A stretch of DNA of 63,510 nucleotides, the filler included, from Reticulomyxa filosa (taxonomy: Eukaryota; Protista; Foraminifera): assembly GCA_000512085.1 (NCBI GenBank). It is 23 parts of 23 records of this genome, joined end to end, with 100 filler letters (N's around TTAATTAATTAA, not from the genome) between each part and the next. Parts side by side here need not be neighbours in the genome. Positions count along the whole stretch, not along the records: positions 4,025 to 6,459 come from ASPP01048210.1; 22 more parts are not named here. One strand, written 5' to 3'. Positions 1 through 63,510 of this stretch are shown piece by piece. Made by a program: the position numbers and the translations under genes. A model generated the notes under the pieces. The model worked only from the letters and a program-made list of their open reading frames with translations. It did not search any database and had not been told where the DNA came from. Every line of letters starts with the position of its first letter. Positions within the stretch are counted from its first letter, which is position 1.

Positions 1-69
1 CAAACAAACAAACAAACAAACAAACAAATAAATAAATAGACAAATAAAGGAATAAATAATAAAATGAAC

Positions 70-3000
70 CTCGCGACGAGTGCGACCCATCACTGCGACC
101 GCGTTTGACATCAGCAGGAAGCGAGCTATGCAAAAGCGAGGACTTGTTGGAGGAGAGCGTTCGCGAGGATTGTTTTTGCTGTTGTTTGAAAAATTCTTGA
201 TGAATTTCGTGGAGTGTTTTGGCCTTGTCGGCTTTGTGGGGGTTGACCCATTGGTTGTTTTTAATTTCGCAAATGGCGTCAACGCGAAAACGAATCCTCG
301 GCTCCATATCTCTGGCCCACAAGTGCATTTTGTCCAGACATTCCTCGGCTTTTTTTTTGGCGCTGGGATTGTCTTCCAAAGTCACACAGCACTGTTCGAG
401 CAACGCGCACAGCGATTCAATATCCAACGGAAGAGGCGGCGAGTCTTTTTTGCCGAGATAATTGGGGATGACACCATCAAAGATGATATTTTCGCTAATC
501 AAGTCGCGATTGTACAATTCGCCCAGCACAGACATAAAGCCAAGCAATTTCTTTTTGCGAGCAATCTTTATATTGTTGACATCCTCTTTTTCCATCGATT
601 GGAATTCTTCCATTTCGTCAATGTTCTCCAACACTTGTGTCCTTTGTGATGCAAGTTTCGTCTGCAGAAACTCAATGCACATTCGACGAAACTCTTTTTG
701 TGCCAATCTGTTTAGTTTTTTCTCATCCGTTCCATCGCTCCCTCCTCGCGTTGTATTTATATCATTGGTCGTTTTCATCAATTTCAGCAATGGCTTCAAT
801 CGCGATTGATATAATTCCACACACAATTCCACGTATTGCTCCACAAACTTATTTTCGGTCGCGGCTTTATCCAAAATGCTCGACAACACCAAAGCATATT
901 GGTCTTGGTTCGTCACGTCGTCTTGCACCAGACTGATCATGCGTTTTGCCAACACATCAAATTTCTCGGGCGTGATTTTGTTTAAAATGCCTCGCACTTT
1001 TTTAATGAGTCTTTCGTCGGGTAGCAGTTGATGCTCCATTTTCACTTGGTAGCGATTGGTGTCTTTATCCTCTTGCAAGGCATGCGTTTGTAGGGGACGT
1101 ATGTTTTTCTTCCGATTTCCGGCCGGTCTCAATGTCATGCGAGTGTCCCCGCGTTTCTTTTCGTCCTCGTGTTCGTCGACGTTGTCTCCTTTTTCTCTTG
1201 CGCTAAAGGAGGCCAAGTCCAAGTCCTTGATGTAGATGTGGCTGGGTTGGTGAACAGATACGTACGCTGATGTCCATTCGTCGCCGCCTAATAACTCGCT
1301 CTTTGGTTCATCGCTGAAACGCAATTGCAAGTTCAACAGTCTCTCCAAGGAATGCATGATTGGGTTCCCACGGCTGTAGTGATACGCGAGACCGGAGATC
1401 TCGTCGCGTTCCAACTCCAACTCACCGCCATTTTCGTTGCTTTCAAAATACTCGAATTCTTTTCCACCCCATTTCGATTGGTCTTTGCTTTCGTTGTCAA
1501 TGTCATCTGCATTGTTATTGTTATTGTTATTGTTATTGTTATTGTTATTGTTATTGTTATTGTCATTGCTGTTGTCGTCATATCTATTGTTATTATTGCC
1601 ATTGTGGTCTTCATCTTCGCCAGAGAGTTCGCCCGCTTTGATAGGACCGCCGTCTTGTGTGTGCTTTGGGTCCATTGATACAGAGTCGTTGTTCGAGTCT
1701 ATACTCCGTTGCTGCTCTAGGTCGATCGTTGATTGCACGGCGCCGAAATGACTGTCTTCGATCACCATCTCTTCCACTCCCCCTTCGCCGCTCAGAATCT
1801 CCTCTTTCTCAAATCCTATGGAAATCCTCATCCCCGTTCCCATTCCCATTCCCATTCCCGGCTGCGTGTCTCTTTCTCTCGGTGATAGTTCCGGAGATGG
1901 CCGATGCGAGTCAAACTCCGTGTACTCTTGATATTGTGGCGCTTTATTTGTCTCCTATCAACAAACATCCAAACATTTTTTTTATTTTTTAAATTTGAAA
2001 TTTAAAAATTATATCAAATGAAGAATGAAATATACATCGAAATAGCCGGGGTCTTGATCATTCTTTTCTACAGGTTTTCGTGGTTTTAAGCTGAAATTCT
2101 CGACGTGAAATGACTCATCATCCGTCTAATTTTATTGTTATTGTTAATGTCACTGGATGAATGGATTTGGTTTATATCCCTTCTCCTTCAAATTTATATA
2201 TACATATATGTATATATAATAAAAAAGAAAAAAATACCCAAGGTTGGTCTTCTTCTTGCACGGGCTCCAAAGCAGGGGGCTTGAGAAATTTGGATTTATT
2301 GGAAGGACTAGAAGCACCAGTGGAAGCGGGTTTGGTAAAGGTTTCCGTGGGTTTGAATTCTGTGGCGTCTGGATTCAACTGAAAAGTGTCTACGGATTGG
2401 TCGTTCTTTATCTTTTTGGACAAGGGGGACGAGTGCGGCAAGCTATCGGATTTGTAATTGAAGTCGTGCACGTACGATTCTTGAGCTCTCGACCAGGCAT
2501 GTTGGCGAGAGGAGTTTAATGTGGAGTTGCCTCGTCCAAACGAACTGCCTTGGGCAGGTGCGGGTTGTCTGTGCTCCTCTTCCATCGTTTTTGGAGTCCC
2601 TCGTTCTGTTGCGACTATACTCGGCGTTTGACCTGATGAAAAATCCGACGGTTCATAAGGAGGGGCATTTCGCAATTCATTGAAATCCAAGCCACTATCG
2701 GGTGAAGTTGGATCCTGCTTTATTTATTCATTTATATATTTATTTTGTTGTGTTGACAATGTGAAAAAAAAAAAAAATGAATAAAATGAAGGAGCATACT
2801 TTATCCCCCGACGAAGAAGCGATAGCAGGATTTAACTCGGTTTGCACTGTTTGAGTTCCAACTGTGTGATCCCACATACACACATACACACACACACACA
2901 CACACACAATAGAGACAGAGCGAACAAAGAATAAAGAATAAATGCAATAACTTTCTCCTTCTCCGGAAGTGGTGGTGGTATGATGTCCATTACCAGCGGT

Positions 3001-3924
3001 GGCGTCAGTGATTGCTTGCCCTGGCAAAGTGAGTCTGGAGTTGGCCAAGTCCTCTCGAATAGCATTCTCCAAGACAGTGCAAGCGTTTTGGAGTTGGGCG
3101 TGTGCAACAGTGTGCTGAGTCCAAACCCCTTCCAAAATTTTAACCTGTTGTTGCAAGCGTTGCAACTGCTCTTGGTGTTGTGCATACTGGGATTGTATGT
3201 TGGGATCCAAGTTCACGTTTGGATTGATTTGAAACAGTCTTTGCACTTCGTTGTGTTGGTTGATTTGGTTGGCCAAATGTTGATGGATCACATGAAGTTC
3301 CTGCAATCTCCGTTCCATTTGCATTTTCTCTTCCTGCACGCGTGCATACTGTTGCTGTCGCTCTTGCAGTTGCATTTGGAGTTGTTGCAGCGCCGCCGCC
3401 GCATTGTTTGTGTTCCTTACGCTATCGATCGTTTCCGTTTCGTTCGTTTGTATTTGCATTTGCCCTTCTTCACTTCCATTGCCATGACTGCCGATCACCA
3501 CGCCATTGCCGTTGTTGTTGCTTGTCGTCGACGTCGTTGTTGTCGTTGTTGTTGTCGTCATTGTTGTCATGTTGTTTGCATTGCCCATCATCACATTGGA
3601 CTGGGGTTGTCCGTTGGCCAATTGTGTGGCTGCAATGCCAACTTTGTTGGGGCCAATGATATTGGGCTGCACTACAAATCCTGTCGTGGTCGTGCCTGAC
3701 GTGTTATTCACATTGCCGCCGGACATCGATTGGGGATATATCGGCTGCAACTGCACCGAAGTGGAGGCGACTGTCAATGGGGCCACCATTGGTTGTGATG
3801 TGGGTTGTTTCGGTGTCATTGGCGATGACGTGCTTTCTAACGATCGTTGTTGTTGCAACTGTTGTTGTTGGAGATGTAGTTGTTGCTGTTGTTGTTGCTG
3901 TTGCTGTTGTTGTTGTTGTTGTTG
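70..3924 (-). CDS. eIF4G-like MIF4G-domain translation factor, multi-exon, partial at both ends
   Basis: A minus-strand exon at about 1955-70 is absent from the ORF track because it has no stop before the window edge. It reads LIKKVRGILNKITPEKFD...ILDKAATENKFVEQYVELC...EFRRMCIEFLQ...KKLLGFMSVLGELYNRDLI...DIESLCALL...PRIRFRVDAICEIKNNQW, the MIF4G signature. Upstream exons are Gln-rich/coiled-coil (about 3924-2960) and PAM2-containing (about 2717-2241). Exon limits are approximate. Confidence 0.88.
1511..1564. repeat. (ATTGTT)n microsatellite encoding poly-Asn on the minus strand
   Basis: Seen directly, in frame with the eIF4G-like exon. Confidence 0.9.
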
Positions 3925-4024
3925 NNNNNNNNNNNNNNNNNNNNNNNNNNNNNNNNNNNNNNNNNNNNTTAATTAATTAANNNNNNNNNNNNNNNNNNNN
4001 NNNNNNNNNNNNNNNNNNNNNNNN
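3925..4024. other. Artificial contig linker N44-TTAATTAATTAA-N44 (first of 22)
   Basis: Identical 100-bp blocks start at 3925, 6460, 7879, 9489, 12403, 14715, 17002, 19002, 20147, 27840, 31568, 34377, 35545, 37869, 43619, 45023, 46188, 50801, 54085, 56616, 59806 and 62322. The core gives stops in all six frames. Confidence 0.98.
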
Positions 4025-4090
4025 TTTTTTTAAAAATTAAATCGGGGTTATTCAAAACCCCGAAACCCGTCCAGCGAAAAAAAAAAAAAA

Positions 4091-6261
4091 GTTATGATTT
4101 ATTATTATTATGATATTATTGTTGACGATAGGGTTTTTATTATCTACAGAACATGGACTCCAAACCCTCGTTGGCGCACAACGGGTCCCCAAACGTACCT
4201 ACGGAAGAAAAAGTTTGGCTTTGTTATTTTATTATCATAGATTATTTTTAAAACGGAGCCTTCATTATTCTATAGAACAAGGCCTCCGTACAACAACCAC
4301 CGCACAAAGCAAACATGGGTTCTCAAAGTCCCACAAACAAAAAAGTTTGCTTTATTATTTTTATTATCTATCATTAATAATATTATTATTACTATAACCA
4401 CAGTGGGGTTTTTATCATTTTATAGATCATGGCCTCCAAACCCCCATTGAAAGCAACAGCGGGTCACCATACCTGCCAACACAAAAGTTGCGCTTTATTA
4501 TTGATATTATCATACATTATTATTAACACGAAGTTTTTATTATTTTATAGACCAAGGCCTCGGGACACACCAGCAACCAACACGGGTTCCCGGAACGCGC
4601 CAAAAAAAAAAGTTTTGCTTTGTTGTCTTTATTTTTTATTAATTATAGCAGCGGAGTTTGGTTAAATTATAGAATCTGGCATTGGAAACACCATTGCCAA
4701 GCAACGACGTGTTCCCAACACGTTTCCACCAACAAACAAGTTTTGCTTTGTTATCATTTTTTTTATACCATTATTATAGCGGGGTTTTGATTATTTTATA
4801 CAGCAACGGCCGAACTCCACTCCGCACCCAATCAAAATGGGATCACACAAGTGCCCAAACAAAAAAAAAAAGTTTTGCTTTGTTGTTATTGTTTATTATA
4901 ATAATAATTATATGGGGTTTTATTATATATAGAATACCGGCCTAGGAACCTCGTTGCAAGCAACAGCGTGTTCCCAACACGTCCACACCAAAAAAAAGTT
5001 TTGCTTTGTTATTATTTTTTTTTATAACATCATTACCAATTATTATAGCGGGGTTGTGATTGTTTTATACAGCAACGGCCTCCGAGCTCTCCATCCCATC
5101 CCCCCAGACAATGGGCTCGCATACATGCCCATCCAAAAAAAAGTTTCGCTTTATTATTATTACCATTATAATGTATGATTGTCCCAACAGAGGTTTTATT
5201 ATTATAGATTATGGCATCCGAGCACGTGCGTGCAAGCAACTACGGGTTCCCAAAATGTGCCCGCAAAAAAAAAGTTTGCTTTATTGTTGTTATTTATTAT
5301 TATTATGATGACCATAAATATAGAAGAGTTTTGATCTATTACAGAACGCTGGTCTCGCACCCTCATTGCAAGCATCCACGTGTTCTCAATACATGCCACC
5401 ATCCAAAAGTTTTGCTTTATTATTTTTTTATACTATAATTACTAACTATTATAGCGGGATTGTGATTGTTTTATAGACCACGGCATCCGAGCTCTTCCCA
5501 ACGCATTCGAGCAACGATGGGTTCGCACACATGCCCATTCAAAAAAAAAGTTTCGCTTTATTATTATTACCATTAATAAAACATATGTTGTGACAATAAC
5601 ACATTATATTTTATAGATTGTAGCATCCGAGCACATGCGTGCAAGTAACGATGGGTTCCCAGAATATGCCAGCAAAAAAAAAGTTTGCTTTATTGTTGTT
5701 ATTTATTATTATGATGATAATCATAACTATAGCGGGGTTTTAATGTATTACAGAACGTTGGCATCATAACCCTAATTGCGAGCACACACGTGCTCACAAT
5801 ACATGCCACTCCATCCCAAAAGTTTTGCTTTGTTATTGTTTTATTATGAGTATTATTATTATTGTGGTGGTATTTTTATTGTTTTATAGACCATGGCCTC
5901 CAAACTCCACCTTCCAAGCGCAATGGGTCCACACAAGTGCCCAAACAAAAAAAGTTTTGCTATGTTGTTGTTATTTATTATAATGATAATTATATCGAGG
6001 TTTTGTTGTATTGTAGAATAATGGCACCAACGTGTTCACAACACGTTCAATCACAAAAAAGTTTTGCTTTGTTATTATTTATATTATTCTACTCAATAAT
6101 TATTATAGGGGGTTTATTGTATTATATAGTGACGGCCTCCGAACACGTTTCCGTAATGACTACGGATTAACAACACGTGTTCTAATAAAAAAAGTTAGGT
6201 TGTTTTTTGTTGATTGGAAAAAAAATTTATATAAATAAACAAATAATATTTAATTAAACAG
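4091..6261 (+). repeat. Diverged tandem array of 16 units of about 130 bp, each an AT-rich GT...AG intron-like spacer plus a GC-richer exon-like cassette
   Basis: Recurring consensus AAAA|GTTTTGCTTT-(TAT-rich)-GCGGGGTTTT-TTATAG|AnnAYGGCmTCC...GCAA...GGGTTCCC...GCC-A(n). Cassettes: 4150-4212, 4276-4344, 4426-4486, 4551-4611, 4673-4739, 4804-4871, 4933-4997, 5073-5142, 5208-5273, 5345-5408, 5477-5549, 5617-5682, 5754-5821, 5890-5953, 6017-6060, 6130-6193. Confidence 0.92.
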
Positions 6262-9209
6262 ATACCAAGGTGGACGAAAAGGATGTGGCATACATAATAA
6301 AAAAATTTGTGCACCATAATGCTGCAAACAAAGGGGCGCAGTGGAAACACAACAATACTACACACACTACCCAAACCACCATACACAAGTCATAACACCC
6401 CCACCCCAGACATGATACTGCCACACCACATCCATACTAACCCCAAACAACAAACATGTNNNNNNNNNNNNNNNNNNNNNNNNNNNNNNNNNNNNNNNNN
6501 NNNTTAATTAATTAANNNNNNNNNNNNNNNNNNNNNNNNNNNNNNNNNNNNNNNNNNNNTTTTTTTAGTTTACAATTATAATTACTGTTGTTTGATTTTG
6601 AGTGACTACTTTTTTTGATTGTGCATTTGTTGTCGATTGTTTTGATTTAATCAACCTTCATTTGTTGAGTGTCCATGATCACCCTTATTGTTGTGTGCTT
6701 ATTTTAATTACTAATATCTCTTTTTGTAAAGAGCACTTTTTCATAATCAATGTTTTTAATAATACTTTTTTATCGCGTGCCAAGAAATTCCTGTTAGTCG
6801 CGTGTCAAAGACTTGCTGCTGATCGCATATGAAAAACTTGCTGTTTTATTGCTTGTGAAGAACTTTCTATTTTTGTGCGAAGAAGTTGTGTTTGTTATCA
6901 GTCCCCTTTTTTTTGTCGTGTGTTGAGCTTTTGTCATTCTTTTTTATCATTTTCTGATCAAATGTCTATCTTTTTTGTTGGAAAGTGCTCTTTACTTTTA
7001 ATCAAATCAATTGAGAATATTTGAAAAAAGACAACTGGATAGTCTACATATATCTATCTTTATCAAATGCATATACTCTAATTGCGAAGCAGTAGAAATT
7101 TGTGTACCATTGAATAAGTGCGTTCTTGATAATTGGATTTCAAACCTTTTCAATCTGAAATGAGATTGTCTTATGTAAAATGATTCGGACGTAACGTTTG
7201 GTTCAAAAAGAGAGACGTCCTAGTTTTCTCTTATCCTAGACACAAGGAGAGAATCGAGTTGTAACTTTAAAAATAGTTCAGAGATAAGCATGCAGCACTC
7301 TTTTCCATTCGAAGGATAAGTTTTTTTTTGCACACTAAAAAAGAAAAAGGAACACGTATTTACACATAAAAAATCTGTACTGTTCTGATCACAAATATCA
7401 TACAGAATTAATATCAACAAATCAAAATTCAGTCAAATATATCACATTTGTGAGGTGTGAATCAAAGGAATTAAGAATCATAAGACTTATTTTGACAGTA
7501 TAAAATGCTGTTATGAAAAAAATGTCTTATATTTGTTGATTTCTTCATTTTGAGAAAGGATAAAGAGTACAAAAGTTTATTTGTTGAACGGGCTTGTCAC
7601 AAAAATACAAAACCAAGTTAAATAATAAAAGAATAGACAAAAAATATGCATATAAACGTATTGTTATGTCGTTTTCACGAACTGAAAATTGTAATTTATT
7701 TGTCAGTGTACATTATTCAAATTTGAAAGGGATAATGATAGAATAAAAATTAGTTTTCCATTAGATATCTAAACCTGTTATTACCTTAAGAATCTTTACT
7801 AAAAAATATTTTGTATATATTGATGTAGGAGATCTACAGTATATTGCAAAGAAAACTGAACGCATAAAACGATATCTTNNNNNNNNNNNNNNNNNNNNNN
7901 NNNNNNNNNNNNNNNNNNNNNNTTAATTAATTAANNNNNNNNNNNNNNNNNNNNNNNNNNNNNNNNNNNNNNNNNNNNTTCATGAAGAAAATCAATCATC
8001 TCTATAAGGTGCCATTTTAGGTGTCAACTTTACTTTGCATTCTACTGTATAATTATATCAAGTGATGTAAAAGCATACTGTAAAATATGATATCTGGAAG
8101 AATATATTTGCTTTGTATAATTTCGATAATACAATTAATTGAATTTAGGACAATTTAATTTTTTTGTTTTGATATTCATCCAATTTAATTGACAATAAGA
8201 ACACAATAAACGAGGTTTCAGATTGGCCTCTTATTCAATACTCTCTGTCTAAGATAAGTCGTAATAATCAAGAAATTGGAATTATTCTAAACAAAAAAAC
8301 TTTATATCCAGTTTTTCATGTTTTCGAAAAGAAAAATTGATTAAAATTATTCTCAACAAGATGCACATTTAAAATATTTGAAAGTCGATGTAGTGTTGTA
8401 CGCAATTCATAATTTGCTCATTATGTCATTGTGGAAACAAATCAAGATTGAACACAAATATTTCTTCATAGCTCGACAGCTTTCAATATATTTTTAAAAA
8501 TAAACTACTAATTTGCTCTTTATTTGTAAAAAAAAACTTTCCAATTATTCAATGAATAATTTTGACAACTATGAGTTATTTCAATAGATAAAAATATTTT
8601 TGTTAATGTGGTCATTTCTGAGACGTATTAATATATATTTATTTAAAAATAAAAGAATTGAATGTGCTATGTTAAATGAATTTTGTAGTTTATCACGTCA
8701 AAATTGAATATCAATCTTTGAACTCAATTTTGAATAATTATTTGATATAATAAATATGTTCATGAAATGTCAAATGAAAACTTATCAACTCTGTTGTCAT
8801 GATCAAAATGCATTTTTTCATTATGTAATTATAGAATTTTCGTTTCTTTAAATGCTTTAGACTAAGTTGAATATTATATTGTTAAATAACTTAACATATT
8901 TATCAAAGTCACAAATTTGTCCCCTTTTAATAATATTCTTACATTGTTCCATCTACAATGATTCACAATTGGTTTGAGTAAATTTTTATAAAGGATCAAT
9001 ATAATTCATCTCAAATTACATTTATTGATTAAAAAAACTGTACTTACTTTGTAGTTTGCCTTTCAATGGTAATAACAATGTTTCAAATTTTTTAATAATA
9101 TTCTGCGTTCTTCGAAGCAGAAAAGATTTATATCATGAATTACTACAAGATAATCGTGATCGATTCTGACCAAAAAAAACTTAATACTTGAAATATCTTG
9201 CAACTTATT

Positions 9210-9455
9210 TTGATAATGACATGATGAAAATTTCACACGATACGCATTATCTGAATACCCATTGAATGATTGAATTTGTTTGTTATTATCAACATCCCAT
9301 ACACGAACTGTTTGATCATCTGATCCAGAATAAATGAATTGACAATCATCAAATGTTGAACAATTAATACTACAGACTCAATCAATATGTCCAATGAATG
9401 TATTGAGTAATTTAGATGATGATCGAAATGTGTCAAACATGAAGGCAGTAGATAC
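9210..9455 (-). pseudogene. WD40-repeat family pseudogene fragment
   Basis: After an acceptor ...CATAG it reads VSTAFMFDTFRSSSKLLNTFIGHID*VCSINCSTFDDCQFIYSGSDDQTVRVWDVDNNKQIQSFNGYS. There is an in-frame TGA at 9378-9380, and similarity is lost soon after. Confidence 0.85.
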
Positions 9456-9854
9456 CTATGTTAAATAAACATTTTCATATTTGATTGANNNNNNNNNNNN
9501 NNNNNNNNNNNNNNNNNNNNNNNNNNNNNNNNTTAATTAATTAANNNNNNNNNNNNNNNNNNNNNNNNNNNNNNNNNNNNNNNNNNNNCTAACATTATAG
9601 TACTTTGCAATTATGCTTTGCATGCATTCCTTTACAAGAAAAAAGCATTCACTCAAGCAATTCCATTAAGTGAGTTCTCTTGAGTGCTGGTTCAATTTGC
9701 CGCATATGATAGGAAATGCATCACGTTTTATTTTCTATCAGCTACTTGTTGTGGAATTTGTCTTTGATTTTTCGAAAGCCGTGAGAAAAAAAAAAAAAAA
9801 AACAAAGTAGAAAAAAAAGGCCAACAACTTGGAACATTATGTATAAAGGAAGCT

Positions 9855-11080
9855 TCAAAAAGCACGATTAGCACGTGTTTCGGATTTACGCTCGAACAAG
9901 TTCATAAAATAAATCTCACAAAAAAGGAAGCGACAAGGATAGCAACAGCAGCGATAGTATCGCTTGTGGTGGTTGAACGACAAGACCAAGCAAGTGCTAC
10001 TTATGCAAACTTCCAACGAGTAAGACAACGTGGCAATGTAATAGCTCCACCATATGAAGCATAGTGCCGTAAAGGCAATACTGACAATCATCAAAATGAC
10101 CAATTTGAAAATGAGATATACCAACACCAGCATTTTTTGTTGAGTGGAGAATGTCTGCTTTCGCATGGAAAGGACGAGACTGGAGTCCTCTTTCTGTTTA
10201 TTGACAAGGACGTCCTTTTTGTTTTTGTTGGGACTGTTTGTGAAAAAAGATAAAAAGTGGAGTGAATTGGTATTCGTCGCAGAGTGATTGCTATCCTCGT
10301 CCATATTGCATGTGGGTGACAACGTGGTATATGTCGGAACTCCGCGCGTCAAAGGCGTACTGGACGGCATGCTCGACAGCATCGAGGACTCTGCAGCTGC
10401 CTGCGTGTGTTCGTTCACTTTTATCAGCAGCTGAATGGTCTTGCTCAACTTGTGCGCAAACCAACCCGTCAAAATGCATCCCCAACAGATGTCCTGCGCA
10501 GCTGCGATGAGAATGGGGATCTTTGCGTGTCTGGTCACCACACAGTCGGTTCGGACAAATAACATGTACAGATATGCTGTGGCCATCAGCACTATCGTTG
10601 TGCACGCGAACAAAGACAGACTACAGAGACTGAAAAGCCTCACTCTCAAGTTTGTTCGGCGAAAGGATTGGTAAAATCGCTGCGAAAAAAATACATATAA
10701 TGACAATCGTCCGCAAACGAGAGGAATTACTGTCCATTGCTTCGCGTAACAATTGACCTGCAAATTTAGCAGAGGAAATATCGCATACACCAAACACTGC
10801 CCGCCTACAAATATCCAGTTGCACGTTAGACAGCTCAAAAATGTTAAGCCTGACAAAACATCATCTCCCCCTGAAGAATTGCTTCGAGGGTTGTTTTTTG
10901 ACAGTGCGCACTTCGATGGCACAATACGAATATAATCAGCATTGTCATAAAGAAAAAGGTCACTGGCAAACCCGTAATGCAAATTGCTGCTTCATACTTC
11001 GCGGTATAGCCATAATCTCTCCAATCCTTATCATTTAAAAAATTAAACCAATTAGAAGCAAACAAGGCCAGAGGTATCAT
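9855..11080 (-). CDS. 7TM GPCR-like membrane protein with one frameshift near 10895
   Basis: TM1 lies in ORF 10844-11080 (ICITGLPVTFFFMTMLIIFVL) and TM2-7 in ORF 9855-10982. Other features: Cys before TM3 and in loop 2, a long Ser/Thr-rich third intracellular loop, and an HKRYYRCCCYPC tail. Confidence 0.65.
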
Positions 11081-11656
11081 CGAACTTTCAATCTAATCAA
11101 TTTTTTTAAGTAGCACTTCCTAAAGCTCAGCAAAAAGAAACGTTGTACGGTTTTGGGTTACACAACTAGACGATCAATAACAAATATTAACATGTTTTCC
11201 AATTTGATAACAAGATTGACATAAACAATAGGCAATATGAAGATGGCCAATTTAAATACCGAAACATAATTCTATTTTTAAATATTAGCACACATTTTTT
11301 CAACTTTCATTGTGTATTTTTTTCTTATTGTTTTTTATTCCACATTACTTATCTTTAAAACTATTATTTGTTAAAAGTTTAAAATTACTTGCGCTATAGT
11401 GGTTTCAATATTTTAATGATTGAATTTATATTTTGTTCTTTAAATACTTTGAGTTATTTTTGACTTTTGTTTACATAAACCATCTAATATGTTGATTGAC
11501 CAGCACAAAAAAAAATGAATATATTATAATATTCAAAAGATATTATATACGAAAAAAACAAACAATATTTATTATCTGAAACGGCAATAAAACCTACACA
11601 CTGGCAACTACTTGTACAAGGAGCGTTCAAATAAAACAATAAAAAATTTGTAGATC

Positions 11657-12245
11657 ATGTCTTCACCAAAATCGGATGCTGTTCCAACAGAAAATGTACA
11701 ACCAAAAAAATCATTAACATTTATTGTCCCTCCAGACTGGTGCATATTTATTTGCATATCCTTGGTAAAATTGTTACTAGTGCAAACCTACCACAGCACT
11801 GACTTTGAAGTGCATCGAAACTGGCTCGCAATCACTCATTCATTTCCATTGGAGCAGTGGTATACAGAAAATACATCAAAGTGGACGCTGGACTACCCGC
11901 CGTTTTTCGCATGGTTCGAAAAGCTCTTAGCAGGCATCGCACGAGTGATTGACGAAAAGATGTTGATCGTGTCAAATCTAAACTACGAATCTTTCGAGTG
12001 TATCTTATTTCAGCGTTTCAGTGTGATTCTGAGTGACCTGGTATTATTTCTGAGCATCAAAAAATATTGCGACACATGGCCAAAAGAACGCACCTTTGGG
12101 AGGTTTATGTTCGAGAGCTGGAGCGACCGCAAATATTGGGCCGTTCAAATTATCACTTTTGGCAATGCCGGATTGTTGTTGGTTGACCACATTCATTTTC
12201 AATACAACGGAATACTCCTCGGCATTCATTTGTTTGCCGTGACAG
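11657..12245 (+). CDS. ALG8: Dolichyl-P-Glc alpha-1,3-glucosyltransferase ALG8, first exon, 3' partial
   Basis: YHSTDFEVHRNWLAITHS, WTLDYPPFFAWFE, FQRFSVILSD and LLLVDHIHFQYNG are ALG8 motifs. Probable donor AG|GTTCAA at about 12246. Confidence 0.93.
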
Positions 12246-12361
12246 GTTCAAAGAAAAACAAGGGAACAAGGGAATTGGAACATTTTAAAAATAAAAAAAA
12301 AAATTAAGAAAAAAGCAAAATTGCGAAAAATGCGTCAGTGTGATGTGTCAAAATTTTGTAA

Positions 12362-12402
<41 letters not shown>

Positions 12403-13436
12403 NNNNNNNNNNNNNNNNNNNNNNNNNNNNNNNNNNNNNNNNNNNNTTAATTAATTAANNNNNNNNNNNNNNNNNNNNNNNNNNNNNNNNNNNNNNNNNN
12501 NNGAGTGGAGGAGGGGAGCAACTTAAAAAAAATCATTCATATCATCAATCAATTTTGAGAAACACAATCCAAGTTTTTCTTCTTCCAAGATTTACGTTTT
12601 CAACTCTTGACCATGAAACAATATGAGACAACTTTGTGGAATTTGAACAAAGAGTTTCTGATTCTTTGATTACAAATTAATTTAACATAATTATTATTAC
12701 ATTAATGTAAAAAGAAATATTGAAGAATTATAATAGTTCTCTGCCGTTTGGAGTAACAATTGCCGATCTATCTTTCCTCTTGCTGCAGGTCTTACCTTGG
12801 GATATTATTTGGACAGTCAACACATCGTTAGAGTGTTGGATCGAAAAAAGCACAAGGATGTAAGTTTCATCCTTTTAATTTCATTATTCTATTGTTTTTT
12901 TCCATCTTTTTCAATTCTCAGTCCAATTGGAAAGTAGGACCCATTTGTTATCAATTATATTTTGCTTATTGCTTTCACGACATCTTAATTTCTATGTGCA
13001 ACAATTAAACATTTTTGAGATTTTATTTTTATTTAAATATCAAAACTCTTAAAATTTCAATGGAACTTTCAAAGAAACATGTATAAAATAGATCGATCCT
13101 CGGTGTTGCTCACAGTACTGTTGTTGCAACATCTTGACCTTTTTGCTAATAGCAACAGTGCGAATTGGGCCGAAGGTGGAATAATGTCACTGACATTGTT
13201 TAGTATGTTTTCAATTATTGATTTGTGACAGTTTAATACAAGGCTGTGCGAGGCTAAAAAATATAAACAAATGCTGTGATTTGCTAAATTAGAAAGGAAA
13301 AAATAAACCACTGTTTGAAATTTTTTATTATTTGGAATAACGAATGAGGAACGTGTCGAGGGAGATAAACAATAAAAGGGAAAATGGGTAAAAAAAAAGG
13401 CAATTAATAAAAAAGCTTCACAAATTTGTGGTAGTT

Positions 13437-14593
13437 TTAAGAACTGACATTTGTCAACTGTCCCAACCCCAATCCTACCAAATAGCTTGCTCCAGCAGCA
13501 GCAATCCCATTGAACAAAACAAAAAGAGATGATTTCCATACGCTTGACTCAGTGATTTTGCCTTTGATGCCTCCCAAAACAGCCAGTGTCCAACCAGTAA
13601 GAATGCACGATATCAAAAATGTCGGATCATAACCTTTTTTTTAAAAAAAAGGAAGTGCCAAAGGTGAGGGGAAAATGATTATATACGTAGCCTCTTTTTG
13701 TGTGAGATACTTTTACCTGTAAAGTGGATAGGCGCAGTGACAACATAAGTAAGTAAAGGAATACACCCAAAGCATAAAAAGGAAGCCATGGTAACTAATC
13801 CGTTTTTTACAGCGCTTTCCCCTTCTTCAACTGGTTGAATGTTAAGTTCTTCAATAAGCATGTGATCAATAAAAAAATCAGGATATTTGGCCATTGTACG
13901 CAAAATCAATTCGGCATCTTCTTTTTTGACACCTTTTTTTTCATAAATTTCTACCATTTCCGAAATTTCGCCTTCTTTGAAATTTTCAAATTCCCATTTT
14001 TCTCGATTTCTCTCTGACTTTGCAAAATCGAATTCTGCGCTTTCACTTAAATAATCACCAATCCCCATGGCAAATCCATCTGCAATCAAGTTTGCAAATC
14101 CGAGCACTAAAACCACTTCCGGCTTCAGATTCGCACCATGCACGGCCGATACAATTGCAAATGTGGTTACTATCCCATCAAGCCCGCCGTAAATAATTGA
14201 TTTTACAAATTCTCCCAATCCTTTGTGCTTCTCTGGGGACATTTCAAAGACGCGTGTAAGACCAACTGTTTCCCCTTTTTGTTTTTGTTGCGCATTTCCG
14301 CGGCTATCGTCATCATCTGAAGAATGATCCTTTTTATGGTGTTCGACCAATGACACAGCCACTGATCCATCCTTATTTGTGGGTGAATCCACTATTTCCT
14401 TTTCTGTTGAGACTTCAGTGCTTAATAGTTGCGTGTCTAATTTTTGTTGTTGTCGAAGCTCTTCTTTCTTTTGATGAAGCTCTTTACTTCGTTCCATGTC
14501 GCCACTATGCCAAGCTTTTTTGATTTCACGATCTAATTCCTCTTTACTTTGTAACTGTGCATCTTCAGAAATCAATGTTTGTTCCGTCGACAT
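13437..14593 (-). CDS. VIT1: VIT1/CCC1-family vacuolar iron/manganese transporter, 2 exons (14593-13717, 13633-13437)
   Basis: KSIIYGGLDGIVTTFAIVS, LGFANLIADGFAMGIGDYLS and an acidic EREKWE...EMVEIY metal-binding region. A GT-AG intron joins in frame to YDPTFLISCILTGWTLAVLGGIKG...ASYLVGLGLGQLTNVSS*. Confidence 0.93.
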
Positions 14594-17143
14594 GATTTCA
14601 GGTTTTTAAAATTGTTGCTAGAAAATTTTGTAGTAACTTTTTGTCCATTGACTGTACGAAGTTATTTGTGGAACGAAAAATCATTAGTTAAATCCAGCAA
14701 TGATCATTGTACTGNNNNNNNNNNNNNNNNNNNNNNNNNNNNNNNNNNNNNNNNNNNNTTAATTAATTAANNNNNNNNNNNNNNNNNNNNNNNNNNNNNN
14801 NNNNNNNNNNNNNNTCTGATAGTTCACTTGACTGATTGTCAGTTGTTTGTTTGTACGTTTATTTTGGGTGCGTGTGTATACGTATGTATACGTATGTACG
14901 CTTCTCTCCCTTTGTCCTTCGTGTTAACAAGTCGTGCAAATAAAAGAGTGCTATTTAAAAAAAAAAAATTGTTGAAACTGTCAAACTCTCTTGAATCAAA
15001 TCGGGAAAGTTTATTTTTCAGGTCGTGTTCGCTGGATAATGGACTATTGAATATGAACACAATACAATATAATACAATATAAGACAGTTTATTGCCACTT
15101 TGCCATGGCTGTAATAATTAGTTGTGAGTGACAAGGACCTGATGCGGCTTGCTCTCTTGCGTGATGATGGACACTCTGGAACATTCGATAGCGTGGTCTG
15201 CGCCAAGTGGCCGCGATTTCAACATCGGCTTGTGCATCTCAATGGGATTAGCCACTGCTAGCACTAGGATTACTGCTATGACTAGTTCTTGGATTGGGTG
15301 CACCTTGCTTGCCATGGCCATTGTTTCCATTATGTTTGGCTACATTCTCGTGGTCCATGTCACTATCATCAAATTCCAACTTGGGCACGTCGCTTTCACG
15401 GCGGAGCATCGGACGCTTTTTCCACATACACACACACCCATTGTGTCTATAATCTTCTTTGTAACACACAACACGATTATTAGTCCATACAAACGTAAAG
15501 GGTATACATACGCACGTACACTTAAATATTCTACTTACAAAAAAAAAATATTTTACACATGCACGAATATACACGGTATTTGCTTTGTACGGAAACAATT
15601 AAACAAGTCCCATTGGACCAACGTGCCTTCTGCTTCATCTTGTGAGTTCCATTTTGCGTGGGAGTTCGTGGAGTTTGTTACGTGTGTGGCTCTGCCATTC
15701 TTGTTCACTTTTTTGGAACTTGCGTTTGTAGTGTTGAATTCAATATTCATCAAATTAGACTTTGTAAAAAAATCTTTTTTTTCCTATTCTTTAACAGAAT
15801 CGGTTTTAAAATATTTTACACAAATCTCTTTCACTGTTTTTGCTCTCTGTCGTTAACCACACAATTTTCTATAAAATATTAATCAGAGCTTCGTAAAAAT
15901 GAAAACACAAAAATGATTTAAAAGAATGCTGTGCAACTGTTCAGTGTTTGATAAACAGGCATTACGAAATGTGGTTTTCTGGAGAACTCCCCACTTTTAC
16001 GGCTCTTGAAACTGTAACTTTCTAATTTCTTGAAAAAACTCACTCCTTAAACTTTTCATAAGACATTATCTTTAAATATGCTATTAAGAGCTTTGGAAAT
16101 TTTACTATAGAAAAATGTGCTCTTTTATATTGTAATGTGTATTTCCGAAACATAACTTAAAAATAAGTACATCGAAAGATTTACATAAGCGAATATAAAT
16201 TCTATTTGCTTTGACAATGGATAGTTGCATTATTGAATATAAAAGAAAAGTGTGTATTTTTTTACAAGTTCTTATTCAGTATTTTGAGAATCCACGTGAC
16301 CATTCGCTGTGGCAGGGTGTGTGCAAACACGATCGTTACTCATGGACTTTGATTTTTTGAAAAGCACTAACATCAATCCCGCAAAAATAAATAGACAAAA
16401 TAAAATAAAATATACATACAATGTATAGTTTTTCTGTTCGAGAATTTTTAGAATACTTTGACCACCTTGATCAAAGATCAATTGAGGAAGAAGTTGCAGA
16501 ATAATATCCTCACAAAGACCAAAACATAAATATTAGAAGAAAAGGATGAAAACATTTCAAATAAGAAGGCTGATATTCTATTGGTATATTGATTGTATTT
16601 TTTAAATGTTGTAGCGTTTGTAAATAAATTTTGGAGGTCAAAATATAAACTTTATTGCAAGGCTATGTAGGATAAACACGTGAAACCTTGCAATGTATTT
16701 AACACAATATTTGATATAAAATGTTATTGTTTCATATTCGCTTGGAATATCAAACCTAACATTTGTACGTTTTTTTGCAGTGTTTTTCCAGTTCAATAAA
16801 TGTGGTAGGATCATTTGGATGGATAAATGTATTGACGCCAATCTTCACGTGGGATGTGTCATATTGCTAAGCTATATCATGGCAAAATCGAAATGTCATG
16901 GGTATTGATTGCAAGATTGGAGTTTGATATTTTTATAGGACAATATATAAGTTGAATGCATACATTCGATCTGAATTTATGAAGTATCAACAAGCATAAA
17001 GNNNNNNNNNNNNNNNNNNNNNNNNNNNNNNNNNNNNNNNNNNNNTTAATTAATTAANNNNNNNNNNNNNNNNNNNNNNNNNNNNNNNNNNNNNNNNNNN
17101 NTGAAACAAATAAAATAAAAAAGACATTCATATGATGGTGCAG

Positions 17144-17984
17144 ATTTATCACTTTCTTGTAAATTGTGGATGAAATTATTTGATTTAAGAATTAATCCAA
17201 TTATCAAACAAATAGATGAGATGTTGGTGAAAAATGAAGAAATATTGAATGGAAAATTGAAATATATGTGTTTGGTGGGTGGATTTAGCCAATCTCATTA
17301 TCTGCAATTCAAACTCAAACAACATTACGAATCGAAATACACATTTGTAATTCCTCAAAGACCTGTTTTATCAGTAATTGAAGGAGCTGCTCAATTGTCA
17401 AGAACTGCTCCTTTCATCACTTCCAGAATTGTTAAGTACACTTATGGTACTACTTTTGGTTGTCCAATAAGAGGTGCTCGATCTCATCCAAAAATTAGTG
17501 AAGATCATATCAACAAACACAAATATATTCGTGATATTGATAATAAAGAGTACGTTAGTAATTGTTTCGATGTATTTGTGAAAAAAGGTGAAGAAGTGAA
17601 AGTGGGACAAGTTAATATTTGAATATTTGTTGTGACCAATTGTTATATTTCAATAATCAAATGTGATATTTTTCATTATTTGGTTATTTACAGATGATTG
17701 AAAAGAAGTACATCCCAGGAAGTAAAAATGAGAAAAGCGTATATATCTCAATCTATCGTAGTGAGGAAATAGATCCAGGAGTGATAACAGAACACAAATA
17801 TTTAGGAAAGGTTCAAGTTCCACATCCGGAAGATTTTGACAATATGAAGGATAGCTATGATGTTCGTTTTTATTTTGGTGAAACAATGATTCGAGTAACA
17901 GTGACAATCAAAGGAAAAGAATATGTTGAAAAAGAAGAAGAAATAAGATATGACTTCACTCAGTTTTTAAATATTTTTGATTAA
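17144..17984 (+). CDS. Atypical Hsp70 (HSPA12-like), 3' part; exons 17144-17610 and 17694-17984
   Basis: YMCLVGGFSQSHYLQ, VIPQRPVLSVIEGAA and ITSRIVKYTYG match HSPA12-type C-terminal motifs. In-frame GT-AG intron at 17611-17693. Confidence 0.85.
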
Positions 17985-19101
17985 TTTTTGTTTAGGTTCT
18001 TGGAAAAGGCTTCTAAAGACTCAATGTTTCAAGAGATTTGATGTAAGATTATAACCGGAACTTTAACTATGAATTCGGTGGTATCAAATAACTAAACATT
18101 TAAAAATTTGATTTTTAAGATTTGTTCAAATAGAGACTACAGAATCAATCTAGCAAAATAAAGTGCACTATTCCATAACTTTGATGCAATAGTGCATGCA
18201 TTATCCAGCAAAGATAAACCACTGCTAGACATTAGAGCCGTGATAACGTTTTTTAAAAAGAGCACCCCAGGACTTTCGACTTAAGAGCTATTATCACTAC
18301 TAGTCTCTTGTGAAATTTAGAAAAGAGGTTGAAGGAAGCACAGAAACAAAAAGAGTAATTGAAAATGAACACAGACAAATGAGAAGTTGCATCAAAAAAC
18401 GAGATGAAGCTATGTCGATATTGCAAAGTGATTTGTCTTTATGACTTAATAAATCAAATGAATTGTCAGAATTCTCTTCCTTACTTTTAAAATAAAAAAA
18501 AGTAAAATTTAATCATTTTTGCCATGGCTATTGTTTTGATTTTGCTTAGGTTTCTCCGGGATATTTTTATTATTTCCCTTCTTCTTTTTTTTTTTTTTGG
18601 ATTGATTTTCAGTACCATTTGATTTGTTTTGTGGCGAGTCTGTTTCATCTTTTTTCAAAGATGAAGCTTTGTCTGTATCCTTTGATTTTGAAGGTGACGA
18701 AGGTTTGTCAAACAACGCAAGGTAATGTTCCTTCTCTTGAGCCTTATTTACCGTTAGTAACCATTGTTCCTTTCATTGCCAATAACAAACAATGCCAAAA
18801 ATATTCATACTTTTTCCTTCCCTCTCAAGAGTATTGTCCCAACAAATCAATTCAACAAAAGAAAAAACTAAACAGGGTTTCTACTGAACCATGGCCAATC
18901 TGGGGTAGTCAAAAACGCTGCGAACAAAAATCCACCAATGACTCCGTACGTTGTGTAAGGAAAATAACTGGCCTTAAACGCGTATATTATGCTGCCGAGC
19001 TNNNNNNNNNNNNNNNNNNNNNNNNNNNNNNNNNNNNNNNNNNNNTTAATTAATTAANNNNNNNNNNNNNNNNNNNNNNNNNNNNNNNNNNNNNNNNNNN
19101 N

Positions 19102-19125
19102 GGTCCCATTCGTATTTGGGGATAA
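19102..19125 (+). CDS. Last codons of a WD40-family gene
   Basis: The contig starts GGT CCC ATT CGT ATT TGG GGA TAA (GPIRIWG*), matching the GHIRIWG* end of the WD40 gene at 31155. Confidence 0.7.
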   Translation, partial: GPIRIWG

Positions 19126-20312
19126 TTTTCTGTTTTATGAAATAAGAAATGAAAGTGTTTTTTTTTGTTTAAAAAGTTTGATTAAAGAAAAATAAAGTGA
19201 TATTAAACTTGTTTGATTTGATTAAATGCAAGCATTGAAGGATGTGTTTTATTTTGCTTTGTTGTTTCAATAAATTGAAATAGTTGCATCCAATGTTTTT
19301 TAAAGAATTGCAAAATATTTTAAGTATTTCGTTTTCTTCAGTACTAATTTTTTTAATTGTTTTTTTTTTATGTCTATTTGCTATTGTTTTTTGTATAGTA
19401 TCGAACATTCAAAACAGGATAAAATAAAAAGGACAACAGTGTGCATTATCAAAAACAATATTTTCTCCTGAAACAGGATATGAATGATCGATAATTCAAA
19501 AGAATGCAATCAGGTAAAAAGATTCTTTTAATCTCAGAACTAGTTCATTTTACGATGGCTCTATCTAAGCTGTGGCTGTTTGTAAAGCGAAGATATCCTT
19601 AACGATATTATATACTATCATTTTTTGATTTATTTTCATCATTTGTTTTACTTGTCCATTATCTGATTTTGATACAAAGTCAAGCTAGAATAAAAGCTTA
19701 CCCACTTTATACAAAACAATTTGGTCACTGAAATATACTATTAAATTATTCAAAAATATTTTTTTTACAAACGAATTGAAGCAATTGATCAAGATATTTC
19801 TTCTTTCATTACATTATCACATATTTTATCAATGCTTTCATTTCTGTTTTGCATTTTCCTGATTCTGATCATTTTGCATACCTCCTACAGCTTTAACATG
19901 TTCGTTGCATTACATCTTTAGTCCAATTCAATTATATGTTAAGTTTTCAAAATATGTTAGTTCAAAAAAAAAGGTAGAAAATATAATTTTATTTAAACTT
20001 TGATGGCATTGTTGTCTCCAAAAACTATTTATCATTCATACATATACTTTGAAATAATTTTTTTAGGAAGAAAAAAAGAGACAATTATGTATTTTCTTTT
20101 TTCTCCTTTTATCACCTCTTGGGTCTTTTTGAATTCTTTTTTTGTGNNNNNNNNNNNNNNNNNNNNNNNNNNNNNNNNNNNNNNNNNNNNTTAATTAATT
20201 AANNNNNNNNNNNNNNNNNNNNNNNNNNNNNNNNNNNNNNNNNNNNTTTTTTTTTTTCCACCAAACATAATAAAAAAAAAAAAAAAAATATCCAAAAATT
20301 TAAACATTTTAC

Positions 20313-21306
20313 CTTGGGCTCTTCTTGTACCATTCTCCACATTGGACACACAAACAAAATCAAGCAATAAGAGGAAATGACAAAATCTGATACTGCATAC
20401 CTACAAATGTACCCAAAAAAAAAAAAAAAAGCTGCTGATGGGAGGGGATGAAGAGAGGATTGTGAGAAATTTTTTTTTTTTTTTTGTGTGAAAAAAAAAA
20501 AATAATAATAACCAAATGTATAGAGTCTTTTTTTGTGGAGCCATTTGCAGGATAGTAGGATCAATTGTCGAAGGGGTAAAATAAGGCACAGAGCAATACA
20601 CTAAAAACAAAATATCACTGCACAATAACATGTAACAAACATTATACAATCGTTCCTTTATTGTCGTTTCATTACTTTTGCTAAGACGAGTTCGAAATAC
20701 TAAAAACGCATGTCTTTTTTTAAAAAAAATTGTATGCGTTAATAAAAATACAAACAATCCACCCCCCACCCCCCCCTCTCTTTTCTCTTTCTCCTCCTCC
20801 CCTTTCCTAAAAAAAAAAAAGACAACTTCAAAACAGAGCAGATTTTTGAATTGCTGTAAGCACAATGCATAGACGTGCAAGGGTAACACATTGGATTGTT
20901 GTCAGTTGGTAATAGCTTGTTCCTACTGTTTTTGTTTTTTGTTGTTTGCTTGTGTCAATCCGGAAAAAAAGTAACTTTTTTTTTGGGGAGGTCTCCCTGC
21001 TAAAAAAACAAAAAAAATCATGTACGTGTGTTTTTTCTTTTCGAGACACGTACTTTGCACTGCTCTTTGCACTAGAGGGACCATTATCACTGCTAATGAC
21101 AGTGCATTTACGAGCTTGGAGGTTAGAATTTTTTTACAATGTTTACGCTTTTCTCTCCGATTGATAAAAAAACGAATTACATGATAACAAAATCCCACTG
21201 ACAACAACACCAAAGACACCACAATAAATATTAAAAAAGTTTGCCCTGATACTTTCAAGTTCAACATGTTGACGGAGCAGAGTTGTCTGCTGCAACTCTT
21301 ACTCAT
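20313..21306 (-). CDS. Multi-exon 7TM/GPCR-like membrane protein, 3' partial
   Basis: Five successive hydrophobic segments across GT-AG introns: FLIFIVVSLVLLSVGFCY, ALSLAVIMVPLV, CVTLARLCIVLTAIQK, LYNVCYMLLCSDILFLVY, AVSDFVISSYCLILFVCPM. Cut off by the contig end. Confidence 0.55.
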
Positions 21307-21849
21307 TTAAGTTGCAATTCATACTATTACGGATTACAAGAGCAGATCAAAAAGCTAGGGGGATTTTTTTCCTTTGCTGGACCGTTTCTGATATATACTT
21401 TGTACTGTTTGTCGTAAACGAAGCTACAAAAATTTAAGATAAACTGATTGGTTACTCATAAAACAAAATTAAAACTTTGGAAATTGACTGATAGAATTTT
21501 TTGTTTTTAAAATGATTGTATGCGTTATTTGCAATTAACTATGGATAGTCAGCCATCTATGCATTGATTCAGAGGTGATTGATACTCTGCTAAAAGGTAT
21601 ACGGAATACGTTTCAGCAATAGCTTCAAAAAAGAAGTGTAATGTGAACGTCTATTAAGACTGTTGTTTCAAATAAGGACAGTTAAAAAATTTATCAAAAA
21701 TTTTTTGCAAAAATGTATTTATTACAAAAACGTAGAAGGAAAACTAAAATGAAAGGAATTTTGTTTAAAAGGAAAATTTTTATTCCCATGAGATTAATGT
21801 TTTCATAATCGCATTTAATAGTGTTCTGCCGGTCAGAAAAAATTCCAAC

Positions 21850-22679
21850 CATGTCGAAAAAACAAAAGTGGCAAAGGTATAAATGTAATAAAATTTGTGT
21901 GTGTTCAGCAGTGAATGTTTATGACACAAAAAACAGCAATGCATGGCCTCAACATATTCCTGCTGAGCAATACGTCCAGTTTCAGCCAGTTGGTCAGTAT
22001 ATCGATGACCCAACGATTCCTCAACTCTCTTTTGCAACACCAAATTCTTGTCGTAAATTCATTGCTAATTTTCCAAGACAACCGTTGTTAAATATAAAAA
22101 GAGGCAGCAAATAAAAAGGGGAAGAAAGAAAATAAATTTTGAAAAAATCGACAGGTACTTGTGGGCAGTTCTTTGCAGTTTGTTTGCAGTGATTTGTGCA
22201 CTTTGTTCTTTTGGTTCATGGATCCGTGCAACAGTATCATGCATAATTGCAGGTATAAATGCCCCTAAAATTACAGTAGATGTCTATCCAAGTGGATCAA
22301 AAACAGCATTTATTACCACTATAGTGCAAGTGGCTTGCAGCACACTTTTTGTGGCACTCACTTGGAGACTCAGTAAAGAACCAACACATAACAAACTTCC
22401 TAATACTGTGAGAACCTTTGGAGTTGCATATTTTGTGGGTCTCTACTTCTACTCACGTTTTATAAACAGAATTTTGGCAAGTATGATCGCCTCAACTAAA
22501 CAAACATACGAAAAAAAGAGATGAACGGATCAGAGTGTAGTAGTGATCAATTTATTTACGTTGCAGAAAGTCAATTATCCCTATATCTGTTTTCTGTAAG
22601 TCTTTTGCTAACATGTGCTTCCATTGTCATTACTGTTTTAAGACAATGCTTCTTCTCTGCAACAACTGAACGATGCTAA
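21850..22679 (+). CDS. Hypothetical multi-pass membrane protein, about 3 exons
   Basis: ORF segments 21850-22052, 22156-22480 and 22567-22679, separated by GT...AG introns, with about 4 hydrophobic helices. Confidence 0.5.
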
Positions 22680-23170
22680 AGATTCCGTGTTAATATTGTT
22701 TTTGAAATCTAATTTATTTTAATTTTTTTTTAAAATTTACCGCCACAAAAGCAAAACTAATTTTAATCTTGAAAAAGAAAGTGTTGTCATGTAGGCAGTT
22801 GGTGATTACTTAATTGCTCTACTAAATAACGAACCGGATTTTTGCTGGTCAAATGTGCATGCTGTTTACTTACGTGAAAGAGATCTTAAGGCTTATAATT
22901 GTTTCCATAAAGTAGATATGAATGTTGAAGTGTGTGAGTGATATATTTTTTAGCATTACAAATTTAGAAGTTCAACTGCCAAAAAAAGAGGGCCATTGTG
23001 CAAAAAAAAAAAGGGATTGACACAAGTGGCAGCAACAAAAATAAGAAGTGTGTCGCAAATACTGAATGTCAAAACGCCTTTTTTTTTTTTCCCCTCCTCC
23101 GACTCCCCTCCCTCTCCCCCCCTTCCTCAGCCCCCTTTGACTCATTTTGCTGGATTGTGTTGAAAGAAGT

Positions 23171-24444
23171 TTACAAGCGAACAGAAACATCATCATCGAA
23201 ATGTGAATCAGGGAGCTCAATGGTAGAAAAGCGGATGATGATTTCGTAAAAGTCTAAGAAGATCATGGACTCGCAGACAGAGAAACTGACCCTGGGAGCG
23301 ATCCCTTTGGAGAAGCCTTTCCAAAAGCCTTCGTGCTTAGCGATTTGACGAAGGAGTTTCCAAACGGACGTTTGTCCATAGTGTCCCTGTTTGGTTTGAA
23401 TCCTGGTTCTGGCGATATCAATGGGATTGACCAAGACGGCTACAGTGAAGCCACTTAAAGCACCGGACATGGAGTAGCCAGTGAATGTGGTTGCATCCAA
23501 CATGTCTTTGGACAGTTCGTAAATGGCCCATCGCAAGCCAGTGGTGGGCATTACTTGAACAAACGTGGCCCACGTGCCGATATAAAATGATTTGATAAAC
23601 TTTCGATTGTGTTCACGATAGATTGTAGAAATGGTATTCCACACGGACGACGATTTTTTCGCCGTCCTTGCACTGGACGTCGCTGCAATTGCAGAGGTCG
23701 TCGCTGTCGTCGTCGTCGTCGTCGTCAATACAGTACTCTGTGACAACTGTGGAAAGTTTAACAATACGTGTCTTTGCTGAATCACGTCCAATGGAATATA
23801 CGCCAAAAATGTTATCAACTCCGCTATTGTGCCACTTATCACTGGAAACAATATATTGTGCCATATTGGCTTATTGAAAACTCATTCTTGTGTGCCACTA
23901 CATCCCCATTGGTGCCTTGCCACCGTGTAAAATGCTATGTGGCCCACATACGTTGGTGCTGCTCCCATTACATAAAATACATAGCCTCGATATAAACCTT
24001 ACATTTTTTTTTTTTACATATTTTCAACTTTCAGTTTCTAAATCGATCTGTAACTTATAACCTCATATACACTTTATCATATGTATACATATGCATATAT
24101 ATATATATATTTATTTATTTATTTACATATACATATACATATATATACATATATATGTATATGTATTGCCATTACAAGATGTTATGCACACATACTGCAT
24201 AACCTCGTATTCCCTGTTGCCGAACTGTCAGTCTTGCAACATGCGTAAAGTCTTTTAGTGCACTGCCCGTCACTAGTTCAACTTGTGTTTGTAAAAAGAT
24301 TTTACAGTTCATCATCGGTATTAACACTCCGTTCGCTAGTGCCTCTAGAAACCAAGTGGACAAGGCAAACCTTGTAAAACTTAAATGTCGTGGCCAAAAG
24401 GTGTGTTCTTTTTGTACAGTGGGTTGTGCGGTTTCCATTGTCAT
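23171..24444 (-). CDS. Mitochondrial carrier (SLC25) protein, 2 exons, with one in-frame TGA
   Basis: Carrier signatures PMMNCKIFLQ, PLDVIQQR, PIDIARTRIQ, QQGIRG|LYRG and HEGFWKGFSKGIAPR. Intron at about 24201-23998 with TA repeats. TGA at 23882-23884. Confidence 0.88.
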
Positions 24445-24815
24445 AAGGCTCCAATTTAGATCAATATATATACACGGATGTAATAGCTTTTTTTTTCTTC
24501 ATTAGCAGTGTCGTTGTCCCTGTTTTTGCTGCTTTCGAAAATGATAAGTTGAATAGATTACACAGAATTGTGCTGCAGTGAATGATTTTTTATCGATGTT
24601 GCTCTGTTTTTCGTGTATGTGAAATATCAAATTTTCATGGCAATATTAAATACGAAATAGGTCGCATTTTCGCAATAATGCAACGTAATCGTATATTTTT
24701 TAATGAGTTTCTTAAATTCAAAAAAGAAATGATAATTTGCAAGCTGCTTTGACCCTTAGATTAGAAAGGCGACTTTTATCAATATCAAAACATTTCTGTC
24801 ATTTTCTTTTTAGGA

Positions 24816-25940
24816 ATGTTGGGACTTGCACTTAATCCTATTAAGGAAGGATATCTAGAAAAGAGAAGTTGGTCTTCATTTGCCTTGGTTCTCAACCGAG
24901 CTTAACGCTTTTTTTTTTTTTTTGAACCAACAGCAAGCGTCGAGAACTTCTGGTATGCACAAAACACAAGCCCACGAAAAAAAGGTCGTGGAGGAGCGAA
25001 CAAACCTCGCAAGAGATGGATGATCTTGCAAGGAACAAATTTGTATAGTTTCAAAAGCATAGAGGTTATTTGTGTGTTTTTTTTTTAATAAAAAAAAAAA
25101 AGAATTATATGCAATATATACATATATGTACATATATATGTACATGTATATATTGTATGTAAATAAATATGAAAAGACGTTGTGAGTATGTTGGGACGCT
25201 AGGCCAATGAACCCCCATGTGAAGTGATTGACCTGAAAGTGTATACCAACGTGAGGACAGTAGAGACTGAATGGAGTCGTATGAGTACAGAATTTGAGTT
25301 ATCGACGGAGCAAACGAAAGAAGAGCTGCCTCGGTACTATTTTATAGCATCGAGTGTAAGTGAGCGAAATGATTGGGTGAAACATTTAAAACAACAAATC
25401 TTGCAATGCTCGCAATCCACTGCAAATGCAAATGCAAATGCAAATGTAAATGTAAATACAAATGCAAATGAAAAGGGAAAGGAAAAACAAAAAGAAAAAG
25501 GAAACGAAAAGAAAAAAGAAAATGGAAAAAAAAAAGACGCAATGAACGAAAGTGATGGAACGCAAGTGGTTCAACTTTGTGTAAAAACATCGACGGAACA
25601 TGCGAGTGAGCCGAGTAGCACAACGACGCGAGTGAGCGAGAAGCCGAGCAATGTAAGCGCATCGACGACGAATGTGATATCCAACGCTGGTCCAAATGAG
25701 GCGAGCAAAAATGCCGCGAACAATCGGGCCACCAAAAGACGCCCCCCTCTCCCTCATACCCTTGCTCCGACCGTCACTCTTCCAACAGGACGTCAATCCA
25801 GTTCCGACAAGCACATCCACGCTGCAGACATTTCGTCGCCTCTGAATCTCAATCACCACCTATTTATGCATTCCCGTCATTATTCGGAAATACCTAAGGA
25901 AAGAGATGAAATAAGGTTTGGACATTATATATACATATAC

Positions 25941-25971
<31 letters not shown>

Positions 25972-26180
25972 TAAGTGTCATGCTATACAATATATTTATT
26001 TTGCATAACATATATACATACACATATGTATGTACATATACATATATGTATATGTTATAACACGTTCACACTCCCAAAAAAAAAAAAAAAAAGAACAAAG
26101 TTCATCGCCACCATCGCTGTCTTCTTCGTCTTCGTGTAGTTTATTGGATTATCGACCACATCGAGGTATACCAGACGACC

Positions 26181-26220
<40 letters not shown>

Positions 26221-26772
26221 GCAACAAGGTGCAAGAGGAGAATCAACACCAAAAGGGATTGCGCGGGCGTCCGAACCAACTCTTGTAATCCAAAAGAAGG
26301 CCTTGCAAACGCAGGGCCCCGACAAACTGATTCCAAAAAAAGGTCGCTCCAACAGCGCCTCCATCCTATCGTTGAGTAGCAGTGCATCTGCTCCTTGTCA
26401 CAAAAGAGGCGACGAACACTCGACCAGTGCCAGACCTCCCGCAATGCCAATGCAAGCTGCTCAAGTCGTCCACGGCATTGAGTCCACCAAGACGATTTCA
26501 CAACAAAGGTATTTGACAGCGACATGCAATTGTATGCGCTCGCTTGTCTGTTGTTGTCTTGACACACACGTATATGATGATCGCTTTACAGTATTATTGT
26601 AGTTTAAGTGATGTTTTTTTGTTGTTGTTGTTTTTTTTTTTTTGCACACAAGTTATTCCGAAAACGTGTCGAGCGAATCAAAGCCTCATCCCCCCAAAAA
26701 AGTTATCCTTTTTTAGAGGTTCTAGGTGATAACATGACATGTAAGCAATTCACACTTGAAATGACTTTTTCA

Positions 26773-26805
<33 letters not shown>

Positions 26806-27839
26806 GTTATTATTGCTATTATCAAACAAGATGATGATTTAAAAAAAAAAAAAAATCCAACACATAGAAACGACAAAGCCATCCAACGTTACCAATCTCG
26901 CCAACCTTGCAACAACCGTTGCATCATTTCGAAGATGATCAAGTTACCACCTTTAGGGGGAAACGTTTTAAGAAATTTTAAAAAAAAAATCAAGATTTTT
27001 TTATGTTGCTATATGTACATATATATTTTTTCCTTCCACATGGGGGGGGAGGGGGAGTAATACTTTGAGAACGTTTTGAACACTGCTCCCAATACAGGAC
27101 GGCTTTGCACCGGTTGGCAAGATGTATTCCATGATATTTGAAAAGCGCCCTTTTGGACTAGGATTAACAGCGTACGACAAAACTAGCCAAATCGGAGCGG
27201 TTGTGATTGAAAACAAATCTGCGCAGCCTTGTCGGCTTCACTCGCGTGTTATATCTGTCAATGACGAGATATGTCGTGACTCGTCCTATCAAAATATTGC
27301 GCAGTTGCTGCGCACCGCATTATTGCCTTGCGAAGTGCAATTGTTGTGTGAGCCAACAGTGACCGATAAACAATCACCTGTGGCAGCCGCGGATACACTA
27401 TTGCGTCCACAAATCAATGACAAAAACTATCCTGTGTTCACGGGCAAACCAAGTCCAAAATCAAGCACAACTTTTACTTCAACTTCTTCAAGTTCAAGTT
27501 CAAATTCAAATTCAAATTCAAATGTAAATGTAAATGTAAATTCAAATTCAAAATCAAGTTTAAATTCAAATTCAAACTCAAGTTCAAATTCAATTTCAAC
27601 TTTAACTACAAGTTCAAGCCAAGTTCTCCCAGTGGTGGACGTGACTCCACAAGGTGTGAGCAGTGTTGCCCATAGCACTGGCCTTCCTCCGCAAATCAAA
27701 GAATCAGAAGTGGATAAGCCATTGCAACCTCAGCTCTCTGATCTTGCCCCACCCGTGGCAGAGACAATTAGCGACAACTATCCAAAACCAGTAACAACTC
27801 CAGTAACAACTCCAGCAACAACTCCAGCAACAACTCCAG
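24816..27839 (+). CDS. PH-domain protein with low-complexity linkers and a PDZ-like domain, multi-exon, 3' partial
   Basis: PH: IKEGYLEKRS...RWMILQGTNLYSFK...EVIDL...YYFIASSVSERNDWVKHL. PDZ-like: FEKRPFGLGL...SRVISVNDE...YQNIAQLLR...LPCEV. Also polyQ and Ser/Asn tracts. Confidence 0.75.
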
Positions 27840-28639
27840 NNNNNNNNNNNNNNNNNNNNNNNNNNNNNNNNNNNNNNNNNNNNTTAATTAATTAANNNNN
27901 NNNNNNNNNNNNNNNNNNNNNNNNNNNNNNNNNNNNNNNCTTGGAATCTCTCACAATAAATCACGCTATTTTTTGTTGATCCGCACATGTCCTTCTATCT
28001 TTTTCTCCAATGCATAATTTGTCTTGATACATTTGCTACAAAAAATTCAATCTCATTATACAAAAATAAAGATAATTTGAAAAAAAGTATGATTATTTCT
28101 TATAATTTTTACAATTTTTGTGAATAAATGCAAAAAGCATTGACGGTAGAACAAAAATGGATCAACGAAAGCTGGAACCAGTTGGAAAGCAATTTTTATT
28201 AATCTTTCTATTGACAACTCATTAATGGGTAGTTCTACTTTTCCGACATTTCTTGGATTATGAGAATCACAAAATGTTAATGAAATTGTGGTTATCATCT
28301 TTTATGCGTGTCTCTGGTTATCAACCAAAAGATTTAACATTAACATTATTTCCTATTTTTATTTTCAACATAACTCTGTGTAAATACAAAATTAAATTAT
28401 TCCAAAATTGGAAAGATCTGTTTACAGATTATGTCATTTCGATTTCCTATGAAAAAAAAAAGAAAAGAACTTTTTTCAAAAAGTATATAGCTTTTTTTTG
28501 TGATTAATCAATACCAAAATGTATGTTTTTTCTTTTAAAAAGATTTAGAATACACAAAATACAACAACAGTAATAATATACATACCTATAAATAGAAAAA
28601 ATTATAAATATGATGAAAATTGATACATTCTGTTGAATT

Positions 28640-28810
28640 ATCGTAGTTTGTAAAGTATCATGTTTAATAAATTTAATGTATTTAAATCAAACACACTAAT
28701 ATATTTCATCACAAATGTATGTTGATTGTATGATAAAAATAACCTCCACAAATGAGGAGTTCGTGTTTATGTTAAAGTCCTTCAAAGTTTGAAAGACTTG
28801 ATTGCTCATG
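28640..28810 (-). pseudogene. Collapsed, internally deleted kelch-family pseudogene
   Basis: The fragments MSNQVFQTLKD / HKHELLICGG / HTFVMKY-ISVFDLNT / KFIKHDTL occur in the same order as in the intact paralog at 35883-37205. Confidence 0.8.
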
Positions 28811-31154
28811 TTGTTAATGTTGAAGAAGTATGAAGTAGTTTAAATTATTTTAAAAAGGGGAAGTACATGAAAAAAGTCGTTCTTTTAAAAGTGATGAAAA
28901 AAAGATGGAGTATTTGATGGGCATGCATTTGGATCGTTTAATGAGAATATTTACCAAAATTTGAGAATAAAAATCGAAGACAGCAATGTAAAAAACGAAA
29001 ATGAAAAAACAGAAACTGAAGATGATGGGACACAAATTGAAGAAAATGAGAATAAACAGGATATTGAGAATAAAAAATAAGAAGACAGCACAAATATATT
29101 TGCTGAAAAAGAGTATTTGTACGTACATCTATGTATACGATATACAAAAATATAAACACCAACTGCCGAATGATCATTTATCAAATAAACAGCAAAAAAA
29201 CGAAATACATTACTATTCAAGACAAAGTGACGGTGACAAAGCAGCAAACAATCACGAGAAACAGGAAAAAAAATAAGTACAACCGAGTGGATAAAGCATT
29301 AAATCTAAGAATATACACAAGAATGCCAAATTTGAAGATAATGAAGTCTATAGCAAAGGATTTGATGGAGAAGCAATTGAGGGTGCAAGATGATGATATT
29401 GACAAACAAATTTGTACATTTTTTTGGAAAAGAAAAAGAAAAACTGAAATTTTATCCATTAATAGTAAATACATTTTGTGTGCATTAACTTATTTGTTAT
29501 TTGCATTTTGTTGCATCAAATGATGTTATATCTTATTAAAAATGATACAACAACTACATTTGAGGTATTCTTTGGTAAATCGATATTGATGTCAATCGCA
29601 CCTTCCGAGCCACTTCTGCAGCAAGAAATGAGTATGGACGCTTAGAATCTTGTTTTTCAAAAGTGTACAAGTATTTTGGCGCTTTGCTCAAGTGGTGGAT
29701 ACAATGTATCCACCAAAAGGAAGAACTTACTAATACAATAATCGAAGAAGCAATTGAAAAATAGTACAACCACTCAACACAAATAAATCAAACTAAGATA
29801 AATGCAAACAATAAGCAATCTTATATTCATTAAAACAAGTACATTGAATGTTTGCCTTTTTCTGTGTGCGTTTATTGATTTTAAATTGATGAAGAAAAAG
29901 GCTTATAAAGTTTGTTAAATTCAACTCTTTTTTTTTGTTATCGAAGAATATAGAGTCTTCCCTTTTGTAACTTGTTTTTAGTATATTGTTTTTTTTTTGA
30001 CAATTGTGTAAATCTTTGTATTTCGAAAGAAGAGTAATTGTATGTAATGAAGACTTTAAAATGGGATCATTGAAAGAGTATTTGTAACTGTAAATGTTGA
30101 AATATTTGAGAGAGGGCATCCACTTTCTCGTGTGGACACGAGTCGGCAATCAAACATCTTTGAGTAAAACCGGGTGTTTGTATCTAAATACGCTTTTTGT
30201 TAAAATAAAAACTGATTCCAATATTATATTGTAATTATCTCCTAACAATTCAAAGAAAAAACTTTGTGCATTTTCATTTGTTTTTTTTAGATATAAATTA
30301 CGAATTTTTTTAATGATATGCCAAGTCCTTCGAGTTTATCGTTCAGAGGTGGATATTCAAATTTAAAAAACGCAATCAGTTAATTTCCAAAAATCAAAAC
30401 ACTTTTCTTTTTTCAATCAATCAAAACTTGTTTTCCTTACAAGCCTCCACGTAAATGTAACACCAAGTGTAACGGCTACAATCTTTTAATTATTTTCTTG
30501 TTCAGCACGTCTTTTAGATTTTTTTATCAATTTTTAACTGATTTCATTATATTTAATAACTACAAAATTTGTGAATATTTTTTTAAAAAATTAGGTTTAA
30601 ATATTTATCTTTCATGGAGAAAATCGATTCTCTTCATAGAGATGCCATTTAGGTATACCAATATTTTTTGCAACATACTTGTAATTATATCAAGAATCAT
30701 CAGTTGTTCACTGGATTGAACTTGTTGTTTCTCAAATTATTGTTCAAAATAATGTTTTTGTTATTTTACATGCCCAAGTGATGTAAAGGCATATAAAATA
30801 TGATATCAGGAAGGATATATTTGCTTTGTACAAAGTTATAACATAGATAGAGGTATCTTAAGATGAACTATTCATAAGATATTGAAGAATTTCTTTATCT
30901 GATTGCATTCTTTTGAATGACGGATTGTCCATATTTTGCTTCAGGGGATACAATTTTCATTAATTATACTTTTGAATTTTTTAAAAAACATTGAACGCAG
31001 TTATTTACAATTTTTAAACAACAAAATAAAATAAAACACATCATCCAGTGCTTGCATTCAATCAAATCAAACAAGTTTAATATAATCTTACTTTTCTTTT
31101 ACTCAAAATTTTCAATAAAAAATACTTTCATTTCTTATTCAACAAAAAAGTAAA

Positions 31155-31553
31155 TTACCCCCAAATACGGATGTGACCATTGCGTGAACCATAACACAAA
31201 TTCAAATCATATTTAATATTTTTTGTATCCTCTTTCTTTTTCAATAAAATAAATTTAAGACAAGTTATTTCACCATTTTCTTTATATCCTTTGATCTTAT
31301 ATAATTCATTCTTATTTGATCGAATATCCCAAAAACGAATTGTATTATCATGTGATCCAGAACATATCACATTTGAATTACTAACACTATTTTTTATTAC
31401 AAATAGTGAATATTCAACAGACGATACAAAACTTTCATGTTTATTGAACACTTGAATTTGTTGACCAGATCGAATATCCCACAAACGGACACTAGAATCA
31501 TTTGATCCAGATAATATTGTATTCAATAATTCATTTGATCCAATTTTTACATC
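31155..31553 (-). CDS. WD40-repeat protein, terminal exon, 5' partial
   Basis: ILSGSNDSSVRLWDIRSGQQIQVF, VICSGSHDNTIRFWDIRS, LCYGSRNGHIRIWG*. Acceptor TTATTAG at 31554. Confidence 0.9.
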   Translation of the reverse strand, partial: DVKIGSNELLNTILSGSNDSSVRLWDIRSGQQIQVFNKHESFVSSVEYSLFVIKNSVSNSNVICSGSHDNTIRFWDIRSNKNELYKIKGYKENGEITCLKFILLKKKEDTKNIKYDLNLCYGSRNGHIRIWG

Positions 31554-32046
31554 CTAATAAATTTTTANNNNNNNNNNNNNNNNNNNNNNNNNNNNNNNNN
31601 NNNNNNNNNNNTTAATTAATTAANNNNNNNNNNNNNNNNNNNNNNNNNNNNNNNNNNNNNNNNNNNNATACTGTATCTAGTCTTAGATTATAGAATAATT
31701 TCTGAATATATTATCGCTTACTTTGTTAGATCTTTTTTTTTCACAAATCATTTTTTAAAAGCAGTGTACAACTTTTTCTTATTTTAGCAAGTGCTTTCAT
31801 TTAATTCATGAAAAGTATTATATTTGATGTTAAAAGTTAAATGATAATTTTTTAAAATGATTGAGTAAAAAATGTGTTTATAGAAAACTAAATACGGTTT
31901 ATCGAAGATTGTTGCCAATGTTAGATCTACTTTTTTTATTGGGCAATGGTTAAAATTACTAAAGAGTATGCTTCTTTAAATATACTAACAAAAAAAGGTG
32001 CTTTATTTGCGTTTTTTTAACTAATCATTTTTCACAATCAAACTAC

Positions 32047-33578
32047 TTAAATTTCGTATCTATCTTTTGCTCTTTCTTCTGCTTTTAGAGCTTTTTCTCC
32101 GTCATTTTTTGATTTACTAGATTTTTGACTATTTAGTAAATTGCGCTCACTTCCTTCACTTAAGGAGCCTGCTTTTTTGCGTTTGGAGGCTTTCTCTGCA
32201 CTATTATTCGTTTCTGGTGGGGTACTTGATCGTTCTTCCTGCTCGACATTTTCTTTTTTTTTCTTTTGTTTATTGCACATGAGAGCGTTCTGTTGTTCAT
32301 CTGAGTCGAAATCATTCGTGGCCTGAATACAATCGAAATCGTCTTTGTCTTCTGACAACTTCTTCTGTTGTTGTCTCTTGCAAGTCTCTTTAACAGCTTT
32401 TTGTATCTCTTGAGGCGTGAAAATAAAAGCTTTCCGTGTGATTCCGCACACCAAAGTAAGAAACGCTACGCAAACAACACAAAAGTTGTGATTACTCCTT
32501 TCAAAGGGTATACTAGCCAATAACAAAAATAATCCAGCAGTAAAAGTACTGCACCCTATGGTCATGCAAAGCCCTTGTACTAACACATCTGAGGCTAGCA
32601 TAACCGCACTGCTCATACCGCACAAAATACTAAATATCGATGCGATGTCATATAAAGTGACAGGTAGCTGTAAATTTAAAAAAATAATCAATACATTGAA
32701 AAGACAAATAAATTTTTAAGCTTTTATTTTTTCCAAATTTTTTGTTTACAGTTTTAAACTGGAATAAAAGTGTCGCCCTTTTTTTTAGAAAAAACTATAA
32801 ATTCCAAAACTTGTTGAGTATTCGACCAAAAACTGGCGAGGAAGTGATAAAAGCTGCTGATTTCGGGTAGGGGCTGTATGTGAATTATGATACCAATTGT
32901 TGCTATAATTGCAGTGAAAAGAGCTGCAACTTTGAAGTGGAAAACGTGACAATACCCCAAAAATCCGATCAGTAAGTATACTAGCAAAATTGAAATCAGT
33001 GTATCTACTCCCCAAAAAAAGACATTTATTGCAAATACAATCCGAAGAAATGAGCAAAAATGAAACAAAACTTTGATGATCGGAGCAACAAGGCATTGAT
33101 AAGACAGGCATTACAACTGTATAATGTATCGCAAAGTGCTGGAACAAAAGGCCGTTAAGGGAATATCCGAGAAGGCCAAATGTAGCAATGCGAAAAATGG
33201 CAAAAATTCGAGTGTACCAATCTAATAACATATTCCCAGTGACAGTCATCACAAATAATGGAAGCACCAAGTTCATAGCACTTTGAACCGTTTCATTGGT
33301 GCGCTTCTCCAACTCACTCTATTTTTCGAACCAGCAATTTTTTTTTCCTTTTTTTTTTTTTTTATGATAACAGAAATAATACTAACTGTTTTTATTCATA
33401 CCTGAAATGCTGCACTTTGCACAACATAATTTGCTGTGATTCCAGAAGTGCCGACACAAAAAACTTGAAAACAGATTTGAAAAAATGTTGGGCCTTTGAA
33501 TATCAAAAAGCTGCCAATAAAAAGCAGTACAGCGCCAATACTAAAATATATCATATCTTCCGAGATTGTCAAACTCAT
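32047..33578 (-). CDS. Hypothetical multi-pass membrane protein with a charged C-terminal tail, multi-exon
   Basis: Four consecutive hydrophobic ORF segments separated by intron-like stretches. The N-terminus GAVLLFIGSFLIFKG loosely resembles DUF4203/TM7S3 (weak). Confidence 0.6.
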
Positions 33579-35882
33579 TAAACTTGCCTTTCTCTTTGGA
33601 ACGTTTACTCAAAGAAGTAAAATAAAAGGAAATTTATTGGTAATCTTTTTTTTTTTTTTGGATTTGATGAAAAGAATGAAATTATAATCTCGTGACATCA
33701 TTATTTTTTTTCTCTAATCGATAATGTGCAATTTTTTAATTCTATTTTATATTTTTGAAGAATTTAAAAAAAAAAAGAAAAGAAAAAACAGATGAGCAAA
33801 CATCTTCAAAGAATTACAGTTAATTTTCATTTTTCAATAATTTTTCTTATTTATTCCAAACCAAGCAAACGGATGTGCAAATTAGTGGCTAGTGTCACAA
33901 TTCGCGTGCTTTAAGATTATAAGCACAGTAAAAAGGTACTTTTCTAAACATTTCTCGCAAGCATTTTTTGTATTAATGTAAAGTTTACCATTTGCATTTA
34001 GAGCATGTGGAATGAAACAAACAAGAATAGCTTCATGCACAGTTTTTTTTTTAGGATACAATGTTATTTTGTTGTTTTTAATTGTCATTTCAAAACAAAC
34101 GAAACAAAACAAAACAAAACAAAACAAAAAAGAAAGAAAAAAAATACCAAAACAGTGTAATGTGGTCAAACATCAATTGTTTTGTAACCAACAGCACAAC
34201 ACAAGCCAAAAGATTAGTTAAAAAATTTCAACAAAAAAAAAAACAGGAAAATGATTTGAACATTGACACCAATTCTTTTGAAATCAATCACCACATGAAG
34301 AAGGAGTCAGTGGAAAAAAAATTGTCGCATTGAAAAGCGAGCAGCCAAGACTTGTAAACTGCTGACAATGGTAAAANNNNNNNNNNNNNNNNNNNNNNNN
34401 NNNNNNNNNNNNNNNNNNNNTTAATTAATTAANNNNNNNNNNNNNNNNNNNNNNNNNNNNNNNNNNNNNNNNNNNNTCTTCAATTCTATACCCTTTCCAT
34501 ATAGTTCCCATATTCCCATGTTTTTTAGAACTGTTCCATCTGTTTCTGTGCTCAACCAATTAGCCTTTGTCTGGAACAAGTGATATTTCATACGTCTGTG
34601 TTGAGTCTTCTTTTCCTTCATCATTAGTTTCTGTTGTTTTCAACTCGTTTTTCTTTTGTGTCAAGTTATGCATAAACCTCAGCTGGGTAACGAGCATGAA
34701 GAATAATGCTACTAAAATTGTTGGTCATCCCAATTCAGACATTATTCTCAGTCAAAAAAGGAAATCCTTGAAAAACCATAAGAAGCAAAACTTATTCAAA
34801 ATTGGTAAAAACTAATTTTAAGCTGAGAGCTTCAAAGTGTAAATGTTTTAATAAAGAAATTGAACATTTTTCTGCTTAAAAATGAAATTAATAATCATGA
34901 TTTTTTTAAAGTTAGATCTAAAAAGTTGCATTAAAAGACTCAACATGTGTGCATTACAAAGTTAGTTACTTTGGTACTTGTTTCAAAATTTGGATCAAAT
35001 AGTGGTTTTATTTGCTTTTGTAATCACTGTGATCCAAAAAAAAACTGTAAGTGTACAAAAATAGTTCCCTTTTCGACCATAAAATATCATAAAGATTAAA
35101 ACGCAGATATTGGTATTGATTATGAATGTCTTGTATTTTCCAGCATTACATCATTTTCACTTTTCAAAAAAGGGTAGAAAAGACGTTGTAATTATTGTTA
35201 AACATTGGTTACATTCCAGCCATATCCTTTGGAGATGAATAAATGAATTTCATAAAATTATTTTCAACTACGTTATGCAAATGTATTCTGTTGACGTATT
35301 TTGATTGTTTCTGTCGATTAATGGACAATCGAATCAATGAATTCATACCAGTCACAGAAATGTATTGGAATTGGTGACAATTGAATAAAAGTGGAGGCTG
35401 ATTCTGACATCATGATTTGTTTATCTGGAAAAACATAAGTATCATCATATTCGCCCAATTCATCTCATTCTTTTGATCTAATTCTTTTTTTATCGCTATC
35501 GTATTCGTTCATGAACTTTTTCCAATCAAGATCTTTTTTTTTTTNNNNNNNNNNNNNNNNNNNNNNNNNNNNNNNNNNNNNNNNNNNNTTAATTAATTAA
35601 NNNNNNNNNNNNNNNNNNNNNNNNNNNNNNNNNNNNNNNNNNNNAGATTCGAGATCTTCTATCATCCTCTCGTTCAAAGTCTTCCTCATTCAAATAATAG
35701 TCAGTACACATTTTAATTTGATTTTTTTACAACATGATAATACAGTAGGATAAAAAAGAAAGTTGACACCTAAAATGCCACTTTATATAGATTGTTGTGT
35801 TTCTCCATGAAAAAACAACATTTAATCAAAATTCTTTCTTTCAAAAATTTACAAAAATCAACAAAAGTTTTCATTTTTTATT

Positions 35883-37205
35883 TTATTCCATTTGGTTGTA
35901 TTTCATAATAATTCGATCAAAATCATCGATCCAGCCTAATTCTATCTTTAAAATTCGATTCCAATACTGGATGATCAATTTTATTTCTTTTTCTAACTGT
36001 TAAGTTTTTGTTCATTTTCATTGTGCAATATAATCAAATCCATTTTTATTTCAAAACAAGATAGTCTTAAATTATTTAAACAAACATACCAAATGTGGGA
36101 CATCCCACAGATATAATTTTGTCTTCACGTGTGTTGGCACTATTTTATTTTTTTCACTATATCCTCCAATAATATGCACACAAGTGCTGTCTTCACTCAA
36201 TATTGCAACACAAGAATGCAATGGACTGGGCAAAGTGTTTTGAAATGTAATCCATTTGTTTTCTCGAATTGAATACTTGTGCACTGATTTTGAAACAACC
36301 TCTTTATGCCAATCATATCCACCAAAGAACAAGATGACATCATTGATACACACATATGCATATTGAAAGAATGGTTTGAGATTATCACAAACAGATAGTT
36401 GATGAAATTGAAAAGTGTTATTATTTTCATCATATTCCATTGATAATCCTGTCTCGAAACAAAACAACAGCATTCGATAATTTTGCTCATTTTTTTCTTC
36501 ATTTGTTTTCATCATTTCTTGTTCTCTTGACTTTGATACAAAGCAATGAAAATTAATATAATTGTTAGTTGGTAAAGTATCATGTTTAATAAATTTAAAT
36601 GTATTTAAATCAAATACACTAATATTCTTTGGAGAATAAGTGATAAATAACAAATGATTGTTTCTTCCACCAATCACTGCACGCACCCCAACATATTCAT
36701 CATTATATCTTCCAATTTGTATTGGATGATTATGATTGTCTGTGAAAGGAATCCATTGATTGTATTTGTTTAATATGTTTGATTCATTGTCATTATCATT
36801 ACTCCAAGCATTTACATATTTCATCACCAATGTATGTCGTGCATGTTTAGATCCACCAAAAGACAACAAAGTGATTTGATTGGTATCTTTGTTGTTGTTA
36901 TCTACCAGTTTTACTACACAGTGCCCATATAATTGAACATCACTTGGATAGTGACAAATAATCTTGTATTCATTTTTGAGTGTATGATAAGAATAACAAG
37001 CTCTTTGATATCTACCTCCACAAATGAGGACTTCGTGTTTGTATGTCACACATTGAGAATCAGAAAGTGGGGTGAGCAACTCCTTGAGATCTTGAAAGGG
37101 AGTTGAAGTAGTAGCCTGTTGTTGTTGACTCTTAGAAAGTGGAGTGGAAGACTCATTGAAACCTTGCAAAGGAGTAGGTTTTTGTGTTGTGGTTTGCTTA
37201 GCCAT
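35883..37205 (-). CDS. Kelch-motif protein, exons 37205-36090 and 35996-35883
   Basis: HEVLICGG...CYSY, GHCVV, LLSFGG, VILFFGGY...VHKYSIRENKW, HIIGG. The second exon reads LEKEIKLIIQYWNRILKIELGWIDDFDRIIMKY. Confidence 0.88.
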
Positions 37206-38021
37206 GTTACTATGAAGTGTTTATTTTAAAAAAAGGGGACTGTTGTAACCCCTTTGAATGTTGGTTGGACTTAATGTTAAAAGATTAAAAAATGGGTTAT
37301 TTATTTTAAATTTGTTTTTATGATTCAAGAAATTGTATTTTTGAAAAGAAAATACATACAAAAAATTTTTTTAAGGAATTTAAAAAAAAAAAATTTGAAA
37401 TTAAAATTTTAAAAAAAGTGAATAGAAAAGAAGTTGCGGCATTGCTGCAAGGCAGTATCATGTTGAGTGAAAGCTTGGACAAGACGTTGAAACGCACAAG
37501 TGTTTGCTTGCACCATTCAGCAAATGGAAGCCAATCCACCTTCTTCTCTTCCGATTTCATTTTCTACAGATACGACAATATTGACTCGGTGAATCCCAAA
37601 CGCAAGAGCGACTACGAGAGAAGACTGAAAAAGACATGCGAAAAGTACAAGATGTGCGTCAAGACAGTGTAAACATACAGTAGGTTGCAAAGAAAACTGA
37701 ACGCCTAAAACATATCTTATGATGATAATTGATTTTCTCAATGAAAAATCAACATTCAGACCTAATTTTTTTTAAAAAAAATATCTACAAGTCTTGTAGT
37801 TTTTAAATATGATATTGATTTTTTAATAACTTTTTTTTTGTTGGATGAAATCAACATTATTTCAAATGNNNNNNNNNNNNNNNNNNNNNNNNNNNNNNNN
37901 NNNNNNNNNNNNTTAATTAATTAANNNNNNNNNNNNNNNNNNNNNNNNNNNNNNNNNNNNNNNNNNNNCTTAAAAAAAAATTAGTTTTTTTTTTTTAAAA
38001 AAAAAAAAACCAAAACAAAAC

Positions 38022-40437
38022 ATCATTGGGACTATTGTTGGTAATATATGATTCAATAGTACCACGAATTGCAGGAATATCTTCATGCTTTAAATTATTA
38101 CCTTTTCTTCGATTCAACAACCACGTCCTAAAAGCACCTCGTGGCAAGCTTTCAAATCGTTGAACAATTTTATTTTTATCATTGCTGGCTCTTTCTTCCC
38201 ACCATTTCACATTTTTTCCTTCTTTTTTTTTTTTGTTTATTATCATTATTATTATTATTATTATTATCTATGATTAAAAACAATTAAACACAGAAAAATT
38301 AAACTCCATTGATCTTTTCCAATTTCAATATAATACTCTGTATTTTATCATGCCATCCACCAAATATTTCCTTAAAAATCTTGATTGCATTTTCATAAAA
38401 TTCTTTTGCTTTAGTTTTATCTTTCATTGCAAAATGAATATCTCCTAAAAGATCATAAGATTCACCAATGTCTGGATGATTACAATCTAATTTATTCACT
38501 CTCAAGTTTAATGCTTTTTCTGCATGTTCGATTGATTGATTCAATTCATTTTTATTTTTAAATGCATTTGCCAAATAATGGAAAGACCAACCAACACAAG
38601 GATGATCATCATTCAACGTTTTCAATTTAATTTCTAGCGATTTTTTAAAATATTGGATTGCTTCTTCATTTGCTCCTTTCTTTTCCAATATCAATCCCAA
38701 CACATCGTAAGATTTTGCAAGATCTAAATCAAAATCATTACTCTTATCATCTATCAAAATTTCCAAAGCTTTATCAATATATTCTTTGGCCTTATTTATT
38801 TGTTTTTTCCCTTTTATCCACACCAATCCCAATTCAGTCAATGATTTTGCAGTAGATGGATGTTTTTCACCAAATTTTTTTAATCGAATATTCAATGCCT
38901 TTTGATGATATTTTATGGATATTGTATATTGTCCTTTTTCAAAATATACTACTCCCAAATTATTGAACGACGTTGCTAGCTCTGCATGATTTGTACCGAA
39001 TTCTTCTAATATAATATTCAAGTATTTTTTATAGCATTTAATTGCTTTATCATATTTCCCTTTTCCAGAATACACGTTTCCTAAGTGACTGTGACAAAGG
39101 GCAACTTTTATTTGATTTTTTTTGATTTTTTTAGAAAAATCCTTTAATGCTTTTCTATGATATTTATATGCTTTATTATATTCTGCTTTTCTATAATAAA
39201 TTCTTCCCAAACAGTCGTAAGAAGTAATAGTATCAGAATGATTACTGCCTAAACATTTTAATCTAATTTTCCGTGCCTTTGTGAAATAGTCAAGTGCTTT
39301 GTCGGATTCTCCTCTTTCGTTATAAGTAATCCCCAATGCATAATATAACGTACCAATATCAACATGCTCTGATCCCAATTTATCTAATCTTATTGCCAAT
39401 GATTTCTCAAAATACTCAATTGCTTTGTTATATTCTCCTCTTGCAACATATGCATCTCCTAACCAATTACAATATTCTGCGACTTTAATATGAGAATCAC
39501 CATGTACTTGCAATGCATGACAAATTAAAAAACGAATCAGTGATAATGCTTTATTAGAAGCTGAGTTCTTATGTGAATCTCTTATCCGTTGCACAAACTT
39601 GGCCATATTAATGGGCGCCATGACAGTCAAAACATAATGTCGAAAAGTACAATGAATATGGGATTGTGTGTCATGCATAAGGTATTGAGTAATATGAAAA
39701 TGACCAATTGCATCAATGGTACAATTAGCAACATAAACACATCCATCGATCGTAATATTATCAAATGTGATATGACTCGAACGAAATAAATAAATAGTAT
39801 ATGGTGGAAATTCCTCCTTTTTTTTTTTTAAATATTTATTTGAATTAATCATCTTTGTAAAAGGGATATCTTGAAAAAACCATCGATCATTTGGTTTTGC
39901 AAATTGACTAAGGTCAGTTGAAACAATCACAACTCCTCGTCCATTCCAAGACAGATTACAAAACATTGAATAAGCTTCCTTGTTTGCATTATTCCATTGT
40001 ATATTTTTATCCAATTCAATAGATTCAATTTCTTGTTTTTTGTCGTCAAGATATTTTATTTCATCCATTTCTTTATCAGGACATTTCATTTCTTCATCAA
40101 GACATTTCATTTCTTCATCATTGCTGTCTGATTATTTACATTTTCAATTCATTTTTCTTTTATTTAAAGAAAATATCTCTTTTTAAAAGAAATACAAAAT
40201 CTTCAAGGAAATTAATTAAAAAAAAGTGAGTAAGATTGATAGCAAAATGCAAGTCGAAGTTTTTCCGTCACTGCTAACGCTTTTACCATTTGAGTCCATG
40301 ATTTTAAAATACAATTGATTTGTTGGTTTTATTTCGGTTCTGTTATTGGCTGGCTCTTCCACCTCATCTTCCAGATTTTTTGGTGATAATAAGGTGAGTG
40401 ACATTTCAGAAAATTTATTTTTGCTGTGAATAGACAT
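38022..40437 (-). CDS. Tetratricopeptide-repeat protein, multi-exon
   Basis: ORF 38299-40110 has about 9 42-aa TPR units (e.g. ATSFNNLGVVYFEKGQYTISIKYHQKALNIRLKKFGEKHP). A probable first exon starts at 40437 and a probable further exon lies at about 38220-38022. Confidence 0.88.
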
Positions 40438-43400
40438 AGTTGTCCAAAGTCAGATGATCGAAGCTCCAAAAGTTCTTCTTCCCTTTTTTTCCCTTGTTAA
40501 CAATTTTTGATGTTATTGTCAAGCTTGTCTCAGCTCTATACCTTTAACATACGACAAAGGCGTCAAAAAATTTTGACAATTTCTATTGATTTTTTTTACC
40601 AAAATGGTAATACGAAAGAGACTTGACAAAAGCTGCATCATCAACAGAAGATTAGATGAGATAAACCAAGACAATTAGAAACTATTTATAAGCAACACAA
40701 TACAAGAGAGTAAACAACTTTTGTATTAATTTATTATTCTTTTAATTGTTCAAATCTAATGCCATTAAACAAAGACAAATATCAAAATCACGTTTTGATC
40801 AAAATTTTTTTTTTGTTTTTGGCAGGATTTTGAAGTAAATTAAATAATTACACATAAGTAGGCAAAGCAGCATCAAATGATGTAAAGAAATTGGAAATTA
40901 TTGCAAATTTTATTATAATTTTTTCTTTTTCATGAATTACATAATTTTTAATGTTGTAATTTTTTTAAAAAGAGAAAATGAAAATGCGCAAGTGTTTTCT
41001 TTGTTGTAAAGGGATAGTGAATGTCAATAACTTTGAACTTGTGAAGTGGGAATGAAAACATTTAACGTCTTTATTTCTTTGCAATTGCCAAAGTTGAGTA
41101 ATGAAGCACTTTTCTATTTTCAAAACATGCCTGGCTGTGACTTGCCTTTTTTGTTTTGGTTACACACAAGTACACTTTACAAAATAGGTACTAAACATTT
41201 CAGGATTGAAAACGTGAACTTATTGATGCAACATAACAAAAATTTAAATTTGTTTTGAATAATCTGGATTATTTCTGTTTCCACGATGGGGTGTCTTTTT
41301 TTTTGGTAAACGAAATGGCTAGAAAAAAAATCCTATTTTTTTGATATTTTTCCCACAAATAGCAAAAAAATGTTCACCTGACTTAAATGAGAATAGGAAA
41401 GAGATAATAAGTGCTCATGATGATATGGAATCCCTTTGATCTTTGTGTCTGCTGCCTTTTCGTCAGATATTTCTCACTGACAACCTTTTAAAAACATTTC
41501 TTTTTTTTTTATTTGTTATGTCGATAACAAAAAAAAAAAAATAAAGACCATGTAGGCTCTACATTTTGTCTGAGCGTCAATAGAGCCAGAGTAGAAAAAA
41601 TAACAAGAGATAAATAGACTGGAGTAAGATTGGTTATGAACAGCAAAAAGGAAGATGAAAAAAATAGTCGAACAACCAAAGCAAAACAAAATAAAAAGCT
41701 TTTTTATATCCAGTTCATAAAATTTGAAAATTTATTGACAGCTAAAAGTGGTTTTCAGTGTTGTTCGAATAGTTGGTACATTTTGAATAGTTTGAAGAGT
41801 TTGAATAGTTGGAATTGCCAGTCCGGTGTTCACGGACAAAAACTGTCCTTCCTAAAAAAAACAACACAATAAAATATTGAAATAAAAAAAAATATATATA
41901 ATTAACTTGTTAGTGGAACCACTAACCAAAAAATATCGCCGACAATGTTATACAAATAATCGCAGATTTGTTATACTTATCAATATTGAGAGTACACAAT
42001 AACGCAACGATACTTAAAGCTTGAGCTAAGATTATGCCGCCATACGGACAGCAATCTGAATGCTGGCGTCTGGATAGCATTTCCTTTAAATCTTGATTTG
42101 GCACTGGTTAGTCTGCCTGGCTTACTCATTTTTTTTTTGCAATATGAAAGGCAGACTGTATTCCTATCTATTTGCAAATTATTGAAATTTGCCGACATCG
42201 TCAAATTGTTTTTTGATCATTGTTTCATCTATGTTCTCATTTAAAAAATCATAAGAACTAAAATCTTTCTCCTTGTATAGCACACATTACCTTGCCCATT
42301 ATTAAGACAAAAAAAACTGAACCACCCCCTTGTAACACTATAATTTTAATTGATTTCATAAAATATTCAATAACAACAAATTCAACAAATTAATAAATAA
42401 TAATACATTTTTAATTGAAAACACAAAAATAAAATTATGATGAATTGAAGAGTTTCTTAAAAAGGGTCTAGTTCCAGTTTTTTTCTTTTTTTATCTAACA
42501 TCATTGATCTCGTTTCTTCAAAGTAAAGATTAGGAAAAAAAAAAATTTATTTCCGGATTGCCGGCGAAATACTCTGTAGAAAAGTAACTTCAAACCTTCA
42601 AAAGCGCTATCATAACAATTTTTTTTTAAAAAAAGAAATCATTACGAAAATGACTACTTGTCATTAATTTTTTGATCCAAGTCAATAGTTCAATGGACAT
42701 ACGATTGTAATATCATATGATAGATTGTTATTGGAATATGTTGAATAAAACCGGCATATGATGTACTTTACGTATCATAGTGGTTAGTTCAACAAAAAAT
42801 GATCAAGTAACTCAAACCGAAAGCAATTTTATTTCATCTCTAAATCTGTTTAATTGAAGTTTCATGTTGTCGTCGATAACTGATTATCGATCCATATTTT
42901 CTTTTGCATTCTATCTACGGCACTAGTTTTTTTTTGACAATTGCCAATAGAAACAAAAATTAAACAAGACATTTAAGATTGTAACACTTTAAATGCTGTG
43001 TTTTTTGCGATAGAAAAATAAAAAAGTAACGAAAGGCGTTCATAAAAGTTAACACAATAGTATGGAAAAATTTCAAGGTAAGTTGGGTTTTACTTTCCTG
43101 CGCCACGCATAATATAAAATTTAAAAAAGGTCAGCTATATTATTATTTTTAATCAGTTTATCCTATGATTTTTAGCGCATTCTCAATCCAAACTGATCTA
43201 CATGAAAAAATTCCGCATGCATTTGTTGATTAAAAGTACACTATTTCAAAATCCAATGAACTTTGCACACAATCACTAAAAAAAAAATTATAAATTGATA
43301 GATGTGCAAAAAGTGATAGCAGGTGACAAAGCGGACACCAAACAACAGCAAAAAATAAGTGTTGATAGTTATTGGTAAAAAATACGTATACAAAAAGAAA

Positions 43401-43718
43401 AGTATTTTTGTAGTATTTTAAAATTAAACAAATCAACGAGATTCCAAGGAGGATTTCTGAGAAAAACTATGACAGAGATTGTCCAGATTTAAATAGCAAC
43501 CTAATCGATATAAAAGTAAATGAAATGTTTAGTTTCATGAGCGACATAGCTACCAAACTTTTTAAGTTTATTGAAGCAAGTGTCACCTCATATATTTTCT
43601 TTTCAAGACAAAGAAAAGNNNNNNNNNNNNNNNNNNNNNNNNNNNNNNNNNNNNNNNNNNNNTTAATTAATTAANNNNNNNNNNNNNNNNNNNNNNNNNN
43701 NNNNNNNNNNNNNNNNNN

Positions 43719-44320
43719 CTTCAAGAAAAGCTTCAAATTGATTATTACTTGATCACGCCAATAGAGGTAAACATTTGCATTGCTATATTAATGTAAAGAA
43801 AAAGTTCAAATTTACTCACATGACAAACTTGAATTGAATGGATTTCATGGTAATTACCAAAACTATCGTAGTATATTGGCGGTTAAAAAATATTGCAAAA
43901 AGATAAAAAGTTATAACGAATATAGAAAATTTTAAAATAATGGAGCAAGATGTAGAAAATGTATTAAACGGAAATCGTTCAAAATATGTGCTGTAGTTTC
44001 ACGGAAAAACAAAAACATGAAAACCCAATTTGCACTATCACTTTTTAACAAACCTATATTGGTGAGACATATTGATCAATTAAAAAAATTGTATAATCCA
44101 TATGATGGTATTATATTTGATGTATGAACTTTTCAAGTTGGTAGCGACAAGAGCAAATACATATAGTTGATGTAGAAGAAACATGAGCAATCAATGTAAA
44201 ACATTCTTGTGCCGACTAAAAAAAGAATTACCACGAATATTCATTAGCAATGGTGTTATTTTTTCAAAAGACAAATCAATATTAAGAAGAATACGTTATA
44301 TTCCTATAAATGAGATATAA
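43719..44320 (+). mobile_element. rep: Degenerate endogenous CRESS-DNA-virus-like Rep (HUH endonuclease + SF3 helicase)
   Basis: In order across frameshifts and stops: GKHLHCYI (motif II, 43772), FHGNYQ..RS (43843), YCKK (motif III, 43891), HGKTKT*KTQFA (Walker A, about 44000), GIIFD (Walker B, 44107), INVKHS (about 44190), PRIFISN (motif C, 44231) and ILRRI (Arg finger, 44285). Confidence 0.88.
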
Positions 44321-44489
44321 GTGGTATCAGTGGTAACGAATCAAGTGACAACAACAGTTGTGGTACCAGATCCAATTTTTGAGCAAAAAAATTAAAATTT
44401 CTTTTGTTAAGTTAAATATAGCATGTTCTTTTAATTAAAATTTAAACATCTTTTAGTACTTTGAGTAATTCTTAACAATTTAAATTCAC

Positions 44490-45022
44490 TTGCTTTTATG
44501 AATTATTTACAATGTTACTATCTTACTACTACTAAATACACCACTAAGTATTTCACACTAGTCAATAGATACTGATTTGATCTTGCAAGTGATAATAAAA
44601 GTGGTATCATCACACAAATTAATATATATATATACATTGGATTTTACATCAGCTTTATCAAACACATGTTCTCCATATTGTAGTTTTCTCCGATCAATCT
44701 TCCTCCAACAAACTTTATTCCAGCATGGCCTTTCTCACTCTCTGGTACACTTTTTTTCGCTGTCTCTTTTACTTTTCCTGTTCTATTTCATTTTTTCAAA
44801 TAAACTTTTTTTTAAAAAAAGATTAAATTAAAAAAAAGATGAACCTTAAGTTTGGTTCATTGTTTTCATATCCGCAGTTATTTTTTTTAATCATTTGGTG
44901 ACATTCAATCCTTGACTCAGTTCAATAAATAAATCATCATGTTTCCGTCTTTTGATGCACCTTTTGGTTCTCTTTTTGTTCTTATGCAACTTTTGTTGCT
45001 GGTGCTGATTCATTAGTCTTTG
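44490..45022 (-). pseudogene. CAP: Adenylyl cyclase-associated protein (CAP/Srv2) pseudogene fragment
   Basis: LFIELSQGLNVTK*LKKITADMKT (WH2 region), an intron, then IKFVGGRLIGENY...DKADVKSNVYI...LCDDTTFIITCKIKSVSID*C (CARP beta-helix), with stops and frameshifts. Confidence 0.75.
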
Positions 45023-45278
45023 NNNNNNNNNNNNNNNNNNNNNNNNNNNNNNNNNNNNNNNNNNNNTTAATTAATTAANNNNNNNNNNNNNNNNNNNNNN
45101 NNNNNNNNNNNNNNNNNNNNNNAATCATCACATATGGAATTATCAATTTCAATATCTATTGCAAATCCCTTTGAGAATTATTATCAATTATTTTTTAATA
45201 ACATAACACATAATAATAACAATAATAATGATAATATTAAAAAAAAGATAAATTTTTTTTTGGTGATCTTAAAACTTG

Positions 45279-46100
45279 AACACTTTCAATGAATTGCAAG
45301 TCCGATGAAAATTGCACTTTGGCGATAACTTGATACAATTTTTTCAAGTGAGATTGCACGACGTTTGGGTTTGTGGACTGACTGAAGATTTCCAACAAGC
45401 AGTCGTCTCCAAGGGAGTAGAAGCGAGTGAACTTTTTGCGCTTTTCCACAAATTGACCTCTGATTCTAATTCCTTCGCGCTCATGCCATTTGTTCCACTC
45501 TTGTCTCCATTATTCAATTTGAACGTTCAGTTCGACCGTCATATTCGACGTTGGCTTATGTACGTATACGTATGTGTATACATATTACAAAAAAAAAAGT
45601 GTATACGTATATATATATCATTGAAACACAATTGATGAGATAAAGAGAGTAAAAGGGTGGAAAGGAGAGAAACAAAAAACAATTACTTCAGTGATGGACT
45701 TTGATTTGAATATAGTTCAACTCGAATGGAATGCTGAATGCTGGCCTTGAACTTGTCGATTTTTTTTATCATCAGGGATTTGATCTCTTGCGTTTTGTGA
45801 TAATGACATGCTGGTAATGCTCCCATCTTTGCTCGATCTCATCAAGCATGGACGTGCTACCACTATCACTACTTTCACCTTGCAATAACAATGCATCCCA
45901 CTGCTTCGTAGATCGTATCATCTCCTCGTATTTGGGCTTGTTGTGCATCAAGACTTCGATTTGCGCTTTGCACTCGGACAGATCTTTAATGGATTGTGGC
46001 TGTCGGCTCAATACAATCAACACTGATTCCATATATTCTACAATTACTTTCATTTCTTCTTTTATCTTCTCTTTTATGCCCTTCATTATCCCACTTACGG
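45279..46100 (-). pseudogene. DYNC2H1: Cytoplasmic dynein-2 (IFT dynein) heavy chain, internally deleted fragment
   Basis: EKRKKFTRFYSLGDDCLLEIFSQSTNPNVVQSHLKKLY resembles the dynein-2 linker motif PRFYFIGDDDLLEILGQSTNP.VIQSHLKKLF. The upstream VLSRQPQSIKDL...KPKYEE...IDKFKA resembles the tail. Stops are present and intervening sequence is missing. Confidence 0.72.
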
Positions 46101-46287
46101 CTGTGTGTATACGTATGTACCATTTTTGAATTTGTTTTTAAAAAAGTTCAGAATGAACTGTAAAATTAAAAATGAAAAAAAAAAAAANNNNNNNNNNNNN
46201 NNNNNNNNNNNNNNNNNNNNNNNNNNNNNNNTTAATTAATTAANNNNNNNNNNNNNNNNNNNNNNNNNNNNNNNNNNNNNNNNNNNN

Positions 46288-46320
<33 letters not shown>

Positions 46321-46489
46321 AAATACACAAAACAAAAACAACCAACTTTTTCGTCTTTTTTTTTTGCCATTTTTATCTCCGTTCTTGTTGCCATTTAATT
46401 TGGCTTGCTCAGCATTCTGTTTGTATACAAGCCATTTACAAAAACTTTTGAACAAGTTTTTTTGTAAGATAAATAAAACAAAACAGTTG

Positions 46490-46978
46490 AATTGGCTGAC
46501 GTCGACGACGACGAGGACGACTGGAGAAGTGCGGCTTTTAAAAAAGGGGAAGCCATGATTTCGTAATAGTTTTTGACTTCATTAAACTGCGCAAAGCGTT
46601 TGAGCAGTTCTTGTCTTTTTTCTTTTGAAATGGACGCTTGGTTTTTCAACGTATTGTATATCTTGTCTTCTTGATACCACAAGCGATTAAAGGCGCTGTT
46701 TATTGCGCCAAAGTTTTTGTAGTCGCCTCTTTCCAATCGCTTCGCTATCTCCTCTGTTTATTTGTTCATTGCACATAAGTCAGAAAACACACGCAACTTC
46801 GTTTACGGTAGCAAAGGCAAGTGTCTGTTGTATTGCAAATACCAAGGAAGATCGGTCTTGGATTGCAACGCAGGTAGTCTTTGTGCAATAGCGTTGATAT
46901 TTCCATCTTTTTAAAAGGGCCTGCTTGTTGAAACTCCAGCACACTCCGAACTATTCTCTCTGACTCTTTGTAGAACTC
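46490..46978 (-). CDS. Hypothetical protein fragment, possibly a divergent bromodomain
   Basis: EIAKRLERGDYKNFGAINSAFNRLW resembles bromodomain helices A-B. The upstream frames do not join cleanly. Confidence 0.3.
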
Positions 46979-47512
46979 TGTCTGTTTTTATTCGTTTTTT
47001 TTGACACAAAACAAATTTTTCCTTTTTCCTGTAATGGACACATACACATATATATATAGCGCTGGGAAAATACAAAATTGTTACATTTTTCAGATTCTTT
47101 TTTGGCTTTGATTTTTTGGATAACATGTTTCAGATGACACAGACTTTTTTTGTTTCTTTTTGTGCGGGGAAAAAGTTGGAACTTCGCCGTTCGTCGCCAC
47201 AACAACAAAAATTTAAGTTACAACAAAAAAAAAAATCAGAAAACTATTGCAAAGATCAAATATGACCATGCATCGGGGAAACAGACAAGCTGTAACATTT
47301 TGTTGTTTCCATATTTTCGACGATGATTTGTTTTTGCTTTTCATACATTCTCGAAAAAAAAATGCAAACGTCATCAGTCCTTCAAGAAAAAAAGTCCTTC
47401 GTTTCCTTGACTGTTTTTACTTTTAAAAATAATTTTCCCCTTTTTACTTTGGCCCAAATCTTATCAATTTTATTTTTTAGGAAAAGTAAGAATCAATTCA
47501 AGAAATTGATCA

Positions 47513-49154
47513 ATGGCAGAAGAAAACCCAGAACGCGAGCAAGGAAACCCAGAAGAGCAACCCCAAACTTCACCTCGTTCAGACGAAGAGTTTGGCGTAA
47601 TGCGTTGAGTCATTAGTTTTCAAAGCTTTTTTTCAATCAAAAAAAAAAATATACACATGAAACAATCCCACACACAGCGGCCTCAGTCGGACAAGATGAA
47701 ACAGGCCAAAACCAGCAAAACTTGCAATCTGTGGCCGTCGAACCACCCAAAAATGAACAAGATGGGGATGGTAAGAAGGAATTTTTGTTTCAGCCAATTT
47801 AAAAAAATACTGTGCGATTATCCGTTGTTGCTTATTTTTATTGTTTCAAGCCTTGTTTTTTTGGTTTATTTTATGCACGGAAATTGACCAACTTTTTTTG
47901 CTTCCAAAAAAAAAAAATGGTGTTTTTGCGCAGGCTACCTTGGTCCACGAATAAAACGTATAACTTGGCTTTGCTTGATATTATCGTGGCTGTGTGTGCT
48001 TGTATTCCCACGTTGGTTCGATTACAACAAGATGGAGTCAAGCGGTCAAAAATGGGTTTCCGCTTACAAATTACATGCAGCCGGGGCTGTCATCACCTTC
48101 GTGGGAGTAATCTTCGTACAATGTTACGATAATGTGATCTTTTTTTTTTTCTTTCCCTGCTCACACCCCCCCCCCACCAACCCCCTTTTTTTATTTAAAT
48201 AAAAATTTTTTTTTTGATAATAATAAAATAATATTTAGTCGCAGCATTGCTGGAAAATCGAGTGAATTGCTGTCAAAGTCGTGTGCTGAAATTCATTTTG
48301 ACTGCAATAGTCTTGTTAGGAGGATTTTTATATTGGGTTGGTGGTATTCAATTGGCCAAGAGTATCAACGACGTTGGATCCAACTTTGATAAGAGTCACA
48401 AATATCATTATTCTGGCTGGGCTGGCGCTGTATTTATCGGTTATGTTTTTTTTTCATGTTTTATTGTTATTATTTGTATATTACATTTTTATGTGGATGT
48501 GTATACGACACAAATGAGTATTGAAGGACAACACGACCAAACAATTTTTTTGTTGTGATGGTTTGATAACATCTTGTATATGTACGTACACATGTACAAC
48601 ACTTATCATATACATTGGCCGTATCGCTGGATGTCACAGAAGCGACATTTGTTGCGTTGACAGCAATAGTATTGGGTATTGATTATCTTTCGAACTTTTT
48701 GAAAAATGATAGAATACGAACTTATTTAGTATTAAACACAGTGTTAGGATTCACTGCTTTGGTTGCCTTCTTTAGTTATGCAGCATGGCGTGCGTATGGT
48801 GTATCTGGCTTGAGTATGTCCAGAACAGCATGTGTTTCTGCAGGATGGTTCTTTGTCCTTGTTGCGTGTATTTACTTGTATGTGATCGGATTTGCCGAAA
48901 TTTGCTGCAAGGTTTCTGCGACAGCACAAAGAGAAATCAGGGAAAAGCCTGGAAAAATAAAGACAGGAGCTATTGTTGTCCTTTTGTTTGGAGGATTCAT
49001 TGTCATGGTTGGAATGTGGTCCATCGCTACACTTTCTGATAAGTATTGGAATTGCTACTACGCTGGTTACGGGTTCTTTGTTTTCTTTTTCTGCCTTCTT
49101 TTGGCATTAGATGTCCACTTGGGCGAAGTCATCCAGAGAAGATTTCAAAGATAA
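47513..49154 (+). CDS. Hypothetical multi-pass membrane protein, about 5 exons
   Basis: An acidic N-terminus MAEENPEREQG, then about 8 hydrophobic helices in ORFs 47975, 48247 and 48615, separated by GT-AG introns. Ends IQRRFQR*. Confidence 0.65.
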
Positions 49155-50988
49155 GAGTTAGAGTCAGACTTAATTTGTTTGTGCCTTTTTGTTTTCATCT
49201 GGCTCTCCTCTCACCACAATGTTTCTTAGGAGTGTTGTCGGAGTGCATTTTGTTTTGGACATGGCTTGCTTTAGGAACAAAAGTTCCAACGTTTGAGGTT
49301 TTATTTATTGATTTTTGAACGTGGTACTGGACTGTGTTGTGTCCGTTTGTGAATTACAATTTTCAAGCAATGTACTCTACAAATCTTCGTTTTGAATTTT
49401 TTTAATGCTGAAATTTTTGTTTTGATCATTGGTGGAAAATGAAAACATTTCCATATGTGGTCGAAAATGGGAATTTTCTAGATGTTTATTTGCTTAGGAC
49501 TAAGGTGGTACCTTATCATTCGCACTAATAGACTACTTGTGATTGAATGTGCAAACAACGTTATTTGGGAATAAATGAAAGGCTTGCATTTACCTCAATA
49601 ACCATAGTTCGTCAAGTTTCATTTGATTTGGGATTTTTCAATGCTACCAAATATCATTTTGGTTATACATTCTGTAGTTGGTATTTACTGCCTTTTTTTT
49701 TTATGTACCTTTCCTTTGCTTCTTTGGTAGGGGTTTACGAGTACTTCGAATTATTGTTTGACTTTCTTCATCTTCTTTTGCAGTATTAGATCTCATACGA
49801 GCCGTTTTATGCTACATCTAAAAAAATTGACAAAATTCTTTGTACTTATACTTTTATTATATACGTAACCAAAGTTGAAAATTTCGGTATAAAACATTTG
49901 GTTAATGAAAAACCAAAAAAGCAAGGTGATATATCGTTTGAAATTGAAATATGATCACATGTGCGAAAGATAATACTTAAATATTTAGTATGCTACGTAA
50001 AAAAAAAATTCTTTAGTGAACAACACAAACTCATTCTGACACACGAAGAGTGGCAAGTATGATTGTATTATCTAATGTAAGTGGCATGCTTTGTCAAACA
50101 CAGCGGAACAACACTAAATTATTTGAACTTGAATGTCAAATAACGTGTCTCAAAAAACATATGGACAAATACTATGTCAGCAGAACTTACAGTATCTAAG
50201 CGATTGTGACCATATCTTGCGACAAATACAGTACGAAATTGATTGATAAGTACATAACTTAACATTGCACTATAAATGAAGATATTAACAACTACGACAA
50301 GTACTAACACTTATTCGAACGATTTGCAGAAAGAACAATAAACTAATAGCTCAAGTGAACGTGGCACTTGCACAAGTCCAAAGACAGTAACAAGTTTCCA
50401 ACAACAGTAGCGTATGCAAAATTAACAAGCAATAAGTATAAATTACTAAAACACAAATTTTTGCATCAAACAAGTATTGAATGTATTTTATGACATACTA
50501 GTTAGTGCCAAAGCTACATCTGAACGAACTAGTGGAAAGAGGAAATTGATTTATTTGGAAAATACATACATAATATCAAAGATAGACCAATGTAATATGA
50601 TAAACATTTCATAAGTAAGTAGTTAATCAACTGCAAAATATATTTCATGAATTGTAAAAAAATTATTATATTGCAGTTAATATAATAATACTGCAACATC
50701 GACAAAAAAAAAGACATCAACTACAGTAGCGAATGTATTGATGATACAATAATATCACATCATATAGTTGATATTGAATTGTATTCATCGTAGAAGAATT
50801 NNNNNNNNNNNNNNNNNNNNNNNNNNNNNNNNNNNNNNNNNNNNTTAATTAATTAANNNNNNNNNNNNNNNNNNNNNNNNNNNNNNNNNNNNNNNNNNNN
50901 AAAAAAAAAAAAAAAGGGAGAGGAAAAAACAGATTGATTGAATAAGCCACTCAAAACAAACAAACAAACAAACAAATAAACAAATGTA

Positions 50989-53298
50989 GAATAGAAAGAC
51001 AAAAATTACCGATTCGATTTCATCCGAAACGCGGTGCATTTGTGGAGGGACTGACAATGCACACGGTGGGTAACTACGAAGATGTTCGCAAGCTGATGAA
51101 CTTGGGTGTAGCGAATCGAACGGTGGCAGAAACGCAAATGAACAAGATTAGCTCCAGATCGCATTGCATCTTTACATTGCATATTCAAACCCTTCAAGTA
51201 TGCGTGTATTGATATTGTGATATATATGTATATATATATGTATATATGTATACATATATACACCCAAAAGCAATCGACAGGGGAATTGAGACGATGCAAA
51301 GTGAATCTAATCGACTTGGCGGGCTCGGAGAGAGTAAACAAAACAGGTGTGGCAGCCGGCGGTGAGAGAATGGAGGAATTGAAAAAGATCAACTTGTCAT
51401 TGAACGCATTGGGCGACGTGATATCGGCGTTGGCGAGTCGAGCCAAGTTTATTCCCTTCAACAACTCGACTTTGACGACACTGTTGCGCGAGTCGTTGTC
51501 GGGCAACTCCAAGACGATCATGATGGCGGCTATATCGCCAGCAGAAGACAACTTTGAAGAATCGATGTCGACACTGCGCTACGCATCTCGTGTGAAGAAG
51601 ATCAAAACGCATGCGCGAAGAAATGCCACGGAAAGCAAGCAATCCATCGAGCGTGATTTGCGAGCAGAGATTGACCGTTTGAAAAAAAAGTTGGAACTGC
51701 AGAAAGGAAATCAAGGCCAAGTGGATCAAATCACGTCGCAAGTGGAAGCGACTAGTGAGTCATTGCGTCGCATTCAAATGGAACACACACAGAAAATTGA
51801 AGAAATGAACAAAGCGTATGCGAGCATTAGTAAGACCCTTTTGAAAATGGGTATCACTGTCGGCGAATCGGAAGAAAAGCAAAGACGAGCACCCAAGCTT
51901 ATCAATATCAGTAGCGATCCTTCTTTGAGTGGATCGATGGTCTTCTTCCTTGTCAAGTCTATTGTCTCCGTCGGATGTGCGCCTCAAGGTGCCAATGCCG
52001 AACATGAAAGACAGCTCGAAGTGCGTGCACAGAAGGAGTTGGAGAGACAGATTGCTTTGAACAAGGGTCAGTCGAATCTTGGAGGGGATGATTATAAACG
52101 ACAACAAGACAACTCCTCCTCTTCTTCTTCTTCTTCTTCTTCTGATAGTAAGAAGAAAAAAAAAGATACCTTTACAGATGGAATGCCTGATATCTTGCTG
52201 TCCAGTAATGACCCAGGCGTGTTTCCCAAACATGCCATTTTCACCGTGCGAAGAAGCATTGTCGATATTCGACAGGTGGCCTTGGACGAACGTGCAAAGG
52301 TGTGGAAGATGCTGTTTGATGACTGCGACAAGAACGGAGATGAGTGTCTAAATCGAGACGAGTTGAACCAATGGATGGAACACATTGTGGCTACGGACAA
52401 AGGTTTTGTAGGTATCAGCGAGTCTGACTACGTAGGGGTTTTGCAAAAAAAACTCAATTGCGATTCCAAACAAGGCATCGACTTCAACAAGCTGAAGCAA
52501 TATTATATCCCCGATATCGAGTATGACGGCATTGTTGTGAGAGGCATTTGCAAAGAGTCTTTTGACGAAAAAGCTCACTGCCGATGTGCAAGAGTTCTTA
52601 GGAGATGACATCCCCATTAAAAATGTGGTCTTCGACAAGAATGGCATTCGCATCAATGCGTCAAGAAAGATCACAATGAAGGAGATCAACACATTCGAAA
52701 AGTTCATTTTGGACATGTTTGAGGATTCATTGACTGGAGAGTCGACGGAGCTCACCTCTCCTGTGGCATCAAACAAAGGAGGGGCAGGAGCAATGGAGGC
52801 ATTGTTGGATAGGTCCTCCCGACGATGATTCCGATAACTTTATCGAAGAGACCAGAATCACCATCGAAAGTGTAGATTCGAAGAACGAACGTATAATGAT
52901 CTTTGTGAATGGCGATCGCGTGCGATTTGAGCCCACCACGATAAGCAATGGCGACAACGTGCTGTTCGGAAGTCGTCAGTTGTTCCAATTGATCGTGCCA
53001 CTGCAAGCCAATGACGAAATTGAAAAAAAAAAAAAAGAAACGTCGCAAAAAAGCGGAGACAGATATGAAGGACATGATCGAAAAAGAGCAAATGTTTTTA
53101 TTCAAAAAGCCGGTGGACAGTTTGGTGGTGTTTGACAAACTATTGGAAATTCGATTCAAACAAAAGTGCTATCGCGTGGAGAACTTGGACGTGGAGAAGT
53201 TGGAAGTGCAAGTGGCATTCAAGAGACAGCAGCAAAGTGGCAGCGAAGACGAATGGGGAATAATGAAGATCCACGATCAATTCATGCAGGGGCAATAG
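50989..53298 (+). CDS. Kinesin-3 family motor, 5' partial, with an FHA domain, an EF-hand insert and three apparent frameshifts
   Basis: Motor: NRTVAETQMNKISSRSHCIF, VNLIDLAGSER, INLSLNALGDVI, LLRESLSGNSKTIMMAAISP, STLRYA. Kinesin-3 stalk/FHA: PKLINISSDPSLSGSMVFFL...VG, DILL...HAIF, IFVNG...NGDNVLFG...F. Confidence 0.9.
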
Positions 53299-56200
53299 CA
53301 TTTGCTTTTCCCTCCCTTAAAAAAAAATAAAACCGCGCAATTGATATTCGTCTAATTTTTTTCTTCATTTATTCTTTTTGTGTCTGTTAGTTTGTTGGCT
53401 GTGTGGTGAGAGTGACCAAAAAGTGTTTCGTTCGTTCTTTTTTTTTTTTTTGTTGATGGTTTTTTGGATGTTTTCTCGAATATGTTAAAAGTTTAACAGC
53501 ATTCCATCAGTGCTGATTTTCAAAAGTTTATGGAAGAAGTTGAATCGATTTGAAAAACATTGCCCCTTCTCAAAGTTCAATTAGTAATAAAATATAATAT
53601 ATTGTTAATATTGACTGGAAGAGCGTTAGCAAATGTCGAAAACTGGCGTCCAAGAGAGTGAAAAAAAAAGGTAATGTAGTTTCTATAACAGATACGCTCA
53701 TGAGCCTTTGAAAAAACATGAGACGAAACGTTTGTGACAGAAACAAGGTTGGTGGAAATTGAGGAAGAGTAATGAGGTGGATTACGGGAGTGAGCCACGC
53801 AGCCCAAATACGCACACAGACACAAATGCATCATTCGAAATAGATTTGAATGCAGATCAAGAAAGGGAGAACGAGAACAAATCATCAGGCCCTGCAATGG
53901 GTGTAAATAGCGGTTGGGGTTGGGGTAATATAAGCAACACGGGCAACATAGGAAATGAGAGCGCACAAGGGATAACCAATAAGAAAGATAACAAAGACAA
54001 AGAGAAAGAGAAAGATAAAAATAAAGGCAAGGAAAAAGAAAAGAACAAAGGTGAAAGCAAAGACGCCCGAAAATTGGAATTGAANNNNNNNNNNNNNNNN
54101 NNNNNNNNNNNNNNNNNNNNNNNNNNNNTTAATTAATTAANNNNNNNNNNNNNNNNNNNNNNNNNNNNNNNNNNNNNNNNNNNNCTTTTTTTTTTTTATT
54201 ACTCCATTTTTCCCCCTTCACTCCCACACTTATTACTTTATTTATTCCCTCTTCCCTACCCCCAAAAAAATTATACCTAATATCTTCTTGCTACTCCGGA
54301 CAACTATATGCAGACACAAACAAGTTACTTTATAATTTTTTAAAAAACAAACAAAATATATTTATACTTGTTATAAGTTATCCACGACAATGCCAATTTT
54401 TTTCTATGATAAACACTTCACAACCTTTTTTTTTATTTTGATGAGGGGGGTGGGAGAAATATATAAATAGAATATATACACAAATATAAATTTTTCATTT
54501 TAGGGGAATTCCTATTTAATGGCAAACACAAACATTTTACAACAAGGTATACATACATAAAAAAAAACAACATACACAAACCTTTTTTTGTTTTTTTGAA
54601 AACTGAGTGGATTTCAACCCCATTGCTATTATCATTTTTTGTGTGTGTGTACGTTTGGAGGGAGTATATAAATATCAAATCTTGGCGGGACAGGGGAACC
54701 TATATAATACAGCATACGATATTTAAATATATTTATAAAAAAAAGCAAATAGGACAAACCATTTTTTCTCCTTGCGGAGACGGATGTGGTTGCTACCCCG
54801 TTTTTTCCAATCTTTTCATTCCATTGATTGCTATATTGAAATTCAACACATAATACATATCTAAGTTTAGCATAAAATAAAAACAAAAGAATTACCTGTT
54901 GTCTTGTAATTGCAACGTAACTCTCGCATTGCAAACCACAAAGTGATCATATCTTCATTCGCCCTTAATATTCTCCAACACTAGCACAATTTCATCAACA
55001 TTGCTTGCGATCGCCTTCCTCCGCGATTATTTTCTATACACAAATAACAATCAAAAAAGTAATATTTATTATTGAACAACAACAAAGAAAAAAACCCAAA
55101 AAATAACATGGCACTATCTGCGATATCGTCAACGAGTTTAATTGATATCAAAAATGATAGAGTATATAATGTATTGTCGCCAGATGATAATTTGAGTTGC
55201 TAGCTGCAAATGTTTGGATGATAGTTGTAATTTGCAATGCGAGTTTGTCCATTGACTACAATATCTTGCGTTTAGGCTAAGCGCCTTATGATGACAAGCC
55301 TTTGTGAATATTGCGCTTGTTTGCATAAATGAAGATGAGTACCACGACCAACTTATTTGTCGGCTGCGCTGTTTCCCAGTTTCCTCATTTGCGCTAACAG
55401 CGCTTCTATTACACCAAGGGCACATCTGTGCAATAGAAAGTGGTGGAGTGACTTGCAGTCACATTTTGTCCCAGCAATTGCAGCTTTCTGGACAATCATT
55501 CCAAGTATGAATATCCTTCCATTTTCCATTTAGCAACGGCACCGCGTAGTCGCAAAGTCTAATTTTTTTTTTCGTTTGTTTGCTTGTTTGTTTTTTTTTG
55601 AAAAAAGAAAGTAAAAAAGAAAAAGGATTTAACATTGCATCATTGGACAAAAAAGTCAGCATATTTTTACAAGATGATTTTGTCTTGTAGCTGGAGTTTA
55701 GCAAGTTTGACATTGGAACTCGCTTGGATTGGATAGCGAGATATCGAAGATAAATCTGCCGTGGCCGCAAATAGTGTTGGTGGTTGGCTTTTTGTGTATT
55801 GCCACGTTGTGCCAATGACAATTGACCAAAGATAGTACATACAATCCATACTTGATCGTCGCTGTTGCACGGCATATTCGATGATTTCGTGCTTATTATT
55901 AACTCCATTTTGCAATTTTTCGACACTATGTTATTTTTAGTTTGAAAGATCATTTTTAAATAAAATAAATACATAATACACAATTAATACTCTCCCCTTC
56001 CTACCTCTTGATATACGTAATCATCCCTTTTTTTTTAATGACCATTTTTTTTGTATTATTTTTTTTATCACTATTATGTACCTGAATGTTTTGTTTAAAT
56101 ATCAATTTGTAGGTCATTGATGATAAATGCGAACTGGATATGAAAATATTCATGATATTTTTGTGTGCAAACTGTTCTTAGACTGCCTTGAAGAACACGT

Positions 56201-56789
56201 ATAATTTCGTTTTCTGATAGCATCGACTCAATGTTGGAAATTTGTATTGATGATGCGCTTGTCACGTTGTTGTGGATTTTTGAGCATTGATCATACTTCC
56301 ATGTTTGTAATTTCCACATGTAATTGATCGAGTGCTTGGTCAATATATCACATGATATTAACAATATATTCATACGGTCATGTTTGTTGAGTGTGCTTGT
56401 TCACTCGTCCAGCTGCAACTGCTTGTACTTGGCTTACTTGCTGGCAACAAGAATGCATTTAACACATGCAGTGCCACCAACACCAGAGACGATTCCATGT
56501 AGCTGTCTGAATAACTACACAATATTTTCTCCTACGTTTTCCCCCTCCACTTCTACTGGACAAAGCTACTTTAAGATAAGAACCAAAAAAAGTTGGTGGC
56601 AAACGAATGTATTTANNNNNNNNNNNNNNNNNNNNNNNNNNNNNNNNNNNNNNNNNNNNTTAATTAATTAANNNNNNNNNNNNNNNNNNNNNNNNNNNNN
56701 NNNNNNNNNNNNNNNAAAAAAAAAAAAAAAATTGAATAATCTCACATTTTTTTTTTTTTTTTTTACACTTTATGTCAAAAAAAAAAAAA

Positions 56790-58389
56790 AAAGATACCAC
56801 GTATAATACCAATTTTTCAAAGCCGAATGCATGTAACATTTGGTCTCTCTTTTTTTGTGGGGTATAAATCCAATTCGAAAGCCAGGCAGCATCACGGATT
56901 TCATGCCAAGGCATATTGCTTAATTCTCTATTTTCTTCTTTGTGTTGCAGCCAATAGCTGTTCCAAATTCTGTCAAAGTCGGTGGGGTTATCGTTGGCAT
57001 TGCCATTAGCGGCCTTGGGGACATCTTGGACCGTCTTTTGGAATTCCAGGTTCAAGTGGTCGTAATAGCTGTGGCATTCCACACAAATTGTCTCCGTAAT
57101 GCCGGTCGCAGAGTCGGGGAAGTCAGCGCCTTTGCACTCTTTGCAAATTGTTCGACCACATTTTCGACAAAGATACCTCTTCTGCAGTAGCCCAAACTCG
57201 GAACGGCATGACCCAATCATACATTTATTTTTTAACTCGCTTGTGTTCGATCCACAACTTCGAGCATCTTCATTGTCTGATATAAATTGTATTCATGCGT
57301 GAAGCATCATATTCTAAAAAAGATTCCATGGAGAGGATGTTCACAAGTGCATCCATGGGCCCTCCCCCTTTTTTTTTTTTTATTTTTTTTTTTTAAAAAA
57401 AAAAAGAACTGGTAAGGTAGCCTTCCAGCATAAATCGTACTTCGCGAGCATGCAGTAAACTCTCTGGATTGGTTCGTTTGTCATAAGTAGCCTTGTGATA
57501 TTCTTTGGCGGTGATATAAGTCAGCATTTGCTGTTGTTTGTAAGAGTCTACAAAGAGGCTGTTTTTGACGTTTTGACAACAGGTCACAAAATCTGTTGCT
57601 GCACTTGTTTTGGCGCTGCGACCTAATAGGGCATAGTTTTCTCGCAGTTGGTTCAAATAAAAGCATTGAAAATTGTCTTCAGCAGCTGCCGAGGATGCTT
57701 TCTTCTCTTCTTCTCCCATTTTTTTGTCTGTGTTATTTTCAGACTTGTCATATTCAAAGATATCGATTGGAAAACGGTACCATTGCTTCTTTATTTCCAA
57801 ATATAAATGTTCGTGATGAATACATGCCTTTTTATTGTTATTATTTATTTATTTCTTATTTTTTTATTAATGCTCATCTCTAACCTTTTTTTTGTTTTTA
57901 AAAAAAGAAAAATTTGGAGTCACATGATCCAACTCACAACAAAACTTCGACATCCACCCACTGTCCATCAAAAAACTTGCTTTGAGTAATGAATTTGGCC
58001 TCTTTTATATTCAAACAACAATATTTTTTCAGCACTTCAGGAATTTTCCCATCTTTGACGTTGTAGACTTGCTCGCTCTTGTTGTTTTCTTCTTTTATCT
58101 CGTTCTTGTCTTTTGCACTCGTTATAGGTTCCAAACTCACAACCGTGTTGATTTGCATTTCCACCCATTCGCCATCCGTTTCTTCTTCATAAATTTCGAC
58201 TTTCCTCCATTGCAAATATGATTTCATAAAATCCTTCGAAAACTCAAACAACTGAATCTTCCCACGAAACCTTGCCAATGTCGGAAAGTAGCTGATCACT
58301 GTGGGGACCTTATCCGTGACTATCAAGGAAGGATCCTCTAGTAGATCGGAAGAATTCTTTGACTCTTTTAAGGACTGGCCCCAGAACAT
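56790..58389 (-). CDS. FYVE zinc-finger protein, multi-exon, 3' partial
   Basis: CMIGSCRSEFGLLQKRYLCRKCGRTICKEC...ICVEC fits the FYVE Cys spacing. Upstream exons lie at about 58389-57940 and 57800-57415. Confidence 0.75.
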
Positions 58390-58808
58390 GCTTTTTGTTG
58401 ATTATTTCAACGAAATTAATTTCTAAAAGTTCAGTGTTTGGACCCGTTGATCGGTCGCGAATCATTTTGGAGAAAAAGTTTTAGTTCGAGCTTTTCGATT
58501 GTTTGAAAAAAGACACCCAAGAGTTGATTAGTAAGAAGCGTTTTTTTTAATTGCGGACGTTTTAGGATTTATTTTCATTGTGAAAGCAATAAGAAAGTGA
58601 AAATCACTCAACTCAAAACCAAGATCATTCCTTCGTTATAACAACCCAAGAAAAGACAAGTTGCTTGCCTTTGAGGTTAATCTACCCCTCAAAAGCCTTA
58701 ACTATACAAAAAAAAAAAAAAAAGAAGAAAAAAAAAAATTTTTTTTGTAAGAAAAACTGCTAATTTACAACTAACTTTGATCAAACCTACGAATATTCTT
58801 ATAAAAGT

Positions 58809-59315
58809 TTATTTGCACAGCGTTACTATTTTCGTACGCTCTTGCGAATATCGAATGGCTTCATATGCAAGCCTAGTTGTCCTCTTCACCACTGATGTAA
58901 TTGGTTTTTTGGGTGGTAGTAGCGTTTGGTGCAGGGACAAACCAATCTTCCATGGACAAAAGCAAATGTCTGTCCAAACTCCTTCCCTCGACAATTAAGA
59001 CTTTCAAGGAATGGAGTGAAGTGTTGTTTTCATTCTTCAGCGCAGAAATCCGAGTGTCAGCACATGCTTTACAGCAGCAACAAGTGTACCCAAACCACGC
59101 ACATAAATTTTTTGGACTTACTTCCAGGAGCAGGTTGTGTTTAAATGCCCACACGCGCAATGCAGTTAAACAGAAAATGGTTATCGGCTGCCACAAGAAA
59201 AATGACCAAATCAGTGATACGAATACATTCAAGATCCAACTTCTCGAGTCTATTTTTAATCACATTTTATGTGTATACGTGTGTGCATTTAAAAAAAAAA
59301 AAAAAAAAGAGCCAA

Positions 59316-59346
<31 letters not shown>

Positions 59347-59704
59347 CTGAAAAAAAAAAAAAAAAAAATGGAGTGGGCAATAATTTTGTTGGATATGGAG
59401 TTCAACACCTGTCCGAGCATGTGTCACCCCGTCTGTCTCTTTGTTTTGAACGTTCCATTGCAATGCCAATGCAGTCGCCAACTCTGTGCAGAATAAAAGC
59501 AAAGCAAATCGGTGATATACACATTTTAATTATTATATCTTTCATACATGGACAAAAACACAAGTGCAACACTCTCGAAATATACAAAAAACAAACACAA
59601 ATACCATTTGCAATGTCAAATCGTTTGTCAATGTAACCGCATGGATATTGCTTGTGTAGTGCGTCCGAGTCTGCTTCGTACGACAAGTCGAACTGCAACC
59701 CCAT
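58809..59704 (-). CDS. 3' end of a membrane protein resembling protist polycystin/REJ-like TM regions
   Basis: WGLQFD...(intron)...WILNVFVSLIWSFFLWQPITIFCL. The family assignment is from memory only. Confidence 0.4.
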
Positions 59705-59934
59705 TCTTTTTTTTTGTTTTTTGTTTTAATAACAACAACAACAAAAAGTGCACACACATACGTACACATATAATTATTCAAGTGGCTCTATTTTCCCCAT
59801 CCCTCNNNNNNNNNNNNNNNNNNNNNNNNNNNNNNNNNNNNNNNNNNNNTTAATTAATTAANNNNNNNNNNNNNNNNNNNNNNNNNNNNNNNNNNNNNNN
59901 NNNNNTTTTTTGTAGTTCGTTAAAAAAAAAAAAA

Positions 59935-60622
59935 CTAAGTTGTAACTGTTGTGGAGAAATACGACTGATACACGTACACGGCAGTTGGCAAACCAGACAG
60001 CCAATACACTACGATTGCAACGGCGGACACTGCGACCCCGCTCAAATAAAAACCATATGACAAGCATCTCACCGCCTCATTTTTCAGTTTTTTTTTTTTT
60101 TTTATTCGAAATTCTATCATCATGCGTGCATAATTCAAATGACGAGAGAAAGAAGGAGGGAGGAGGACACGATTTTATTGAATATGCATATTAAAGGAGT
60201 TTTTTTTAACACTTACCCTTCTTTCCCCTTGTTCCCTCCCTTTTTTTTTTTTATTTATTTATTTAAAAAAAAAAAGACTCAACGCTGCAGCTTGCAAACC
60301 AGGAATACCAGTATACGTACCCTGCAAAAAAAATAATGTTGCTGAACATGATGATAAGGTTGGATACTTCTTTGATCCATGGAATAGTAAGCAGTAACAA
60401 TAGATAGGCGCCAATGTACACCCAACTACTGTTCTCAAACTTACTCTTATCACAACGAACCCCCATCAGTCCTGTCACTGTTGCGTCTATCCTCTCTTCG
60501 GTTTCACTGGGGTTGGAAGCAACGCTTTTGCTGTCTTCATCGTCTAATGTTGTCTTGTCTTCATCTGCTTTATTACTTACAGAATGATATGAAGGCTTCT
60601 CTGAATAAAGGATTCTATCCAT
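59935..60622 (-). CDS. Hypothetical membrane protein, 3' partial
   Basis: Acidic/Ser-rich N-terminus followed by hydrophobic segments in two exon-like ORFs. Confidence 0.45.
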
Positions 60623-61545
60623 GTCTCTTCACGCAAGTTATGTCGAAATTTAATTTGTTTGGCTACCCCTCGTACTTAACATCAAAGTGTTATCAGAGTA
60701 ATCTTGATGACCTCTTTTTTTTTCCCTCTTACTTTTCATTTGTACAAGAATTTACTGTACAATTTTTTCACAGCGTATTTTAAACACGTGTTGGTGTGCA
60801 AAACGTAGAGATTATTTATCACATAAAAAATACTTCCTTTAGTGCTTATTTTAAACACAAAACTTTTCATATATGACATTTAAATCCAAATTTCAATTTA
60901 GCCAAAAAATTATTTGCTAAAAATTTCAATGCATACATCATTTTTTGCAAAAAGAAAAAATATTGTGCATCATTGTCTTTTTAAACAATAGTTTTTAATT
61001 AGGATCGCCCCACTTATTAACATTTTTGTTGGAAATGTTCTCTTTTAATAATATCGCAACAACCAATAGAAAATGACGTTGGCACAAGAACACTGGGCAT
61101 TTGATAAATGAGATCAAGACGTAAGTTCATAAAAATCGAGCCCAGCCCAAGCGATGTTGCAGAAGATCAGAAAAGGAAAATAAAAAAGAAAAAGACACAC
61201 CTAACAAAACCAACAGTAAAATGAACAAGCGATCGATATTTTTTGCAAACTGAGAATGTAAGCATTAATTTTTTTCTAAAAAAAAACTCACTATCAAAAC
61301 GTGTTTATCAGTTGTCCGATCTCTAAGAAGGAAAAAAAGTGTCCGCCAAGGAAGTTAAAAAAATTTTTTTGAACAGTTGATTTTTTGTATATGTGTACTT
61401 TTATTTTTTATTTTTATTTTTTGATTGAAACTAAGAACAACCAACAAAAAAAAAAAGAATGGATCCAATCATTCCTTCCCCCTAAATCACTCCTCTCAAT
61501 TGTCTCAAAAAAAAAAAAAGAGTGTAATAAAAATAAAAGCAACCT

Positions 61546-62250
61546 TTAAAACCAGTCATAATTCCACAAAGTGCGGTCAATGGGTCTAAAATGTATGAAG
61601 ATGTTGGAATAGAAATCCCCTGGCAAGGGTTTGAATCTCGCGTGTCCATTTTTGGCACTTTCATAAAAGACGACATCCCCAGGTTTCATGCTGAGTTCAT
61701 GGAGTTGTCCGGCATGGTCATAAATTTGCAACGGCCAGTCTTTGCCGGGGTCCAGTTTGCTGTCCACATTGATGATGGCACTGATGACATGGGTGCTGCA
61801 AGTATCGACGTGCATACCTAAGATAGCTCCTCGCGTGTATTGCCGAATGCCATACAAGGACGTCAATTCCAGTGACGGGATCTTGGACCACTGTTCCAAC
61901 TGTGGTCGAATCCATTCGGCCAGCGTAGTGCGTTCCTCTTCGGGCAAGTAGGCCATAAATGTCGGCGATCTCTGTTGATTCATTACCGGTCCTGCGGACA
62001 CTTCCTCCACCAACTCGCCACGGTCGTTTGAGTTCTTCCAAAAAAGGGAATTGCTTTAAACAATTCGTCAGGCAATCGCGTTTGCGCAAAACCAACCTCC
62101 GTGAAATTTCTTACCAGTCGCGGTTGTACGTAGTTTTGGGACTCACGCTTTCTTGCCCAAAACTCATACATCCAGCTCCACATCTCTTGTCTCATCGCTG
62201 TGTCACAAGTCGAGCGATCTGTTATCCCTGCTCTTCACACCACTTTGATC
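61546..62250 (-). CDS. 2OG-Fe(II) oxygenase-superfamily protein, 5' partial, frameshift near 62040
   Basis: YGIRQYTRGAILGMHVD (HxD)...ISAIINV...WPL...MKPGDVVFYES...GHAR (distal His)...NIFIHFRP. Confidence 0.8.
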
Positions 62251-62421
62251 CTTTACACAAACCAAATCAAACAAAAGCAAACAAATCTTTCAAATTTTAC
62301 AGCTTTAAAAAAATTTATTTTNNNNNNNNNNNNNNNNNNNNNNNNNNNNNNNNNNNNNNNNNNNNTTAATTAATTAANNNNNNNNNNNNNNNNNNNNNNN
62401 NNNNNNNNNNNNNNNNNNNNN

Positions 62422-63260
62422 AGAAGAAGAATAAGAGGATGGGTGTTGCTCGTAGATGAGAACATATGCATTGTGTTCTTTCATAGTGAACGGAAGACTT
62501 GCGCTATCAATCGTTTGCACCTTTGTCTGACCTCCACGAGCGCCTTTATTTCCCCAAACGCTTTTCGTCGGCGCAGGACTAGCTTTTTCGCTTTTGCTGT
62601 TCCTGTCCACGTCGTCGGCGCTCCCACCGAACGCTTCTTCTTTCATGTTCTTAAAGTCGAACGGACCGACCACCGTGTCATTAAACTCGAACCAATTCCC
62701 CGTCTGTCGGTCTTTGATGTACGTATAATAGTGGCCTTTGGACGCACTTCCCGAATGGATGATCACTCCGACCAAGTCGTAGTGTCGAGACGAGCGTCCA
62801 TCGTTGTTCTCGCTTCGAACAGTTCTTCCTGTCCATGATCACCTTTCGTCCACGAAGAAGAAGAAGAAGAAGGATCATCGAAATGACTCTTCAAATATTC
62901 TCCAATGTGTCCGGAAACGAAATGTAATGATTCAACTTTTCTCTCACTTGCCTTGTCACGTCGAAACGGAAACGCTTCAAACTAATGATCAACACGTTCG
63001 GCGGCTCCAATATCGTTTGTCGCCGTTGGCTGTTTTGCTTCGATTGACACACCTCGCACGTCACGGCGTTGTCGCCATGCAAGCGCTCTGCCTCCACAAA
63101 CTTGTGTAAGCCCTCGTTCAGACTCGATACGTCCGTCGCGTCCAACGCCAACACGCGTGACGTTTCCTGCTTGTTGCGAGTCGTGTGGCATGTCTCGCAA
63201 GTTGTGGCGTAATTTAATTGCATTTGAATTTGGTCCAATACAGACTTGTCCAACTGTACA
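62422..63260 (-). CDS. Ubiquitin-specific protease (peptidase C19), internal fragment with frameshifts
   Basis: ERLHGDNAVTCEVC, PPNVLIISLKRFRFD, KLNHYISFP, the His box YDLVGVIIHSGSASKGHYYTYIK...WFEFND, and NAYVLIYE. Confidence 0.9.
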
Positions 63261-63510
63261 TTACATATGTATTTATACACAAACATATATACATATAATG
63301 TTATACACCGTATATGTATTGTTTATTTATGTGAAAATGGAATAAAGTTAACCTTTAAAACATTTAATTCTTCTTCCAATTGTCCAAGGACTTGCATTAT
63401 CATTTCACTGCAATCCATGTGTTCTGTGATATCGATTTCCTCATTCTATGATTTTTTTTTTTATAAATTTGGTTTTGTTAGTTGCCAAAATGGTCCAAAA
63501 AAATTAGTAT

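Follow-up and report, generated by a model that had tools for sequence, protein, structure and literature searches.

The tandem array at positions 4091-6193 of the window (63,510 nucleotides of Reticulomyxa filosa DNA) is probably a non-coding minisatellite in which conserved junction boxes are combined with higher-order repeats, and its origin may lie in an exon-plus-intron module; we hold this reading with modest confidence. By size the repeat most likely belongs to the range from minisatellite to satellite, and its unit, of about 132 bp, is present in at least 16 copies. The analysis covered the piece at 4025-6459 (2.4 kb), and within it the array has the features of a tandem repeat, namely head-to-tail copies of one unit and the absence of protein-coding constraint.

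According to this model, the array would have grown by unequal exchange or slippage of single units and of two- and three-unit blocks, and the copies would later have diverged to 60-70% identity, most of all at the array edges. The GT and AG dinucleotides, which give the units the look of exons and introns, would be mere parts of two conserved junction boxes, AAAAGTTTYGCTTTRTT and TAYAG, and something else than splicing may have preserved these boxes; examples are protein binding, recombination and homogenisation, as described for boxes of other satellites. If, as is possible, the unit goes back to an exon-plus-intron module in a gene that once existed, its exon/intron look would need no present splicing.

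Layout and divergence of the array

The array consists of 16 head-to-tail units of 107-145 bp each, all read on the + strand and alignable over their whole length. Each unit of about 132 bases is made of a T-rich spacer, which starts with GTT and ends with TAG or CAG, and an A/C-rich cassette with an A-run of 2-12 bases at its end. Unit 1 (4091-4212) has its spacer at 4091-4149 (GTTATG...ACAG) and a 63-nt cassette at 4150-4212, and is followed by unit 2 (4213-4344; spacer 4213-4275) with a 69-nt cassette at 4276-4344. The longest spacer (81 nt, 4345-4425) is that of unit 3 (4345-4486), whose cassette (4426-4486) is 61 nt long, as is the cassette at 4551-4611 of unit 4 (4487-4611; spacer 4487-4550). 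Unit 5 (4612-4739; spacer 4612-4672) has a 67-nt cassette with two strong hairpins at 4673-4739. The spacer of unit 6 (4740-4871) runs from 4740 to 4803 and ends with TATACAG, the AG being 2 nt downstream of the usual site, and precedes a 68-nt cassette at 4804-4871. Unit 7 (4872-4997) is made of a spacer at 4872-4932 and a 65-nt cassette at 4933-4997.

A three-unit higher-order copy opens with unit 8 (4998-5142; spacer 4998-5072; cassette 5073-5142, 70 nt) and continues through unit 9 (5143-5273; spacer 5143-5207; cassette 5208-5273, 66 nt) and unit 10 (5274-5408; spacer 5274-5344; cassette 5345-5408, 64 nt). Its partner is formed by unit 11 (5409-5549; spacer 5409-5476; cassette 5477-5549, 73 nt), which pairs with unit 8, unit 12 (5550-5682; spacer 5550-5616; cassette 5617-5682, 66 nt), which pairs with unit 9, and unit 13 (5683-5821; spacer 5683-5753; cassette 5754-5821, 68 nt), which pairs with unit 10 and carries an 11-bp hairpin at 5775-5800. 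The remaining units are unit 14 (5822-5953; spacer 5822-5889; cassette 5890-5953, 64 nt), unit 15 (5954-6060; spacer 5954-6016), whose cassette at 6017-6060 has lost about 20 nt internally and measures only 44 nt, and unit 16 (6061-6193; spacer 6061-6129), whose 64-nt cassette at 6130-6193 is the most decayed. The next GTT is at 6194.

All 16 cassette lengths given in the preliminary description were reproduced when the boundaries were set after AG and before GTT. Every cassette is preceded by TAG (11 units) or CAG (5 units) and followed by A/GTT (16/16, with the slash marking the boundary), as had been stated, and the three peptides quoted there are the frame-0 translations of cassettes 9, 12 and 11. 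Because the lengths, the flanking trinucleotides and the peptides all match exactly, the observation of the array is confirmed. The spacers, described as AT-rich and about 60-80 nt long, measured 59-81 nt with a GC content of 18-26%.

The two halves of the unit differ sharply in composition. The spacers have 22% GC overall (T 51%, A 26%, G 15%, C 8%), while the cassettes, which are 44-73 nt long, have a GC content of 0.36-0.56 and 48% overall (A 37%, C 32%, G 16.5%, T 15%). A comparison of the spacer with the cassette, and with the reverse complement of the cassette, indicated that the two halves are unrelated to each other.

Tandem Repeats Finder reported only higher-order periods of 260 and 409 with about 80% identity and no period of 132, because single units are merely 60-70% alike. 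Two blocks reach about 80% similarity, a two-unit block (units 5-6 with 7-8) and a three-unit block (units 8-9-10 with 11-12-13), and the pairing of units 8-9-10 with 11-12-13 was found both by pairwise identity and in the unit tree. The spacers and the cassettes drift at about the same rate, and the spacers are at least as conserved as the cassettes. Mean pairwise identity was 69% for spacers and 62% for cassettes, and the paired units had spacer and cassette identities of 83% and 77% (units 8 and 11), 77% and 86% (units 9 and 12) and 87% and 78% (units 10 and 13). It is thus not the case that the cassettes drift against fixed spacers.

The nearest relative of a spacer is not always that of the adjoining cassette. 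The spacer of unit 7 is closest to that of unit 15 (84%) and its cassette to that of unit 5 (76%), and unit 6 has a spacer closest to unit 8 and a cassette closest to unit 14. These differing partners (4612-6193) suggest exchange between units at the junction boxes.

Junction boxes and the case for splicing

To describe the spacer ends, logos were anchored on the spacer boundaries at 17 sites, with the terminal spacer at 6194-6261 included. On the donor side, positions -4, -2, -1, +1, +2, +3, +8, +12 and +15 were identical at 17/17 sites and positions -3 and +18 at 16/17, and this conserved element forms the box AAAAGTTTYGCTTTRTT, that is, an AAAA/GTT core with fixed Ts. The box at the donor junction can also be written AAAAGTTTYGCTTT, and that at the acceptor junction is TAYAG. 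The GT lies within the conserved AAAA/GTT box among equally fixed neighbours and is therefore not singled out. On the acceptor side, AG was present at 17/17 sites, T at -5 and A at -4 at 16/17, and most other nearby positions agreed at 7-14 of the 17. Units 6 and 8 have TATAC where TATAG is usual, and a replacement AG is found 2 nt downstream, as if an AG were needed there.

The unit tree has a total length of 4.2 substitutions per site. At this length only 1.5% of columns would be expected to be invariant under equal rates, whereas 15 of the 108 columns were, grouped in the donor box (columns 1-19) and TAYAG apart from three that lie in the cassette. This clustering indicates that the two junctions between the compositional halves are really slow-evolving; the slow boxes do not single out splicing as the cause. 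The earlier statement that splice-signal dinucleotides are kept in every unit holds, given GT...AG in 17/17 spacers and spacer ends that are the slowest-evolving parts of the unit. In a comparison with the adjacent positions, AG is better kept than its neighbours (17/17, with neighbours mostly at 7-14/17) and GT is not, being equalled by positions -4, -2, -1, +3, +8, +12 and +15. A GT no more conserved than its surroundings is the outcome that had been named beforehand as speaking for a plain minisatellite.

It is possible, though in our judgement unlikely, that the + strand is transcribed and the spacers are spliced out, giving either a non-coding RNA with many exons or a remnant, still spliced, of a decaying one-exon-per-repeat gene, with selection or simple inheritance keeping the splice signals while the cassettes drift. 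All 17 spacers pass the test of GT...AG termini, they are U-rich and of intron-like length, and their TAG or CAG follows a U-rich tract. Their ends are the slowest-evolving sites, and the AG relocated by 2 nt in units 6 and 8 would be in keeping with a need for an acceptor. The left flank has a donor and no acceptor, like a first exon, and the short stretch after the last CAG, with AATAAA at about 6297, resembles a last exon.

The donors argue against such splicing. The usual U2-type donor is approximately GTRAGT, with a purine at +3 in nearly all eukaryotes. Here T occupies +3 in 17/17 spacers and G at +5 is found in 4/17 (units 2, 3, 10 and 13) and missing from 13/17, so the spacers fail the GTRAGT test (purine at +3, G at +5); the first six bases are GTTTTG in eight units and GTTTCG in two. 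Conservation also extends from the AAAA before GT to at least +15, well beyond what a donor needs, and in about half of the spacers a second TATAG is present about 22 nt upstream of the supposed acceptor, the terminal TAYAG. All spacers have a U-rich tract, and the branch-like motifs in them are indistinguishable from chance in sequence of 78% A/T. The selection on splicing that had been proposed earlier is accordingly not established, in view of the off-consensus donors, a GT no better kept than its neighbours and the equal drift of the two halves.

In the spacers of units 5, 6, 8, 10, 11, 13 and 16 (4650-6110) the second TATAG is followed by CGGGG, which indicates a short internal duplication in the 3' part of the spacer.

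Donors of the GUUU type are canonical in at least one lineage, Entamoeba, whose introns start with GUUUGU in 88-89.5% of cases and with GUUUGN in 97-98.5% and have 76-83% A/U (10.1101/2022.06.08.495308). The spacers of the array resemble those introns in their GUUU start, their 78% A/U and their similarly short length, but only 4/17 of them have G at +5 and so fit GUUUGN, against 97-98.5% in Entamoeba. A more specific version of the spliced reading, that the locus is transcribed and 16-17 spacers are removed by a spliceosome accepting AAA/GUUUYG donors, yielding one long non-coding RNA or several RNAs that differ in the cassettes included, with selection acting on the splice signals alone, seems to us distinctly improbable. 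If it were correct, the host lineage would have a transformed donor recognition beyond that of Entamoeba, and if the spacers are truly spliced by whatever rule, the locus would be a rare repeat array kept only for its splice signals, and the host would be expected to recognise donors in an unusual way.

Several features also sit uneasily with a plain repeat. The U-richness of the spacer is confined to one strand (T 51%, A 26%), its length of 59-81 nt is intron-like, GT...AG lies exactly where the composition switches, and a U-rich tract precedes TAG or CAG. The AG is kept in 17/17 amid varying neighbours and was shifted by 2 nt in units 6 and 8. The chance that two conserved boxes would spell GT...AG in the right order is about 5%, a rough estimate made by inference and not by computation.

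The interpretation as a non-coding minisatellite with junction boxes has counterparts among known satellites. Another conserved satellite box is the CENP-B box of alpha satellite. In Meloidogyne (nematode) satellites, conserved boxes at the monomer junctions occur together with higher-order repeats (PMC3694981). The array shares with satellites of this kind non-coding tandem units of 100-170 bp, the coexistence of simple with two- and three-unit periodicities, and monomers that are strongly diverged yet carry short fixed motifs at their junctions; the mosaic spacer and cassette partners, suggestive of exchange between units, are a further likeness. Unlike them, its unit falls into halves of sharply different composition, and the boxes at the ends of the T-rich half spell GT...AG. 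Should the array be an ordinary tandem repeat, 16 false exons would be called here by gene predictors and by eye alike, and the checks that expose them are the donor consensus, the conservation beside GT and AG, the equal drift of the halves and the number of stops expected from composition.

Coding potential and RNA structure

By all tests run, the array encodes no protein. The reading frame is not conserved, as the preliminary description had reported: cassette lengths fall into all three classes modulo 3 (0, 0, 1, 1, 1, 2, 2, 1, 0, 1, 1, 0, 2, 1, 2 and 1 for cassettes 1 to 16), and homologous cassettes are in different frames. Not only A-run length but also internal indels distinguish homologous cassettes, and when the cassettes are read as joined, unit 9 has offset 2 and its homologue unit 12 offset 0, and unit 8 has offset 0 and its homologue unit 11 offset 1. 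The joined cassettes were modelled for stop counts only, and the database searches took the cassettes singly.

It was also considered whether the array is a repeat-protein gene with one exon per repeat, its frame broken only by mis-called homopolymer A-runs, and we regard this as very unlikely. The three joined frames contain 6, 1 and 6 stops, and joined frame 1 has its single stop in cassette 3, followed by 292 open codons to the end of cassette 16. The A-runs of 2-12 bases are error-prone in long-read assemblies, and several cassettes begin with ACCATGGCC or a similar sequence. Against this, internal indels besides the A-runs shift the frames of homologous cassettes, and a frame with at most one stop arose in 30% of trials in which each A-run was changed by -1, 0 or +1. 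The cassettes contain 13 stop triplets, compared with 17.9 ± 2.9 in dinucleotide shuffles (P=0.07), a count close enough to the expectation for the openness to be explained by the T-poor composition; 6 of the 13 are in the cassette of unit 16, over the three + frames. The cassettes are not more conserved than the spacers, G makes up just 16.5% of their bases, and between units 9 and 12, the best-matching cassettes, only one of the nine differing positions is synonymous in the frame used in the preliminary description.

Database searches gave no support for a protein either. No family was found by Pfam for five single cassettes and five ORFs, and DUF6708, which came nearest with E=0.15, was far from passing the cut-off. 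The 102-aa read-through ORF had no protein relatives in a word search, and six ATG-started ORFs were absent from the protein collection.

The idea of a library of alternative coding mini-exons is contradicted by the lengths modulo 3 and by the different frames of homologous cassettes. In schistosome micro-exon genes and Dscam clusters, exons are symmetric (divisible by 3) or of equal phase, and any choice among them keeps the frame. The array is like those systems in having many short exon-like segments separated by intron-like spacers, and unlike them in that its cassette lengths are 0, 1 or 2 modulo 3 in no order.

Genes with iterated, near-identical introns do exist and would be a precedent for a spliced array, as in the Flag and MaSp2 spider silk genes, in which modules were duplicated with their introns (PMC3522626). 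As in the silk genes, the exon-like and intron-like parts were duplicated together many times, and the introns are as similar as the exons or more so. The silk exons, however, keep one frame and a recognisable repetitive peptide and the silk introns have normal splice signals, whereas the array maintains no common frame and its donors depart from the consensus.

In its ancestral form the start of the cassette resembles the context of a start codon (ACCATGGCC), and the ATG is retained in 5/16 cassettes, those starting at 4150, 4426, 5208, 5890 and 6017. On sequence grounds, such a start would fit descent from a first coding exon duplicated with its intron.

Strong hairpins were predicted in cassettes 5, 13 and 16 and a weaker one in cassette 15, with z of -1.9 to -4.2. 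An alternative is that the units are small structured RNA genes or hairpin elements; each cassette would then be transcribed into an RNA of about 65 nt, a TATA-like element of its own (TATTATAG) would lie some 22 nt upstream, and a T-run would follow its A-run. We give this the lowest probability of all the explanations weighed. In addition to the hairpins, TATTATAG or a similar sequence lies upstream of about half of the cassettes, and GTTTTG follows the A-run in eight units. The mean z over the 16 cassettes was nevertheless only -0.75 ± 0.40 (dinucleotide shuffles, A-run trimmed) and not significant, RNAalifold returned 0 pairs and no common structure for the cassettes, and several units have a T-run of only 3 bases. 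Between the two subfamilies the right arms of the hairpins are non-homologous, falling in different alignment columns, so there is no true covariation. The candidate of hairpins with compensatory changes in all cassettes was rejected by the trimmed dinucleotide shuffles and RNAalifold.

Over the piece, Rfam gave no match better than E=0.05 and no rRNA within the 2.4 kb, and ARAGORN found no tRNA. The sole snoRNA-like match was on the minus strand with 21.9 bits (gathering score 37) and E=3.4, and no conserved C or D box was seen by eye in the alignment of the spacers, results that speak against a snoRNA host gene with C/D or H/ACA snoRNAs in its introns.

Near-perfect palindromes with an ACGT core occur in one cassette subfamily (units 5, 13, 15 and 16, and weakly in 7 and 10). 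Examples are ACGTGTT with AACACGT, the 11-bp stem at 5775-5800 and an 8-bp stem in unit 15. The palindromic cassettes are those at 4673-4739, 5754-5821, 6017-6060 and 6130-6193, and other cassettes are without them. The palindromes could be CACGTG-type binding sites or products of template switching.

Relatives, rejected identities and flanks

A scan with a two-unit pattern picked out 79 stretches of metagenome contigs and 76 of prokaryote genome contigs, and blastn of the piece against all 155 loci gave only one 44-nt chance match. Two more specific patterns had no match in viral contigs, nor did blastn against plasmids and phages, and none of the known satellites in the collections searched was similar in sequence.

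Four known kinds of element were considered and set aside. Spliced-leader RNA genes and Paramecium-type eliminated sequences (with TAYAG ends) were both poor fits when compared by eye with the sequence and the unit alignment. tRNA-derived SINEs were rejected as no tRNA was found, and Entamoeba rDNA episome repeats as there are no ScaI or PvuI sites.

Sub-repeat arrays of ribosomal DNA intergenic spacers often have 10-20 copies of 100-150-bp units and assemble as short separate contigs. The array is typical of them, or of another regulatory spacer, in its unit size and copy number, in being non-coding and in its place on a short isolated piece; there is, however, no rRNA or other landmark in the 2.4 kb and no link to rDNA, and we consider this origin highly improbable.

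Decay is strongest at the edges of the array, as seen in the aberrant start of the spacer of unit 1, the loss of about 20 nt from unit 15 and the stop-rich cassette of unit 16. The similarity of the flanks to the units was not significant on either side. The left flank, or degenerate unit 0 (4025-4090, + strand), has an AT-rich start, followed by a hairpin with a perfect 8-bp stem (4042-4049 with 4056-4063, TCGGGGTT and AACCCCGA) and a 6-nt loop. An A14 run at 4077-4090 directly abuts the first GTT, and no AG is found upstream. The stretch at 4042-4090 resembles a diverged cassette without a preceding AG. As the piece starts 17 nt upstream of 4042, the array may be cut by the contig edge at its left.

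On the right, the terminal AT-rich spacer (6194-6261, + strand; GTTAGG...AACAG) agrees with its earlier description as GT...CAG without the repeat sequence, and its similarity to the other spacers was not significant. The stretch at 6262-6306 was rejected as a degenerate 17th cassette, as its similarity was not significant. The right flank (6262-6459, + strand) contains AATAAA near 6297; from about 6340 up to the edge of the piece it is very rich in A and C and poor in G. At 6340-6459 it contains runs such as ACACCCCCACCCCAGACA and CCACACCACATCC, with no repeat unit detected, and in composition it is reminiscent of degenerate telomere-associated DNA (C-rich strand) or simple-sequence DNA.
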